The notes beneath the pieces were generated by a model that was not told where the DNA came from, did no database searches, and saw nothing but the letters and a program-made list of their open reading frames with translations. A stretch of DNA of 64,000 nt, taken from positions 1 to 64,000 of IMG/VR virus record IMGVR_UViG_3300031576_000018. One strand, 5' to 3'. The translations under genes were made by a program, and so were the position numbers. Shown here one piece after another: positions 1 through 64,000 of the stretch. The first letter of the stretch is position 1. Every line of letters starts with the position of its first letter. Source of the stretch: a virus.

Positions 1-44
1 TATAAAGAGGAAAGGTCAAACATTATCTAGGCTGTCATTCAATT

Positions 45-78
45 AAAAAGACCTGCTAATTTTAGTAGGTCTTTTTTT
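45..78 (+). terminator. Intrinsic terminator-like hairpin (possibly bidirectional)
   Basis: AAAAAGACCTGCTAA-TT-TTAGTAGGTCTTTTTTT stem-loop with T run. Confidence 0.75.
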
Positions 79-82
79 ATGT

Positions 83-750
83 CTGGAAATATTTGAATTA
101 ACGCTACAACGTAGGCTACTACTAGGCGGTTAGCACTGGAAATATTTGGTAGTAGAAAGCTATAGACCTACAGTTTTTACTCAGATGCACAAGTAAAGTG
201 TATAGCGTTCAGACTCGTTTAAATGCAAATCTAGCGACCAAATCTTTTTTAATATCGTAGCACCAAATCAGTTTTAAGCCCTCTCTATTGCTCTGTAATG
301 AATTTTCGACTAAAAAATTTATCTCTCATTTGCTCGTTAAAGCTCGTTAAAGCTCTGTTTTTAACTCTACACACAAGGCATAATCTCATTCTGTGGATAG
401 AGTCACAAGGCAAAGTTGAGAAAAAAGCAGGGGAAAATTAAGTCAGCACGCAATAAAAATAAAGATTTGTAAACAAATTAAACTTAACCAGAACTTAACC
501 CCACCCACCTTAGGCAAAAAACGTATGACCCCCCGTTAGGAAGCCCAAATTGTACGGTGTACCTTACTGTCCTATTGCACACTGAAAAAACCATCTGTAC
601 CTAACTACCCTGTACCAGCTATTTTTTGCTGGTGTACGATACTAACCTAAACATCTTCTACTGGTAAAAAGCCTAGCCTACTAACCTACCCCCACTTGTA
701 AAAAATTTTGCAATATACTATCTTAGCTGTATTGGATACCATACTATCTT
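83..750. repeat. Non-coding region with several pairs of short direct repeats
   Basis: CTGGAAATATTTG at 83 and 136; tandem GCTCGTTAAA at 332 and 342; AACTTAACC at 481 and 492; CTGTACC at 595 and 610; ATACTATCTT at 715 and 741; no ORF of 60 aa or more. Confidence 0.6.
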
Positions 751-760
751 TTGATAGAAT
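732..760 (+). promoter_or_regulatory. Sigma70-type promoter, probably leaderless
   Basis: TTGGAT-17 nt-TAGAAT with extended -10 TG; ATG at 767 is 6 nt downstream. Confidence 0.6.
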
Positions 761-766
761 AGAAGT

Positions 767-1003
767 ATGGAAATAGTAATAGGCTCCCAAACGTTAGATA
801 AGGTTATTACGGTCACAGGAACGAATTTAAAAGAGGTATGCCAGTTTGTGGGTCGAAGGTTAGTTACACTATGTGACTCTTCCGATAATACGTTGAGTGT
901 TCAGGCAGCTAGTGGTTCTGTACGATTAAAACCCAATGATATTATTTCTGTGCCTTCTGACAATGAATTTAGTGTTCCTTTGTGTGTGGTTAAGTCTTTG
1001 TAG
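767..1003 (+). CDS. Hypothetical protein
   Basis: 78 aa ORF directly after promoter. Confidence 0.6.
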   Translation: MEIVIGSQTLDKVITVTGTNLKEVCQFVGRRLVTLCDSSDNTLSVQAASGSVRLKPNDIISVPSDNEFSVPLCVVKSL

Positions 1004-1049
1004 ACAAAGTAGATAAAGTATTAGAGAAATTAGAGGAGAGTAGAAAGTA

Positions 1050-1415
1050 ATGGGATTAGATGAATTTAACTGGATGACAGCTTCAGAGGTAGCTAAAAGG
1101 ACAAAGTGTTTTAAAAGCGAGGTTTACTACTTAGCCAAGATTTACAAGCTACCTACTAAAACAAATGAAAAGGGTCATAAGTTATTTGATTTAGCGGCTC
1201 TTACGCCCATTATTAAGGAACACTACACACTTAAGCGTGCTAGGTTAACTGATATATACACTAGGAACAGACCCATTTACCTAGAATTGGAGAAGAGGTT
1301 TAACTTAGCTTTAGAGGTTCTTTTTGCGATAGCAGAGACTCCCATATCTTTACATAACCTCAATTTAGTTAACAAAGCCAAGCAAGTATTAAATGAAATT
1401 GGAAGGGGTAAGTGA
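1050..1415 (+). CDS. HTH DNA-binding protein (candidate terminase small subunit)
   Basis: N-terminal WMTASEVAKRTKCFKSEVYY MerR/Xis-like HTH pattern; GAGGAG RBS; upstream of terL. Confidence 0.5.
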   Translation: MGLDEFNWMTASEVAKRTKCFKSEVYYLAKIYKLPTKTNEKGHKLFDLAALTPIIKEHYTLKRARLTDIYTRNRPIYLELEKRFNLALEVLFAIAETPISLHNLNLVNKAKQVLNEIGRGK

Positions 1416-1642
1416 TGACACAGATAGCTACCTTCCCAGCAGGTACTAAGGTTAAGTACAGACAGGATTTCAGATCGTGGGAAGACCTCTGGATGGAAGA
1501 TAAAACCTTTACTGTTGTTGGGGAAATACAGCACTATTACCGACTTTCTGCCGAAGGCTATGGCGGAAAAGAGTATGGCAACGGACAAATATTAGTTAAA
1601 AAGGACTTTTGTATTCCTTACCTACAGGAGGTAGACGAATGA
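1412..1642 (+). CDS. Hypothetical protein
   Basis: Translationally coupled ORF (GTGA/ATGA overlaps). Confidence 0.6.
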   Translation: MMTQIATFPAGTKVKYRQDFRSWEDLWMEDKTFTVVGEIQHYYRLSAEGYGGKEYGNGQILVKKDFCIPYLQEVDE

Positions 1643-2085
1643 AATTTACAGAGCAGCCCAAACAAGAAATGAATGATTTTCTCAGAGAGTGTCTAGACTT
1701 TGTAGGACTTACACAGCGGCTCTTAGCCGTATCTGACAAAGAGCTAACTCATCCTGATTTTATTGCCCAGGTTTGGACAGTATCGGAGTCTTACTTAACA
1801 CAAGAACCTGAGAGTCAATTACAAACAATTTTCCACGAAATTGGGCATTGTTTGCTGCACCAACAGCAGCGAATTATTTATGAACTGATAGAGAATAACC
1901 TTGCCAGAGGAGAATATGAAATTTTTACCAAAGCCTACTATTTAGAAGAAGACAGAATCTGTGACAGGCTGGGTTATACTTTCGCCAAGCAATTTAAAAA
2001 ACTACCCCCACAACTTATAAAGGAGACTAATAATGGAACCGACCAGAAAGCAGATAGCCCAACAAATACTTCAGCATTTGATTGA
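1639..2085 (+). CDS. Zn-metallopeptidase-like protein (HExxH)
   Basis: IFHEIGH followed by EEDRICD; start moved to ATG 1639 after AGGAGG. Confidence 0.55.
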   Translation: MKFTEQPKQEMNDFLRECLDFVGLTQRLLAVSDKELTHPDFIAQVWTVSESYLTQEPESQLQTIFHEIGHCLLHQQQRIIYELIENNLARGEYEIFTKAYYLEEDRICDRLGYTFAKQFKKLPPQLIKETNNGTDQKADSPTNTSAFD

Positions 2086-2311
2086 ACACTCCAGAGCCAG
2101 AGTAAGAACAGAAGAAGGTGTACATGAATTAGTGCTCTATCAAGAAAAACTCTATCTTACCCACTTAGAGAGTGGAGAAAGCCGTACTATATCGACACCC
2201 TATCATATGGATACGTTACTAGATAAGATTGTACATTTTAGGCTAAAGAATGTGGGTAGGCCTAAAGACCTAGACCCTATAAAGAGGCTCATACAGGAAA
2301 TTGATGAGTAA
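2033..2311 (+). CDS. Hypothetical protein overlapping terL start
   Basis: AAGGAG RBS; 92 aa. Confidence 0.6.
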   Translation: MEPTRKQIAQQILQHLIEHSRARVRTEEGVHELVLYQEKLYLTHLESGESRTISTPYHMDTLLDKIVHFRLKNVGRPKDLDPIKRLIQEIDE

Positions 2312-5300
2312 GCTAATTTGTCCACAGAGTAACCAAATTTTGATTGAGTCCTGCATTAAGTTGGGAGAGCGAATAGCGGGTATTCGGCTCTATGACTATC
2401 AGAAGAAGTTTTGCCGAGAGGTTATTTTTGATCTTCTGACTGAGGGAGCTAATACGCTTACCGCACTCTTCTCTAGACAATGTGTTCACCCCGACACTAA
2501 GATAATAACCCCTACAGGTTTTAAGTATGCCCACGAGTTACAAACTAATGACCCTGTACTCTCTGTTTTTGACAATGAGATTTGCATTGACGCTATACGA
2601 GCAAAGACAGTACAGAACTTATTATTTTACAAGATAAAACTTTTTACAAACCATGAGCAAGAAGTCTCTAATATGGAGAGGTTTAAGAAGATAGATCAAA
2701 CGTGGGGCTATATCAAAGACCAATCTATTAAATCAGGCGATCAGATTCAGGTTGCTATTGACCATATTCTCAATGAAGACATTTCTAGAGAGGACTATTC
2801 GGCTAAACAGGCGGGACTTCTTATGTTTGGGCAGCAGTCCCGAATGGACTTATCGGATATTTTAGGTTCCTTAGGTCCTACTAGAAGAGTACAACTCAAA
2901 ACGAAATCGAGAGTGTATGCAGAATCCCTAGCCACCCTCCTCAACACAACAGCATCACAAAGCCAAGATGGGTACACAGTACCTATTGCTTTAGAACCAT
3001 TAGACAGGGAGTATGTTTTTTCGCAGAGGGAGTCTATTCTCAGGCACTTGTTCCAATACGCAGAGATCACCACTTTTCAGTCCAACAGAGGGAAGAAGTA
3101 CAAGATTATTTTCAAGGTAGGTTCTTCAGGTGTGTACAGGGACGCCTTAAGTGCCTTACTCTTGCGAGTTGGCATTATTCACAGGTTCAAGAAAGAAAAT
3201 ATTGAAATTAAGATGTTCGATGGTATTTTTTTATCTCTTCCTTTTCTCAAGACCCATTACCTCTTCTCAGAGCTAAGAAATTATCTCAGGGGTTATAACT
3301 CTAAACTTGGGGTAAGGTTATCACTTAAAGACACCTTCACAATGTTTAAGCAGTTTCCCATCTTACGGGAGTTTGTTAAGGACTCTACGTATAAGTACTA
3401 TAAAAAGAATGGGATTCACTTGACCAAGCTACTCGACCTTCTCTTTAGGACAGAAATTGACCCGGACACGTTGTTTAATTTTCTTCCTAGAACCTATTAC
3501 GCAACGATTAAGGACATTTACTCCACAACTGTAGGTGACGCTATTTCCTTAGAGACAAGAGTGTCAGGAACCTATGTAGCCGAAGGCATGGTAAACCACA
3601 ATTCTGGGAAAACAGAGGCCAATTCAGTTATTTGTTGTTCCATTATGTTGATGTTTCCTCACTTGGCCCATTCTTTCCCAGATGATAACCGCTTTAAAAA
3701 GTTTAAAAAGGGTGTCTGGATAGGTATTTTTGCTCCAAAAGCCGAACAAGCCGATGATTCTTATGAACGGATTAGAACCAAGTTTGAATCAGACACAGGT
3801 AAAGAAATTCTCAACGAGTTCCAAGTCAAGTCCACAGTTTCCAAGGGTGATAGAGTTAAGCTAACAAACGGCTCACGCTGTCGAGCCTGTACAGCCGGAA
3901 AGGACAGTAATATTGAAGGCGATACCCTACATCTTATTATTGGGGAAGAATCTCAGGATATTGACTCTAAGAAGTTTAAAAAGTCCATCCGACCTATGCG
4001 TACAGCCACAGCAGGAACTATCTTAATGATAGGCACAGCCAATATGATTCGGTCGTACTTCTGGGAGACAATTACTCTTAACAAGCGAAAGACTAAGGAA
4101 GCCCAGCGACAATTTCACATTCAAGTGGATTATCAGGAAGCCTCCAAAGTCAATCCGAAGTATGCGATTTCAGTTGTTAAAGAGATAGAAGAGATGGGTA
4201 TCGACTCAGACGAGTTTAAAATGTCCTATATGAACCTTTTTCTCTTCGAGAGGGGTATGGCATTTAAACCAGAGCAATTAGAGCCATTTCACCCCATACT
4301 AAACCCAGAGGGTCTATTCTACAATTATGAAACAACAAACTTTTACAACGGGTACAAGACAGTGATTGTTGGAATTGACGTTGGGAAGCAACAAGATAGG
4401 ACATTTTGCGTGGCTGTGGAGGTAGATTTTGAAAATCCCATCATTGGGAAGCACTTTATAGCCTATCACAAGAAATTAATCGGCTGGACGTGTATGTTAG
4501 GTGATAATTTTCCCCAACAACAGGGAAAAGTAGTCGATTTTCTAGCCCAAATGAACGCCTCAAAAGTCCTGATGGACACCACAGGTAAAGGAGATGCTTT
4601 TTTTGACTATTTGGCAGAAGCCTGTGAACATATTGAGTTTGTTCCTATCCCTTTCTCCTCCAAGTCTAAGCATATGATGTACAGAAGCCTCATTTACGAC
4701 ATGAACGCAGGAAGGGTGCAGTTTCCTTGTGGTAAAGAGACGAAAAAACAGGAACCTTACCACCATTTTATTAGAGAAATGGGAGAATTAGAGAAGAGCT
4801 ACACAGGTGCTTATCTATCCTGCCATAAACCGACTCGATCTGAACACGGAGTACCGCATGATGATGCTTGCTTTCATCCAGATACACCTATGCTAATAAA
4901 AAGAGGCGGTAGAGTGGTTTGCGTAAATATTTCAGAAGCTGTTGTAGGTGATTTAGTGATTACAGACAAGTCTCGATTTAAACCTGTGGTAGCTACAATG
5001 AAAAGAGAATTTGATGGCACGTTGGTAGAGATTAATATTAAGAAGTTGGGTAAATGCTTAGTCACAGCAAATCACCCTATTTTAACTACTACTGGCTATG
5101 TACCCGCGGGGGAACTTAAGTCTGGTAAACATAAAGCTATTAAAACTTTTTACAAAGGAGAGGACAAAGAGGAGCTACCAGACTTCGACCTGCTTCCGGT
5201 TTTTGAAAATTTAGCCAGAAGTTCTAAAAAGAATAATGCTTTAATAGATATGTCCAAGATTATAAGCAAGGGTAAGAAAATAAAATTTAACAACCCTAAA

Positions 5301-6176
5301 GCTAAGTTTCACAACCGCTTTATTAAAATAACCCCCGATCTCTGTAGGTTAATCGGTTATTTTATCTCAGAAGGTGCGTGTGGAAAGCACAGCGTGCAGT
5401 TTTCGTTTAACACGAAAGAGACAGAGTTGCATAAAGATGTTACTAATCTGCTGGCTAAGTGTTTTGGTATCGCTAAGAAAAGTATTGGCGTTCGTCATAA
5501 CGCAAACAACAGCACCGCCGTCTACACTTCGTCTAGAGTAATCAGAGAGTTCTTTAAAAGCCTTGTCCCAGGTACTTCCTCTGATAGAGCGATACCTACG
5601 TTTATCCTAGAGTTAGCACTTGAGTTTAAAGAACAGGTTTTACGTGGTATTTGGCTAGGTGACGGGTATTACAATGAAAGGCAAGTATCTATCGTAACAA
5701 CTTCTCCAACTTTGGCTTATCAGATGAGGGATTTATTCAGTGAACTGGGGGCTATATTCTCAATTGATGTCTCTAAGAGAGCTGGGCGTACTTGTTTAAT
5801 CCGTGATCGGGAAGTAAATCACAACTACGATCTCTTTCAACTTCGCGCAATGTATTTCAAGGATTACAACAAATCTTTAGCTCTTTTAAGCATGGTTACA
5901 AACAATCTAAAAAAAGAGTCTGCTTTTCACAAAGTAGTGGCTGTAGCAGAAGAAACAAGGGTTGTGGCGGAGATACGGTCAATTAAATATTTGCATAAGC
6001 AAGAAAATCAATTCGTTTATAACTTGGAGGTTGAAGATGACCATTCATATACGGTTAACAACCTTACTGCCCATAACTGCGATGCGTTAGCGTTAGCATG
6101 TTATGGAGCTAAGATAGAAGAGAACACGAATCAACAATATGTTGAGGTACGAGATAACATTTTTTACACGAATTAG
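2304..6176 (+). CDS. terL: Terminase large subunit with two inteins (about 513 aa after splicing)
   Basis: LYDYQ motif, Walker A SRQ/SGKT split by intein, EGDTLHLIIGEESQD Walker B, VGIDVG nuclease motif, HDDA/CDALALA split by intein. Confidence 0.93.
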   Translation: MSKLICPQSNQILIESCIKLGERIAGIRLYDYQKKFCREVIFDLLTEGANTLTALFSRQCVHPDTKIITPTGFKYAHELQTNDPVLSVFDNEICIDAIRAKTVQNLLFYKIKLFTNHEQEVSNMERFKKIDQTWGYIKDQSIKSGDQIQVAIDHILNEDISREDYSAKQAGLLMFGQQSRMDLSDILGSLGPTRRVQLKTKSRVYAESLATLLNTTASQSQDGYTVPIALEPLDREYVFSQRESILRHLFQYAEITTFQSNRGKKYKIIFKVGSSGVYRDALSALLLRVGIIHRFKKENIEIKMFDGIFLSLPFLKTHYLFSELRNYLRGYNSKLGVRLSLKDTFTMFKQFPILREFVKDSTYKYYKKNGIHLTKLLDLLFRTEIDPDTLFNFLPRTYYATIKDIYSTTVGDAISLETRVSGTYVAEGMVNHNSGKTEANSVICCSIMLMFPHLAHSFPDDNRFKKFKKGVWIGIFAPKAEQADDSYERIRTKFESDTGKEILNEFQVKSTVSKGDRVKLTNGSRCRACTAGKDSNIEGDTLHLIIGEESQDIDSKKFKKSIRPMRTATAGTILMIGTANMIRSYFWETITLNKRKTKEAQRQFHIQVDYQEASKVNPKYAISVVKEIEEMGIDSDEFKMSYMNLFLFERGMAFKPEQLEPFHPILNPEGLFYNYETTNFYNGYKTVIVGIDVGKQQDRTFCVAVEVDFENPIIGKHFIAYHKKLIGWTCMLGDNFPQQQGKVVDFLAQMNASKVLMDTTGKGDAFFDYLAEACEHIEFVPIPFSSKSKHMMYRSLIYDMNAGRVQFPCGKETKKQEPYHHFIREMGELEKSYTGAYLSCHKPTRSEHGVPHDDACFHPDTPMLIKRGGRVVCVNISEAVVGDLVITDKSRFKPVVATMKREFDGTLVEINIKKLGKCLVTANHPILTTTGYVPAGELKSGKHKAIKTFYKGEDKEELPDFDLLPVFENLARSSKKNNALIDMSKIISKGKKIKFNNPKAKFHNRFIKITPDLCRLIGYFISEGACGKHSVQFSFNTKETELHKDVTNLLAKCFGIAKKSIGVRHNANNSTAVYTSSRVIREFFKSLVPGTSSDRAIPTFILELALEFKEQVLRGIWLGDGYYNERQVSIVTTSPTLAYQMRDLFSELGAIFSIDVSKRAGRTCLIRDREVNHNYDLFQLRAMYFKDYNKSLALLSMVTNNLKKESAFHKVVAVAEETRVVAEIRSIKYLHKQENQFVYNLEVEDDHSYTVNNLTAHNCDALALACYGAKIEENTNQQYVEVRDNIFYTN
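2481..3602 (+). mobile_element. Intein 1 (374 aa) in terminase Walker A, degenerate endonuclease region
   Basis: Starts CVHPDT, ends VNHN, followed by Ser; removal restores SRQSGKT. Confidence 0.9.
4869..6077 (+). mobile_element. Intein 2 (403 aa) with LAGLIDADG homing endonuclease, in terminase nuclease domain
   Basis: Starts CFHPDT, block B TANHP, LIGYFISEG and LRGIWLGDG motifs, VYNLEVEDDHSY...AHN end followed by Cys. Confidence 0.92.
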
Positions 6177-6211
6177 TTAAAAAGCGTTAAAAAAAATATT
6201 AGGAGTTAAAT

Positions 6212-6487
6212 ATGCACAAGTATAATTTTGACGAGCTTAAAAAGGTAGCAAACGAACTAGACGCTTTATCAAACGATGAAAGTACAAACACAAGGGCTGA
6301 TCAACAAATTGAAAAGCTGAGAAAAGACGTATTGCCTAAATTGTCTAAACGACTCCGAGATGCGTTAACCAGTGAACAAGAACATTGGGAAAAATCCCAA
6401 CTTCATTTAGCCAATGGTGAACTTGTAGACGACTTTGTGCCTAAGGAAGTCCCTCTTGACCCAGAAGTTACACCAGAAGAGGAATAA
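6212..6487 (+). CDS. Hypothetical acidic protein
   Basis: AGGAG RBS, 91 aa. Confidence 0.6.
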   Translation: MHKYNFDELKKVANELDALSNDESTNTRADQQIEKLRKDVLPKLSKRLRDALTSEQEHWEKSQLHLANGELVDDFVPKEVPLDPEVTPEEE

Positions 6488-6495
6488 GTAAACGT

Positions 6496-6533
6496 AAAAA
6501 AGACCTCTACGGGAGCTTGTGGAGGTCTTTTTT
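6496..6533 (+). terminator. Intrinsic terminator-like hairpin
   Basis: AAAAAAGACCTC...GAGGTCTTTTTT; same outer stem as hairpin at 45. Confidence 0.75.
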
Positions 6534-6702
6534 AATAGGTTGGTAGCAACAAAGGTAAGGAAAAAACATAAAAAGTTATATAGGCAGTATATCAAATTTT
6601 TAGGTTGTGTCTAGACTGAAAAATAGTTATACTAACTAAATAATCCCTCAAGCTACAAACTCAAGGGATTAAAAACTACATAATACTGGAGAACATTGTA
6701 AC

Positions 6703-7650
6703 ATGCCTTTAAACAAAATCCCCACATCATGCGCCGTTGTCAGAAAAGATTTTTTCAAAGTAACTAACCATCAACTAACAGCAATTATTCTTAATCAACT
6801 TATTTACTGGACAGAGAGAAGAAAAGATTTTTTAGAGTTTAAAGAAGAGACACTAACTAAAGATACCAAAGAGTTTGGTTGGGTTTATAAGACTGCATCT
6901 GATCTAAAAGAGGAAGTACTAACGGAACAGTCAAGAATGAGTGTTTCAAGAGCCTTAATTAGGTTAGAGGCTTTAGGTATTCTGGATGTAAGAAATGACC
7001 CGAGCAATCATTTTAATAGAGCACTGCAGTATAGGGTTAATTTAGAAAAGTTAGCTGCTCTGGTAAAAGAAAAAGGGTTTGAAAATAGTAAGTATGCAAG
7101 TGTCAAAAAATTCTTTAACATCAAAGGTGAAAGTAAGGAAAACTCGATTTCACACCATGAGCAATGTTCAATGCACACCCTGAGCTTTCCATTGCACAAC
7201 GTGAGCAATGTATATAAGGAATCAGAGATTACAAAAACAGAGATAGAGATATTAAATACAGTTGACGAAGAAATTAAGGCTGTAAACCTAAAAGAATACA
7301 AGGACAAAAAAGAGAAAAATAGAAATCTACCGGCAGGTACTTTACCTATTTGGGCTAAAGGGTTAAAAGACGAAGCATTTTACATACAAGACTTAGGTGA
7401 AAACGTAGTCAATATACGGAGAATAGATTTTCATGAGTTACGAGACTATTACTGTAAAAGCTCTAATTACCTTGAAGAGTTATTTTGTTATTTCTTAGAA
7501 AAAAGATTAACAAAAGAAAGAGTAATTAGAACAATGAATAAGTTCTCAGACAAACCCGACTGCTACAAACCCAGCTTAGAGTCTATTATCACTAGGCACA
7601 CTCCAGAAGTAGACTCAACGATTGAAGATCCAAGATACGCTAGTCTTTAG
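6703..7650 (+). CDS. wHTH replication-initiator-like protein A
   Basis: AIILNQLIYW...GWVYKT...SVSRALIRLEALGIL...YRVN winged-helix pattern of phage replisome organisers; internal repeats in linker. Confidence 0.7.
   Translation: MPLNKIPTSCAVVRKDFFKVTNHQLTAIILNQLIYWTERRKDFLEFKEETLTKDTKEFGWVYKTASDLKEEVLTEQSRMSVSRALIRLEALGILDVRNDPSNHFNRALQYRVNLEKLAALVKEKGFENSKYASVKKFFNIKGESKENSISHHEQCSMHTLSFPLHNVSNVYKESEITKTEIEILNTVDEEIKAVNLKEYKDKKEKNRNLPAGTLPIWAKGLKDEAFYIQDLGENVVNIRRIDFHELRDYYCKSSNYLEELFCYFLEKRLTKERVIRTMNKFSDKPDCYKPSLESIITRHTPEVDSTIEDPRYASL
7149..7210. repeat. Three imperfect palindromic iteron-like repeats inside initiator A
   Basis: TTCACACCATGAGCAA, TGCACACCCTGAGC, CATTGCACAACGTGAGCAATG at 21-23 bp spacing. 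Confidence 0.65.
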
Positions 7651-7670
7651 AAAGATACTAGGAGAATAAT

Positions 7671-8183
7671 ATGACTACAAAAGTATTTTTATCGTATTTT
7701 GAGCTTAGGCTCATTACTTTCTCTAGAGATATAGACGCAGACCTGTTAAGTAATTTAATTTTTTTAACCAGTTTAACTTCAGATTTTAGTAAATATGTTG
7801 TAGAGGTGTTAAACAGCGAAAAAATAAAGTATGGTTGGGTACGAATAAATCATAAACTGTTAACTGAGCTTTTAGTTACCCGCAGGGCATCAAAAACAGT
7901 TACAAACGCTCTTAACCGTCTTGTCAAGTTGGGTTTAATTAACATTAGAACGAATAAAAATAAAACAGATAAGACAAGACGGTTTAGGGTAAAATTAACT
8001 GAAGTCTCTAGACATCTTCATGCTGTTAACCTACAGGATTCCCAATTTTTTGATTTACCCAATTTATTAGAGAAACAGAAAAAAGAGTCAAAAGAGAATA
8101 AAGAGCTTTATCTTGATGCGTGTTCTTGCTTTTTCACAGGAATGTATACTCAGGATAGGGAGTACACATATGATGTTATCTAG
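7671..8183 (+). CDS. Shorter wHTH paralog of initiator A
   Basis: YGWV...TVTNALNRLVKLGLI...RFRV aligns with 6703 protein. Confidence 0.6.
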   Translation: MTTKVFLSYFELRLITFSRDIDADLLSNLIFLTSLTSDFSKYVVEVLNSEKIKYGWVRINHKLLTELLVTRRASKTVTNALNRLVKLGLINIRTNKNKTDKTRRFRVKLTEVSRHLHAVNLQDSQFFDLPNLLEKQKKESKENKELYLDACSCFFTGMYTQDREYTYDVI

Positions 8184-8206
8184 TTTTTTAGTTCCAAACT
8201 TAAAGG

Positions 8207-8215
8207 TGATATACT
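8207..8215 (+). promoter_or_regulatory. Extended -10 promoter, probably leaderless
   Basis: TGATATACT, ATG 6 nt downstream. Confidence 0.55.
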
Positions 8216-8221
8216 TTTGTT

Positions 8222-8542
8222 ATGGAAAGATTTAAACTTCTCTTTGAGCCTTCTTTGAGCCTACCTGTTGGTGGAAAGCTTACTTTAGCTTTCCCAGTTA
8301 AACACCAACTGCCAGGTGATTTAGGCTATGCCATAACCTCTTCCAGCTTTAGGTTACTATCTTCTTCTGGGGTAGAAACCATTGCATTAACAGCGGGTTT
8401 AAGCTTACAACCTACAGTTGCAGGTTTTACACTAAACTTAACTGCTGTAGCCGCGGGGCAGTACACTTTAGTTGTTAACGTAATTCTGTCTACACAGGAC
8501 GTACTTGTAGCAGAGCAATCACTTTTCTTAGGTGGTAACTAA
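8222..8542 (+). CDS. Hypothetical beta-rich (Ig-like) virion protein
   Basis: Alternating beta pattern, AGQYTLVV; coupled to portal (TAATG). Confidence 0.5.
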   Translation: MERFKLLFEPSLSLPVGGKLTLAFPVKHQLPGDLGYAITSSSFRLLSSSGVETIALTAGLSLQPTVAGFTLNLTAVAAGQYTLVVNVILSTQDVLVAEQSLFLGGN

Positions 8543-10020
8543 TGGGTTTAGTATCAGATTTTGGAAGGCAGTTCTCAATTTATGCGAAAACTTTGTTTCC
8601 TTCCACAGGTAGTACAGATGTTCTTCCGACCGTAGCCCCAGAGGACGCAGAGCGTTTTTCTCGTTACAGCCTTTTTTGGCGTTTTTACATGGGTCAACAT
8701 TGGGAGAATCCGACAAGACCTGATGGAGAGCCGTACTTAACCGCCAATTATCTACAAGCCTTTGTAGACATTGGAACCTATTATCTGATGAATAAACCTT
8801 GGCAGTTAGTCAATACCGATAAAGATTACTCAGATGAGAAAATACCCTATCTAGATGAGATTTGGAAAAACAATAAGAAGCCAGTTTATTCAATAGAGAA
8901 GGCACAAATGGGCGGGGTAACAGGGGATGCGTTTACTCTCATTATGCCTGACCCACTCACAAATCTGCCTAAAAGCTATCTAGTACCTTCTTCGTTCGTT
9001 TTACCGGTCTGGCATCCAACCGAGAGGGGTGTACTTGTTTCTGGTATAGTGCAATTTCCGCTGAAAATGTCTTCAGCGGGTTCTACTGACGTGATGACCG
9101 TAACTGTGGATTCTATGCGTATTGACCAGTATGTTAACGGTGAACTTGTTAATTCAATTGATCACCGCTTAGGTGAACCCCCTCTCATTCTCACCAGAAA
9201 TAAACTTTTATCCTGTTCAAACAGTGGGGTGTCAGACCTTCAACCGGTTATCGACGTGCAAAGGCAGTTTAACCGTAAATTTACAGACATCGGTGATATT
9301 ATTAATCACCATGCTGCTCCCATTACCATCGTCTACGGCACAAAGCTAAAAAACTTAGAGCGGGGTGCTAATAAAGTGTGGGGAGGTTTGCCTTCTCACA
9401 AAGAAGCCAAGGTAGAGAACCTTAACTCTCTAGGTGATTTAAAAGCTGGGACAGAGCATTTAATGTTTATTCAGAAGGTACTCCATCAATTATCTTTCTG
9501 CCCAGAGATTGCCTTAGGTAAAGAGATGGACATTTCCAACACTTCAGCTCTGGCGATACAGCTTTTATTTGGTCCTCTTCTTTTAGTGACGGAAGCCAAA
9601 CACCATTCTTACGGTCAAGGTTTTATGGACGAGAATCGTATTCATTTAAAATGGGGCATCCGGCTAGGGCTTATAACAGCCCCAAGTACACAAAAGGAAC
9701 TTAACAAGTTCTACAGGGCTCCTGTGAAGTTTGGGGTGGCTCTTCCAAGGGACGACATGTTAAACCTTAACAAAGTAATCAACCGTGCTAAAAACGCATT
9801 AATAACTCCTGAGGAGATGTTTGAGGAGTTGGGCGTAACTAATATTGAAGAATATTGGAATGATATTATGTCTTCTATTGATGAAGGAACGTACCCTGCA
9901 ATGTTACTTACCGCTCAAGAAAAGTTAACTAATTTGGGCGGTGTAATGAGAGATGGGGCGACAAATGAACAAATAGACGATATGATAGTTAAAGAATCTA
10001 ATTCAAGTGGAGGAAAGTAA
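8542..10020 (+). CDS. Portal protein
   Basis: 492 aa, FY.G.HW, GGVTGDAF, GVSDL, SNTSALAI SPP1-like portal patterns; position before scaffold and MCP. Confidence 0.85.
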   Translation: MGLVSDFGRQFSIYAKTLFPSTGSTDVLPTVAPEDAERFSRYSLFWRFYMGQHWENPTRPDGEPYLTANYLQAFVDIGTYYLMNKPWQLVNTDKDYSDEKIPYLDEIWKNNKKPVYSIEKAQMGGVTGDAFTLIMPDPLTNLPKSYLVPSSFVLPVWHPTERGVLVSGIVQFPLKMSSAGSTDVMTVTVDSMRIDQYVNGELVNSIDHRLGEPPLILTRNKLLSCSNSGVSDLQPVIDVQRQFNRKFTDIGDIINHHAAPITIVYGTKLKNLERGANKVWGGLPSHKEAKVENLNSLGDLKAGTEHLMFIQKVLHQLSFCPEIALGKEMDISNTSALAIQLLFGPLLLVTEAKHHSYGQGFMDENRIHLKWGIRLGLITAPSTQKELNKFYRAPVKFGVALPRDDMLNLNKVINRAKNALITPEEMFEELGVTNIEEYWNDIMSSIDEGTYPAMLLTAQEKLTNLGGVMRDGATNEQIDDMIVKESNSSGGK

Positions 10021-10022
10021 TT

Positions 10023-10262
10023 ATGCCTGGACCCGGATATTCTAGTTCACTGAGAACCAACGCACGTATAGGTGGTATGCCTAGCCCTAACTCGTCAACG
10101 TCTCGTATGGACATGGCGAGTGGTTTGGCTATTCAACCTGTAGGACCTAAGAGAATGACACAAGCGGATATGAATAACAGACCCCCAACTATGTTAAATT
10201 CTGCGAATACCTCTCTGGCAGGTTTTATTAAACGCACAGCCATGAAAAATGGTATGCTATAG
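10023..10262 (+). CDS. Small disordered head-module protein
   Basis: GGAGG RBS; between portal and scaffold. Confidence 0.55.
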   Translation: MPGPGYSSSLRTNARIGGMPSPNSSTSRMDMASGLAIQPVGPKRMTQADMNNRPPTMLNSANTSLAGFIKRTAMKNGML

Positions 10263-10289
10263 AAAATTAATTTTAAAGAGGATTTACTT

Positions 10290-11546
10290 ATGACTTTAGA
10301 AGAACTTTTAGCCGCTATTAAGGCTTTGCCAAAATCAGAACAAGCAGAATTAACTAAACACTTACCTACTGGTTTAGTTAAAGATCTGACGAAGACTGCA
10401 AAAGCAGAAGTGCAAACAACTTATGAATCGCAACTTGCCGACCTTCAAAAGCAGAACGCACAACTTAGTAAAGAGATAAAGGGACTTCAAAAGTCAGGTC
10501 AATCTGATGCTCAATCTCAATTGGTACAAAACACGTATCAACAAGCTATGGACCAATTGAGTGGACAGTTTAATACTCAATTTCAGCAGTTACAACAGCA
10601 ACTAAAAATGGCTGAGGTAGCGGCTGCTAAATCAGACGTTATCGCTGAATATGGTTTACCACTAACAATGAAAAATCTTATTCACGGTAACTCTCCTGCT
10701 GAACTTCAAGAGGCTGCTTTGTACGCAACTCAATTCCTCAATGAATTTAAACAATCTCAAGAAGTTGAGTTTGCGAAGAAGCATAATATTACACTTGGTG
10801 AGGCACAGGCAGTTATTGCACAGGCACAAGCACCACAACAACAAGCCCAACAACCTCAACAAACTGCTCAAGTGCAAGCTGTAACACAGCAACAACAAGC
10901 CCAACCAGCAGCAGAGCAACAACAAGCAGCTCCTCTAACGGTTGAACAAATACTGGCTCCTTATGCCCAACAACTTCAACAGATGCAACAACATCAACAG
11001 GTGGACACAGCATCTATGGGTTTGTCAGGCGTAGCTCGTAATACGTTGGATGGGAAAAGTAGTAACCCCTATCAACAATCTCAATATTTAGCCCAACAAA
11101 TTCCACAGAGTATGCAAGTTACCAATCACAATATGCAATCTCCTCAACAAGTTCAACAAACGATGCAACTCTTACAGCAAGCCTTGGCAAATAATCAAGC
11201 TGCACAGGTTAGTACTAATTTACAGCCGTTGATGCAAACCCAGTTTCAACAACAACCTCAACAAGCACCTGCTCAGTTTGATCAAGCCCAGTTAATACAA
11301 TTAGCTCAACAATTGCAACAGGCTCAACAACAACCACAAATGCAACAGCAGGTGAATCCCCTAGCGCCTGTTTTGCCGAACAATGTGATACCTTTTAATT
11401 TGGCTCAAAGTCAACAGTCACAACAGGTTAACTCATCACAGCAATTACAACAAATGCCAATGACTGAGTATAATAAGACTAGGCAAAGTCATTTAAGTGC
11501 GTCTAAACAACGTTTAAATGGTTCACCTAAAGCGTATGGTTATTAA
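10290..11546 (+). CDS. Capsid scaffolding protein, Gln-rich
   Basis: Coiled-coil N-half, LIHGNSPAEL motif, C-terminal MPMTEYNKTR helix; directly upstream of MCP. Confidence 0.7.
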   Translation: MTLEELLAAIKALPKSEQAELTKHLPTGLVKDLTKTAKAEVQTTYESQLADLQKQNAQLSKEIKGLQKSGQSDAQSQLVQNTYQQAMDQLSGQFNTQFQQLQQQLKMAEVAAAKSDVIAEYGLPLTMKNLIHGNSPAELQEAALYATQFLNEFKQSQEVEFAKKHNITLGEAQAVIAQAQAPQQQAQQPQQTAQVQAVTQQQQAQPAAEQQQAAPLTVEQILAPYAQQLQQMQQHQQVDTASMGLSGVARNTLDGKSSNPYQQSQYLAQQIPQSMQVTNHNMQSPQQVQQTMQLLQQALANNQAAQVSTNLQPLMQTQFQQQPQQAPAQFDQAQLIQLAQQLQQAQQQPQMQQQVNPLAPVLPNNVIPFNLAQSQQSQQVNSSQQLQQMPMTEYNKTRQSHLSASKQRLNGSPKAYGY

Positions 11547-11584
11547 ATTTAGCTAAAAAAGTTTAAAAAGGAAATTAAAACAGT

Positions 11585-12643
11585 ATGCCTATTATACAAA
11601 GCGGCTTAGTGGGGCTACAGGCTCCCCCAACGTCACCTAATGTAACATCCGCATTGACAGCTCTAGATATTGTTGTTCACTCCAAAGAGCTGCTTTGGCA
11701 GTCATTACCTAGAATGGAGTTTTTGCAATTTGCTGTGCCTCGTCTAGAGCTGGGCGCACAACCAGGACACACCATTCGATTTATTAAGCACCAGAACATT
11801 AATCGTGGTGGTAAGGTTAAGGAATCAGTTCGGCTTGTAACTAAAGATTATGCAATTGGAACGGTCAACGTCACCGTACATGAATTTGCCAATGCTACTT
11901 CTGTAACCGACTTCTTACTTTTATCTAATCCCTATGACCAGATGGAAGCCATGGTCAAACTGCTTTCAGATGACTATGCAAAAGTTGTTGATGAACATTT
12001 TATTGAAGTTATATACCAAACTACACCCACCGTTATGTTTGGTAACGGCACGGTAGCGTCTAGGGCCGCGCTTGTAGCAGGTAATACATTTACTACGGCT
12101 ACAGTTCGCTATGCAGTTACGCTAGCAGCCAAAAAACTCATTCCCATGTTCACACAGCCCCGTATGGACGGTGGAGGAATGACCTCGTTTTATATCTGCT
12201 TTGTAACACAAGAGCAGTGTAAGACTTTGATGGAAGACTCAGCCTGGACAGATGCCTCATTATATGCTGGTGCTGTTCAAATATTTACCGGAGAAGTCGG
12301 CATGTACTACGGTGTTAGGTTTATTAAAACCACTCAAACGCCTATTATAAAAGCTGCGACTGGAAATATTATCGTTAGTGGCTATGATTTAACTTCCAAC
12401 AAACCCCTAGAGTTCCCTGCTGGATTTAGTGTAGCTGCTCATGCCACGCTCGATGTCCATGCCGCCTGTCTCTTTGGAGACTATGTTTATGCAATCGCTG
12501 AAGGTATGCCTGTTGGTATTTACACCAACGGTATCTTAGACTTTGGTAGAGAGCATGACTTGGCTTGGCGCTCAGTTATGGGGGCTGCTCTATTAAATAA
12601 TGACCGAATTATAGTAATAGAAACGGCACAAACAACAATTTAA
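11585..12643 (+). CDS. Major capsid protein (N4-gp56-like family)
   Basis: SKELLWQSLPRMEFLQFA...ELGAQPGHTIRF, GEVGMYYGVRFIKTT, DFGREHDLAW. Confidence 0.88.
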   Translation: MPIIQSGLVGLQAPPTSPNVTSALTALDIVVHSKELLWQSLPRMEFLQFAVPRLELGAQPGHTIRFIKHQNINRGGKVKESVRLVTKDYAIGTVNVTVHEFANATSVTDFLLLSNPYDQMEAMVKLLSDDYAKVVDEHFIEVIYQTTPTVMFGNGTVASRAALVAGNTFTTATVRYAVTLAAKKLIPMFTQPRMDGGGMTSFYICFVTQEQCKTLMEDSAWTDASLYAGAVQIFTGEVGMYYGVRFIKTTQTPIIKAATGNIIVSGYDLTSNKPLEFPAGFSVAAHATLDVHAACLFGDYVYAIAEGMPVGIYTNGILDFGREHDLAWRSVMGAALLNNDRIIVIETAQTTI

Positions 12644-12667
12644 TAATTAGTTAAGAAGGAAATACCG

Positions 12668-13282
12668 ATGTCCAGAAAAACCAGAAGTTTAGTAACTAAT
12701 CACTCTCCGGTAACGGGGTTGGAACAAGTGATCGCTGAGAATGAGGATAAGACGAGGGAAGCCTTGGCAGAAGCCTTTGAACAGCAGTCTACTTCTTCCG
12801 CAGCAAGAAAGCAGTTTCCAACACCGGAGGCGGCTATGCAGAGTGCAGAGGAAAAGTTGTCAGATGACCTGCCAGCTATTTTTACTGATTCTGATTTGAT
12901 ACAAGAAGAGTCTGGTCTGGTATCGGAATTTCCTCCTCCTGACGAAATGGATGCGAGACACCTCAAAGCCTATATCGAAGAACTTCACGCTAAACTTAAT
13001 GAAACCAATGAAGAGCTTAAAGCTGAAAAAACAAAGAAGTTAATGGAAGCTAACAAAGCCCTTTATGCTGATTTCATTGCCCAAGAAGATCAGGTTATGT
13101 CTATTGTTAGCACACAACAAGGTTTTCATGTCTGGGGTAATAAGAGTATTAAGTTTGAGCAAAACAAAGTTTATCACAACGTACCCGAACCTATGGCTAT
13201 GCGTTTGATTAAAGGGGATGCTGCTCTACCCTACGGTCAGGCGATTGGAATGACAAGACGTATAGGTGCGGGAGTAGGCTAA
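12668..13282 (+). CDS. Hypothetical head-associated protein
   Basis: Follows MCP; acidic N-part, FEQNKVYHNVPEPMA C-part. Confidence 0.55.
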   Translation: MSRKTRSLVTNHSPVTGLEQVIAENEDKTREALAEAFEQQSTSSAARKQFPTPEAAMQSAEEKLSDDLPAIFTDSDLIQEESGLVSEFPPPDEMDARHLKAYIEELHAKLNETNEELKAEKTKKLMEANKALYADFIAQEDQVMSIVSTQQGFHVWGNKSIKFEQNKVYHNVPEPMAMRLIKGDAALPYGQAIGMTRRIGAGVG

Positions 13283-13915
13283 GTGCTAACCTTTGATTTG
13301 GTTAAAAGTTTTGTAGATGGGCTAACAGGTACAGACGTACCGGCGGCTCAAATAAATCTTTTAATTCAGAATCATTCTAAAGAGGTGGTAGATAACTTAG
13401 CTTTAGACGGTAGGAACTTAGGACCTACGATGACGCTCTTTAAACTAGCTAAGGAACCGATTCAAGACAACTCCCTTACACTCTATCGAAATGACGATCC
13501 TCAATTTATTATTGACCCTCTTAACGTAATTCCTGTTATTGTGTACGATCATACAACAGGTTTACCGGCTATACCAGCTAACCAAGCTGGTTTAGACGCA
13601 GGGGGTAATGTTTTAAGACTAGCCGAGTTATTCGATTCCACAACGGAGTACATTATTGCCCAGTACTATGCGGTTGATTTAAACGCCATAGAAACAGACG
13701 TTCTATTCAAGTTAGGTATCCACAATCGAATAACCAAGGAAGACCGCTCAAATGTCAAAATAACGAGGATGAGCCATATTGATATGCTGGTGGCAAAAGG
13801 TAAAATCGCTCAATCTCAATTATCTACCGGCTCAGAAGTGGAAGTACAAACCGCTACAAGGGAATCGCTAGGACGTACATTTGGCATAAGAGGTACGGAT
13901 GGCAACAGTTGGTAA
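13283..13915 (+). CDS. Putative head-tail adaptor
   Basis: Synteny and size. Confidence 0.45.
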   Translation: MLTFDLVKSFVDGLTGTDVPAAQINLLIQNHSKEVVDNLALDGRNLGPTMTLFKLAKEPIQDNSLTLYRNDDPQFIIDPLNVIPVIVYDHTTGLPAIPANQAGLDAGGNVLRLAELFDSTTEYIIAQYYAVDLNAIETDVLFKLGIHNRITKEDRSNVKITRMSHIDMLVAKGKIAQSQLSTGSEVEVQTATRESLGRTFGIRGTDGNSW

Positions 13916-14336
13916 TCCATGGGCGCAAGGTAGATGGCAAGATTTTTCAGATATCCTAGACAATCCAGAAGAAAATTTCAGGTATTCAATTTATCGTCCC
14001 TTTTCTACTTACGATGAAACCAGAGCTGCAATAGAGCGCACTGTTACGGTTGTCACGGCAGAAGTTGGTATGTGGATATATCCCCAAGAACTAATTAAGA
14101 TTCAAACTCATGATGGAAAGATAGTTAACACGGATGTTATTTTCTTGGTTAAACCCAGGGTAGATGTTTTGCAGAACGACTATATCGAGCGTTTAGGTAG
14201 GGATAGAATCCTTTATCGTGTAGGTGGAATTAACGACCTGCTCTCTCACAAAGAACTTTTTTGTTATCGACCTGACCAAGATTTCCAAGGCTTAGATAAC
14301 TCCGTAGGCACAGAAATAAACGCCTTTGTCATATAA
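13899..14336 (+). CDS. Putative head closure/stopper protein
   Basis: DVLQNDYI...YRVGGI beta-barrel pattern; synteny. Confidence 0.55.
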   Translation: MATVGNPWAQGRWQDFSDILDNPEENFRYSIYRPFSTYDETRAAIERTVTVVTAEVGMWIYPQELIKIQTHDGKIVNTDVIFLVKPRVDVLQNDYIERLGRDRILYRVGGINDLLSHKELFCYRPDQDFQGLDNSVGTEINAFVI

Positions 14337-15115
14337 TGGCAAAACCTAAGCGATTTGGAATAAGTATCGACCCTGATATTACCAAAGAGGCTGTTAAAGA
14401 AATTGAACGTGTTGCTAAAAAAAGTTTTCGAGAAGATTTATTGAAAAAACTCGCTAAAAGTCAGAAGGAAATATTAGACAACGTAGGAGAAGCAGCTATA
14501 CAATCTATTTCTGACGGAGGTACAAAAGTCATCATCGATCCTGAAACACCTGCTAGTGACTTTAGAGTGTACAACGAACCTGCTGGGGCTAGAAGATTTT
14601 CTGATTTAACGGGAGAATCCGCCAAAGCTATTCGGTATCGAGTAGCAGCACAAAGAGGGGCTATAGGCAGGTTTTCTACTAGCCTTACTTTAACGTGGGG
14701 ACCAGTGATAGTTGACGTGGGTTTTGTACACAACAGAGTGAAGAGAGCCGAAGGAGGTATAGAGGGGACGGGGAAAAAGTTAGTGAGGAAAAGGCAATTG
14801 TCTGGTTCAGAGGATAAAGTTAGGATGCTTGAGGAAGGCAGCACTTTTCATCAAGTTAGCAAAAGCCCGTTTGTAGATTTAGAAGGTGTTACGCACGCTA
14901 GGGGTTTTTATCCGTTAGAGGGGTTTGTAAAACACAACCAAGACCCAGTAACTGAAGCCTTTTTTAATGAGGTTAACAAAAATATTTTCGATGTACTCGA
15001 TAAATTAGAAGAGCAATTCAGAGCAAGTAAATCTTCTAAAAGCGTCAAGAAGCCTTCAAGAGGGCGCACTACTATAAAAGGTACACAAAAGAAAGCGGGT
15101 ATGGGTACAAAATAA
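14336..15115 (+). CDS. Putative tail completion/neck protein (HK97 gp10-like)
   Basis: Basic, MLEEGS motif, synteny. Confidence 0.45.
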   Translation: MAKPKRFGISIDPDITKEAVKEIERVAKKSFREDLLKKLAKSQKEILDNVGEAAIQSISDGGTKVIIDPETPASDFRVYNEPAGARRFSDLTGESAKAIRYRVAAQRGAIGRFSTSLTLTWGPVIVDVGFVHNRVKRAEGGIEGTGKKLVRKRQLSGSEDKVRMLEEGSTFHQVSKSPFVDLEGVTHARGFYPLEGFVKHNQDPVTEAFFNEVNKNIFDVLDKLEEQFRASKSSKSVKKPSRGRTTIKGTQKKAGMGTK

Positions 15116-15573
15116 TGGACAACGTAGTCAAAGAGTTATTTAAAACGATTACCAATAAAATTATCACTGATGGCGAAGAAGTAAATTCCCTACTTTCTTT
15201 AGTTGACTCGGCTCAATTTCACAATCCTAAATTTTTTACACAGTTTGATGCCAAGGAAGTTTATACGCAAAACTTACCTCGTTTAACTTATAGAGGTGTG
15301 TCAGAGCCTAGCGTTGGGGATAAGCATTCTTTATTATTCTTTGCCAATATCTATTCTAAAGATTATAATCTAAATGGGGCTATTGGTTTAAGACTCGACT
15401 ACTTACTGATTAAACCGTACGTAGAAAGAAACTTGAGACTTAAGAGAATGTTTCCTCTCTTAAGTAATATAGGAAAAATTTCGAGAGCTGAATCAGATAA
15501 AGAAGCCTATTACCAGGAAACGCACGAACGTGTAATAAAATATAGAATACTGTTTGTAGAGAAAGGAGCCTAA
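15115..15573 (+). CDS. Putative tail terminator
   Basis: LPRLTY, NIYS patterns; immediately before tail tube. Confidence 0.5.
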   Translation: MDNVVKELFKTITNKIITDGEEVNSLLSLVDSAQFHNPKFFTQFDAKEVYTQNLPRLTYRGVSEPSVGDKHSLLFFANIYSKDYNLNGAIGLRLDYLLIKPYVERNLRLKRMFPLLSNIGKISRAESDKEAYYQETHERVIKYRILFVEKGA

Positions 15574-15574
15574 A

Positions 15575-16774
15575 ATGGCTAGCCCTACTGTTAGAAAAAT
15601 GACCAATATTGTTGGTGCGCTTCCTATAGGTTCAACAAGTGTATCTGTTACAGATTCAACAGAACTAGATTTAAACGCCTCTTTGGACTTTGGGGCATAT
15701 AATGGAAACGCCGTTGCTGTAGGGGATATCATTCAGCTTGTTAACCCAGCAGATCCTGGCGGTGTTAGAAATAGATTTCGAGTGGATGTCATTACACCCG
15801 GCGGTGTAGGTGCTCCAGATATTATCACTTTTGATACAACCGGACCCACTCTCACCTCGACCAGCGTTGTCTATCCAGACGGTTCAATCGTAGAGAGGCT
15901 GTCAGCAAAGCAAAACAACGCGGCTTGGACAGCACAAGCAGATGCCATAGTTGAACCAGGAACCTTGATAGAGGGTTTACATTATCAATTTAATCACGGC
16001 TCTGGATTAGTTCGTTTTACCGATGCCTTTATCGCCACAGGCTCTTTATGGAGTGTCTTGTTTGACTATAAATCAGCTTCAGGTAGAGAAGTTAACTTAG
16101 GTAAACGTCAACCCAACTTAGAGTTCCAAGTGAGATTAGAGCATTACTTCCCAGGTGTTGGTGCAAGCGGAAACAGAAAATTAATTACCACACTGCATAA
16201 GTGTGAGGTTACTCCTGAAAACCCAAACATGGACTTCAACGCAGACGATTGGATAGCACCAGAATTTACTATTGCCTGTTTAGAGTCTTCAGACCCTGCC
16301 CATGTTAACAACCCATTTGGTAAGGTTTTTGTTGAAAATAATCCAGTTAACTTGCTACCTTACTCTCAGTACAACACCGAGAACTATTCAGTCGGTGTAT
16401 TTGATATGTTCCTTACCCCGCTAAGTGCTGCGACAGCCATTGCCCGCAACTTACCACAAACTGGTTTCTATGTTGGTAACGTAGTCACAGGCGGTATTGA
16501 AGCGGTTAACGAGTTCTTAGACCACTTCAGGGGCGTTCCTAAGAAACGTGATAAACGGATTCTTATCCAACAAGAGTTTAATGTTAACGCAACCATAGAC
16601 GAATTGACTGCGGTTAACTTAGCCATTCTCTTTAATGGGGACATTACCGATTTAAGCTCCTTAACTCCTGTCAACGCACAAGGCACCGTAACTGTTCCAC
16701 CTGACCAGTTTGTACCAGGTGACTATGTGTATGTATGGGTTCCACTAGGCTATATTTTTATCAACCCAAGTTAA
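15575..16774 (+). CDS. Major tail (tube) protein, apparently circularly permuted
   Basis: Tube motifs NYSVG, YVGN, EFLDH, NLAILFNG and DDWIAPEF; followed by terminator. Confidence 0.75.
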   Translation: MASPTVRKMTNIVGALPIGSTSVSVTDSTELDLNASLDFGAYNGNAVAVGDIIQLVNPADPGGVRNRFRVDVITPGGVGAPDIITFDTTGPTLTSTSVVYPDGSIVERLSAKQNNAAWTAQADAIVEPGTLIEGLHYQFNHGSGLVRFTDAFIATGSLWSVLFDYKSASGREVNLGKRQPNLEFQVRLEHYFPGVGASGNRKLITTLHKCEVTPENPNMDFNADDWIAPEFTIACLESSDPAHVNNPFGKVFVENNPVNLLPYSQYNTENYSVGVFDMFLTPLSAATAIARNLPQTGFYVGNVVTGGIEAVNEFLDHFRGVPKKRDKRILIQQEFNVNATIDELTAVNLAILFNGDITDLSSLTPVNAQGTVTVPPDQFVPGDYVYVWVPLGYIFINPS

Positions 16775-16792
16775 AGGGCTAGATCTTTATGT

Positions 16793-16822
16793 ACGGGCGG
16801 TAATAACACCGCCTGTTTTTTT
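16793..16822 (+). terminator. Intrinsic terminator after tail tube gene
   Basis: ACGGGCGGT-AATAAC-ACCGCCTGT-TTTTTT. Confidence 0.8.
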
Positions 16823-16837
16823 AGGAGGTTACTATAC

Positions 16838-17254
16838 ATGGATCTATCACACATTGACCTGAACGCCGTGTTGTCCAATATTGGAATAGCACTGGGTTAC
16901 ATAGCTGGTGCAATCGGGGTGGCTATAACTGCGGCTAAATACTACGTAGATAAAGAGTCTAAGGAACCAATGGAGGCGTTAAAAAAGAGTTTACTGGATC
17001 TTCAACAAAAGGAAGAAGAAGCCAGAAAGGTATTTAAGGAAGAAATTCATGCTGAGTTTAAAAAGAATGATAGTGAGCAGAAAAAGTTTCTTGAAAAGGT
17101 GCAACAACTACTTTTAGATAATGCAACAAGTAGAAAGGATGTGGAGGCATTACAAGAGAAGTTTAATCATATTAGGCAACATCACAGCGGGTTGGACACA
17201 CGAATAAATGATATAGACAAGCGTGTTTTTCATATGGAACAGAAGGGAAAGTGA
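16838..17254 (+). CDS. Single-TM coiled-coil membrane protein (holin-like)
   Basis: N-terminal hydrophobic helix IGIALGYIAGAIGVAITAA then coiled coil; AGGAGG RBS. Confidence 0.55.
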   Translation: MDLSHIDLNAVLSNIGIALGYIAGAIGVAITAAKYYVDKESKEPMEALKKSLLDLQQKEEEARKVFKEEIHAEFKKNDSEQKKFLEKVQQLLLDNATSRKDVEALQEKFNHIRQHHSGLDTRINDIDKRVFHMEQKGK

Positions 17255-17620
17255 GCTATTTGTACGATTTTACTAGTTGACCCACACCCCCGAATGTCTG
17301 TATCTTTACAAAAGTAGTTGACAAGTTGGGGTTATAACGTGTGTGGTGTTTTTTCCCTAAAGGACGCTTTGGCTGTTCTGTCTGAACCTATTTCAATTAA
17401 CTTTTTAATTACTGAGTTTTGGCTAGAGGACACATTTAGAGCAAGCGACCTTCTTTTTAACCCACTCTTCCTCTGTGGTGAAATTCCAGAGGTGTGCTTA
17501 ACATTAGAATATCGCTCTTCGGTATTACAACCTCTGAGAAACAGAGGAATTAAAGTGTACAAGAAATTCATAGATATGGCTAAACTTAGAAAAGAACTCG
17601 ATAAGCATCTCATGTTATAA
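17251..17620 (+). pseudogene. Disrupted response-regulator receiver (REC-like) domain
   Basis: TILLVD...SLQK*LTSWGYNV...LKDALAVL...FLITE...CLT...YKKFID; TAG at 17315 plus upstream TGA or frameshift. Confidence 0.55.
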
Positions 17621-17621
17621 T
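17613..17621 (+). promoter_or_regulatory. Extended -10 promoter upstream of tail chaperone/tape measure
   Basis: TGTTATAAT followed by leader with GAGG RBS. Confidence 0.5.
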
Positions 17622-17653
17622 GAGCCTAATTTAAAAGCGAGGAATACCTATCC

Positions 17654-18238
17654 ATGGCGATCAAACGTGAGACCCTAGAAAAGAAGTCAGATTTAAAAAA
17701 GACAGAGGAAGACACTTATCTTGAAGAGGTTATAAAAGAGCAGGAAGTAAAGTTGGTGGGTGGCCACACGTTTGTGTTAAAGCAGTTAGGCTATAAACCA
17801 CAAAAGCGGGTGATGGACATTATTGGACGAATTTTTAAAGAGTGTAAGGAAGAGCTCACTATCTGGCTAGACGAATATAAAAAAGAACGAGAAGAGTTGA
17901 ACAAACTTATTCGAGAGGAAAACAACAATATTGTTGAGACCAATAAAGCGTTGATCACCTCAGGAAACGCCGTAGACCTCTTGGAAGCAAAAGCCTTCAT
18001 AACCAATATTGACGTACGTGTTCTTTTCATCGAAAACTTAGATTTGTTTATTGATAAATGCCCAGACGCCGTTGGGGATGTGGTGAAGATGGCGGGCGGA
18101 AAAGACGATCAATTCTTAGAGGAAGCCTTACCAGCCTCAATTATTTATCTCTTTCGGAGGATCGTAGAGATCAATTTTTTAGCAAGCGGCTATCTCGAAC
18201 AGATCGGAAAGCTCCTAAACGCTATGCCAACAGCATAA
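17654..18238 (+). CDS. Tail assembly chaperone (gpG-like)
   Basis: Between tube and tape measure; slippery heptamer near 3' end. Confidence 0.75.
   Translation: MAIKRETLEKKSDLKKTEEDTYLEEVIKEQEVKLVGGHTFVLKQLGYKPQKRVMDIIGRIFKECKEELTIWLDEYKKEREELNKLIREENNNIVETNKALITSGNAVDLLEAKAFITNIDVRVLFIENLDLFIDKCPDAVGDVVKMAGGKDDQFLEEALPASIIYLFRRIVEINFLASGYLEQIGKLLNAMPTA
18175..18181 (+). other. Programmed -1 frameshift site T TTT TTA
   Basis: In-frame X XXY YYZ heptamer; -1 frame open to 18585. Confidence 0.7.
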
Positions 18239-18585
18239 AGTTCAAGGGACGCAATAATGGTAGGCAAGGAGATAAAAATCTGGGTTGGGGAGACGTGGTA
18301 ACCTACCTTGCACGTAATGGGTTTGGCACGGAAGAGCATCTGTTAGAAAACATGTCTAAAGACGCTATGCTCTATTACTATGAGAAGTGTCACGAACAGC
18401 AAATGAAAGAATTGGCTCAGAGCATGAATGCTAATCGCACGGCATACCACGCTAACAAGCAAGACTTTAAGAAAGCGTATAATAAACTCAGTGACTTGAA
18501 AAAAGATGCTCAAGCCACACCCAATAAGTTTATGCAAATGTTAGGAGGTGTTCAGAGTGGCTCTGGGGATAAAGATAGGTCTTGA
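18178..18585 (+). CDS. Frameshift extension of tail chaperone (gpGT-like, about 310 aa fusion)
   Basis: -1 frame ORF overlapping chaperone and ending just inside tape measure gene. Confidence 0.7.
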   Translation, partial: FSKRLSRTDRKAPKRYANSIKFKGRNNGRQGDKNLGWGDVVTYLARNGFGTEEHLLENMSKDAMLYYYEKCHEQQMKELAQSMNANRTAYHANKQDFKKAYNKLSDLKKDAQATPNKFMQMLGGVQSGSGDKDRS

Positions 18586-21500
18586 AGCCGAAGGCGGAGA
18601 AGGTGTTCTTTCTTCTTTTACGAGAACTCTAAGTCAGGTTAATAGGCTTGTCCAAAAAACAGCAGATGCTATTGGGAAAGCGTTTAAAGTTGATGAGAAA
18701 AGTGGAATATTCGGTGGGGCTGCTTTTGGTAATAATGGTGTAGCTAAGTTTTTATCAGAGCTAATTCCACTAGGAAAAACTTTAAACGACATTAGTAAAG
18801 TTCCTTTTGTTAAAGAACTTTCTAAAAAAGGTGGGTTTTTAAGAGAAGGCGCAAATACAGTTGCCTCTGGTGTTAAAAGAATAGCGGAGTCTTTTGGGTT
18901 GGTGGAGAAGAGTGCAGGAAAAGCCTCAAAGCAAAGCGATAAAGTGCTTGGCTTATTTGATCGTGTTGGAGGAGATACCTTTTTCGAGAAAAGCCCCGTG
19001 GTTAGGTTTTCAACAGCCTTATTCTTTCTCCAGAACACCATTACTAATGTTACTGCTTTAGCTGAAGGGCTATTCGATTCCTTATTTGGAGCCAATAATC
19101 AACTCGCACAGTTTGAACGAACGTTAACTACAGTTCTAGGAACCTCGGAAAGAGCTAAGAAAGCCATCTTTGAATTTGCCAGGCCGTTTGCCATTAAAAC
19201 TCCTTTCTTTGAATCTGAGGAAATTATTGCCCAGGTAAATAGGTTAGCAACCGAAGGTTTTTCTCTGGATGAAATCACAGGAAGACTAGAAGACGGATTT
19301 AATAAATTCTCAGGTAAGTTTGAAGCCCAGTTCTCAGACGGTTTGTCTTCTATTATTGCCAATACCGCAGGTGCTTTTGGTGCATCCTTAGATGAAGTAA
19401 CAGAAGCATTTATCGCAGCCACACAGAATAGGTTTTTTAGAATTACTAAGTTTGGTATTTCCAGGGAACTTTTAAAATCGTTTGGCTTTAGCGGACTAGA
19501 GAGTGATATTAGGGGAAGAGTAGACGCAATAAAAAGAGTACTTGAACTAAAGTTTGGAGGAACCCTAACCGGATTAGCCACAACTTTTAAAGGTGCGGCG
19601 TCTAATATTTCTGACTTTTTAAGTGTGTCCCAACAAAAGACATTTGCGGCTTCTGCGGATACGGTTAGACTAAAGTTAGTCCAAATTGCCGAAGGCTTAA
19701 ACTTATTAACTACCAAATCTGCCACAGCGCAAGCATTTAATAAATTTTTAACTGACACACTTGGCGGTGCGTTTAATACAGTAACCAAAGCAGCAATTAC
19801 GTTCTTAGACAAGCTATTTCAGTTTAAAGAAATTTTAGCTCTTATTATTTCTATCCCCATAGCCAACTTTTTAAAGAATGGCGTTTTAGCCGTTTTTCAA
19901 TCGGTACAGGATTCTATTTTTGGTTTATTCAATGCCCAGAAATTGGGTACAGCTTTACTGGCTCCTTTTAACCTTGTCTTGCGGTTTGCTAAAGGTGCTT
20001 TTATATCTAGCTTACTGGCTACTTTTATTAAAGCACAGGGCGGTATAGCCACAATCTTTGCAAAGATACCTGCCTTGATTGCCAGCTTTTCAGCAAAGGG
20101 ACTAGGTGCAGGAATATTTACAGCCGAGTTTGCGACGACTATAACGAATATTAGCAAGACGTTAACTCAACTAGGTGCTACAGGGGGCAAAACCTTTTCC
20201 GCACTAAGTAAAATAATCGGTGCTTCTGCAATCAATCTTGGAAAATTTAGCGTAAACATCGGAAGTGTTGGCGCATTGGTATCCAAAATTACACCTATAG
20301 CCGCTGTATTTGGGGCAGTAGCCTTTGTCATTCAAGGCGTAGCCGCTGCAATTGCGTTTGTAAGCCAACTGTTTATAGCCACTTTTCAGTTTGTAGCGAT
20401 ACCAGCTATTTTTGAGGCAATAGGGGCTTTAAACGATTTAAGAAAAGGAATAGAGTCACCAAGAACACAAGCATTGGCTAGTATTATTAAAACCTTTGAA
20501 AAGCTAAACGACAAGATACAGCAAGTGGTTGCTTCATTTGTGCAGATATTCGATAAATCTTTTCAATCAGATAACGCTGTTTTTCTGAAGCTACTAGAGA
20601 GAATGGTAAACGTAGTTTCTTTTTTAATAGACAGATTACAGAAAGCCGTAGACGCATTAGCGTTTTTATCTCCTTTGTTTAAAGCTATCGGTTTCTTAAT
20701 TAAAGTTTTTATTATCGACCCACTCCACGGTGGGTTTATATTGGTAAAGCTGGCTGTTGAGGCTATTATTCCCGTATTCAAAGCGTTAATAAAGGACGCA
20801 CTGTTTTTTTGGAATTTGGTAAAAGTCAGTGCTGACTTCTTAGGGCTTACAGAAAAAGGTAGAAACGCAATTAAAGCGCCTGCACAAGCGAGAGCTAAAT
20901 TTAAAGAAGACTTCGGTGATTTGCCAGAGAAAGCTAAGAGTAAGATATTCAAGGCGAGCAAAGAATTAGAAATTGTCAGGCTAGAAGCTCCCGATAAGGC
21001 TAAAGAGAAGTCAGATGCCTTATTAAAAATATTAGAGAACACTAGGGATAGGTTTAAAGACGCTATCAAAAGGATGAAAGAAGAGGGGTTTGTTGATCCC
21101 AAGGAAATAGCGGTGGCTGAAAAACAATTCGACAAACTTGAGGATAGGATATTTAATCTTCGTTCTGAATTTGAAGACATTTCCGATATTAGAATATTAA
21201 AAAATATTGCAGGTGCAGGCGCTAATAAGAGTTTTAAGGATGCCGAGAGATTTGCAGATGGATTTAAAGCCAAAGTAGAAAGTATTGCCAGTGCTGCAAA
21301 TACAAGAGCTGATGAAGAGAAAGACCTACAGGATCAAATAGTCAAAGCCAACCTAATTGGTAACACAGCGGGTGCTGAGAAGCTAAGCCGTATACGAGAC
21401 AAGTTACGCACTGAGAATGAAAGAAAAGACCGCACGGTCATTGAACAACTTTCAGTGCTACAGGTAGAAGCAAACAACAAAGAAATTGCCTTTGCGGAAA

Positions 21501-23785
21501 AATTAAATCAATCTAGAACAGACCAGCTTAATACTCAGCAGCGAGCAATATTAGATGTTGAGCACGCAGTCGCTAAATTAGATTTTCCTAAACAGTTTGA
21601 CTTAAGTGAAGTTAGACCCCAAATAGAGGGCGTTCTTAGTGCGTCTACAGATGGGTTAAAGGATGCAAAGGATGAACTTATACGTGTTCTTTCTTTTAAA
21701 GGTTTGAGTAAGGAAGAGATAAGCAAAGCCCTAGACTTTGTGCTTACCGAGAACAATCGAATAACACAGCAAGCCGTTAGCAACGAGAAGCTACTTAAAT
21801 CAGCACAGGATAAAGTATTAGAAGGCGGTAAAGCGATTTCCAAAGAACTAACCACTAGAGCTACACAAGAAGGCTCCAGAATTAGTTTAGCGTTAGAGGA
21901 GCTGAAACTAAAAAGGAAGTCACAAGAGGTTACTATCCAACAAGCTCAAGAAGAGTTTAAATCTTTAGAAGCTCGTTCTAAACTATCCTCCACCTTTCTG
22001 GATAGCGAAGAAAAACAAAATGAGCTTAAAGAATTTGGGGCTAAGCTAACCGAGCAACAGAATAAATTACTATCAGGTTCAGACGAAGAATTTGGAAGAT
22101 TAAACGGTACTGTTTCAGACACATTAAAAACTTTCAAACGCCTAGAAGAAACCCCAGAGTTTTTAAAGCAAATCACACTAGAAGACCAATTACAAAACTC
22201 AGCTTTCTTAGCCAATAAATTGAATAAATCTATTGTTGGCTTGCGTGAGAATGTAGATGGTGTTGAAACAATACAGGCTGAGATTAATAACCAGATGTCT
22301 AAGACATTGGGTTTAGCTGATCAAATAGCCTCTAAAAGGAAAGAAGATCTCAATACCTTACTAGAGACTGCAAGCACACTCCAGACAGTATCTAGACAGC
22401 GTGTAGTCTCTGCTGAACAACGACAACTATCTAGTCAATTGCAGAGTAGTAAAGTACCTATAGACCTTGCTAACGGTCGTAGAGCAAGGTTAGAAGCACA
22501 GCAAGCGGATCGAGATATTCAGGCACAGTTTGAATCGGTTAAACGCCGAACTGAGGAAACTGAAAAACTTCTCCAGAAAAATAGGCAAGATAGAAGAAGT
22601 TTAAGGTCATCACTGGGTATAGACCCAATTGATCCAACCGCAGAGCGTAATGATGTCAGAGAACTGTTAGATCTAAGACGTAACGCTATTACTGAGTTAT
22701 CTGGATTAGAAACTAAACTTGCACAGACAGAAACAGATGCACGAATTAAACTCATTGAGCTACACAAGACTGAAAAGGATTTACTCATAGAAAAGGGTAA
22801 AATAATAGATAATTTGGCAAGGAAAGCACAAACAGACGCTAACCGAGCACTCGATACACAAGAAGCCCTGGTCAAGCTAGTCTCTGGTGGAGAAGTACCT
22901 GCTGCGGGTAGACAGTTCTTTGTTGAAGAAAGACTCAAAAATTCTCTAGCAGTAGCTCAAGAAGCCAGTACAAAAGCAGAACGGCTGACTGCTTTAAAAG
23001 AGGCTGCCGAGTTATTGAATAGTGAAGAAGCCAAATTATTTGCTTCTGCTGAAACCAAAAGTAGCGCTTTTCAAGAAATTTTCAAATTAGCCAAAGAGAT
23101 TCAAGAGCAAGCTCCTGATATTGAACAAGACGAACTGAGTAGAATAACAGCCCAGCAGCAAAATGTCAGAGAAGACTTAGCCGCTACTGAGCAGAGAATA
23201 AACAATGTTACCAAGAGTATTGGTAATTACTCTCAAACGCTCAATGGGCTGGTAAAGACAACACTTAACTTAGCCAGTCAATTAGGTCAAGAGTTTTCTA
23301 AACAAACCCCTCTTGAAGACCTCGTTAAAAGAGGACTTAAAGGAGAGTCAATTGGTTTTGATACCAACAAGATAGATAATTCAATGAATAAATTTGCTGA
23401 AGCTGTATCCAGATTTGAAGCTGCTTTAGGGTTAGACTTACAAAGTCTAGGGGTAAGAAAATTAGGTAAACAAGATTTATCCTTCAACTTTAGCCCTGAG
23501 CAAGTCTTTCAAAAACCACTTGAAGAAACCGAGCAACGTGTAAACGGTGTGATTCAGAAAGGTAACTTCAATCAACCCAATTTATTCAATGACTTATTAA
23601 ATACAAACAGTTCTCAGGATGCTAGGTTACAGCAAATTAATTCGAGCTTACGGCAGCTAGTAGAGAGAGAGAAGGAACCACTTGATCTCAACTTGACATT
23701 AAAGGCAGAAGATGAGAAAAGTGGTAGAATAGTAAACAGGATTCAAGTAGATCAAACTGCTCCCCAATTTAGAGCACAATTTTAA
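18557..23785 (+). CDS. Tape measure protein
   Basis: About 1740 aa helical protein, FAIKTPF tape-measure motif, hydrophobic central region; GTG 18557 after AGGAGG. Confidence 0.9.
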   Translation: MALGIKIGLEAEGGEGVLSSFTRTLSQVNRLVQKTADAIGKAFKVDEKSGIFGGAAFGNNGVAKFLSELIPLGKTLNDISKVPFVKELSKKGGFLREGANTVASGVKRIAESFGLVEKSAGKASKQSDKVLGLFDRVGGDTFFEKSPVVRFSTALFFLQNTITNVTALAEGLFDSLFGANNQLAQFERTLTTVLGTSERAKKAIFEFARPFAIKTPFFESEEIIAQVNRLATEGFSLDEITGRLEDGFNKFSGKFEAQFSDGLSSIIANTAGAFGASLDEVTEAFIAATQNRFFRITKFGISRELLKSFGFSGLESDIRGRVDAIKRVLELKFGGTLTGLATTFKGAASNISDFLSVSQQKTFAASADTVRLKLVQIAEGLNLLTTKSATAQAFNKFLTDTLGGAFNTVTKAAITFLDKLFQFKEILALIISIPIANFLKNGVLAVFQSVQDSIFGLFNAQKLGTALLAPFNLVLRFAKGAFISSLLATFIKAQGGIATIFAKIPALIASFSAKGLGAGIFTAEFATTITNISKTLTQLGATGGKTFSALSKIIGASAINLGKFSVNIGSVGALVSKITPIAAVFGAVAFVIQGVAAAIAFVSQLFIATFQFVAIPAIFEAIGALNDLRKGIESPRTQALASIIKTFEKLNDKIQQVVASFVQIFDKSFQSDNAVFLKLLERMVNVVSFLIDRLQKAVDALAFLSPLFKAIGFLIKVFIIDPLHGGFILVKLAVEAIIPVFKALIKDALFFWNLVKVSADFLGLTEKGRNAIKAPAQARAKFKEDFGDLPEKAKSKIFKASKELEIVRLEAPDKAKEKSDALLKILENTRDRFKDAIKRMKEEGFVDPKEIAVAEKQFDKLEDRIFNLRSEFEDISDIRILKNIAGAGANKSFKDAERFADGFKAKVESIASAANTRADEEKDLQDQIVKANLIGNTAGAEKLSRIRDKLRTENERKDRTVIEQLSVLQVEANNKEIAFAEKLNQSRTDQLNTQQRAILDVEHAVAKLDFPKQFDLSEVRPQIEGVLSASTDGLKDAKDELIRVLSFKGLSKEEISKALDFVLTENNRITQQAVSNEKLLKSAQDKVLEGGKAISKELTTRATQEGSRISLALEELKLKRKSQEVTIQQAQEEFKSLEARSKLSSTFLDSEEKQNELKEFGAKLTEQQNKLLSGSDEEFGRLNGTVSDTLKTFKRLEETPEFLKQITLEDQLQNSAFLANKLNKSIVGLRENVDGVETIQAEINNQMSKTLGLADQIASKRKEDLNTLLETASTLQTVSRQRVVSAEQRQLSSQLQSSKVPIDLANGRRARLEAQQADRDIQAQFESVKRRTEETEKLLQKNRQDRRSLRSSLGIDPIDPTAERNDVRELLDLRRNAITELSGLETKLAQTETDARIKLIELHKTEKDLLIEKGKIIDNLARKAQTDANRALDTQEALVKLVSGGEVPAAGRQFFVEERLKNSLAVAQEASTKAERLTALKEAAELLNSEEAKLFASAETKSSAFQEIFKLAKEIQEQAPDIEQDELSRITAQQQNVREDLAATEQRINNVTKSIGNYSQTLNGLVKTTLNLASQLGQEFSKQTPLEDLVKRGLKGESIGFDTNKIDNSMNKFAEAVSRFEAALGLDLQSLGVRKLGKQDLSFNFSPEQVFQKPLEETEQRVNGVIQKGNFNQPNLFNDLLNTNSSQDARLQQINSSLRQLVEREKEPLDLNLTLKAEDEKSGRIVNRIQVDQTAPQFRAQF

Positions 23786-23804
23786 AGGAGATTGAGAAAA
23801 GACA

Positions 23805-24551
23805 ATGCCAGATTTTCCCGTAAATACAGTTATACCCGGTCTTGGTAATAAAGTGGGCGTACCTAATTTTAAGAACAGTCTGGAGTTCTATTTTCCCAAC
23901 ATCGTCTCCAGTGGTGCATCTTTAACTACACAGCCAAAATTAGAATGTTGGAAAGCTGTTTCACCTGCATTGGTAACTACTCCTGAAAACGCTCAAGGTG
24001 TGTTTCCTCCGGCTTCGACAGATAGTGCTATTTTTGCAGTAGCGACTTATTTGTATAATGATAATTTGGGTGTTAGCCCATTGCCATCAGATTGGGTAAA
24101 CTTTTTAGCTAGCGGTTACGTAGGCACTGATTATACAAACCAGGCTAGAAAACTTCGAGGAACTACGTCTTGGTTACAATTACGAAATTCACTCGATCCT
24201 TTATTGCTCTCAGCAGGCGGTTTGTACTCAGTTCCTTTTAATCTAACGATGCGTTTGAAAGACGATACGCTTACAGCAGCAGACACAATGAAGTGTTATA
24301 TCTTAGGAAGGTACACGTATATATCGGCTACAGACCCACAATTAGCGTTAAGAGGAAGAGAAGGGGGCACAGACGCTGCTCCGGGGAGTATGAATAGAAT
24401 TAGTGGATTCGCATATCCAGGAACAAGCGACCCCGATAAGAGAATAGTCTTTACAGATGATGGTGCAAGCCCATTAAGCCCTGTGATAACAAGACCAGCT
24501 CCTTTAGATCCCCCATACTACGCTCCACAGGCGGTTGTCATTGCAGTCTAG
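23805..24551 (+). CDS. Minor tail protein
   Basis: Directly after TMP; AAGGAG RBS. Confidence 0.5.
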   Translation: MPDFPVNTVIPGLGNKVGVPNFKNSLEFYFPNIVSSGASLTTQPKLECWKAVSPALVTTPENAQGVFPPASTDSAIFAVATYLYNDNLGVSPLPSDWVNFLASGYVGTDYTNQARKLRGTTSWLQLRNSLDPLLLSAGGLYSVPFNLTMRLKDDTLTAADTMKCYILGRYTYISATDPQLALRGREGGTDAAPGSMNRISGFAYPGTSDPDKRIVFTDDGASPLSPVITRPAPLDPPYYAPQAVVIAV

Positions 24552-24924
24552 ATTAGTCCAACCTGTTTATAACTCATTTTTTATCACTGTCCATTGTCAA
24601 GGTGGGAAACAGATTGAAGGGTACATGGAGGAATTTCCTTGGGATCAAGTACCCAATGAAGCCTTTAAAATAACAGCGGAGCATATGAATGTTTCTCCAC
24701 CTCTTGAAATAGAGGCAGGATTTCATAAGTTATTTATGTTTAAGGAAGTCACACAGGCTGTTATGGGTTCATCGTATAAACGTGTAGACATGCAAGTTGG
24801 TATAATGGCTTCTGACCTATCGGGGTTAGGGTTTACACTTCACAGGGATGGTTCATTTGAGAGAAAGAACTTTGATTTTAGGGACTATAGTCAAGAGACA
24901 CTAAAACTGCACACTAGGGGGTAG
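24535..24924 (+). CDS. Hypothetical tail-region protein
   Basis: Overlapping ORF in tail operon. Confidence 0.5.
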   Translation: MSLQSRLVQPVYNSFFITVHCQGGKQIEGYMEEFPWDQVPNEAFKITAEHMNVSPPLEIEAGFHKLFMFKEVTQAVMGSSYKRVDMQVGIMASDLSGLGFTLHRDGSFERKNFDFRDYSQETLKLHTRG

Positions 24925-24930
24925 ACAGCA

Positions 24931-26262
24931 ATGGATCTTGGCGAAATCTATCCTTCCTCAAGCGAAGATATTGTTTACGGTCTAGCCTCCACAATTGTTC
25001 TTCCCCCACTGGCTGCGTTCGCACTAACAGATAATGCAATTCATCGTTTAATCCAAGAGGTAGACCCCCTTTCTTTAGATAATCTCTTTTCAGTTATCGA
25101 TACGATTTCATCTTCTAGTCCTAATCTGTGGGAAGGTACACAAGATATTTTCCTCTTTGGTACTTCCATAGATCCTCTACAGATATCCTCCTATGGACTT
25201 ATTGCAACCCCGGTAGGCTTATCCTTCGGTAGTTTCTCATCAATTATGATGCCTATCGATACCATTATTCCTCCTTCGCTGGTCCCAGGAAATAATCCTA
25301 TCTTTGTATTTGGGGCGGGTGTATTTACAGAGGCGTACAAAACAACTGAGATCAATGCACTCAACGTTCTAAAGTCAGGTTGGAAAGCAACAGAAGTTAA
25401 CGTAGGGGTAATTACCCCATACTCAAAAACAGAGATTAATGCCTTTGTTCAGCAGGTTAAGACAAGCCCTACTCAATTAAACGGGTTTGTAAACGACTAT
25501 GGCATAGCAGAGACAGAGCTAAATATTGATCAACTACAGTTATCTGGGGCTAGCTCAACACAACTAAACGCCGCTGTTCAAGGTATTAGTATTCAATCTA
25601 TTCAACTCAACACATTTATAAGCAATTACGGAATCAGCTCAACAGAGTTAAATATTGACCAGCTTCAATTGTCTGAGGCTTCCCCAACTGAGTTGAATGC
25701 CAGTTTACTGGCGATTAGTTTTAAGCTAACAGAACTGAACGCCTTTGTTTCAGACCGTACTTTTATAGCCGTTGAAATTGGATTAGCCCCCATCGTTGGT
25801 TACAGTACCGCCTCCACAGAAATTAACGCTATTGTTAGCCTACAGAATAATCGAACGACAGAATTAAATATGTTTCCCACTCTTGCTAACACAAGGGCAA
25901 TGGCTATTGGTGCAATCGTACAGGCAATGAATACTCAGGCAACTCAACTTAACGCAACTATCCATTTGGGGGGTGCGGAAGTAACGGAAGTCAATGCGTT
26001 TATTAATATTGTCAAGACGCAAACTACTCAACTTAACGCTTTTATTAATAAGACTAATTTTGACGCTTTCCAATTAAACGCCTTTGTCAATATAATGGAT
26101 TTAGGAGCAAGAACAGAACTCAATGCTTTTGTTAGAGATTACTTAATTGCAGGGGCACAAACAGAACTCAACGCTTTTTTAATTAATGAAGATGAGTTCT
26201 TAAACCCAATTAATAACCTACCTGTGAAGGACTGTTTTGTAGAAAGTGATTACTATGTTTAA
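24931..26262 (+). CDS. Tail protein with about 14-aa T[EQ][LI]NA repeats
   Basis: Around 20 TELNAFV-like repeats in C-terminal two-thirds. Confidence 0.6.
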   Translation: MDLGEIYPSSSEDIVYGLASTIVLPPLAAFALTDNAIHRLIQEVDPLSLDNLFSVIDTISSSSPNLWEGTQDIFLFGTSIDPLQISSYGLIATPVGLSFGSFSSIMMPIDTIIPPSLVPGNNPIFVFGAGVFTEAYKTTEINALNVLKSGWKATEVNVGVITPYSKTEINAFVQQVKTSPTQLNGFVNDYGIAETELNIDQLQLSGASSTQLNAAVQGISIQSIQLNTFISNYGISSTELNIDQLQLSEASPTELNASLLAISFKLTELNAFVSDRTFIAVEIGLAPIVGYSTASTEINAIVSLQNNRTTELNMFPTLANTRAMAIGAIVQAMNTQATQLNATIHLGGAEVTEVNAFINIVKTQTTQLNAFINKTNFDAFQLNAFVNIMDLGARTELNAFVRDYLIAGAQTELNAFLINEDEFLNPINNLPVKDCFVESDYYV

Positions 26263-28144
26263 TTTTGACCTTTCCCTCTTCGACCTAGAACGTAATGCAC
26301 AACTATTGAATGCGTACACACACTGTACGAAAGTCGTATTTGGTGGTTTAGTTTTAGCGGTCAATGAGGTCAAGCCAAGAAATGTTCGCTTTGAGATAAC
26401 TACTCGTAATTGGTTTACCAAAAAGGATAAAGGTATCTCTTCAGTACCTAAGCGAATTGAGCGTTTAAATAAAGACGGCTCTACCACAATTATTAAAGAG
26501 GTTGTTCTAACCAGAGATAATGGAACGATAGTTACAACAACGACAGAGAGTACAACTTTTCCTGAGATTACCAATGTAACCACTATTTCTGAAAGTACCA
26601 ACTTACCTGTGGCAAAATTGGTTACGGCTGCCAACGGTGTTGTTCCCCCCACCTATGAACTTGACGCAGACCGTATTCGTTTAGTTAAAACAAAGACAGT
26701 GGTTACTCCCCCTGATGAAGTTATAGAGTATGTTACTGAACGAACAGAAGAGATTAATTCTACAGCAGACCGTGTAACTCCAGGTAACAACCAAAGAACA
26801 GCGGGTGGTATAGAGATTCAAAAGGTTTCCGAAAGACGTTATATTAACCAACAGAAGCCTGTACCCAAAGCCAAACCAGTTAATTTTGAAACCATAGACG
26901 GTACGTTGTACGACCAATACTTATTAGGTCCCCCTGTACAAGGATTTGATTTGGTCTTTTGGAATGAGGGCATGGGTAATAATCTCGTTACCAACTTTGG
27001 TACTGACACAGACGTACCTAATCCTGCTGACCCATTCGGTCTTCCTTCTTTGCCTGGGGATAAAACATCGAACGAAACCATTACTAGCAAGTTAGATTAT
27101 GGAGACGGTACAGAGGGTGTACGGACGTATAAATCCACACTGAATGTCAGAGGTGAGTTAACAGAGGAAATTACGCTTGTGGTGCAAGCCAAAGAGGTCA
27201 GAGATAAAATTGACGTAACTAAGACAACTACAACACCTCTGAGAACGGTTAAAGAGATTAACCATTATGATATTAAAGGTGTTCTTATTAAGACAGACAA
27301 AACGACAACGACTAAGCAAGATGACGTTAACGCTCTACAAGGAACAAATGGAACAAGTACCTTAAGGGAAGAGACAGACGAAAATGGTAAAGTAACACTC
27401 ACCACGACAACCACTTCTCACGATTCTGATTTCTCCCATGAAACAACAGAAGAACAAAAGCAAGTGATTACCCCCGGTCTTCCTATTATCTCATTTACTA
27501 AAAATATAACCAGGGACTTTAAAAACAATACCCAGGTAACAGTCTTTACTGAAACCGTTAAGAATACCGATGGTGATGATAAAACAACTACCTGGACAGA
27601 AGAACTACCTATCAATGCAAATAAGACAACCTCAGAAGAAATTACAGAAAAAAAAGACGAAGCCATTATTGATGACGTAGTGGTAGGAAGACTGATTACT
27701 GAGTACAGACTGTCTGGAGAATTATTAGAGAGAACACAAGCCTTTAAAATAATGAACAAATATATTGAGCATCAACACGCTTGGGCTATGTTTAATTTCT
27801 TAGGTCAACAATTAGAACTTGGAGAAAGGTTGGCTCCCAAAGATAGAAAGTCACTCTTTGAACAACAGATGAGAATCTTTACCGCAGAGCTTTTAGTCGG
27901 GGAGACAGAAATTAGGCAAGGACCTGTTCTTGATAGAATTGAACTAGAGTGCAACGGAGAAACGCAATTGGGTGTTGTCTTCGCACCTAACGCTGGATTT
28001 GATTTAGAGTGGATAGATGGAACAGATGGATATTACCGCTGGACGATTAATGTTCAAACCTATTCCAATGTGGTTGTAGAAGAACCCGGTGCGATTGGTG
28101 AAGATACCTTAGGCGGTGTTTATATTCGATATGAGGAAACCTAG
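26255..28144 (+). CDS. Thr-rich tail protein (possible distal-tail protein with large insert)
   Basis: Repeated DG/NG turns flanked by T/V/E/K strands; precedes hub. Confidence 0.5.
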   Translation: MFNFDLSLFDLERNAQLLNAYTHCTKVVFGGLVLAVNEVKPRNVRFEITTRNWFTKKDKGISSVPKRIERLNKDGSTTIIKEVVLTRDNGTIVTTTTESTTFPEITNVTTISESTNLPVAKLVTAANGVVPPTYELDADRIRLVKTKTVVTPPDEVIEYVTERTEEINSTADRVTPGNNQRTAGGIEIQKVSERRYINQQKPVPKAKPVNFETIDGTLYDQYLLGPPVQGFDLVFWNEGMGNNLVTNFGTDTDVPNPADPFGLPSLPGDKTSNETITSKLDYGDGTEGVRTYKSTLNVRGELTEEITLVVQAKEVRDKIDVTKTTTTPLRTVKEINHYDIKGVLIKTDKTTTTKQDDVNALQGTNGTSTLREETDENGKVTLTTTTTSHDSDFSHETTEEQKQVITPGLPIISFTKNITRDFKNNTQVTVFTETVKNTDGDDKTTTWTEELPINANKTTSEEITEKKDEAIIDDVVVGRLITEYRLSGELLERTQAFKIMNKYIEHQHAWAMFNFLGQQLELGERLAPKDRKSLFEQQMRIFTAELLVGETEIRQGPVLDRIELECNGETQLGVVFAPNAGFDLEWIDGTDGYYRWTINVQTYSNVVVEEPGAIGEDTLGGVYIRYEET

Positions 28145-30588
28145 TGGCAGTTAAGTTAACTAAGATAATTCCTGATGCAACGCTGGATAACTGGAGAAAA
28201 TCAGTCTTTGTAGCCTTAGATATCTTCGATGGGTTGTCGCCTTCTGTTATTGGCTCATTTAATTTAAACATGAGTCAAAATGGAGGAACGTTTACCCTTG
28301 TTCTAGAGAATCAATTTAATTCCCATACGTATGTAAAGAACCAATTTGTTACTGTTTTTAGAAGAGGCTCCTTAGAGTACACTGGTACAATCAATGAGTT
28401 AATTCCTGGTCGAACAAAGGGCGGTGTAGCGTTAACGATTACAGGTACGGTTAACCCACCTGCGATTAAGTACATCAGCAAGTGTACATTTATGTCCAAT
28501 CAGAAATTTACCGTCCCTGACTTTCCCACAACAACAGCATTGGCAAATGACAAGACAGCCTTTGAAGATGACGAAACTATTAAGTTTTTAGGGAATTCTA
28601 ACTTTTCTCCTACCGTAGCCGAAGTCATGCAGAACATAGCGGCGTTTAGTGGAGTGGCAATCAATGTTGATCAAGTCATCGAGTTACCACAACAACTTAA
28701 TTATAAAGTCTACCGCTATGTTTTGGGTGCCAACAATGTCTTCGATGCCTTAGAAGAACTGGCTAAAGCCTGTGGATGTAATGCGGTTACACGTATGATT
28801 TCTCCAGGTGTTTTTGGAGTATTTATTGTAGACCACCAACGCAGAGTGTTTAATCATACCTACGAGTTCAGTGACACTTTAGACGGATTAGAACCAGCCT
28901 CGACAGTTACTGACTTTACTGGTTTGGTTATTCATGGTTCTTCGGATATTACGCCTTACAATTCCTCATATGCAGGTGTACCCGAATCAGTAGGAACGAT
29001 TTCTTTCGAGTCTGGTCCGGTGGCGTTAATCGATTTTTCAAAAGGTGAGGGTGTTGTACAGAAGCAGGATCAATGGGAATTTCCAGAAGAAGAAACTCAG
29101 AATAAATGGTCACAAATTACGATTGACCCAACAGCGGAGCATACATTTACTGAGATTTCTAGGAATCTTCCAGTTACACAGTGTTGGGATTATAAGTTAG
29201 TCAGTGAAAACCCTGTTACTTTTTCTTCGCTGACTAATCAGTTTTTAAGCAACTTTACCATAACAGGTGTTAACCCATCTGCACCAAAGCCCGATAGTAA
29301 CGTGCTAACACGAAGAGTGTTTAAGTATTTGGTTTCTTGGGCAAAGGCTGTCTACACACTCAAGCAAGTAGGAGATATTTACCCAAAGGTTTTAGTTATT
29401 CCGAGAGATGCCCCAGATATGGTTGAGCGTTTTGATATTCCCGATAACGAATTTAATACTAAATTATTCTCCTACAGCGTGTTTGCAGGGAACACCCTTA
29501 ACGCAAATTTGCCGAGTAAACTTAGTCTTATCACGCCCAGTGGCTATTCCATCAATGTATTTAAGAATAAAAACTTAACACAAATGGGTTTCACTCAAGA
29601 CGGGGGTTGCTATATTGGTTTAATTCCAAGGTCACGACAAGTTTTAGGGTTACCTGTGTACCCACAGTTACAGATGGTACAGACATCGGTCACAGAGATT
29701 ACAGGGGTTCAGTTTGATACGGTGGATTTTACTTTAGGATCAGACGTTGTTGTAGTAACCAGTGCCAATTACGTTGCCGTTGACGGTTTTGTTACTTTAG
29801 CTAGTTTTCTTAGAGGGAAAAGAAATCCCAACCTCACTACAGAGTATTCAATTGTTAGAGCAACCTCCTCTAAAACGGCTGATCCTAACAACTATACAAT
29901 TAGAGAAATTCTTGAGGAAACTTTGCCCGATGGCACTCAGAATAAAGACAAAGCCCTTATAAAAATAGCCAATAAAGCCCGTAAGACAACCACAGGGGAT
30001 AAGTTCTATTTCGCCAAAGCGGATAGCGTGGGTTTAAATCAAGAGTCTCTACGGGAACTAGTTAATCCCAATAACAATAAAGTATTGATTCTGGATTCGG
30101 GGGTTGTTCAACAAAATAGAGAAAGCCTAAAAGGAGAGTGGACGTTATACGGGTTTAGAAGAAAAGTTTATACACCTACTCTTGTGGCTAGCCTGTCTAC
30201 TCCTGGTATGTATTTTCTATACGACATTGACGATCCCAACGACTCGTTAACTAATGCCCAGAAGATAGAACAAGTAGCTGGCTTTAACCCCAGAGAAATA
30301 AGTTCATCTCTGATTACAGATTTCTTAGCACCTTTAGAGTTTTTCACACACCTCTCCCAATTAGCCTTGAAAATTAAAGAAATACTCAACACAGAATACT
30401 TTATGTTCTCTCCAACTTTTATGGACAGAGGGCAACCCATTCCAGAGGTAGGAGATTCATTAACTATTAACAACGGACTTGCTCAAGGTCAAGCGATTAC
30501 AAGTAAGGTAATTGGATGGAACCTGAGTGTTTCTAGACAAGGTGGCTCTAGGATAACAATTAACTGTGGAAGGTTGCCTATCCTATGA
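28144..30588 (+). CDS. Baseplate hub / tail tip protein
   Basis: YTGTINEL, VFDALEELAKACG, PEVGDSLTI hub-like patterns. Confidence 0.6.
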   Translation: MAVKLTKIIPDATLDNWRKSVFVALDIFDGLSPSVIGSFNLNMSQNGGTFTLVLENQFNSHTYVKNQFVTVFRRGSLEYTGTINELIPGRTKGGVALTITGTVNPPAIKYISKCTFMSNQKFTVPDFPTTTALANDKTAFEDDETIKFLGNSNFSPTVAEVMQNIAAFSGVAINVDQVIELPQQLNYKVYRYVLGANNVFDALEELAKACGCNAVTRMISPGVFGVFIVDHQRRVFNHTYEFSDTLDGLEPASTVTDFTGLVIHGSSDITPYNSSYAGVPESVGTISFESGPVALIDFSKGEGVVQKQDQWEFPEEETQNKWSQITIDPTAEHTFTEISRNLPVTQCWDYKLVSENPVTFSSLTNQFLSNFTITGVNPSAPKPDSNVLTRRVFKYLVSWAKAVYTLKQVGDIYPKVLVIPRDAPDMVERFDIPDNEFNTKLFSYSVFAGNTLNANLPSKLSLITPSGYSINVFKNKNLTQMGFTQDGGCYIGLIPRSRQVLGLPVYPQLQMVQTSVTEITGVQFDTVDFTLGSDVVVVTSANYVAVDGFVTLASFLRGKRNPNLTTEYSIVRATSSKTADPNNYTIREILEETLPDGTQNKDKALIKIANKARKTTTGDKFYFAKADSVGLNQESLRELVNPNNNKVLILDSGVVQQNRESLKGEWTLYGFRRKVYTPTLVASLSTPGMYFLYDIDDPNDSLTNAQKIEQVAGFNPREISSSLITDFLAPLEFFTHLSQLALKIKEILNTEYFMFSPTFMDRGQPIPEVGDSLTINNGLAQGQAITSKVIGWNLSVSRQGGSRITINCGRLPIL

Positions 30589-30740
30589 TTGTAGACGTGT
30601 TGATTAAGTCAATTAATTCCGATGGCACAGTGAATATCGAATTTCAAGGTGTTGTTGTTCCTAAAGTAGCAGGAAAGCCTAATGTTTCTTTAGGCTCTGC
30701 CAAAGCGTTCAAACAAGGCAATTCGTTTAAATTGATATGA
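30585..30740 (+). CDS. 51-aa protein missed by ORF track, paralog of N-terminal part of next gene
   Basis: MIVDVLIKSINSDGTVNIEFQGVVVPKV...; ATGA overlaps at both ends. Confidence 0.75.
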   Translation: MIVDVLIKSINSDGTVNIEFQGVVVPKVAGKPNVSLGSAKAFKQGNSFKLI

Positions 30741-31861
30741 CCTTTAACCCGTCAGATGTAAACATAGAAGGTATTACCCCAAGTGGTAAGAGTTTTATTG
30801 ATGTCTTTACAGAAGGGCTTCGAGAACTTGCAAGGTCTAGGCAAGATGAGCTTTATCCAGGGGTTATTAAGTCAATCAATTCTGACGGTACGGTTAATGT
30901 CTCTGTAAAAGGAACGACAGTTCCAAGATTACCCGTTAACGGTCTAGCCAAATTAGGTGGGGATGTTTTAGTAACTGCTCAGAATATGCTTGTTCTCTCT
31001 AACCTCCCCAACAAAGTTATTAAGGCATCAAAACTTCCAGTAACAAAACCTAGACATGTTTTCGCATCGCAAAGGGATATTCCTTTTGAAAGAACGCACA
31101 GTGTGTCGATAACTCAAGGGGAGTACTTCTTTGATTTCTTTCCTACCGCCGCAGGAGATGGGGTTCTTACGGCGTATATGACAATAAACGGTAAGTTGTT
31201 AGCCGCTTTAATCAACTATGACTTTCCTGACGCTGTATTTGATCCTTATCCACACAGAGCGTTGGAAAATTTCTTGAACTACAACCATGACCTACCCCTC
31301 CCTCTCATGGCTAACCCACCTGACGCTGTGGATATCCCTTTAGGGACTAAAACAGTATTCGGTTTCCCCACAGGTGAAGTTGGTACACACACTTTGATTA
31401 TAGGTGATCCTTTACTAGTTTCTTCTGGTGTATTGGATGCTTTTGTTATTGGTAGTCAGCTCCCGTCTAACGTCAACCCAATAGGTTCAGGTGAAGGAGC
31501 AGGTGTTAGCCCAAATGGGTTAAGTCTTGTAACAGGAACACCATCGTTTGTTCCGGCTCCTTACTTACCATCGCCTGAATCAGGAAGCCTGTTTCATCGA
31601 ATTGACATTACCCCGTACGTCTCCGTAGGACAGGAAAATTGTGGTGTTTTTCAAATAACAACAATTCACAATACGTCCCATTTCGATATTACATTTGATT
31701 TTAGAATTGTAAGAAAAGTTAATGGTACAGAGGTTACTATTTTGAGTGATAATGATACAATGTTCTACAATAGTGGAACGCCTAGCGAAACTAAAATAGC
31801 TTACTTTAGAGAGTTTTGTTTCACAGGTACGACTGTTAATAAAGACCCTTCAGATTGGTAG
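30737..31861 (+). CDS. Tail spike/tip protein with OB-fold-like N-terminal segment
   Basis: GVIKSINSDGTVNVSV...GGDVLV pattern; after hub. Confidence 0.5.
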   Translation: MTFNPSDVNIEGITPSGKSFIDVFTEGLRELARSRQDELYPGVIKSINSDGTVNVSVKGTTVPRLPVNGLAKLGGDVLVTAQNMLVLSNLPNKVIKASKLPVTKPRHVFASQRDIPFERTHSVSITQGEYFFDFFPTAAGDGVLTAYMTINGKLLAALINYDFPDAVFDPYPHRALENFLNYNHDLPLPLMANPPDAVDIPLGTKTVFGFPTGEVGTHTLIIGDPLLVSSGVLDAFVIGSQLPSNVNPIGSGEGAGVSPNGLSLVTGTPSFVPAPYLPSPESGSLFHRIDITPYVSVGQENCGVFQITTIHNTSHFDITFDFRIVRKVNGTEVTILSDNDTMFYNSGTPSETKIAYFREFCFTGTTVNKDPSDW

Positions 31862-31871
31862 GTAAGAAAGC

Positions 31872-32630
31872 ATGACGGTACCCCAGAATGTTATAGCGTA
31901 CGCTAAGAAAGAGTTAGGATACGGTGAGTACCCATCGGGATCTAATAACTGTAAATTTAACACATGGTACGGAGGAAATGGGTATCCTTGGTGTGCAACG
32001 TTTGTTAGCTATTGCTTCTTTATGGCGGGTCTTCCACTACCTGCGTCAACACCTAAAGGATTTTCTTACTGCCCTGCTGGTGTTGATTGGTTTAGGAAAA
32101 AAAACGCCTATCACACAACACCCGTAGTAGGGGATGTCGTTTTCTTTGATTGGTATAAGGGAACAGGAAAAAGTGGAGCCTATCATGTAGGTATTGTCTC
32201 TGCTGTAAACAACGATGGCACTATCTTAGCCATTGAGGGTAATACGTCTAACGTTAGTCAAGATAACGGCGGTCAAGTGATGGAGAAAAAGCGATCTCCT
32301 GTGAACTATCACGGATTTGGAAGACCAGTATATTCAGGGAGTACCCCTGTTCTTACGCAGCCCGTTATTTTAGCACCTGTTGAGGGATACCCAGAGTGGG
32401 ACGGTACTTATTATTACCTAACCTCTCCTAATATGAATAGAGACAAACTAAAACAGTGGAAACTAAGGATGAAACAGAGAGGTTGGAACATAGATACAGA
32501 ACCCCTGTCAGTATATGGTGAGTTCTGTGCGAAAGTAGTTAAAGACTTCCAACTAGAAAAGGGTCTAGAGGCGGATGGTGTTCTAGGACCGCTCACCTGG
32601 AAGATGGCTTGGGAAGCACCAATAACATAA
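31872..32630 (+). CDS. Endolysin: CHAP amidase plus peptidoglycan-binding domain
   Basis: PWCATFVS, GDVVFFDW, HVGIV, IEGNT; C-terminal FQLEKGLEADGVLGPLTW. Confidence 0.9.
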   Translation: MTVPQNVIAYAKKELGYGEYPSGSNNCKFNTWYGGNGYPWCATFVSYCFFMAGLPLPASTPKGFSYCPAGVDWFRKKNAYHTTPVVGDVVFFDWYKGTGKSGAYHVGIVSAVNNDGTILAIEGNTSNVSQDNGGQVMEKKRSPVNYHGFGRPVYSGSTPVLTQPVILAPVEGYPEWDGTYYYLTSPNMNRDKLKQWKLRMKQRGWNIDTEPLSVYGEFCAKVVKDFQLEKGLEADGVLGPLTWKMAWEAPIT

Positions 32631-32728
32631 TAATGTTCTACCATTAAACTATAGCTGTGCTTCGGCTTGATGTCAGGAAACTGACATCTTTTTTGTTTAG
32701 TAGTATACTTAAAAAAGAGGTAACTAAA

Positions 32729-33124
32729 ATGGCTCAGCAACCTAAAGATTCGAGAAACACCTCCAGTGTTCAAAACATATTAAATGACTCTAGACCAAGT
32801 AAGTTGTTGGGTTGGACACAAAATTGTCTACCGAACACGCAGACGACTATCAATATACCGGTTAATGGGGGGAGCTTCTTCTTTAGCATATTCTTTAAAG
32901 ACGCGGCAACAACTAATACGGCGGCTCCAGTGTGGATTTCAGATACTTCAGGCAACGTGCTACCTTCTGCAAACGGCACAGCAACGATAGCTCAGAATGA
33001 AAAATCAATTTGGTTTGAAGGTGGAAGATTAACGTTTACCGTGGAGAAAGAAATTAAGGCACTTTACGTTTGTCCAGTTGATCCCGCTCAAACGGTAACT
33101 GCTCATTTTATAATTGGAGATTAA
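32729..33124 (+). CDS. Hypothetical beta-sandwich virion protein
   Basis: ATG 32729 after GAGG; beta-rich. Confidence 0.5.
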   Translation: MAQQPKDSRNTSSVQNILNDSRPSKLLGWTQNCLPNTQTTINIPVNGGSFFFSIFFKDAATTNTAAPVWISDTSGNVLPSANGTATIAQNEKSIWFEGGRLTFTVEKEIKALYVCPVDPAQTVTAHFIIGD

Positions 33125-33127
33125 CCT

Positions 33128-34120
33128 GTGTTACTTAATACTACTAATTTTTATACAGGTGGAGGAGAAGGTGGGTCTGGGGCTAGCCCACCAATTCCAG
33201 CTATTCCCCCACCCCCTTCAAATTTGCCCGTATTTCCGCCTACTGTTGGTTTAATGACTTTTTTGGCTATTGGGGACAATGTTTCCATTTTCTATAAGTA
33301 TAATGCAGGAACACATGAGCAGTACTACCACAACTTCTTCCTCGTAGACCCCTTCCTAGCGGGTGGGTTTTTGGATTTACCACACACGCCCCTTGTGGTT
33401 TCTGAGGTTACGGTTCAGACTGCGGGTGGGGTTGTGTTAGAGTATGGGGTACACTACACTATTGTATTAGACGGAGCAAACAATCAAAGGAGATTTCTTT
33501 GGAATCCTGCCTATGTGATTGCTGGGTTAACCCAGACTGAGTTTACTGAAATTGCGTTTACTGGATTAGGAGTTGTGGGTGGTTTAAGTTACTTTGACTT
33601 ACCTTTTATTCCTGCTTACCCCTTACAAACGTACTTACAATTTCCTAATGGCACAATTGCAGTTCCTGGGGCTGACTTTACAGTTGTCGAGGATGGTGCA
33701 GGAAATCAGAGAAGAATTACTTGGAATCCTCTGTACGCAGGAACACCTACTCCCAATGGGCTACCCACAGTTGGCTTAATGGTGCTAGCCAATGTGGGGG
33801 ATACACTGATTGCTTTTTATGAAAAATCAGTGTTGACTGTTACACAGTCTGTGGAGATAGAAACATTTTTAGTAGACCCTTTCTTAGTTTCTGGGTCTGT
33901 TCCTCTTACGTATGCTGTTAGTTCTGCGAGTAATATCTTGTTACTACACGTTGGGGCTGTGGCTATGAAAATGGGGGTTAACTATAGTGTTGTTAACGAC
34001 ATATCAGCTCAATTGAAACAAGTAACTTGGAATCCAGCAGTAGACCCAAGTTTGTCCGGTTTAATGAGTTACTTTTCTGCTGGGGATAAAATTATTGCTA
34101 TTTATAAAAGAACAATTTAG
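33128..34120 (+). CDS. Virion protein with three repeated domains
   Basis: GLM...GD...[FI]Y three times and G..[YF][TS][IV]V.D.....WNP three times. Confidence 0.55.
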   Translation: MLLNTTNFYTGGGEGGSGASPPIPAIPPPPSNLPVFPPTVGLMTFLAIGDNVSIFYKYNAGTHEQYYHNFFLVDPFLAGGFLDLPHTPLVVSEVTVQTAGGVVLEYGVHYTIVLDGANNQRRFLWNPAYVIAGLTQTEFTEIAFTGLGVVGGLSYFDLPFIPAYPLQTYLQFPNGTIAVPGADFTVVEDGAGNQRRITWNPLYAGTPTPNGLPTVGLMVLANVGDTLIAFYEKSVLTVTQSVEIETFLVDPFLVSGSVPLTYAVSSASNILLLHVGAVAMKMGVNYSVVNDISAQLKQVTWNPAVDPSLSGLMSYFSAGDKIIAIYKRTI

Positions 34121-34140
34121 GACTATAAGAGAGGGTCACT

Positions 34141-35919
34141 ATGACAATTTTAAAAGAGAAATCGCTAACAGTGGAGTCTATCCATACAAATAAGAATACG
34201 TCGCAGACTGAGCCAGTATCCAGCCTTCCGTATAACACGTTTTCTACGGGTGCTAATACTAAGCTAGACCTAGGCACTGGTTTTATTACCAATGCTGGAA
34301 CACCTACTACTGGACAGACTACTCGATTAGCCAACGTCCAGTTCGTGCTTGACCAGATTGCGTTAGCTGCTACTACGGGTGGTCAGATGAAAGAGGCAGT
34401 CTTATGTGCCGGTCAGCTAGATAATACAGAAGGTATTCTTCCTGCTTTTGGGTTTTATATCACAGGTAGTATTGGTGCGGCACACGCAGGCACCATTATA
34501 GGGTTTGATTCTAGTGCAACCGCTGCCATAACTTTTAAAGAAACAGCTACTCCTTCTGTAGATGGGGATTGGTCTAAGGTTAACGGTAACGCGGTTACTT
34601 CTATGACTAACCTTGTTACAGCTATGAACGCCCACCCAACATTTTCAGCCGCCTATGTTGCTGATTTTAGACCACAGCCAGAGCTTAATACTATCGGTGC
34701 GGGCGCTGGTGTTATTGTTATCTATGCTAAGGCACAGGCGACAACACAAATGAGGATATGGGCAACTATTAACACATCTAATATATTTCAGGTAATTAGT
34801 TATATAGCTGAGGCGAACTATGAGTATCCCAACGCAAATTTTTTAGCTGCGGCTACATCAGACCCCGGTGTAGCGGGCTACCAAGGATTCTCTAGAGATG
34901 TGGCTTCTCTTTTGGAACCAGAAGTTCACGCTACTTTAGCTGAAAACTCTTGGCATTCTTGGGATACTGACGATCAGGTTTGGAATTTTATGGCTTCGTT
35001 CTCCCATGGTATTCCTTTTGGTAATGATGGAACACCCGGTATCGTAGCTCCCAAAGAGAAGCAGTTCACAGTTAATCAAACTACAGGGGAACTAATTATT
35101 AACTTGGGGGATGGTTTAATCGAGTCACCTTCTGAAGACTACGTGCAAGTGGATCTTGAGGCTCCAGGTGCAGGTACCGGTGGTCTCGAGTTTAATGGTT
35201 TAGGCATAGGACTAAAGAAAATTAAGGTTAGCACAGATGAAGCAAGGGGTCTTTCTCTAACTGATAACGGACTTGGTTTAGATATTGGAACGGATACAGG
35301 ACTCCTTTTTAATGCTAACGCTTTAGAGGTTGCTCCTGGTGATGGTATAGCCCTTAGTGCTAATGGAGTAGATGCTGATTTAGAAGCAGTTGCTACTGGA
35401 AGTTTGGAATTTTCAGGTTCTAGCCCTAATAAGAAGATTCGTGCGGCTGTAGAGGCCGCTGGGGTTGGGGTAGGGGGTCTTAAAAGAAATGCGACAGGGT
35501 TGGCTCTCAACTTTGAGGCAGCAGGGGTGGCTACTGGAGGTATTTCGTTAACGGCTAACGGTGCGGCTGTCCTTGTAGATGGCACGACTGTTACTAAATC
35601 CGCTTCTGGTCTATCGGCTAATCGAGCAGCTTTGTCGCCCAAGAATCATGTGATCACACTAACAGGTACGGATATAACCAATCAATGGGTTGCTTTACCT
35701 GCTGCCGCTTTATCGGCTAATAGTGTATGGGTGGTTCCTCTTGGGGGTGTTGCTCAGGAACTGGGTGTGGACTTTACAATATCTGGTATACTAGTCACAG
35801 ACTTTGACAAGCTAGCTTTTGGTACTACTGCCGGGTTGTTTTCTAACCCCTCTGCTAACGGGTTAAGTTCTCTGCTAGCTTCCGGTGATAAGATTTTAGT
35901 TTTCTACGCACATGCGTAA
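34141..35919 (+). CDS. Tail/head fibre protein
   Basis: Gly-rich GDGL/GGL fibre repeats; C-terminal domain homologous to repeats of 33128 protein. Confidence 0.6.
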   Translation: MTILKEKSLTVESIHTNKNTSQTEPVSSLPYNTFSTGANTKLDLGTGFITNAGTPTTGQTTRLANVQFVLDQIALAATTGGQMKEAVLCAGQLDNTEGILPAFGFYITGSIGAAHAGTIIGFDSSATAAITFKETATPSVDGDWSKVNGNAVTSMTNLVTAMNAHPTFSAAYVADFRPQPELNTIGAGAGVIVIYAKAQATTQMRIWATINTSNIFQVISYIAEANYEYPNANFLAAATSDPGVAGYQGFSRDVASLLEPEVHATLAENSWHSWDTDDQVWNFMASFSHGIPFGNDGTPGIVAPKEKQFTVNQTTGELIINLGDGLIESPSEDYVQVDLEAPGAGTGGLEFNGLGIGLKKIKVSTDEARGLSLTDNGLGLDIGTDTGLLFNANALEVAPGDGIALSANGVDADLEAVATGSLEFSGSSPNKKIRAAVEAAGVGVGGLKRNATGLALNFEAAGVATGGISLTANGAAVLVDGTTVTKSASGLSANRAALSPKNHVITLTGTDITNQWVALPAAALSANSVWVVPLGGVAQELGVDFTISGILVTDFDKLAFGTTAGLFSNPSANGLSSLLASGDKILVFYAHA

Positions 35920-35932
35920 GTAGGAGTTTAGT

Positions 35933-36202
35933 ATGTCTAAGGTTAGACCTAAATCATTGCTAGGGGCTTCCCCAACATTGGGGGGGATTCTAGCTGTTCC
36001 CTCTTCAGATGCTACCCAATTTCAAGAGATTGACCCTGCTTCGCTAGGTTCTACCGTGGATATTAGCCCAAGTGCTAACCTTACGTCTAATGGCAGCGAT
36101 ACTTCGGAAATTCAGGCAGGTGCGACTGCTAAGGCTAACTTTGGGGCAACAACCTTAGCCTATACGCCACCATCAGGGTACAATGCGGGGGTTTATGTTT
36201 GA
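35933..36202 (+). CDS. Small virion-associated hypothetical protein
   Basis: AGGAG RBS; N-terminus resembles that of 36998 protein. Confidence 0.5.
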   Translation: MSKVRPKSLLGASPTLGGILAVPSSDATQFQEIDPASLGSTVDISPSANLTSNGSDTSEIQAGATAKANFGATTLAYTPPSGYNAGVYV

Positions 36203-36998
36203 TCTTTGTCATAAATTTTCATTTCCAGATTTAAACGTAACCCTTTATAGGCATTATAGGGATGGCTTTCTTGATCTTCTGGGCAACGTAGAACATTGGA
36301 AGAGTGTTATTGACCAGTTATTTTTTCAAAACCCCAATAAGGAACTGTGGTCCGGTGTGCAAATTCATGTATGGGATATTAAACATCCTAAGCTCAAGGA
36401 GTACGCTGAACAAAAGAAAGCTCACCTTCTCGATATAGATTTTGATAAAGCAGGTGATCAATCTGCTGTCGGGCTTTACTTTGGTGCGGATGGTAAGGAG
36501 ATTGCTTTAGGTGTCTGGACTGATTGTTCTTATGTGGGTTACCACCCGTATGAGTGGTCTTCTCTGGCATTGTCACATGAGCTCGGTCATCTTGTTCAAG
36601 ACCTGTGCCAGTTAAATGAAGGCAGAACAGAGACAATTTATAAACTTCTTTCTAGTCAGTGGGAAACGCTCAGACCAAAAAAGACTGAAAACGTTTATGA
36701 AGATTTTGCAGAATGTTACCGTGCTATCTTAGGGGATAATCGAGTGAGGGGTTCTTATTCAGACGGTGTTTCTTTTCCTAACGCAGGTAAAGTGATTACA
36801 TTTGTAACCCTGTGCTATTGGCTATCTACTAATTTAAGGAACAAAGAAATTTCTCAGCTAACCATTCAGGACTCTTGGATTGAGTGGGTTGAGGTGTCTT
36901 GGTTTTGGATATTTTCATTCAAAACAAGGTATGCTATTAATAGGAACGTGGAGATGTTTAAAGATCAGAATATGAATTTTTCTTGGAGAAAGATGTAA
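36195..36998 (+). CDS. Zn-metallopeptidase (HExxH...EDFAE)
   Basis: GLYF, ALSHELGH, YEDFAE motifs. Confidence 0.65.
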   Translation: MFDLCHKFSFPDLNVTLYRHYRDGFLDLLGNVEHWKSVIDQLFFQNPNKELWSGVQIHVWDIKHPKLKEYAEQKKAHLLDIDFDKAGDQSAVGLYFGADGKEIALGVWTDCSYVGYHPYEWSSLALSHELGHLVQDLCQLNEGRTETIYKLLSSQWETLRPKKTENVYEDFAECYRAILGDNRVRGSYSDGVSFPNAGKVITFVTLCYWLSTNLRNKEISQLTIQDSWIEWVEVSWFWIFSFKTRYAINRNVEMFKDQNMNFSWRKM

Positions 36999-38467
36999 TG
37001 GCTAAACTAAGTTCTAAACAAATCGTAGGGTCTCAAGTAGATGAGAGGCTTATCTCTAAAACGGTAGGGTCTTCTGACTTATCTTATTCTACTTGTGAGG
37101 CGACTACATCAGGAGTGCTTAGAGTTCTAAACGCCTTGGCTATTAACAAAGGCTCTGGTGTTAACCCTAACAGACGAATTGACATCACATGTGGTGCTTC
37201 TGATGCTTTTTATGCCGAGGGTGCGGGTGAACAGGCAAACGTTACATTAAAAAGAACAGGCACGGTGGGAACTGGTGTTAACCCTTACTTTCAAATGGGT
37301 AGGATTCAACCCTCTCCTGTAGCTGAAGCACAAATGAGTACGTTTTTCGAGGACGATAACTCCGGTGGTCAAAAGAAAGTTTTCTCTGTGGAAAGTACAG
37401 GCACATTTGCTTCGATCACCCGTGGTGTTAGACGTTCTTGTTTTGAGAGTTTTATTACAGACGGGGATGATGAGCCTGTCTTTAGGTTAAACTCCTACGG
37501 TCATTCTGGTGAGATGGCTCTAGAGTTTGGTTCAGGGGGATTAAACACTCCGGCTACCTACGACAAGTCTACTGATATTATGCTTCAAAGAAATCCTTCT
37601 GGGCATAAGATAGATATTATAACTGGAATTTATTCTTCTCCCAATACGACAAGGTATACCCGAATGGCTTTAGGGTCTACAGGAATGGATTTTTATCAGA
37701 ATTCTACAGACCCTGCCCCCACCAGTACCTCTGCCAGATTTTGGGATGACGGAAATACCAACTATGTGGGCTTAAAAGCTCCTTCGACAATAGCTTCTAA
37801 TTTTGACCTTACCCTCCCTAGTTCGGCAGGTAGTGTGGGGGATTCTTTGACTCTGACAGGTGCTACTACATTTGGTTTCATAGCTAAGGCGAACGCCACA
37901 CACACACACGCAACGACGGATATAACGTCGGGTACTTTTGCGGATGCACGTATTGCTTTCAGTAATGTTACACAGCATGTACCTATCTACCTAGAAGTCA
38001 TAGCAGCGGATCAATTTATCACTGTTTCAGGATCAGACTGGCTTGTGAACGCAGGTGCTACACTTCAGAACGACGCAACAAACGCTGCTCTCTTAGTCAG
38101 GGCTTTTGACGATACGACTGACGAGGGCGTTGGCTTTTGGTTAGATGTTCCTAGTAACGCAACAAGCATTATTTTCAAAACAAGGGGTAGGGCTGCGACT
38201 GCATCGACTTCTGTGGTAAAACCTTTATTCGCTAAAAGGGGTATCCCCGATAATGGGGCTGTGGGTGCGTGGGCGAGTGTTGCCTTAGGGGACATTAACA
38301 TCCCTAACAATACTCTTTTCCAAACAGATTCTACTACGCTAACCTTGGCAGCGGCTGGTTTGACAGCAGGGGCGCTCAGCCAGTGTCAACTCATACGAGA
38401 TGCAGGTGCTTCTGACACCTTGACTGGGGACTTTATGTTACTTTCACTTACAATAGCGTTTGTCTAA
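36998..38467 (+). CDS. Tail fibre / receptor-binding-like protein
   Basis: NYVGLKAP...LTLP...G and HTHATTDITSG fibre motifs; C-terminal beta-sandwich. Confidence 0.6.
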   Translation: MAKLSSKQIVGSQVDERLISKTVGSSDLSYSTCEATTSGVLRVLNALAINKGSGVNPNRRIDITCGASDAFYAEGAGEQANVTLKRTGTVGTGVNPYFQMGRIQPSPVAEAQMSTFFEDDNSGGQKKVFSVESTGTFASITRGVRRSCFESFITDGDDEPVFRLNSYGHSGEMALEFGSGGLNTPATYDKSTDIMLQRNPSGHKIDIITGIYSSPNTTRYTRMALGSTGMDFYQNSTDPAPTSTSARFWDDGNTNYVGLKAPSTIASNFDLTLPSSAGSVGDSLTLTGATTFGFIAKANATHTHATTDITSGTFADARIAFSNVTQHVPIYLEVIAADQFITVSGSDWLVNAGATLQNDATNAALLVRAFDDTTDEGVGFWLDVPSNATSIIFKTRGRAATASTSVVKPLFAKRGIPDNGAVGAWASVALGDINIPNNTLFQTDSTTLTLAAAGLTAGALSQCQLIRDAGASDTLTGDFMLLSLTIAFV

Positions 38468-38471
38468 AGAT

Positions 38472-39107
38472 ATGAGTGCTGAATTTAACGATTCGGATAA
38501 TGAGCGATTTGACTCTGCTTCTAATATTGCTCCACCTAGCTCTGGGACGGTTATGTTCTGGCTTTACGCTAGGAGTGTCACCGGTAATAGGCGAATTTCC
38601 GGTGGTGAAACTACTTTTGAGTGTAGGCTGAATGGTGCAAGTATGCTCCATGAATTTTTTTCTAACAACGCCACTAACCCGACAGGACAAACGGCAACCA
38701 TTAATACTTGGGAACACTGGGCGTTTACTTGGAATGGAACAAACAAGAGTGTTTACAGGAATGGGGTTCAAGTATACTCTGCGACTAACACACACGGATC
38801 CCCAGTAACGGGTATATTCTGTATTGGTACTTCTCAACACGACCTTGGTGGAACAAACTACTTTTATGGGGCTATTGACGATTACCGAGTTTATAACAGT
38901 GCTGTGTCCGCATCTATTATTCAGTCCATACACGCCGCCAAAGGTGGCGACTCCGTAAGAACTAGTCTTATTCATCAATGGCTTATGCGTGGTGGGGCGT
39001 TTGGGGCTGTTATGACCAACCAAGTTGACCATGCGGGTTCTGTAACTATGAATGTAGTGGGTAATCCTAATTACGGGGAGCTTATTTCTAATGGGAGGAG
39101 AAGGTAA
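38472..39107 (+). CDS. LamG/concanavalin A-like lectin domain protein
   Basis: NTWEHWAFTWNG...VYRNG...FYGAIDDYRVYNSA. Confidence 0.8.
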   Translation: MSAEFNDSDNERFDSASNIAPPSSGTVMFWLYARSVTGNRRISGGETTFECRLNGASMLHEFFSNNATNPTGQTATINTWEHWAFTWNGTNKSVYRNGVQVYSATNTHGSPVTGIFCIGTSQHDLGGTNYFYGAIDDYRVYNSAVSASIIQSIHAAKGGDSVRTSLIHQWLMRGGAFGAVMTNQVDHAGSVTMNVVGNPNYGELISNGRRR

Positions 39108-39568
39108 TGGCAGATGTTTTAAATAGGACAACTAAGCAATTCTTGAGTAGTGTGAATACACCTGAGTACGCAGTTGAGGATTGGGTTATAAATCCAGATA
39201 TGTCTTCAGTTGATGGTGTTCGTCAGGAGTACTTGAAGATCTCTGGAGATTCAGTCTCTGAGATGACACAAGAGGAAAAGAACGCCTACGATAGTTCCGT
39301 CGAAGAGCATGTTCCTTTGTTTGAGGTAGAGGTTTCTTTTAAGGGCAAGATTCAGACTAAGACATGGTACGGGCTAGATAACGGAAATGGAACATATGCT
39401 AATAAGGCGAGTAGTATCACGAATATTTGGTCTGAGAGTAAGGTAACTTCAGAAGTCCATAGGTCATTTTTTAAGGACGGCTCGGTAAAATCCGAGGTTA
39501 CTTACACTCTTTACACCAACCAAGTTGATAGTTCCACTAAACATCTAATTAGAAAGAAGGCAGTTTAA
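39107..39568 (+). CDS. Hypothetical fibre-associated protein
   Basis: Coupled ORF; W.INPD and EMTQEEK patterns. Confidence 0.5.
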   Translation: MADVLNRTTKQFLSSVNTPEYAVEDWVINPDMSSVDGVRQEYLKISGDSVSEMTQEEKNAYDSSVEEHVPLFEVEVSFKGKIQTKTWYGLDNGNGTYANKASSITNIWSESKVTSEVHRSFFKDGSVKSEVTYTLYTNQVDSSTKHLIRKKAV

Positions 39569-39569
39569 A

Positions 39570-40511
39570 ATGGAAGTCCAAGGTTTCCAGACAAGTAACT
39601 ATGATTCTGAAGGGGCATTAGTTGTCTCCGAACCATCTAAGGCTGGTATGAGTGGCAGTAATGGGCTAGACTTCCTGACTCCTAACATTTGTGATCAAAC
39701 TACTTGGTATCAGCAAGCGACTCTTTCTGAGGATGTAACACTTTCTGAGATTTCGTCCACTGTCTTTAGGGATAACGCTAATACCACACATGTATGGATT
39801 AACCCATTTAAGCTAGCGGGTAGGGATTATAGGTTACTATGGCTAGATGGTACGTTCAAGAGTTTACTAGATTTTCGACCTGAGTTCACAGCAAACGACA
39901 CACCCGTCGCTTGGACAGATATAGCGAATGTTAACTTTCTTACTAGGGAAGTCACTTTTAGAACGTCCAAGTCTGGGCAGACTATAAAATTCACAGGGTT
40001 TAAGGTTCTTTCCACAAGTCACTTCCAATTTCTTCTTGTTCCGCCTGCTACAAAGATTTATGAGGTTAGCTATGTGGAGTGCCAATTTAGTCCTGACATA
40101 GGTTTTGAACAATTAAAACAATTTTTACGTTTTGAGGTCTTAATCGGAGCATTTTCCCAGACACCTTTTACTGATTTAGACTTTGATACGCGTTTCTGGG
40201 ATGAGACTTGCTTCATGGCTAATGGTGGATCGCAAGGTCTTGCGTTTAGGCAATCTTTTACAGACCCCTATGCTTATGAGAGCGTGGGTAATCGGGGTGT
40301 TGGGAGTATCCCAGATTGGGGAGGAAAAGGACACACCTCTTTAGTGTTTCCGTTTAACTACGGGCAGTCTGTTAACCTTAAGTCTTCTGCTTTAATGGGC
40401 TTAAGATTACATGTTATAGACTCTGTGGATGCACTTGGTACTGACTCTTCTGGTGCGTTGCAGGGTACTTTTGCTACAACTACTTTCTACGGTTATCTAA
40501 AGGATATGTAA
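39570..40511 (+). CDS. Hypothetical virion protein
   Basis: 313 aa beta-rich ORF. Confidence 0.5.
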   Translation: MEVQGFQTSNYDSEGALVVSEPSKAGMSGSNGLDFLTPNICDQTTWYQQATLSEDVTLSEISSTVFRDNANTTHVWINPFKLAGRDYRLLWLDGTFKSLLDFRPEFTANDTPVAWTDIANVNFLTREVTFRTSKSGQTIKFTGFKVLSTSHFQFLLVPPATKIYEVSYVECQFSPDIGFEQLKQFLRFEVLIGAFSQTPFTDLDFDTRFWDETCFMANGGSQGLAFRQSFTDPYAYESVGNRGVGSIPDWGGKGHTSLVFPFNYGQSVNLKSSALMGLRLHVIDSVDALGTDSSGALQGTFATTTFYGYLKDM

Positions 40512-40514
40512 CAC

Positions 40515-41108
40515 ATGGTAGCCACGGTAAACTTCAATGCTTTTTCTGTTAAGGGTTGTATCGTATTCGAGAGTAATAGAGCTTCTCTTGTGGGTCATGC
40601 TATTAATGCTGTTACTCAAGGAGAGTTTAGTCATACTTTTATTTTTACAGGAATCGAGAAGGGAAAGAGTATTTTCGAGGCTAATGAACGTGGGGTTGTG
40701 TTTGACACTTTTGACCGTTATAGTTCTGTGGATCATAGGTTAGAGGTTTACGCACCTTATTCCCCTCACAGTAAAGTTCTTGAGTCACTAAGTGCATTGT
40801 ACTTCGTTTACCAGCAAAAGCCAGAAGGCTATGGGTGGTTTGAGGTTTTAGGTAATGCCACAGCTAGGCTTGCTCAGGCTATAGGTTGTAAGAACTTTCG
40901 GAATCCCATAGATGTTGGGAAGATCTGTGTAGAGGTCGTCTTTGATTACCTTGAACTGCTAGACCTTATGGATGAGGAGATGTTAGAAGGTTTTTCTACT
41001 GACGTTTACTCCCCAACTGACTTGCTGAACTATGTTAAGTCTCGTCCTGATAGTTTTTATAAAATTCTGGACAAACCCTATGGCGTTAGTGGTGTTTACT
41101 CAGAGTAA
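40515..41108 (+). CDS. Permuted papain-like NlpC/P60 enzyme (YiiX/YebB-like)
   Basis: N-terminal FSHTFI and FEA, later ICVEVV and SPTDL: His-before-Cys order. Confidence 0.65.
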   Translation: MVATVNFNAFSVKGCIVFESNRASLVGHAINAVTQGEFSHTFIFTGIEKGKSIFEANERGVVFDTFDRYSSVDHRLEVYAPYSPHSKVLESLSALYFVYQQKPEGYGWFEVLGNATARLAQAIGCKNFRNPIDVGKICVEVVFDYLELLDLMDEEMLEGFSTDVYSPTDLLNYVKSRPDSFYKILDKPYGVSGVYSE

Positions 41109-41142
41109 CTAATTTGTATCTATAATTTTAAGAGGTATCTAT

Positions 41143-41481
41143 ATGGACACATTAAATCAAGAGGCTATAAATCACCTGACTTCTATAGCCACAGCAGAAG
41201 TAGTTAAGTTAGAGTTAGAAGAAAAAGCCAAGCCTGAATCTGAACAACTTTCTGGTGAACTTAAAAAAAAGTTGGTTATCGCAGGTCTAAAGGAAACTCT
41301 TAATCAGTATGAGAAAACAGGTTTAGCGTTATACCACACGGTAGACCAAAAAATTATAAAATTTCCACCGATTGTTACGCTTGTGGTAGATAACCTAATC
41401 CCTTACTTAAGTGACATTGTAGAGTGGGGTTATTTACAGGCTAATTCCATTCCTTGGTTTAATAGACATAAGAAGAGGTAA
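41143..41481 (+). CDS. Hypothetical protein, weakly holin-like
   Basis: SGELKKKLV motif; GAGG RBS. Confidence 0.4.
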   Translation: MDTLNQEAINHLTSIATAEVVKLELEEKAKPESEQLSGELKKKLVIAGLKETLNQYEKTGLALYHTVDQKIIKFPPIVTLVVDNLIPYLSDIVEWGYLQANSIPWFNRHKKR

Positions 41482-41500
41482 AAGGTCTTTTCTCAGTTAA

Positions 41501-41509
41501 TGTTATAAT
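41501..41509 (+). promoter_or_regulatory. Extended -10 promoter, probably leaderless
   Basis: TGTTATAAT, ATG 6 nt downstream, no RBS. Confidence 0.65.
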
Positions 41510-41515
41510 TCAATT

Positions 41516-42322
41516 ATGACTTTTTCCTTGAGTGCAAACATACAAAATTATACAGATGCTTTGGCGTTCTTCCAGACGAAACTATTACTGGGAAACTGGA
41601 GCCAATTAGCCGATTTAGGTGGGGCGAGGCGTTATCGAATTAAAACGCCTTTCAATACCGCAGGTCTTACTGACGAAGAGTACATGGACTTAATTATTTA
41701 TGACAATCCCACAAACCTTACACTTTCTGCAGCCAAAGGGATGTCAGCAGGTGCGAATGACACAGAGACGCCTGCACCCAATAGAATTGTAATAGGCTCT
41801 TTATCTTTTCCTGTTATCGCTACCATACTAGTTACCAACTCAAAAGTAGTACTCAGTCTGCAAGATTCTCAGGGTGTTGTTAAATCAGCGTTTCTCTGCG
41901 CTGTTAATTACCAACTACTTGACCTGCCTGGTATTACGAATCCAACAAACTTATTTAATCTACAGAATAACTGTCACCTTATTGGAGACCCAGGGAATAT
42001 TCCAGGCACAGCCTTTCTTCTCTACTACGGGGATAACTCGAATCCCAATCAGTTTAATAGCACAGCTAATGTAAAAGCAGTTGGTCCAGATAGAGCAATT
42101 ATGCCAAATATTCAAAATAACAGGTATTGGTGTTCGACTGTGTTCGTAGGCAAGACGTTAGCAGGAAACTTCCAACAATCCATTTACGGTCTTTTAGACG
42201 GTGTAGTCACAAGTAACTCACCTGTTTTCTTCAACTATGACATTTGTCCAGATCAAAATGGGGCTGAGTATAGAGCATACCGGAATCCAAGTTCGCAGAC
42301 TGTGGGGATATTTAAAACATGA
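41516..42322 (+). CDS. Virion structural protein paralog 1
   Basis: Aligns with 42319 protein (NTAGLTDEEY, YW, GLLDGV, YRAYRN). Confidence 0.6.
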   Translation: MTFSLSANIQNYTDALAFFQTKLLLGNWSQLADLGGARRYRIKTPFNTAGLTDEEYMDLIIYDNPTNLTLSAAKGMSAGANDTETPAPNRIVIGSLSFPVIATILVTNSKVVLSLQDSQGVVKSAFLCAVNYQLLDLPGITNPTNLFNLQNNCHLIGDPGNIPGTAFLLYYGDNSNPNQFNSTANVKAVGPDRAIMPNIQNNRYWCSTVFVGKTLAGNFQQSIYGLLDGVVTSNSPVFFNYDICPDQNGAEYRAYRNPSSQTVGIFKT

Positions 42323-43122
42323 GCTTTGCAGGATTTTTAAACAACAATAACCTAGGCGTTATACTCGATCAGATAAAAGTAGAAATGCAAGCGGGTCCTA
42401 CTCCGTGGACATTTGTTTATGATGGGACTGCTTCTTCAATCTCTGCAAACCGTGTATTGATTATGAAAACTAAGTCAGCAGTTAATAGCGCAGGAGCAGG
42501 AACGGAAGAATATTTTTACATCTGCTTAGAAATCACTCTTACGGGACCAGATATTTTACTTAGACTGTGTAAGACAGCTACAGGAGCGGGTGTGGTCACA
42601 GGGTTTACACCAACAATAGATGCACAGGGTCTTGGAAAGATTACTCCCGTTGGAGCCCCTTACCATGCCTACATCGTGTTTAGTGCTAATCGCTTTGCTT
42701 TATTTATTGAGTCGTTCTCCGGAAGTGAGGGTGTTTTCGCTTGTTCAATGTTGACTATGATTCCTACAGGACAATCTGCTAGGAACTTTGCCCATTGTAT
42801 GGGAAAGACAGATAATTCAAATAAGGTATGGGCTTTAGACGCGCCTACTTTCTATACAGCAGACGATTATGATATTTTTGTTCCTGTAGAAGCAGACCAA
42901 TTGAGTGTTCAAGGAACAGTACCTTTTCTTCATTACTGGGTGCAACACGCAGCCGTTTATAAGACAGCCCAGAATACGATGATTGGATTTCTAAACGGTG
43001 TCCATTTCATAACTGACCCTGCGGTCAATTTATTAGACAACTTTACAATGCCCAATTTAGATAACTACAGGGGATTTAAAAATCTAGGCTCCCCAACAAC
43101 CGTTGTTATAAAGGAGACTTAA
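42319..43122 (+). CDS. Virion structural protein paralog 2
   Basis: NSAGAGTEEY, YW, GFLNGV, YRGFKN. Confidence 0.6.
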   Translation: MSFAGFLNNNNLGVILDQIKVEMQAGPTPWTFVYDGTASSISANRVLIMKTKSAVNSAGAGTEEYFYICLEITLTGPDILLRLCKTATGAGVVTGFTPTIDAQGLGKITPVGAPYHAYIVFSANRFALFIESFSGSEGVFACSMLTMIPTGQSARNFAHCMGKTDNSNKVWALDAPTFYTADDYDIFVPVEADQLSVQGTVPFLHYWVQHAAVYKTAQNTMIGFLNGVHFITDPAVNLLDNFTMPNLDNYRGFKNLGSPTTVVIKET

Positions 43123-43123
43123 G

Positions 43124-45094
43124 ATGACTGTTTATGGACCAATTGCCTTAGCAACCCCTGTATCCCTTTTCGATGGCATAGTTAATAGCATAGACGCAAT
43201 TCGTAGTGGTAATGCCACGGGTTGGCATATTACCAAAGATGCCAGAGATCCAGCCAGAGTTCCTATTGTTGCGGGTACGCCCAACCCCACAGGTCCTATA
43301 ACACTAGCTAGAAATAGTGGAGTAGAGCAGTTAACTAATTTTGAAGCGATATACCCCGCATTTAACCAGTTTGAAATTTTGGATGCTGTGAAAGACGGTG
43401 GTGGTGTTATTCACGCATTTATGCGGAGAGTTAACGGAACCACGGTTGTTACAGATATCTTGCGAATAACATCCACAGATGGTGGGCATACGTTTTCTCC
43501 TTGGCAAACAGCTACACCGATTAACTTTGTGAGTCCTCCAATAGCGGGTGTACCTGTATCGATGAAGTTTTTTAAAAGGGTAGACCCAACACCCGGAGGT
43601 TGGGGTATTATTATAGGCTGGGCTGATTCTCCTACAGGTGTTCAAAAAAGAATATTCTTTGGAGAGACGCCTAATTTAACTTCGGTTAGTTTTTTTAATA
43701 CGCCTCTTATTGTAGACGCGGGCGGAGGTTTTTTTAATCAGGACTTCGGTGGTTATTACTTTGTTAACCCTTCTTCTGTTGCGTATGTTTACACGATACA
43801 CGGAGGTAGCATAAAAAGAATGACTATTACAGGAGATACTATTTTAGGGGGAGTAACCGTAGGGCCTTTAACCCATTTTCAAAATTTAGGAAGTATACCC
43901 GGTATAGGGTTTCCAGTAACTAGTAGAATAGATGCTATTTGGATAGACGCAGGGAATGTTAAATTTATTGTCGCCTCAACAAAGGGTTCTTCTGCAACTG
44001 AATCTGGCTGTCATACTCTGACTACACCCAATTTGGAATTAACCGAATCAATGACTCTTGTGCCAGGTGGGAGGGTATTTACAGGATTTTTAGATGGAAC
44101 GGCTACAGCATCTGACAATCTTAACGCACCTTCAGCCGCATTAAAAATTAGTAATAACACTGTAGAGAAATTATTTTGTACAAATAAGCGTTTCGCTTTA
44201 GGAAAATTTAGACTCATCATAAAGGACTTAAATCTCCCAGGCGACTTAGACGGCCTTCCCGATTTAGCAGGTAATAACTATGAACTGGTGGTATTAAAGT
44301 CAGATTACGTTTCTCCTATCGGTGGAGAATATAGCCTGGTTCTCCTCTACCCAGTAACTGTACCGGCTAACACAGATGCCTACACAGCTAGTAAACGACC
44401 TATCTTTATGCGTCCTGTTAGACGTTGGGCAGTTGGCGTGCCAGACAATATTAAACGTTTTTACTTTGAACCACACGCACTACCTAATGATGCCTATGGG
44501 CCTTCTATAGAAAGCCAGCCTACAGTAGGCGATTCCCATCAACTTCACCTAAGAGTTGAGCAGCGAGTTATTCACGCGTATGTGGAAAGTTCTTTGAGTT
44601 TAAAGAAACAAATACTGCATTACAACATTCTCGATACTGAGATTGGAATGAATACAGGCAACGCAGAGTATAACCAGGATAATATTGTTACTTTAGCTAT
44701 GGGAAGTGACCAAGGCGCTCAGTGCATTTATTTAGGGCGCAGTGGGGGTGTAGAAACTTCTGGGTTAAGAGGAACGGGTTATAGTTTTTATCCGTTAGGA
44801 ACAATTGAGAGTTATCAGGGTGTCTTATCAGATAACAACTTAGTAGATGGAATCGAATATGTGTTCGTTCCTTATGTGGCTGACAACGAAGGGACGTTTG
44901 TTACAGCTCCCAATAAAAACCTAATCTATGTTGCAGGAAGAATGAAAGATGTTTTTCTTCTAGGTACAACAAGTCCTAACTTATCTATTGTTTCCGTAGC
45001 TGGTGTGAGTTATAAACTATTTACCCCTTCGACAAATCCCGGTTCTAATTTTGCAGCTTGCTTGCCCAGTCATTTGTTAGTTCGGTGGGATTAA
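43124..45094 (+). CDS. Virion structural protein paralog 3 with beta-propeller-like insert
   Basis: NSIDAIRSGNATGW; Asp-box STDGGHTF; ends LLVRWD. Confidence 0.6.
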   Translation: MTVYGPIALATPVSLFDGIVNSIDAIRSGNATGWHITKDARDPARVPIVAGTPNPTGPITLARNSGVEQLTNFEAIYPAFNQFEILDAVKDGGGVIHAFMRRVNGTTVVTDILRITSTDGGHTFSPWQTATPINFVSPPIAGVPVSMKFFKRVDPTPGGWGIIIGWADSPTGVQKRIFFGETPNLTSVSFFNTPLIVDAGGGFFNQDFGGYYFVNPSSVAYVYTIHGGSIKRMTITGDTILGGVTVGPLTHFQNLGSIPGIGFPVTSRIDAIWIDAGNVKFIVASTKGSSATESGCHTLTTPNLELTESMTLVPGGRVFTGFLDGTATASDNLNAPSAALKISNNTVEKLFCTNKRFALGKFRLIIKDLNLPGDLDGLPDLAGNNYELVVLKSDYVSPIGGEYSLVLLYPVTVPANTDAYTASKRPIFMRPVRRWAVGVPDNIKRFYFEPHALPNDAYGPSIESQPTVGDSHQLHLRVEQRVIHAYVESSLSLKKQILHYNILDTEIGMNTGNAEYNQDNIVTLAMGSDQGAQCIYLGRSGGVETSGLRGTGYSFYPLGTIESYQGVLSDNNLVDGIEYVFVPYVADNEGTFVTAPNKNLIYVAGRMKDVFLLGTTSPNLSIVSVAGVSYKLFTPSTNPGSNFAACLPSHLLVRWD

Positions 45095-47047
45095 GTGGTA
45101 GCACATCAAGTTAAATCTGGGCTAGTTTCTTCGAGGCTGTGGGATCATATTTGCAACTCTATAGACGCTACCCGTAGTGGTTTGGCTACCGGTTGGGCTA
45201 TTTGGAGAGACTGCCGGAATCCTAATCGATTAACAATAAATGAGAGTAGCCCCAATGCACCGCAGGTTGGTAAAGAACCTGTAGGCTTTAGACCAATAGC
45301 CAGAAGAACCAAACAAATCAGCTACACCAATATCTTTACAACGACAAATCCTGTTCCAATTGTTTGTGGTTTCCATAAGACTAATATCTTTCCAGGCATT
45401 TATAAATTACTTTATAAAAGAGGGAATAATATTTATGTTTCTGAATCGGATGAAGGTTGCTTTTATAGGAATGAAGTCGTTACTTTAGACCCTCTGTTGG
45501 GAAATAGCTATTCAGGGATGAGTTTAATTCCCTCTAAATACCTTGATGGTTTCTATGAAATGTACACAGGGTACGTCATTAAAAATGGTGTAATGACCGA
45601 AGTGGGTTCTAACTATTTATCCACTTTTGCTTTCTTTAACACAGATCCATTAGCAGAGCCTGTCCCTATGGATTCTACTTTATGCACTTATAAGTTTGTA
45701 GTCAATGAATTTACCGTGTTTTACGTAAATAGTGGCTACGGCGCTGTGTTCTTCAGAACAGCCACAGGAGATGGAGCCGGACAGGGAGCACTTGCTATTT
45801 TTATGGACTTAACCGATTTAAATTCGCCCAGCGCACCTGTCTTGACAGTAGCACAAGCCGGTGGAGATATTAATAAACTGTTGGGTATTTCTGGGATATT
45901 TTTTAACGGAGGTGCTTATGAAGTTTTAGTTAACGTAGTACTTTTGACTGGGGAGAGGATGGTAATTAAGTTCACAACCCCTAATCCTAAAACGCCTGGT
46001 TCTTACACCAGGGTAGCCGATGATATAGGTGTAGGATACTTTCCCAATAAGGTTTATCAGACCTATTTACAAACAACGGCTTCATCTTCGTTTAATAACT
46101 TCAGTCACACGATAACCAATCAATTTTATGCCAACTCAACTTGGGATGGAACGCCTAGTATTCCTACCGAAGGTAGGGTATTTATACAAAATCTACAAGA
46201 CCATACCCGTGTAAATGGTTTACCTGATTACTCGTTTAATCAATATGAATATGTTGTTTTTAAATCCACAGCGTCTATTCCACAGCACTTAGTCTTACTG
46301 TATCCCAACACAACTAATTCAGATGCCAGTATAAACTCGCTGAAACCTATCTTTATGAGAATGGCTAAAGACTGGGTACTAGGTACAACACTCAACGGAA
46401 AGAATGATACCCCCGACAGGTTTTTCTTTGACCCAGTAATACCCAGTGATATTATGCCTCTGGCAGATGAGGGGTGGTTCCCTGCGATAGAGACTAATCC
46501 TGGAGGAACAATTGACGCGTCAAAAGTATGGCTTCGCACAACATCTTCAACAGTCTTTATAGGTACACAAACGGCGATAACTAATAAACGACAATGGCTC
46601 CTATTTTCAGATACGGGAGGAACCGTTCCTGTCCAGTTTTCTATTATAATGGGTAAAGGAAGCGATAAAGGAGGAGGTTGCTGTTTTCTCAACAACGCCA
46701 ACTTTACCCCATTTCCTTTTCGCTTTGGTTTAGAAGAGTTCTACTATTTAGGAGGAACCGCTTCTTATGCCTTGTGTGTAGAAGGAGTCAATACCGTGAC
46801 ACAACAGGAGCACGCTTTTGATTTAAGAGTATTTATGAATACGGGAGGTTTTTCTGGTGTACCTCACTTGAGTACTATTTTCTCAGCAGGAAAAATACCA
46901 GACTGTTTCTCTCTGCCAGTCAATATTAATATGTTTGGGGATTTAAAAACAATTTTGGGTAATGAGTATTTAGAATTTTTACCCTCTACCTCTGCAAGTC
47001 CCTTCGATGGTATTGTAGAACCTTTTCTTTTAGTGCGGTGGGCGTAA
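45095..47047 (+). CDS. Virion structural protein paralog 4 with insert
   Basis: NSIDATRSGLATGW; GLPD, LVLLYP, PIFMR shared with paralog 3; ends LLVRWA. Confidence 0.6.
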   Translation: MVAHQVKSGLVSSRLWDHICNSIDATRSGLATGWAIWRDCRNPNRLTINESSPNAPQVGKEPVGFRPIARRTKQISYTNIFTTTNPVPIVCGFHKTNIFPGIYKLLYKRGNNIYVSESDEGCFYRNEVVTLDPLLGNSYSGMSLIPSKYLDGFYEMYTGYVIKNGVMTEVGSNYLSTFAFFNTDPLAEPVPMDSTLCTYKFVVNEFTVFYVNSGYGAVFFRTATGDGAGQGALAIFMDLTDLNSPSAPVLTVAQAGGDINKLLGISGIFFNGGAYEVLVNVVLLTGERMVIKFTTPNPKTPGSYTRVADDIGVGYFPNKVYQTYLQTTASSSFNNFSHTITNQFYANSTWDGTPSIPTEGRVFIQNLQDHTRVNGLPDYSFNQYEYVVFKSTASIPQHLVLLYPNTTNSDASINSLKPIFMRMAKDWVLGTTLNGKNDTPDRFFFDPVIPSDIMPLADEGWFPAIETNPGGTIDASKVWLRTTSSTVFIGTQTAITNKRQWLLFSDTGGTVPVQFSIIMGKGSDKGGGCCFLNNANFTPFPFRFGLEEFYYLGGTASYALCVEGVNTVTQQEHAFDLRVFMNTGGFSGVPHLSTIFSAGKIPDCFSLPVNINMFGDLKTILGNEYLEFLPSTSASPFDGIVEPFLLVRWA

Positions 47048-48187
47048 GTGTTAATTCCTGCGTCCTTTACTGTAAACTACGCACCGGGAGCTACCCCTTA
47101 TTTATTTACTGGGCAAAATGCTTACACGATTTTTGTAACCAGTCTTGTTTCTACTGGTTGGACATACACACACGGAGCGGGTAGCTTATCAAACACCAGA
47201 ATCTATCAAAAGACGATTAATGGTGTTTTAAAGTATCTGAGCATAGCGCTTAGCTTCAACACCGGTAGTTTCGCTTCTGTAGATACTTCGGTGGTTGGTT
47301 CTACCTGGTTTAGACCTCTGCTTTTTTGGAGACTGGGGGATTCTTTTTCTGTCGTAGACGCTAACAACGGATTAGTATCTGCGCCTTTTTTAGCAGGAAA
47401 CCTCGCTTTAAATTGTGTTAGAACTCAAAACAGCGCACCTGGTGTTTCCGTAGACCCTGATGATCCTGGAGTGGTTTTTATAAACAGATTCTTCCAGCCT
47501 ACGCATACCGCCAAGTGGTTTTCTTTCCGTTCTTCTGATTCGTATGCAATCGCCTACTGTATTTTTGACAGTCTTAACCAACCCATTTTTATGGATGGTA
47601 TAATGTTCCATGGTATTAGCTCGTATAACCCCGTATACAACGTGTTAAACGTAGCTTGTTTAAACCCACGAACGGGTAATAATTTATTGAGCATTGATAC
47701 AACAAACGGACCGCAAACGCATCAAAATGTAATTTTTTCAAGCAAACCTCCTTTTCCAGGCGGAAACCTTTTTCTTGTGGGAAATACTGATATTGACTCT
47801 ATTTTCTCTGCACCGGATATCTCAAAAAAGAATACGCTAGAAAGACCACCGAACACTGTGTTTAGGGCTTATCCAAGGATAGCTGCAACCCCTAGTCTAA
47901 ATAGTCCAAAGGCTTGTAAGATTGTAGAGAACTACATGGTTATACAAGAACCAGACGCAGGTATCGCACGGCCCGGAGTTATTACTTTGAGCGATCATAC
48001 TTTGTCAGGAGTTATAAACTATCTTCTTGTGTTTGGTCATACTAACGGTATTGTCTCTGACTTTTCTTTAGCTTTATCTACGAGTCCTGCATTTGCAGAC
48101 TTTTATAACAGCGCGTTTGGGGCTAGACTACCTATTACAGGTAGCCCTGTATACAACGTATCTTACATGATTGGACCCAGTATATAA
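47048..48187 (+). CDS. Virion structural protein, probable paralog 5
   Basis: N-terminal helix + GWT, same layout as paralogs 1-2. Confidence 0.5.
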   Translation: MLIPASFTVNYAPGATPYLFTGQNAYTIFVTSLVSTGWTYTHGAGSLSNTRIYQKTINGVLKYLSIALSFNTGSFASVDTSVVGSTWFRPLLFWRLGDSFSVVDANNGLVSAPFLAGNLALNCVRTQNSAPGVSVDPDDPGVVFINRFFQPTHTAKWFSFRSSDSYAIAYCIFDSLNQPIFMDGIMFHGISSYNPVYNVLNVACLNPRTGNNLLSIDTTNGPQTHQNVIFSSKPPFPGGNLFLVGNTDIDSIFSAPDISKKNTLERPPNTVFRAYPRIAATPSLNSPKACKIVENYMVIQEPDAGIARPGVITLSDHTLSGVINYLLVFGHTNGIVSDFSLALSTSPAFADFYNSAFGARLPITGSPVYNVSYMIGPSI

Positions 48188-48948
48188 TGGCAACATTTAG
48201 ACACATAGGATTTTTCGCTAAAGATTTGCATTTTAAGCTACTTCAAGTGCTAACAGGCATTCATTTTATTACAACGTCTAATACTTTAGTTAATGGGTTT
48301 GGAGAAACACTACACGAACCTATATCTGATTTGCAGCCGTTTAAGTTGAGGATAAGAAGTCAGGCTGGGCCGGCTGGTGGAATTAACCTCTCTATCGGTT
48401 TTGACGGGTCTACAGCGGTTGCCCAAAACTACCAAATTCTGCTAGCAGGAACGGGTTTAAATCTTTACGGATTCGTGGGTCTGAACGCTGACAATAAGAT
48501 ACTGTTCTGGTTTACACTTTTTAACCTCAATCAAGTTATAGGCCCTTACACATTTGTCTTACAGAATGTTTATGAAAAGTTCTATGCCAGTGATTTAGGG
48601 CTAGTTATAATCAATAGCAACTTCCGTTCTAACGAGATATGGGGAGATCCCGCAGGCGTACAATACCCAACCACAGCAGGAAATATGACTTTACTTAACA
48701 ATGTCTCTAGTATTTCTGGGGTAGGTAATGTAGATGGTGTGGGTCAGCACGCCGCTTTTGTAGGTGTAATAAGTAGAGATGCGGCTTTATCCAATGCAGG
48801 CGCGAGAGGATTAACTCAGGATGATACTTTTTTCCTCTTTGGACAAAACACAGAGTTGGTTAACCTCAGTCAAATTCAAGTGGATGGACAACCCTGTTTA
48901 ATTGTTCCTATCGCCGCAGGCAAACAAGCTGCAGTTTATTTCCCTTAA
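48187..48948 (+). CDS. Virion structural protein, probable paralog 6
   Basis: Similar size and C-terminal layout (NLSQIQVDGQPCLIVP). Confidence 0.5.
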   Translation: MATFRHIGFFAKDLHFKLLQVLTGIHFITTSNTLVNGFGETLHEPISDLQPFKLRIRSQAGPAGGINLSIGFDGSTAVAQNYQILLAGTGLNLYGFVGLNADNKILFWFTLFNLNQVIGPYTFVLQNVYEKFYASDLGLVIINSNFRSNEIWGDPAGVQYPTTAGNMTLLNNVSSISGVGNVDGVGQHAAFVGVISRDAALSNAGARGLTQDDTFFLFGQNTELVNLSQIQVDGQPCLIVPIAAGKQAAVYFP

Positions 48949-48984
48949 ATTAACTCAACTATTTTCTTGACACCTATTAACCCA

Positions 48985-49024
48985 TTTATTTTGTTTACAA
49001 TTTAGTCTTTTTATGGTATAATAT
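48985..49024 (+). promoter_or_regulatory. Early promoter copy 1
   Basis: TTTACA (48994)-17 nt-TATAAT (49017), extended -10, AT-rich upstream. Confidence 0.85.
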
Positions 49025-49055
49025 TAGCTGTTACCAACAAAGTATTAACCATTTT

Positions 49056-49085
49056 AAATAGTGTGGGAAATTTCCCACACTATTT
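49056..49085. repeat. Perfect 30-bp palindrome in leader
   Basis: AAATAGTGTGGGAAA|TTTCCCACACTATTT. Confidence 0.85.
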
Positions 49086-49103
49086 TAGTTAGAGGAGAAA
49101 GTT

Positions 49104-49316
49104 ATGCACGCACATTTATTTCTTACAAAGGTCTTTTTATGTGTTCAGGATTTTTATACAGTTAACTCAATTCTGCCTACTTTTGGGTTGTCTGCCCATT
49201 ATGAAGCTACTCGAACACTAACCCCAGACGGGGATATGTACGTAATTAAACTAAGTAATAAAAGCCACTGGTTTACTCCAGAGGAGTTTAAGGTCTACTT
49301 TCAGGAGGTCAAATGA
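49104..49316 (+). CDS. Early hypothetical protein
   Basis: GAGGAG RBS. Confidence 0.6.
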   Translation: MHAHLFLTKVFLCVQDFYTVNSILPTFGLSAHYEATRTLTPDGDMYVIKLSNKSHWFTPEEFKVYFQEVK

Positions 49317-49594
49317 AAACAATTTCTTCAGAAGAGTGGGAAGAATCTTATGGGATTCATCTAGACGAGTGGGGTAATCCAAAACCTTACGAAACGTACG
49401 GGGATGACCTGCAGGTTGTATTGGAGAATAGGAACAAAGTTTGGACAATGCTAGAAACTGATAATGAAGAATCAGACGAGAATGGTTATGTAGACAATAC
49501 TTTAGTTGTTAGTGGCTATCATTGGGTAAATCGTATTCATCATTTCATAGGTACAAAAGATGTTCCAGCAGAAGATATACAAGTAGATTGGTAG
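49313..49594 (+). CDS. Acidic phage hypothetical protein
   Basis: YETYG, VWT, GYHWVNR; AGGAGG RBS. Confidence 0.65.
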   Translation: MKTISSEEWEESYGIHLDEWGNPKPYETYGDDLQVVLENRNKVWTMLETDNEESDENGYVDNTLVVSGYHWVNRIHHFIGTKDVPAEDIQVDW

Positions 49595-49603
49595 AAAAAG
49601 ATT

Positions 49604-49837
49604 ATGGAAGAAGAATTTCAAAGTTTAACAATAAGACAATTTGCAGAGCAAGAAGACGTTGATTTAGATGAAACAATCTATAGGCTATGTACGCACGACT
49701 TTTTACTGGCTTTGGATCAAATGGAATTTTCAGAAAAGTTAAATAAAAAGGTATTGGGTAAGTTTAGTCCCAATTTAATCTCAGGTAAATTGCAATTCAA
49801 GACTTCATTAGATACCGAATGGTTTAAAGCTGTTTAA
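49604..49837 (+). CDS. Early hypothetical protein
   Basis: ORF in operon. Confidence 0.55.
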   Translation: MEEEFQSLTIRQFAEQEDVDLDETIYRLCTHDFLLALDQMEFSEKLNKKVLGKFSPNLISGKLQFKTSLDTEWFKAV

Positions 49838-49880
49838 GTTGAAGAAATAACCTAAGTGGTTAACTCAGCTAATCTATTCA

Positions 49881-49920
49881 TTTATTTTGTTTACAATTAT
49901 AGGTTTATATGGTATAATAT
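49881..49920 (+). promoter_or_regulatory. Early promoter copy 2
   Basis: TTTACA (49890)-17 nt-TATAAT (49913). Confidence 0.85.
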
Positions 49921-50036
49921 AGACTATCTTTAGGATATTTTCCTTTAGATTTTTAGGCAATTTTTATTTTACGTTAGTTAGGTGTAGGGAGTTTTCCCAC
50001 ACCTAATTTTTTTACTTTAATGGGAGAAAAGATAAT

Positions 50037-50267
50037 ATGAAAAATAACTTAAAAGCTATTTTTGCTCTAGGGCAAATGTTACAACACATTTCAAGCAGCG
50101 ATACGCATAGGGCTGTGACAGAAAACAAACCAGCTTCACACACTTTTTATCCAGACGGAGTTCCTTTTATGTCCGAATTGTTACCACAAAAAAGAAAGCG
50201 TAAAAAGAAAGATAAACTAAGTAGGTCTGAGAGAAAGAAAAAAAAGACAAGTGGTCAGCTCAAATGA
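50037..50267 (+). CDS. Small basic hypothetical protein
   Basis: GGGAG RBS; Lys/Arg-rich tail. Confidence 0.55.
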   Translation: MKNNLKAIFALGQMLQHISSSDTHRAVTENKPASHTFYPDGVPFMSELLPQKRKRKKKDKLSRSERKKKKTSGQLK

Positions 50268-50494
50268 ATGAATTTGACGCAGCGTTAGATAACTTGGCAA
50301 AGACTGGAGATGTAACATATCTTCAGGAGTGTAGAGAATGGCTTGCTAAAAAACAAAATAGCCTGGGGTGTAACCACGATGACTTAGAAGAGTTGGATAA
50401 ACTTGTTAAGATGATTCGTTTTCTAGACGGAACAATTAAAGTATTTACGAACTTTTCTAATATGGGAAGAGCTGAATGTGGAAATCCAAGATAA
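50264..50494 (+). CDS. Hypothetical protein
   Basis: ATGA overlap. Confidence 0.55.
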   Translation: MNEFDAALDNLAKTGDVTYLQECREWLAKKQNSLGCNHDDLEELDKLVKMIRFLDGTIKVFTNFSNMGRAECGNPR

Positions 50495-50768
50495 CGACTT
50501 ATATATCGCTATGACGAGAACGGAGATAAGTTCACATCTTGTCAAACTATCAGATGAGCTTAGTAAGCTAATATCGGAATTTGTTCTCCTTAAGGATGAC
50601 CTAGAGGACGTTCTCCAACTAAACAAGACAAATCCGTTTAGTTTAATCGGTCAGAAAGTAGGTCATAATCTACAGCAAATAGACAATATGTTTAATACAG
50701 TTAAACGAGATATCAACCATCTTGGGGATAGACACCGGAGATGGTGGGAGGAAATAGAAAGTGTTTAA
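50478..50768 (+). CDS. Coiled-coil hypothetical protein
   Basis: Overlapping ORF before helicase. Confidence 0.55.
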   Translation: MEIQDNDLYIAMTRTEISSHLVKLSDELSKLISEFVLLKDDLEDVLQLNKTNPFSLIGQKVGHNLQQIDNMFNTVKRDINHLGDRHRRWWEEIESV

Positions 50769-52650
50769 TGAACAACAGTTAGCAGCGATACAACACCGAG
50801 AAGGGCCTGCCATTGTTTTAGCTGCAGCAGGGTCTGGTAAGAGTACATTGATTGTAGGAAGAATAAAAGAGCTTATAGAGAGTGGAGTAAAGCCTGGGCG
50901 TATTCTCACCATTACCTTCTCCAAAGCCAGTGTAGAAGACCTCAAGAAGAAGTGTGACAAGCTGAACTTAACGGGTGTGGAAATAAGAAGTTTCCACTCT
51001 CTGGGCTTTTGGATTGTTCGTACAGAGGTCGAACACTTAAGACTACTTCCACTATCTTTGCATTACAAGAAGGGAGTAAAAGTATTTACTGAAAATTCCC
51101 AAGGTTTCTTTATGCGAAAGTTTATCAAAGATAACGACTACAAGGTAGACTTTGGTTCTGCCTTGGGTGTGATTGGAATGTTTAAACGGAATCTGATAAC
51201 TGTAGAAGAAGTAGGAAGATACTTGGCGGAGCACTATTGGGAAAATGCCCCGATGTGGCTACACATTTACGAAGCCTACGAAGCATTTAAGCGTGAACAA
51301 AATTCCATTGATTTTGATGACATGATTTTCATAGCCGTTAAACTATTGGGGATTGAGGGGATTCGTAAAAAGTGGCAAACCTTCTTTGACTATATGATGG
51401 TGGATGAAGCACAAGATAACTCGTTAATGCAGTTTCAACTCCCACAGGCTTTAGCAGGAGAAGAGAATAACATTATGATTGTAGGAGATGACTTCCAGGC
51501 TATCTATTCTTTTAACGGGAGTCGAGTAGAACAGTTTTTAAATTTTCCTAATCTTTCTCCTAAGACACAGGTTTACTTGTTGGAGAAGAACTACCGTTCT
51601 GGAGAACCTATTTTGGAGTTGGGCAACAAGTTAGTCCGATACATGGATAACCCCTTTCAAAAGCAAGTGCAAGCTACCAGAAATGGACAGGGTGCGTCCA
51701 TAAACTATCAGCAGTACATTGACTCAGAGGAAGAGGGTTTGGGGATTGTAGAACAAATTATGATGAGTAGCGAGGATACTCCGTATGAAGACATGTTGTG
51801 TCTTTACAGAACCCATGCCCAATCCAGGGCAATAGAAGATGCCCTTATCCGTTCTAGAATACCTTATGTGATCGTTGGGGGAATATCCTTTTATCAGAGA
51901 AAAGAGGTAAAAGACGTTCTTTCTATGTTGATGATAGCCTACGACTCTAGAAAGTACGAAGATCATATAGCCAGAGTAGTTAATATTTCTTCAAATGATT
52001 TCCCTTATCCTACAAGAAGACTGGGAAAAGAATTTATAGCTGAAATGAAGGCTTACGCTAAAAAAGAAGGTGTGTCTTACGCAGAGGCGTTAAGTGGAAT
52101 GAGACTAACTGATTTCCAACGTAAAGGGGTCAGAGATTTCTCCGCTTTCTTAGGTATGCTTCGCAAAGAAGAAACATTAGCCAAACAGATAGAAGTATTC
52201 TTAGATAAGGGATACCTGCGTTATGTTCGTAACGAGTTGGGTCTACAGGATGACGAAAGCTGTGACCGAATAGAGATGATTAACGAGCTAAAATACTTTG
52301 TCTCTCTCTACCCAGACCCAGAAGAATTGTTCAGCTATGTTGAGCAAATATGGGATGGTTCTCAATCTAAGGATGAGGGAGTACGACTGATGACTTTGCA
52401 TAAGTCCAAAGGATTAGAAGCCCATACCGTGTTTTTACCTGGGTTAAATCAGGGAATCTTACCTCACAAGAACGCAGGAAGACTGCAAAAAGGGGAACCT
52501 TCTGGTTCTCTTGAAGAAGAGAGAAGATTGTGTTACGTTGGAGTAACCAGAGCAACGCATAAACTTTATATCAGCCGGTTTCGTTGTAAAGAGGAGAAAG
52601 TATTCGCGCCTTCCTACTTTCTTAAAGAAATGGGCTTAATAGAATATTAA
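50761..52650 (+). CDS. uvrD: UvrD/Rep/PcrA SF1 DNA helicase
   Basis: AAAGSGKS, ITFS, VDEAQD, VGDDFQAIYSF, NYRS, MTLHKSKGLE, EERRLCYVGVTRA. Confidence 0.95.
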   Translation: MFNEQQLAAIQHREGPAIVLAAAGSGKSTLIVGRIKELIESGVKPGRILTITFSKASVEDLKKKCDKLNLTGVEIRSFHSLGFWIVRTEVEHLRLLPLSLHYKKGVKVFTENSQGFFMRKFIKDNDYKVDFGSALGVIGMFKRNLITVEEVGRYLAEHYWENAPMWLHIYEAYEAFKREQNSIDFDDMIFIAVKLLGIEGIRKKWQTFFDYMMVDEAQDNSLMQFQLPQALAGEENNIMIVGDDFQAIYSFNGSRVEQFLNFPNLSPKTQVYLLEKNYRSGEPILELGNKLVRYMDNPFQKQVQATRNGQGASINYQQYIDSEEEGLGIVEQIMMSSEDTPYEDMLCLYRTHAQSRAIEDALIRSRIPYVIVGGISFYQRKEVKDVLSMLMIAYDSRKYEDHIARVVNISSNDFPYPTRRLGKEFIAEMKAYAKKEGVSYAEALSGMRLTDFQRKGVRDFSAFLGMLRKEETLAKQIEVFLDKGYLRYVRNELGLQDDESCDRIEMINELKYFVSLYPDPEELFSYVEQIWDGSQSKDEGVRLMTLHKSKGLEAHTVFLPGLNQGILPHKNAGRLQKGEPSGSLEEERRLCYVGVTRATHKLYISRFRCKEEKVFAPSYFLKEMGLIEY

Positions 52651-52694
52651 CTCACTCCATGAGCAGACTTTGCTTTCTCCCATTAAACAAGCAC

Positions 52695-52725
52695 AGATGG
52701 GGGTTACTCCCCCTCTATTTTTTTT
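52695..52725 (+). terminator. Intrinsic terminator
   Basis: GGGGG-TTACT-CCCCC stem followed by T run. Confidence 0.6.
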
Positions 52726-52732
52726 ATAAACT

Positions 52733-53992
52733 ATGAGAAGACAACTAAAACTATATAGCTTTCATCCCCACATAATTTATGAACCTGTAGAAACCTTAAT
52801 CGAGATTCTATCGGTTAATGGGTATGGGGTTAGAAAGAATACCCAGAGTGTAAAGGTCAGAGACTTTGTAATTTCTTGGAAACCTGCTTTAAGCGTAGAG
52901 ATGATTCAAACACAATTCCCCTACACCATCTACTACCCCTCTGGAGCTGTAGGAGAGGCCACAGAAACAGATATTTGCCAGTTGGTAGAGGAAATACAAG
53001 GAGTAGACTATAGTGTTAAACGTAAAGTCTCAGAAGGCATTATCCAACATAACCAGGTAGAAGAGTTATTAAATGATACCAAAATGGTACTACTCCCAAA
53101 ATGTGAAAACCTAAGAGTCTATATTAGCCGTAGAAAGAAAGTAAAATTTTATCAGGCCGGTAAACATGAAGTGCAATACTGTGACACAGCTATTACAATG
53201 GAGCCTGTTTCTGGGAGTGTAGACATTATCGATTGCTTTCCAGAGTTGAAAGAGGCACTAAGTAAACTGGACAACGATTTAAACTTTATTGTAGAAGGCT
53301 GGTTGTATCATCCTAATTACAATCCAAAGGCATTCCTAAAAACAATCGTTCAGAGAGAGGAAGGAGTCTTTTCTCGTAGAGGTCAGGATTCACCTAAGCT
53401 AGTTTTAAGTGACATTCACCTCTACGGAGTAGAAGATTACTCTCAATTGAAGTTTAAAGCTAGGAGAGCTATCCTAGAGCATTTCTACAGCCTTCTCGAT
53501 ACAAAGTCAGTCTGGTTGGGAAAAGTTTTATATGAAAAGGATAAGAAGGATTACTTCAGTAGACACCTAGGTAAGGCATTTAAGTTTGTGTTTGTCGACA
53601 CCAGAAGGACGCTAGCAGACCAACATATCTTACCTATCTTTAAATCCTATTGCCACTTCCATGCTGTAGTCTGTGAGGTCAAGTTTGGAGATAAGCCGTT
53701 GGCCCAGTCCATTACTTTTGGATTTTACGTGGAGAATATGGACACAGTTATCGCGTATATGGAGTTGAAGCTGGATAATTTTTCTGGTATTGATAAACAC
53801 AAACTCTTAATTAAAACAAATGCCTCCTTCTGGAAGAACAGAGTTGTAAAATTAAGAGGCTATGTCACACCACAGTTTGAATTTATAAATATTAAAGTAC
53901 TGAAGTATTGGGGGATTGAGTATATCAATGACTACAGAGTCTGTACAATCGAAAGATTTAAGAGAGAATCCGTGGAAGAACGAAGAGGTTAA
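52733..53992 (+). CDS. ATP-dependent DNA ligase-like protein, degenerate
   Basis: PKCENLR (KxDGxR-like), FIVEGW, SDIHLYG, RRAIL in ligase order; OB-like C-terminus. Confidence 0.55.
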   Translation: MRRQLKLYSFHPHIIYEPVETLIEILSVNGYGVRKNTQSVKVRDFVISWKPALSVEMIQTQFPYTIYYPSGAVGEATETDICQLVEEIQGVDYSVKRKVSEGIIQHNQVEELLNDTKMVLLPKCENLRVYISRRKKVKFYQAGKHEVQYCDTAITMEPVSGSVDIIDCFPELKEALSKLDNDLNFIVEGWLYHPNYNPKAFLKTIVQREEGVFSRRGQDSPKLVLSDIHLYGVEDYSQLKFKARRAILEHFYSLLDTKSVWLGKVLYEKDKKDYFSRHLGKAFKFVFVDTRRTLADQHILPIFKSYCHFHAVVCEVKFGDKPLAQSITFGFYVENMDTVIAYMELKLDNFSGIDKHKLLIKTNASFWKNRVVKLRGYVTPQFEFINIKVLKYWGIEYINDYRVCTIERFKRESVEERRG

Positions 53993-54317
53993 GACAGAAC
54001 TCCAGTTTAAAATGTGGCTACAGAACTTTGAGCTTCAGGCTATCGCAGACGAACTAATTGAGGGGGTGTACAGGGGAAAATGGTGTACCTATATTGCAAC
54101 AGACTCTAAAATTTACAGATTTAGACCTGTAAGAGGATTTGAAGGGCCAAAGGTTCGTTGGCGTATCGAAGTCTTTGTAAAACAACTAACTTTTGAAGTT
54201 AACGAAGAGCTTTCACAAGTACGAACAGTTGAGAAGGATAAACTCATTGCCAATTTTCAAGTCTACGGAAAACACCAAGGATTAAAAACAGCTATAGAGG
54301 AGATATTCAAATGTTAA
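53916..54317 (+). CDS. Hypothetical protein
   Basis: ORF in replication operon; start uncertain. Confidence 0.5.
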   Translation: MSISMTTESVQSKDLRENPWKNEEVKTELQFKMWLQNFELQAIADELIEGVYRGKWCTYIATDSKIYRFRPVRGFEGPKVRWRIEVFVKQLTFEVNEELSQVRTVEKDKLIANFQVYGKHQGLKTAIEEIFKC

Positions 54318-54538
54318 CTTTAGTTGATACAAAAGGGAACATGGTTAATTTAGACATTAATATGGTAGAAAGCTTTTTAATTGATAAAGAGAAAACTAAG
54401 TTTTCATTACGGGTGTGGCGAATGGACGAACCCACGCTTATGAGGTTGCCAACAGACTTTATCATAACAAAGACAGAAGCTAAGATATTCTGTGAAATGT
54501 GGGTTCAGTCTCACTTAGTTAGAATAGGGGCTAAATAA
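54311..54538 (+). CDS. Hypothetical protein
   Basis: GAGGAG RBS. Confidence 0.55.
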   Translation: MLTLVDTKGNMVNLDINMVESFLIDKEKTKFSLRVWRMDEPTLMRLPTDFIITKTEAKIFCEMWVQSHLVRIGAK

Positions 54539-54724
54539 ATGAGGGAGTATCAATTAAACGCGGTTGTTGAAAACTTTGACCAAATTACCGAGTACATTAT
54601 CCAAGAACTTGTTCCTGTTGTAGTTCTAGAAGAGCAGGTTAAAAGAATGATCATCTTACCTTGGGAAGATTACTTTACGATAAAATGTAGGCTACTAAAG
54701 GTTGAGTTGAAGGAAAATACTTAA
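54539..54724 (+). CDS. Phd/YefM antitoxin-like protein
   Basis: ENFDQITEYI...PVVV...IILPWEDY fits Phd/YefM N-terminal pattern. Confidence 0.45.
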   Translation: MREYQLNAVVENFDQITEYIIQELVPVVVLEEQVKRMIILPWEDYFTIKCRLLKVELKENT

Positions 54725-55096
54725 GTGGATAAAATGGAACTGCTTAAGCAAGCACAACAGAAAGTAGAGAGAAAGAAGAAAACCCTTTCTAAAAAATCAG
54801 CCAAGAAGCAAATATTGAGTTATTTCAGAATGAGGTATAAAGAACAATACCAAGAAACCTATGTTCCCAGTGCAAATGTACAGTTTACTCTGGAGCACAT
54901 CTTAGGTTTATTTGATGAAGACTTAACGCTCTTAAAACAATCCATTGACTGGTTAATGAAACACTATGAGGAAATGCCAAATATTAATCTAGATGTATTC
55001 CCTAGACCGTCTATTGTTGTTTTACATAGGTGGGGAAGCTATATCTCACAACAGCTAAATAAGCCAGAAATTGATCCAAGATTTGGAATACTATAG
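54725..55096 (+). CDS. Helical protein resembling initiator C-terminal domain
   Basis: YF...YKE.Y...Y pattern; ends DPRFGIL. Confidence 0.5.
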   Translation: MDKMELLKQAQQKVERKKKTLSKKSAKKQILSYFRMRYKEQYQETYVPSANVQFTLEHILGLFDEDLTLLKQSIDWLMKHYEEMPNINLDVFPRPSIVVLHRWGSYISQQLNKPEIDPRFGIL

Positions 55097-55105
55097 GAGG
55101 TTGGT

Positions 55106-55483
55106 ATGAAGAAACAGAAAGTGATAAGAATAGAAAAACCAGAAAATTTAATGTCCGGTTTAATATCTGCGTCACAACGCATTAAACGAGTAAGACATTA
55201 CTTTTATGCGTGTAAAGTCTGAGAACGTTTTGCCTTTCTCTCTGCCCAAGAAGATATTGAAAAAGAGGTTGTGGGTGAGTTGGTTTCTTTGGGGTTTAAA
55301 GAGATAGATACGTGCGGATTAGTAGAAGACAAGTATTACCTTATTGTAGACTTTGAGAAAATGAAATTTATGTTTGTTGAAGAAATTTATGAACTAGATG
55401 ATTTTTCCACGCCTGGTTTTTATCTAGAACAGTTGATATTTAACGAGCACACAACAAATTGGGCAAATAACTCAGAAGATTAA
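55106..55483 (+). pseudogene. ORF interrupted by one in-frame TGA (55220)
   Basis: AGGAGG RBS before ATG 55106, same frame as 55271..55483. Confidence 0.4.
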
Positions 55484-55500
55484 GACAGGTAATTAACTCG

Positions 55501-55540
55501 TTTATTTTGTTTACAATTATACCTTTTTATGGTATAATAT
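55501..55540 (+). promoter_or_regulatory. Early promoter copy 3
   Basis: TTTACA (55510)-17 nt-TATAAT (55533). Confidence 0.85.
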
Positions 55541-55592
55541 TTAGACTTTCAGGCAGTTTTAACTAAATTTATTTTAATTGGGAGAATAAAAA

Positions 55593-55835
55593 ATGATGAC
55601 AACAATTCCGTTTACAGTTTCTATACTGGCAAAACCATTAAAGGAGATAATCACACAACTTAACTTTGTGAAAGCGCACAAAGCAGTTATCCCAGAGCTA
55701 GAGAATGTTGTTTTGGAGAAAGACGATAAAGGTTGTCTACAACTTTGTGGAACAGACTTAGAAGTTTACATGACAGTTTCTACTAAAATTCGTGTAGCCG
55801 GTGACTTTAAACCAGGAGATAAAAAATATTTGTAA
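55593..55835 (+). CDS. Beta-clamp (DnaN) N-terminal fragment-like protein
   Basis: FTV...LKEII...IPELENVVL...LQLCGTDLEV matches DnaN domain I pattern. Confidence 0.55.
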   Translation: MMTTIPFTVSILAKPLKEIITQLNFVKAHKAVIPELENVVLEKDDKGCLQLCGTDLEVYMTVSTKIRVAGDFKPGDKKYL

Positions 55836-56113
55836 TGAAAGTACAAGACTTAATTAGGATGCTCCACGAAGAATACTTACTTTTAAAGAAGCGGAAGTAT
55901 AAGATTGAAAACACACCTCAAGTCTCTGTATACGAAGTTTGCGGCCAAGACGAAAAGAATATTCTGATCAGCCTAATTAACTTGTCTTCGGATGACTTAG
56001 ACCGAATTTTCCATATTGACCTACCTTGTGTTGAAGATTTTGTATGGGAATTTCAAGAAAGAGATAAACTAACTATTCATCAATTACCGCACAAACAACG
56101 TAAACTAGAGTAA
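55835..56113 (+). CDS. Hypothetical protein
   Basis: TAATG coupling to previous ORF. Confidence 0.5.
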   Translation: MKVQDLIRMLHEEYLLLKKRKYKIENTPQVSVYEVCGQDEKNILISLINLSSDDLDRIFHIDLPCVEDFVWEFQERDKLTIHQLPHKQRKLE

Positions 56114-56138
56114 TTAAATTTTAAAAGAGGACTTACTT

Positions 56139-56429
56139 ATGTTTACACAACTTGCGCTGATTACACTTACAACCGTTTCTTTTTACGCAGATAAATTTGA
56201 AGGAAAGCGAACAGCTTCTGGAGAAATCTTTCACCAGGAGTCTTATTATGCTGCCCATAGAACACTTCCCTTTGGAACCTGGGTACAGTTGAATCATAAA
56301 GGGAGGATTGTATTTGTTCAGGTAGTAGACCGTTGTAATTGTAAAGGGATTGATATTTCTAAACGTGCTTTTCGAGCCTTGGGCTTACTAGAACAAGGTG
56401 TTTTGAAAGATGTTCAATTAACTTATTAA
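56139..56429 (+). CDS. rlpA: RlpA-like double-psi beta-barrel (lytic transglycosylase-like) protein
   Basis: SFYADKFEGKRTASGE, AAHRTLPFGT, VVDR, IDISKRAF. Confidence 0.85.
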   Translation: MFTQLALITLTTVSFYADKFEGKRTASGEIFHQESYYAAHRTLPFGTWVQLNHKGRIVFVQVVDRCNCKGIDISKRAFRALGLLEQGVLKDVQLTY

Positions 56430-56442
56430 AAGGAAAAAGATT

Positions 56443-56796
56443 ATGCAAATAGATTTAAAAGAAAATAGCGTCATTATTGACGGAATTGAGTATGAAAAGA
56501 AACAGCCGCCTCTATCTGATTTTTGTATTATACGCACCTATTCAGCGGGTGTGTTCGCAGGGTATGTAAAAGAAAAACGAGGACACGAACTAGATTTAAC
56601 AGACGTAATTCGACTTCACTACTGGGGAGGGGCTTGCAGCCTAAGTCAGTTGTCTCAAGAAGGAGTAAAGGAGCCGAACGTGTGCAGATTCTCGGTGGTT
56701 GTTCCTTTTCAAACAGTTAACGGCTGGATTGAAATTATACCTTGCACCGCTGCCGCAGAAAAAAATATTAAGGGAGTAAAGACGTGGAAAAGTTGA
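56443..56796 (+). CDS. Conserved phage hypothetical protein (DUF6948-like)
   Basis: IIRTYSAGVFAG...RLHYWGGACSLSQL; such genes are commonly followed by Gly-rich repeat ORFs. Confidence 0.6.
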   Translation: MQIDLKENSVIIDGIEYEKKQPPLSDFCIIRTYSAGVFAGYVKEKRGHELDLTDVIRLHYWGGACSLSQLSQEGVKEPNVCRFSVVVPFQTVNGWIEIIPCTAAAEKNIKGVKTWKS

Positions 56797-57038
56797 CGAA
56801 TCCTTTTTTCAATCATACTTACACAGGCGATGGCTGTGGCAGTGGCAGTGGCGATGGCAGTGGCGATGGCAGTGGCTATTATGGCAGTGGCGATGGCTGT
56901 GGCTGTGGCAGTGGCTGTGGCAGTGGCTGTGGCAGTGGCGATGGCAGTGGCGATGGCAGTGGCTATGGCAGTGGCTATGGCGATGGCTATGGCAGTGGCG
57001 ATGGCGATGGCTATGGCAGTGGCTGTGGCTATGGTTAA
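56784..57038 (+). CDS. Gly-rich low-complexity protein (G-[DSYC] dipeptide repeats)
   Basis: GGGAG RBS before GTG; GDGSGDGSGYG repeats. Confidence 0.6.
   Translation: MEKLTNPFFNHTYTGDGCGSGSGDGSGDGSGYYGSGDGCGCGSGCGSGCGSGDGSGDGSGYGSGYGDGYGSGDGDGYGSGCGYG
56826..57035. repeat. Degenerate 6-bp tandem repeat GGC+(AGT/GAT/TAT/TGT)
   Basis: About 35 units visible. Confidence 0.9.
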
Positions 57039-57107
57039 AAAAAGGAATTTGTCACCCCCCCCCCTGTTAGCCAAGGAACAAAGCATATTTAGGTAAAGGA
57101 GAAATTA

Positions 57108-57440
57108 ATGGGAGTTGTACAAGCAAGTAAAGTAGATGTGACTAAAGAATTAATAGGGAAGATGGAGAAGCACGTTAAACGTGTTTTGGAAAACTTCGCC
57201 TCTGACTTCTATGACCACGATGTGAAAGAAATAGAGGAGTATGCTAAGGAGGCCGAACCGCCTAAACTTTTGTGGAGTATTAGGGAATCTGGAACCTGGT
57301 TAATTCCGCTTATACCAGAGCAGGAAGAGAGGATAGAACAGATTAAAGAGCAATATAAAGACCACAGGGTAATTGAGTATTTCATAGTCGATGTGAAAAA
57401 AGGAACACTTAAAAAGATTTATTTTTACAATTCACAATAG
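57108..57440 (+). CDS. Hypothetical protein
   Basis: AAGGAG RBS. Confidence 0.6.
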   Translation: MGVVQASKVDVTKELIGKMEKHVKRVLENFASDFYDHDVKEIEEYAKEAEPPKLLWSIRESGTWLIPLIPEQEERIEQIKEQYKDHRVIEYFIVDVKKGTLKKIYFYNSQ

Positions 57441-57451
57441 GGAGGTTTACC

Positions 57452-57976
57452 ATGATCGTCAATTTAAGAGACTTTTTAAGCACCTATGTACAAGAGGCAG
57501 TAGGGGAGTGGCTAGAAGTACAGGATATCCCGCAAAGTAAGCATGAACTCTTTTATAGCGTGCTTAGAAAGAAAATTCAGGAAAGGGTTGAAGGATTTCT
57601 TCACCGTAACGCGATTATAGCTACGGCAATTGAAATAGCCAGACATGACGAGTTTAAACCAGATAAATTAAAGCTAGTGTGGCAAAATTCTCAAATAGGC
57701 GAAATAGTCTTAGCGGGAAAGGTTATTGGGCAAGCAAGAACATTCCCAATAAACGGTATGAGCACAAACATTTATATCTTGGATAAAATTTCAGACGCTT
57801 TAATTGTGGAGGTGGATAGTTTTTACTCAGGAAACGAACCAGAGAAACCTGAGTTTGTTATTGTCCATCCCAACAAGGGTCAGTCTAAATACAGTTACAG
57901 TCTTATCTTCACTCAGTGGGAAGATGTACAAAAGGTCGTAGATGGATTTTTTAACGTAAAAGAGTGGGGTAAGTAG
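57452..57976 (+). CDS. Hypothetical protein
   Basis: GGGAGG RBS. Confidence 0.6.
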   Translation: MIVNLRDFLSTYVQEAVGEWLEVQDIPQSKHELFYSVLRKKIQERVEGFLHRNAIIATAIEIARHDEFKPDKLKLVWQNSQIGEIVLAGKVIGQARTFPINGMSTNIYILDKISDALIVEVDSFYSGNEPEKPEFVIVHPNKGQSKYSYSLIFTQWEDVQKVVDGFFNVKEWGK

Positions 57977-57978
57977 AT

Positions 57979-58347
57979 ATGTCTAAAACCTACCCACTTC
58001 TTAAGCCTTTAAACAATGAAGTTGTTATTTTAGTTCCTCCTTTACTTGCCAAAGAAATTGGTGTGTTAGAAGCTATCTTTTTACAACAAGTTCATGAGTG
58101 GTTAGAAGCAATAGAGAAAGTTGACCCAGAGACAGAAGAAAACCCAGTTAATTATATTCGCAGACCTAAAAAAGTGTGGCTGAGCGAACTACCTTTTATA
58201 ACTTTTTCAGAGTATGACCGAGTAATTGCAAGTCTACACCCTAAAGGATTATTGACTTTTAAGAATGATTATGACCATTTAACTATGCGGATTGATTATG
58301 AGAAATTGGCTACCTACAAAGGTCATTTGGTGAGCACAGAGCGTTAG
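57979..58347 (+). CDS. Short wHTH paralog of initiator B
   Basis: LAKEIGVLEAIFLQQVHEW, WLSELPF, RIDYEKL align with 58427 protein. Confidence 0.7.
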   Translation: MSKTYPLLKPLNNEVVILVPPLLAKEIGVLEAIFLQQVHEWLEAIEKVDPETEENPVNYIRRPKKVWLSELPFITFSEYDRVIASLHPKGLLTFKNDYDHLTMRIDYEKLATYKGHLVSTER

Positions 58348-58426
58348 ATAAAAAAATAGCCCCACTGTTTTTCAATATGTTACAATGGGGAAATAAATCT
58401 TTTTTGAATTGGAGATATTGTACCTC

Positions 58427-59275
58427 ATGTCTAAGACTTTAATCAATGAAGCCCCCTTATTAATTCCCCGCACTTTAGCTAAATACCTTGGTTTATTGGA
58501 TGCTATTTTCCTACAACAAGTTCATTTCTGGGTAGAAATTAACAAACAAGCAGGAAGAAATCTAAAAAAAGGTGATTATTGGATGTATCTCTCCTCAGAA
58601 GGCTGGATAGAAGAACTTCCCTTCTTGTGTGAAAAAACAATAAAAAATATTATTGTTAGACTAAAGAAATTAAATTTGTTAATTGTTGACCATTTAGATA
58701 AGAATCATTTTAATCGCACAAATTGGTTTCGTGTTAACTATGAAGAGCTAGAAAGATTAGAAGTTTCTTGGTTAGAAGAGAAAGAAGAGAAAGCCAGATT
58801 AAAATTTTTTGCACTCGCTGTTAAAGAAGTGGAAGAAGAATTAGAAGAGTCAATGGGTTCTAAAATACCAGATAGATTGGGTAAATTTACCCAATGCATT
58901 AGTGAACCAAATACCCAATCAGAAAGGGTAACTGACGCACAATCTAAACAGAGAGTAACAGAGATAACAAAAACAACTTCTTCCGAAGAAAAAGATTACC
59001 CAATGGATATAGAGGAAGAGGACAAAGAACTACGAGAAGATTTTGAGTTAGTGTGGGGAGATTTTCCTAAGAAAGATTCTCATAAGGAAAAGCACTGGTT
59101 AAGATATAAACAGCTCAAACCAAAAATAAAACTAGTTAAATTAGCTTTAGACCTTTTAGAAGAACAAACAAACGGACAAGTAAAATTCTATCCCAACTTT
59201 GATAACTTTCTTACTTCTTTTGTAGCTAAGAAAACCAGTTCTGATGACTACGACCCTAAAACAGGGATTCTTTAG
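58427..59275 (+). CDS. wHTH replication-initiator-like protein B
   Basis: LAKYLGLLDAIFLQQVHFW...NRTNWFRVNYE; C-terminal FELVWGDFPKK helical domain; upstream of DnaC-like loader. Confidence 0.75.
   Translation: MSKTLINEAPLLIPRTLAKYLGLLDAIFLQQVHFWVEINKQAGRNLKKGDYWMYLSSEGWIEELPFLCEKTIKNIIVRLKKLNLLIVDHLDKNHFNRTNWFRVNYEELERLEVSWLEEKEEKARLKFFALAVKEVEEELEESMGSKIPDRLGKFTQCISEPNTQSERVTDAQSKQRVTEITKTTSSEEKDYPMDIEEEDKELREDFELVWGDFPKKDSHKEKHWLRYKQLKPKIKLVKLALDLLEEQTNGQVKFYPNFDNFLTSFVAKKTSSDDYDPKTGIL
58852..58944. repeat. Iteron-like array inside initiator B (candidate origin)
   Basis: Perfect palindrome ATTGGGTAAATTTACCCAAT 58876-58895 plus three degenerate copies at 22-24 bp period. Confidence 0.7.
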
Positions 59276-59277
59276 TT

Positions 59278-59523
59278 ATGCCAAATATATTACCGTTTCC
59301 TACAGGGGATAGTCTTGAGGGTGTAAGCACTAAAGCACCTACTGGTGTTAACGTAGACGTGGTTTGTGCGAATTGTAGAGGTGTATTCGTTACAAGTGTT
59401 AGCGAAGAAGAGCTGCTCAGAGGCGCATTAAAGGTTCATTTGCCTTTTCCTGCTGCGTGTCCTAATTGTGGTGTTATGCGTAAAAAATTTAGACTGCTTG
59501 AGGATGATTGGATAGATGAGTGA
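59278..59523 (+). CDS. Zinc-ribbon protein
   Basis: CANC...CPNC. Confidence 0.6.
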   Translation: MPNILPFPTGDSLEGVSTKAPTGVNVDVVCANCRGVFVTSVSEEELLRGALKVHLPFPAACPNCGVMRKKFRLLEDDWIDE

Positions 59524-60052
59524 TGAGATATTAGGTCGATATGGAATAGGAAAATCCTATAGAGGTTTACAGCTTCAACACAGTAAATCTGCTTTTGTTG
59601 CTTCAGAAGTTTCAAGTTACTTAGAAAGACTTAAAACCCATGTTCAAGAAGGAACGGGTTTACTTTTCCAAGGTGCTGGGAATACAGGTAAATCAGCTTT
59701 GGCTTCTATAATTTGCCGAGAGGCAATTCTAAAGCATTACTATCCTGCTTATTTTATGTCTTTAGATGATCTTCTTCTTTTAGACAACGCTCGTTGGAAG
59801 ATGAAACAGTACCAAGAAGAGTATTCCAAGAAGGTAGAGAAGCCTAAGATTTTAGTTTTAGATGACGTACCTTTTGTTTCTAACAAAGCGAAAAGTCCAG
59901 AAGAATTAATAAAACAGGTTCTTGCTAAGAGGCTTAGAGAGAATAATGTAACCATTTTTACAACTAAAAGCCTGAAAAATATTAAAGAGCCTATTCCAGA
60001 ATTGATGTTGAGAAAGAACAAAATTATAGAGTGTACGGTGGAATATGTTTGA
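59516..60052 (+). CDS. DnaC/IstB-like helicase loader ATPase
   Basis: GLLFQGAGNTGKS, ILVLDDV, R...TIFTT. Confidence 0.8.
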   Translation: MSDEILGRYGIGKSYRGLQLQHSKSAFVASEVSSYLERLKTHVQEGTGLLFQGAGNTGKSALASIICREAILKHYYPAYFMSLDDLLLLDNARWKMKQYQEEYSKKVEKPKILVLDDVPFVSNKAKSPEELIKQVLAKRLRENNVTIFTTKSLKNIKEPIPELMLRKNKIIECTVEYV

Positions 60053-60500
60053 AGGGAACATTTCTAATCAGCCCGCGGCTACTATAGGCTGGTATTATGA
60101 TGTACTTCTGATTATTAAGTATCCAAAATTATTTCGATGGGCTAAAAAAAGTATGCCTTCTATACTTAAGTTTCTTTATCAACGTAACGAATTGGCGATA
60201 GCCCAAATGGAATTGTATTTCAAAGACTACAATGTCAAAGTAGTCGTAGACCATCCAAACCTGAAAAAGATATTTGATGACGAATATAACACAGTAGCGG
60301 TAGGACACATCTCACAGCTTAGCCAGTTGCCTTATTTTAGGGTTTTTACGACAGATAAGCGTTTTATAGGTCTAAGTGGAATTGTACGTTATATTATGCC
60401 TTTTAAGCAGTTTATAAAAGAAGACAAACAACTTAAAGATAATGTAGCTGGTTTTGCAGAAATGATGATTGAGCTTGGAGAAAGGTTGAAGAAAGAATGA
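60045..60500 (+). CDS. Hypothetical protein
   Basis: Overlapping ORF in replication operon. Confidence 0.55.
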   Translation: MFEGNISNQPAATIGWYYDVLLIIKYPKLFRWAKKSMPSILKFLYQRNELAIAQMELYFKDYNVKVVVDHPNLKKIFDDEYNTVAVGHISQLSQLPYFRVFTTDKRFIGLSGIVRYIMPFKQFIKEDKQLKDNVAGFAEMMIELGERLKKE

Positions 60501-60757
60501 GCTACACCAAAAGAGAAGTACAGAAAGACACATTAGCAATTCTAAAAAGCATTAAAGGTTACGAGCTAGTGCAAATTGTTCCTGCCTGTTTTTCAGACCC
60601 AGAAAAGGAACAAATGTTTCAGTTTGTTCCATTTAACAAGATTGAAGACAATGTAATAACCATTTATACCCGCTTTTGTAATGATGAGGTGGTGGAGCAA
60701 ATAAAAAGAATCCATAAAGAGTTTTATTCGTATTTGTATTTGGGACAAAAAGAATGA
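60497..60757 (+). CDS. Hypothetical protein
   Basis: ATGA overlaps. Confidence 0.55.
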   Translation: MSYTKREVQKDTLAILKSIKGYELVQIVPACFSDPEKEQMFQFVPFNKIEDNVITIYTRFCNDEVVEQIKRIHKEFYSYLYLGQKE

Positions 60758-61188
60758 CAGAACATAGAAAGTATAAGCGAATTAAAGAGAACAGAGGTAG
60801 AAGTCAAATACTTCGCAGCACTACGTTAAGTATTTCTAGGTTGTATGGGAAGGGGCTAAGTGTAAAAAGCATATCAAAAAAGTTAGGTATTTCTACAACC
60901 ACCATATACACGTATATAAAAAGTTTAGGCGTAAAAAAGGAAAGTTTACTATCGCCACAGCAGCTAGTTTTAAGAAAATGTGTAGCGTCTCTGCTATGTA
61001 TTAAAATGCCGCCAGCGGCATTGAAAAAAATTCTTAAATTGAAACAAACTAAAAAAGTCATTAGAGCTTGGGAGAACCAGTATGGCTATTCCGAGGATTA
61101 TTTTAACAAGGGTTTAACTTTAATTAAGTATAAGGTACTACAAAATCCTCCAAAGAAAAAGGGTAGCAAACGGGTTAAAGAGAGGTGA
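60754..61188 (+). CDS. Basic HTH DNA-binding protein
   Basis: LYGKGLSVKSISKKLGISTTTIYTYI. Confidence 0.65.
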   Translation: MTEHRKYKRIKENRGRSQILRSTTLSISRLYGKGLSVKSISKKLGISTTTIYTYIKSLGVKKESLLSPQQLVLRKCVASLLCIKMPPAALKKILKLKQTKKVIRAWENQYGYSEDYFNKGLTLIKYKVLQNPPKKKGSKRVKER

Positions 61189-62396
61189 GTCTTGACAGAA
61201 AATTTATAACAACCCTGATTACTGAGGATGAAGCTCTTCGTAAAGCCATAGACGCTAATATTCAGGATAACTGGATATTAAAAGAACTTAGACCTGCTTA
61301 TCAGTGGATTAAATCTTTCTACACAGACTTTGGTAAAATACCCTCAAGGGAATCTCTCATTAAACGCTTTGGTGATATCCTCACCCTATCCGAAGAGAAT
61401 GTAGCTTTCTATATTTCAGAGATTAGAAACCGTCAGAAGTTTAGTGTTATGGTCATGACTGCTGAACAAGTTTCTAACCTATTAATGGATGATAAGCAAC
61501 CCGATAAGACCAAAGCCTTAGAAGAAGCCGAGAAGTTATTTAATTCTGCTCATAAGCAACTCTATACAGAACTGAATACCTCTAAGGTAGTTAACATTGC
61601 TAAAAAGGCTACAGACAGGTATGACCAGTATCTTCATAGAAAATCCAATAAAATCACAGGGGTTATAACCCCATGGGAACCATTAACCGAAGAAACAATG
61701 GGTTGGCAACCAGGAGAGTTTGCCCTTTTTGTAGGACGTAGAGGTTTAGGAAAGACCTTAACACTTCTTCTTAATCTCTCCAAAGCCTACCAAGCTGGGT
61801 ATAAACCATTACTCTTTACCCACGAAATGGGTGTAAAACCAATCAGTTTAAGACTAGATGCTATTTTAGGGCAATTTGATTACGAAGCCTTGAGAAAAGG
61901 TAAGCTAGACCTCTCTGAGGAAAGAGCCTACTTAGAATATCTTAAACGTATGGAAGAATCAGAGATGGTTTTGGAGGTAGCCGAAGGTGCAGGAAGAAAA
62001 GGAGTAGAAACTATTTATGCGTATTGCAGGACATTAAAACCAGATATTGTCTTTGTAGATTCTGCGTACCTCTTCGCTAAATCGTATGACTGGAAAGACC
62101 AGTATGCTTTTTCAGCAGACTTAAGAGCAATGGCTGAATCTTTAAAGATACCTATTATTATCTCTTTACAGGAGAAAAAAGACGGTGTAGCCATAGCGAA
62201 AGCCTATGAGAATGATGCGACGTGTATGTTCAGGCAGTATAAGGATAAAGACATGGAAGAATTACCGTTTATGTGTTTTGAGACTCGGAAAATTAGAGAA
62301 GGAGAACCCATTCGTTGGGTATCCCATTGGGATTTTAAGTCTATGAACTTTACTTGGAACCCCCAAGTAGACCCACAGGAATATATAGATATATAA
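61185..62396 (+). CDS. dnaB: DnaB-like replicative helicase
   Basis: GWQPGEFALFVGRRGLGKT, HEM, IVFVDSAY, KIREG. Confidence 0.88.
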   Translation: MSLDRKFITTLITEDEALRKAIDANIQDNWILKELRPAYQWIKSFYTDFGKIPSRESLIKRFGDILTLSEENVAFYISEIRNRQKFSVMVMTAEQVSNLLMDDKQPDKTKALEEAEKLFNSAHKQLYTELNTSKVVNIAKKATDRYDQYLHRKSNKITGVITPWEPLTEETMGWQPGEFALFVGRRGLGKTLTLLLNLSKAYQAGYKPLLFTHEMGVKPISLRLDAILGQFDYEALRKGKLDLSEERAYLEYLKRMEESEMVLEVAEGAGRKGVETIYAYCRTLKPDIVFVDSAYLFAKSYDWKDQYAFSADLRAMAESLKIPIIISLQEKKDGVAIAKAYENDATCMFRQYKDKDMEELPFMCFETRKIREGEPIRWVSHWDFKSMNFTWNPQVDPQEYIDI

Positions 62397-62397
62397 A

Positions 62398-63354
62398 ATG
62401 TTAGACACGACTGCTCTGGTAATAGCTCTTCAATCCGCAGGCATTAAGAAGATTAAAGTATGGAAAGACGAAGTTAAATTTTGCTGTCCTTTTCATGCTG
62501 ATAGAACACCCAGTGCTTTCCTTAACGTTTCCAAAGTCGTCTATAAATGCTTTTCGTGTGGGAGAGGAGAATCAGCGTATAGCTTTCTTCACTTAATAGG
62601 TATTCAACCTTACTCTTTAGAAATAGAGTCCATAGTTGACTTTGTCAGCTCAAAAGTTAATAAGGTAGTACAGAAAAGGAAATCTAAAACGTATGATCAG
62701 TTTATGGGACGTGTTGTTTCTCAAAGTATGCAAGAAGGACTCCTTATTTGGGAACAAAGTGTACCTACTTTTACGGTAGACCCTGTAGAGGAGTATATAA
62801 AGAATCGAACAGGAAATGCGTTTACACCTATTCCGGTTGCTTATCATCCTCAACGGTACTCACTGGTTTTTAAGACAGAATTTAATATTGTTGAACGCTT
62901 CTTTAAATGTCGGTCGCAGAAGATTACTGTTCCTTCTATGGTCTATGGAGAAAAGCATCTCTTTACACACGACTTTAAGAGCAAATCAGACACAGTTTAC
63001 TTGGTAGAGGGGTTATTCGATTACTTGAACCTTTATCAAGCAGGATTTAAAAACTGTGCGGCTTTACTAGGTAGCTCTGTCTCTGATATTAACCAGGTAG
63101 AGATAGATTCTCTAGGAGAAGACGTTACTCTAATACCAGATAGTGACAAAGCAGGATTAAACAGTCTAAAACCAAATGCAAAGAAATTAACTGAACTCGG
63201 TAAAAGAGTGTATGTGATTTACCCAAAACCAGAGAAAGATTTTGGAGCCATGACACACGAACAAATTAGAGAAAATATTTTTAACGGGAGAACAGCGTAT
63301 GGTAACAGGATATCTGGGGGCAACCTTGAAGATTGCCTTAGCCGATTCGGATAA
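62398..63354 (+). CDS. dnaG: DNA primase (CHC2 zinc finger + TOPRIM)
   Basis: CPFHADRTPS...CFSC, YLVEGLFD, PDSDKAG. Confidence 0.88.
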   Translation: MLDTTALVIALQSAGIKKIKVWKDEVKFCCPFHADRTPSAFLNVSKVVYKCFSCGRGESAYSFLHLIGIQPYSLEIESIVDFVSSKVNKVVQKRKSKTYDQFMGRVVSQSMQEGLLIWEQSVPTFTVDPVEEYIKNRTGNAFTPIPVAYHPQRYSLVFKTEFNIVERFFKCRSQKITVPSMVYGEKHLFTHDFKSKSDTVYLVEGLFDYLNLYQAGFKNCAALLGSSVSDINQVEIDSLGEDVTLIPDSDKAGLNSLKPNAKKLTELGKRVYVIYPKPEKDFGAMTHEQIRENIFNGRTAYGNRISGGNLEDCLSRFG

Positions 63355-64000
63355 GATTAATTTAGACTTATGGAAAGTCCCCAATTCAGCCCCAGCTAAA
63401 AACAGCTTTGGAGAATTTATTCCTCTCTATTACGAAGAAGCTGGTTGGGTACACTTCCCAAGAAACAATATGCCTGAATTAGAGTGCATAATAGAGGAAA
63501 GGAATTATACATCCTCAATAGAAACTGGTTATTTCTTTCATCAAGAGTATAGAGACTATCAAGTTGAGGTAGTAGATAAAGCACTTAAATTTATGAGGAG
63601 GAGTATTCGTTTAGGAATAGCCAGAGATGTTATTATTTGTGCACCATGCGCCAGCGGTAAAACCCACATGGCGTTCTATGCAATTGACCAATTGGCTGTA
63701 AAAACTTTAATCGCCGTCCCAACAGAGCCTCTATTTAAACAGTGGGTAGAACGGTTAACTGACTGGACGGGTGAAGAGCCGGGTATGTTTACAGGTAGAA
63801 AAAAGAGTTTCAAAAATATTACAGTGGCGCTAGTGCCTTCTTTAATCTCTAAATTAGCGAAAAAGTATCAGCACGAATTGAATAAGTTCGCCTTGCTGAT
63901 TAATGATGAAGTACATAGGCTAGGCGCTGATAAATGGTCAAAGGCGGTATGCCGTATACCGGCAGGCTATAGACTGTCTTTTTCAGCTACTCCCAAGAGA
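63299..64000 (+). CDS. SF2 DExH helicase, truncated by window end (not in ORF track)
   Basis: ATG 63299 after GGGAG; YRDYQ, APCASGKT, DEVH, SATPKR. Confidence 0.85.
   Translation, partial: MVTGYLGATLKIALADSDKINLDLWKVPNSAPAKNSFGEFIPLYYEEAGWVHFPRNNMPELECIIEERNYTSSIETGYFFHQEYRDYQVEVVDKALKFMRRSIRLGIARDVIICAPCASGKTHMAFYAIDQLAVKTLIAVPTEPLFKQWVERLTDWTGEEPGMFTGRKKSFKNITVALVPSLISKLAKKYQHELNKFALLINDEVHRLGADKWSKAVCRIPAGYRLSFSATPKR

Follow-up and report, generated by a model that had tools for sequence, protein, structure and literature searches.

A major tail tube protein with its blocks in swapped order: sequence evidence for a natural circular permutation in a phage known from a metagenome

Can a tail tube be built from a protein whose two conserved blocks follow one another in the reverse of the usual order? 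The question is raised by one gene in a 64-kb window (the whole stretch of DNA that was analysed), which is the first part of an IMG/VR virus record that has 90,839 bp and direct terminal repeats, belonging to a phage known from a metagenome alone. The tail tube fold recurs in every long-tailed phage, in tailocins, and in type VI secretion systems and contractile injection systems, and the variations on it of which we know are insertions, terminal decorations and tandem duplication. A preliminary description of the window, made by reading its sequence, had recognised in the product of this gene, P0001, the motifs of a siphovirus tube protein in an order swapped relative to canonical tube proteins, and had proposed a natural circular permutation of which the chain was opened within an accessory domain. 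The motifs it quoted could all be located in the translation of the ORF, i.e., HYQFNHGSGLVRF at residues 136-148, QVRLEH...DDW...FTIACL at residues about 185-236 (nucleotides about 16127-16282) and NYSVG...GN...EFLDH...DELTAVNLAILFNG at residues 270-355 (nucleotides 16382-16639), and the analyses below ask what their order means.

A gene in the classical place of a major tail tube gene

The ORF of P0001 has an ATG start and is uninterrupted, with a Shine-Dalgarno sequence upstream of it (Table 1) and the stop codon of the preceding gene, at 15571-15573, directly ahead. Upstream lie the portal gene (phrog_64, Pfam SPP1_portal), the major head protein gene (phrog_1357) and neck genes, and between the major head protein gene and P0001 there are four small genes without assignment. 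The neighbouring genes at 14336-15115 and 15115-15573 are without a family assignment, and one of them might conceivably encode a second tube protein, of a family not yet recognised; PHROG and Pfam scans found nothing for most of the tail genes nearby. Upstream of the portal gene is an ORF of 1291 residues (2301-6176), far in excess of the usual length of a large terminase.

Downstream of P0001, the position of two overlapping ORFs, the second in the -1 frame, makes them a putative tail assembly chaperone pair, probably of the G/GT type expressed via a programmed frameshift. The product of the second frame shares 28% identity with that of the corresponding ORF (9599-10078) in L004, a 101-kb IMG/VR contig that recurs below. 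The next gene, by its size and position that of the tape measure protein, has a product 33% identical to that of an ORF of >2382 residues at the matching position of L004. Major tail tube genes of siphoviruses classically follow the head and neck genes and precede those for the chaperone and tape measure proteins; P0001 lies between head-tail connector genes and chaperone and tape measure genes, and the gene order around it is thus that of the classical major tail tube place of a siphovirus-type phage.

Two small ORFs separate P0001 from the chaperone pair, one at 16838-17254 (138 aa), with a hydrophobic N-terminal stretch by eye and then a charged, repetitive remainder, and one at 17318-17620 (100 aa, TTG start). 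They gave weak PHROG matches only, and are an unusual insertion into an otherwise standard tail module. As for the tape measure proteins, the ORF of L004 (10082-17227) runs to the end of the fetched locus, hence the lower bound on its length; at the customary 0.15 nm or so of tail per tape measure residue, the two sequences would imply tails of roughly 260 nm for the window phage and >350 nm for L004.

Table 1. Features of the tail tube gene and its surroundings in the window
Feature	Residues of P0001	Window positions	Strand	Basis
Shine-Dalgarno sequence AAGGAG, 6 nt before the P0001 ATG		15563..15568	+	read from sequence
Major tail tube protein gene (P0001, 399 aa), circularly permuted		15575..16774	+	profile and homology searches
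Later part of domain 2, with extra sub-insertion	1 to about 176			alignment
Outer accessory beta domain: later domain 2 and lineage-specific sub-insertion	6-129	15590..15961	+	VIA-align to Mystique 9n71
HYQFNHGSGLVRF, conserved DY..D...G.IRF strand pair closing domain 2	136-148	15980..16018	+	alignment
Canonical C-block of the tube domain, placed first	177-255	16103..16339	+	hhalign, HMM, genome search
Core of the join between old C-terminus and old N-terminus	256-268	16340..16378	+	alignment
Canonical N-block, placed second	265-366	16367..16672	+	hhalign, genome search, A1 against YSD1/Chi 29-105
C-terminal tail: first domain 2 strand(s) (W..PLG....NP)	363-399	16661..16771	+	rotated alignment
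Putative tail assembly chaperone pair, overlapping ORFs, second in -1 frame		17654-18238 and 18058-18585	+	position
Tape measure protein, 1745 aa		18548..23785	+	size and position

Order of the tube blocks

Among the PHROGs, P0001 matched phrog_807, "major tail protein with Ig-like domain", with an E-value of 6e-13, and did so with residues 124-238 on positions 129-237 of a profile of 256, so that a central stretch of P0001 is aligned to the last part of the profile. Pfam 38 carries a precomputed assignment of P0001 to PF27730 (UCP028589), which the ESM Atlas names a tail tube family. An exhaustive phmmer search with P0001 over 1.84 billion representatives found 22 proteins, among them eight full-length, colinear relatives at 33-43% identity (P0002-P0009), a fragment (P0010) and 12 distant proteins (P0011-P0022). 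In 10 of the latter 12 the match consisted of two HSPs in swapped order, residues ~266-370 of P0001 falling on the N-terminus of the target and residues ~119-255 on its C-terminus.

Which of the two orders is the ordinary one was clear from the distant proteins themselves. Eight of the 10 that were scanned matched phrog_807, colinear with the profile (e.g., P0020 with residues 12-276 on positions 4-240), with no match for P0013 and P0018, and P0017 passes the cut-off of Pfam Phage_TTP_17. A profile of all 12 (A2) aligned in a single colinear stretch to the solved tube proteins of YSD1 (YSD1_22, 6XGR) and phage Chi (8VHX), at an E-value of 2e-30, and was likewise colinear with the JBD30 major tail protein (8RK3; E 3e-8). 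P0012 matched, in one colinear piece, the major tail protein gene in 162 phage records, mostly Chi-like. By all these alignments the distant relatives of P0001 are ordinary tube proteins of canonical order, and two of them, P0011 and P0022, have a large domain 2 comparable to that of P0001.

Against this reference the swapped order was found with HMM, hhalign, profile and genome searches. The canonical HMM matched P0001 with a full-sequence E-value of 1.7e-43 and gave two swapped domains in all nine of P0001-P0009 (iE 1e-16 to 1e-27), the earlier part of each sequence aligning to HMM columns ~88-257 and the later part to columns 6-100; in P0001 itself, columns 104-257 cover the C-block region. 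Two further proteins, P0023 and P0024, gave the same pair of swapped domains, for a total of 11 permuted family members. With hhalign, residues 127-255 of P0001 aligned to 160-285 of P0020 (prob 99.4, E 5e-21) and residues 265-361 to 9-105 (prob 99.1, E 8e-19), and the third alternative had a probability of 0.6%. The profile of the query family (A1) was equally swapped relative to the solved YSD1_22 structure (6XGR), its positions 273-347 matching 29-105 of the chain and 94-219 matching 140-265, and relative to 8VHX and a Chivirus major tail protein (MTP). A search of the genome with the canonical profile placed nucleotides 15860-16339 on profile positions 111-260 and 16367-16672 on positions 6-101; P0001 was its sole match, and no second tube homologue was found by that profile in the 90.8 kb.

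The order N-block, domain 2, C-block is absent from native P0001 and was restored only by rotation. Rotated in silico at the old C/N junction, each of nine sequences became one domain over HMM columns 6-257, with a score that differed by no more than about 9 bits from the sum of its two native pieces; six sequences scored above that sum and three below. Segments that are swapped, that become colinear once rotated and that leave no duplicated remnant are, at the level of sequence, what defines a circular permutant, and all of this was found in P0001. The preliminary description had predicted that tail tube proteins would be matched by two HSPs whose order is swapped, and this was the result with phmmer, HMM, profile, genome search and hhalign alike. 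The outcome that it had named as contrary to a permutation, a single colinear alignment to known tube proteins, occurred neither with the canonical nor with the solved ones. On the evidence of sequence, P0001 is by descent a member of the YSD1/Chi-type family with its blocks in swapped order.

Several searches returned little. The local Pfam-A library, which is without PF27730, gave no match to P0001 at E <= 10, phmmer with P0001 alone against the PDB gave a chance match only, tblastn found nothing in 50,697 phage records, and a word-index protein search returned only P0001 itself, or P0001 and P0008. A shuffling of Ig-like domains was also considered and rejected: P0017, P0018 and P0019, which are without the accessory domain, still have the N-block first and the C-block last, an order that in these three is read from weaker second phmmer HSPs.

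The landmarks of both blocks could be assigned residue by residue. In domain 1 of the YSD1_22 tube protein, two four-stranded sheets form a sandwich that bears a long hairpin (45-69), and the C-terminal domain 3 is Ig-like (PMC7385642; PMC8718954). A canonical chain of this type runs from the N-block (N-loop, first strands, hairpin and helix) through domain 2 to the C-block (last strands and the lumen-facing DDW), and by alignment that of P0001 starts inside domain 2 and proceeds through the C-block, the join and the N-block to the first strand or strands of domain 2. In P0001, the C-block has H190, the lumen acidic pair D224-D225, W226 and a terminal PFG (252-254), and the N-block has NYSVG (270-274), GN (301-302), E313.LDH317, the hairpin at ~307-335 and the helix DELTAVNLAILF (342-353). 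The lumen-facing acids of YSD1, E47, D249 and D250, which have been described as conserved (PMC7385642), correspond by alignment to E313 and D224/D225 of P0001; the position of E313 is a glutamate in seven of nine members of the permuted family, and D225 and W226 are invariant.

Between the PFG and NYSVG lie about 20 residues, or 15 as counted from 255 to 269, which keep the motif of the old N-loop, Y...NY.VG, as it stands at the Chi N-terminus. Since the length of this join is about that of the canonical C-terminal and N-terminal tails summed, and the N-loop pattern is kept, the join looks like a direct head-to-tail fusion of the old termini. The C-terminal tail finishes at the turn where the chain was opened, and the rotated tail and head align to a contiguous canonical/Chi segment, RYYQLGTTDDNP followed by TGVRSV, as WVPLGYIFINPS followed by MASPTVRK; Chi itself reads RYYQLGTTDDNP TGVRSV across the opening site, as one contiguous turn of domain 2. 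The permuted proteins end in W.PLG....NP(A/S) and start with M(A/G)...VR.., and the N-terminal pattern of P0001, MA.P.VR, is conserved in the family alignment. The earlier proposal that the chain was opened within the accessory domain is thereby supported. The length of this domain varies among family members in the A1 alignment, and the strand pair that closes domain 2, HYQFNHGSGLVRF, aligns to the canonical entDyvvdysiGrirr and to NYEIDLEAGRIY in Chi.

The likeness to the YSD1/Chi proteins (6XGR, 8VHX; phrog_807; Chivirus, Casjensviridae), whose tube blocks are homologous to those of P0001, extends to NY.VG, GN, E.LDH and the hairpin, the NLAL helix, DDW and P(F/Y)G, to a domain 2 with DY..D...G.I, to the lumen acidic residues and to a place upstream of the tape measure gene; the order in Chivirus ST-101 is terminator, MTP and TMP, and the synteny of L004 is as in the window. 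Identity over the blocks is about 20-25%. What sets P0001 apart from these proteins is a rotated chain in which the old termini are fused and the new ones lie in the domain 2 turn, the lack of the C-terminal Big_1 Ig-like domain 3, and an extra sub-insertion of ~100 residues in domain 2. The JBD30 (8RK3) and Mystique (9N71) proteins, unlike P0001, have the canonical order with an inserted domain between the two tube blocks, and the inserted domain of Mystique (103-178) resembles residues 6-129 of P0001.

Independence, rarity and origin of the permuted form

That the window comes from a metagenome-derived virus record could suggest a misassembled or chimeric contig, in which the halves of a canonical gene were joined in the wrong order. 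The chance of this is negligible given that 10 further homologues, from independent assemblies, share both the swapped order and the conserved junction, and that the ORF is uninterrupted and its N-terminus, MA.P.VR, conserved; the same homologues exclude the assembly break inside the gene that the preliminary description had named as the other outcome contrary to its proposal. The permuted members were assembled separately, in Logan, JGI/IMG and ENA data, on contigs of up to 111 kb. The fragment P0010 is short simply because its contig, of 916 bp, stops within the gene; P0024 (377 aa), which belongs to the same cluster, is complete and has the permuted order.

The contig L004 is one of these. 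It has a GC content of 61.5%, very different from the 39.8% of the window, and a syntenic tail module, its gene order that of the window, with a permuted homologue of 411 residues. Compared with their counterparts in the window, the portal is 36% identical, the capsid 34%, the tube 31% and the tape measure protein 33%. The canonical profile found two swapped pieces on L004 and nothing else. The recurrence of the permuted order in this syntenic contig shows that it is no assembly artefact. Across 11 sequences the arrangement is kept at about 30-45% identity, and it is no artefact, and under selection.

The permuted form is also rare, as a metagenome scan with A3 gave canonical relatives, together with domain-2-like modules in giant proteins, and not one permuted newcomer. 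Scans of IMG/VR with P0001 and with A3 found nothing, and that with A4 found one locus, L004. A scan of genome contigs with A4 found no prophage copy, and the phage of P0001 is accordingly without a host assignment.

The giant proteins are encoded by ORFs of ~2,500 residues, in L011 (3853-11424), L015 (263-7810), L016 (3859-11340) and also L012 and L014, and hold one or two of the domain-2-like modules (HMM columns about 117-175, with LVENTDY..D...G.I). The recurrence of these modules suggests that the accessory domain of the tube is mobile and has found a second use in proteins of very large size.

A tree of the two tube blocks (175 columns), with the permuted sequences rotated and 17 canonical ones included, placed the permuted sequences together with canonical P0011, P0013, P0014, P0018 and P0022 in one clade with 100/99 support. 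These five (PF27730, UCP028589) are the nearest relatives and have the same motifs but, unlike the P0001 family, are colinear with the solved structures. Resolution inside the clade is poor, and a single origin was not rejected (AU p 0.33); judging from the sequences, the permutation probably arose once. Most likely a canonical gene was first duplicated in tandem, in frame, or fused, and the outer halves were then lost. The tube proteins of T5 (pb6) and P74-26 are also gene-level rewirings of the tube fold, by tandem duplication and fusion, and by analogy a fusion of their type is likely the type of intermediate that leads towards circular permutation. Both of their domains are intact and their rings are trimeric, whereas P0001 has a single set of blocks, rotated. 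Neither a tandem-gene nor a pb6-like intermediate was seen among the few contexts inspected.

Probable folding of the permuted chain and what it would mean

Structure prediction with AF2 gave a pLDDT of 31.6 from the single sequence of P0001, and a mean pLDDT of 61.5 with a pTM of 0.43 from an alignment of nine sequences. In the latter model the hairpin (307-335) is of low confidence, the join (263-273) has a pLDDT below 50, and residues 177-357 are packed by the monomer as one compact tube/Hcp-like domain. Exhaustive VIA-align comparison of these residues matched 6XGR (Z 6.0), Hcp1 (Z 5.9), the Pa193 tube (Z 5.8) and the SPP1 tube (Z 4.8), values that are middling and come from an aligner that compares in sequence order; the 9% identity to 6XGR shows that the register is not the homologous one, as expected of a permutant. 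The accessory domain, residues 6-129, aligned to 103-178 of Mystique 9n71 with Z 7.7, an rmsd of 1.9 A and 25% identity over 76 residues. Foldseek with the alignment-based model found nothing significant in the PDB or BFVD. As the Z values are middling, the aligner follows sequence order and Foldseek gave no significant match, that P0001 has the canonical tube fold is something we infer.

The ESM Atlas holds three clusters of viral hypothetical proteins of 170-177 residues (73, 71 and 54 members), whose models superpose sequentially on residues 169-360 of P0001 (16079-16654) with a TM of 0.77-0.78 normalised to them. Either these small proteins have the rotated order of strands as well, or the tube sandwich is so nearly pseudo-symmetric that a half-rotation still superposes.

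How such a chain would assemble can be framed by what its ends do elsewhere. In canonical tube proteins, contacts from ring to ring and the control of assembly involve both the free N-loop and the C-terminal end. The importance of the N-loop is plain from YSD1_22, which ceases to self-associate when residues 1-8 are removed (PMC7385642). P0001 is very probably a functional tube protein in which the two blocks close within one chain, with hexameric rings, both termini outside and the N-loop internal. On this reading, the C-block and N-block would fold together intrachain into the usual tube domain; six copies would form a ring, and the rings would be stacked around the tape measure protein. Both new termini would lie in domain 2 on the outer surface, and the former N-loop, needed as a free end in YSD1, would here serve as an internal loop.

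The pairing of the blocks could also be arranged between chains, i.e., as a daisy-chained, domain-swapped hexamer in which the C-block of each subunit pairs with the N-block of its neighbour in the ring, which would keep the linker geometry of an ancestor of the tandem-fused T5 pb6/P74-26 type. A short link between ring positions is feasible geometrically, since tandem-fused tubes exist (T5 pb6, PMC5717097; P74-26, PMC10034513). The route of duplication and then truncation passes via such a tandem-fused form, and the linker (263-273) is predicted at a pLDDT below 50. Set against this, most natural circular permutants fold within one chain, and the AF2 monomer packs residues 177-357 compactly, although a monomer prediction cannot reveal swapping. 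In addition, a monomer with half domains would be unstable before assembly, whereas the YSD1 tube protein is a soluble monomer (PMC7385642), and we regard the swapped hexamer as unlikely. Still harder to sustain is the idea that P0001 is a tandem duplicate like pb6 that has partly decayed, with residues 1-126 a degenerate N-block and the C-terminal tail the remnant of a C-block. Two complete tube domains per chain, as in T5 pb6, are not present in P0001. Its length does exceed that of minimal tube proteins (about 180 aa), but the whole of the rotated chain is what a canonical protein has when its domain 2 is large, as in P0011 and P0022, and both HMM and hhalign found one N-block and one C-block only. 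Moreover, residues 6-129 match the inserted domain of Mystique (Z 7.7, 25% identity) and no half of a tube domain, and the 37-residue tail aligns to the first strand of domain 2, so that a decayed duplicate is very improbable. Of these readings, it is the closure of the two blocks within one chain that is preferred.

The literature searched had no description of a circularly permuted tail tube protein, the only papers found being on circularly permuted genomes; a 2021 review of major tail proteins has no occurrence of "permut", and no mention of UCP028589 was found. To our knowledge, and within that literature, such a protein has not been described before. The finding matters for annotation, as tools that depend on sequence order, e.g., Pfam, Foldseek and BLAST, under-detect permuted tube proteins, and a scaffold with both termini outside the tube would have a potential use in display and engineering. 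Were the daisy-chained hexamer true after all, its rings would be covalently "threaded" and folding would be coupled to assembly, a new control of tail polymerisation. With the blocks closing within one chain, the reading preferred here, the fusion of the old ends in the permuted lineage would mean that a free N-terminus is dispensable in a tube protein, making the permuted tube a natural experiment on the control of polymerisation. A very conserved building block of the phage tail would thus appear to tolerate a rewiring of its chain, in a small lineage of large phages.
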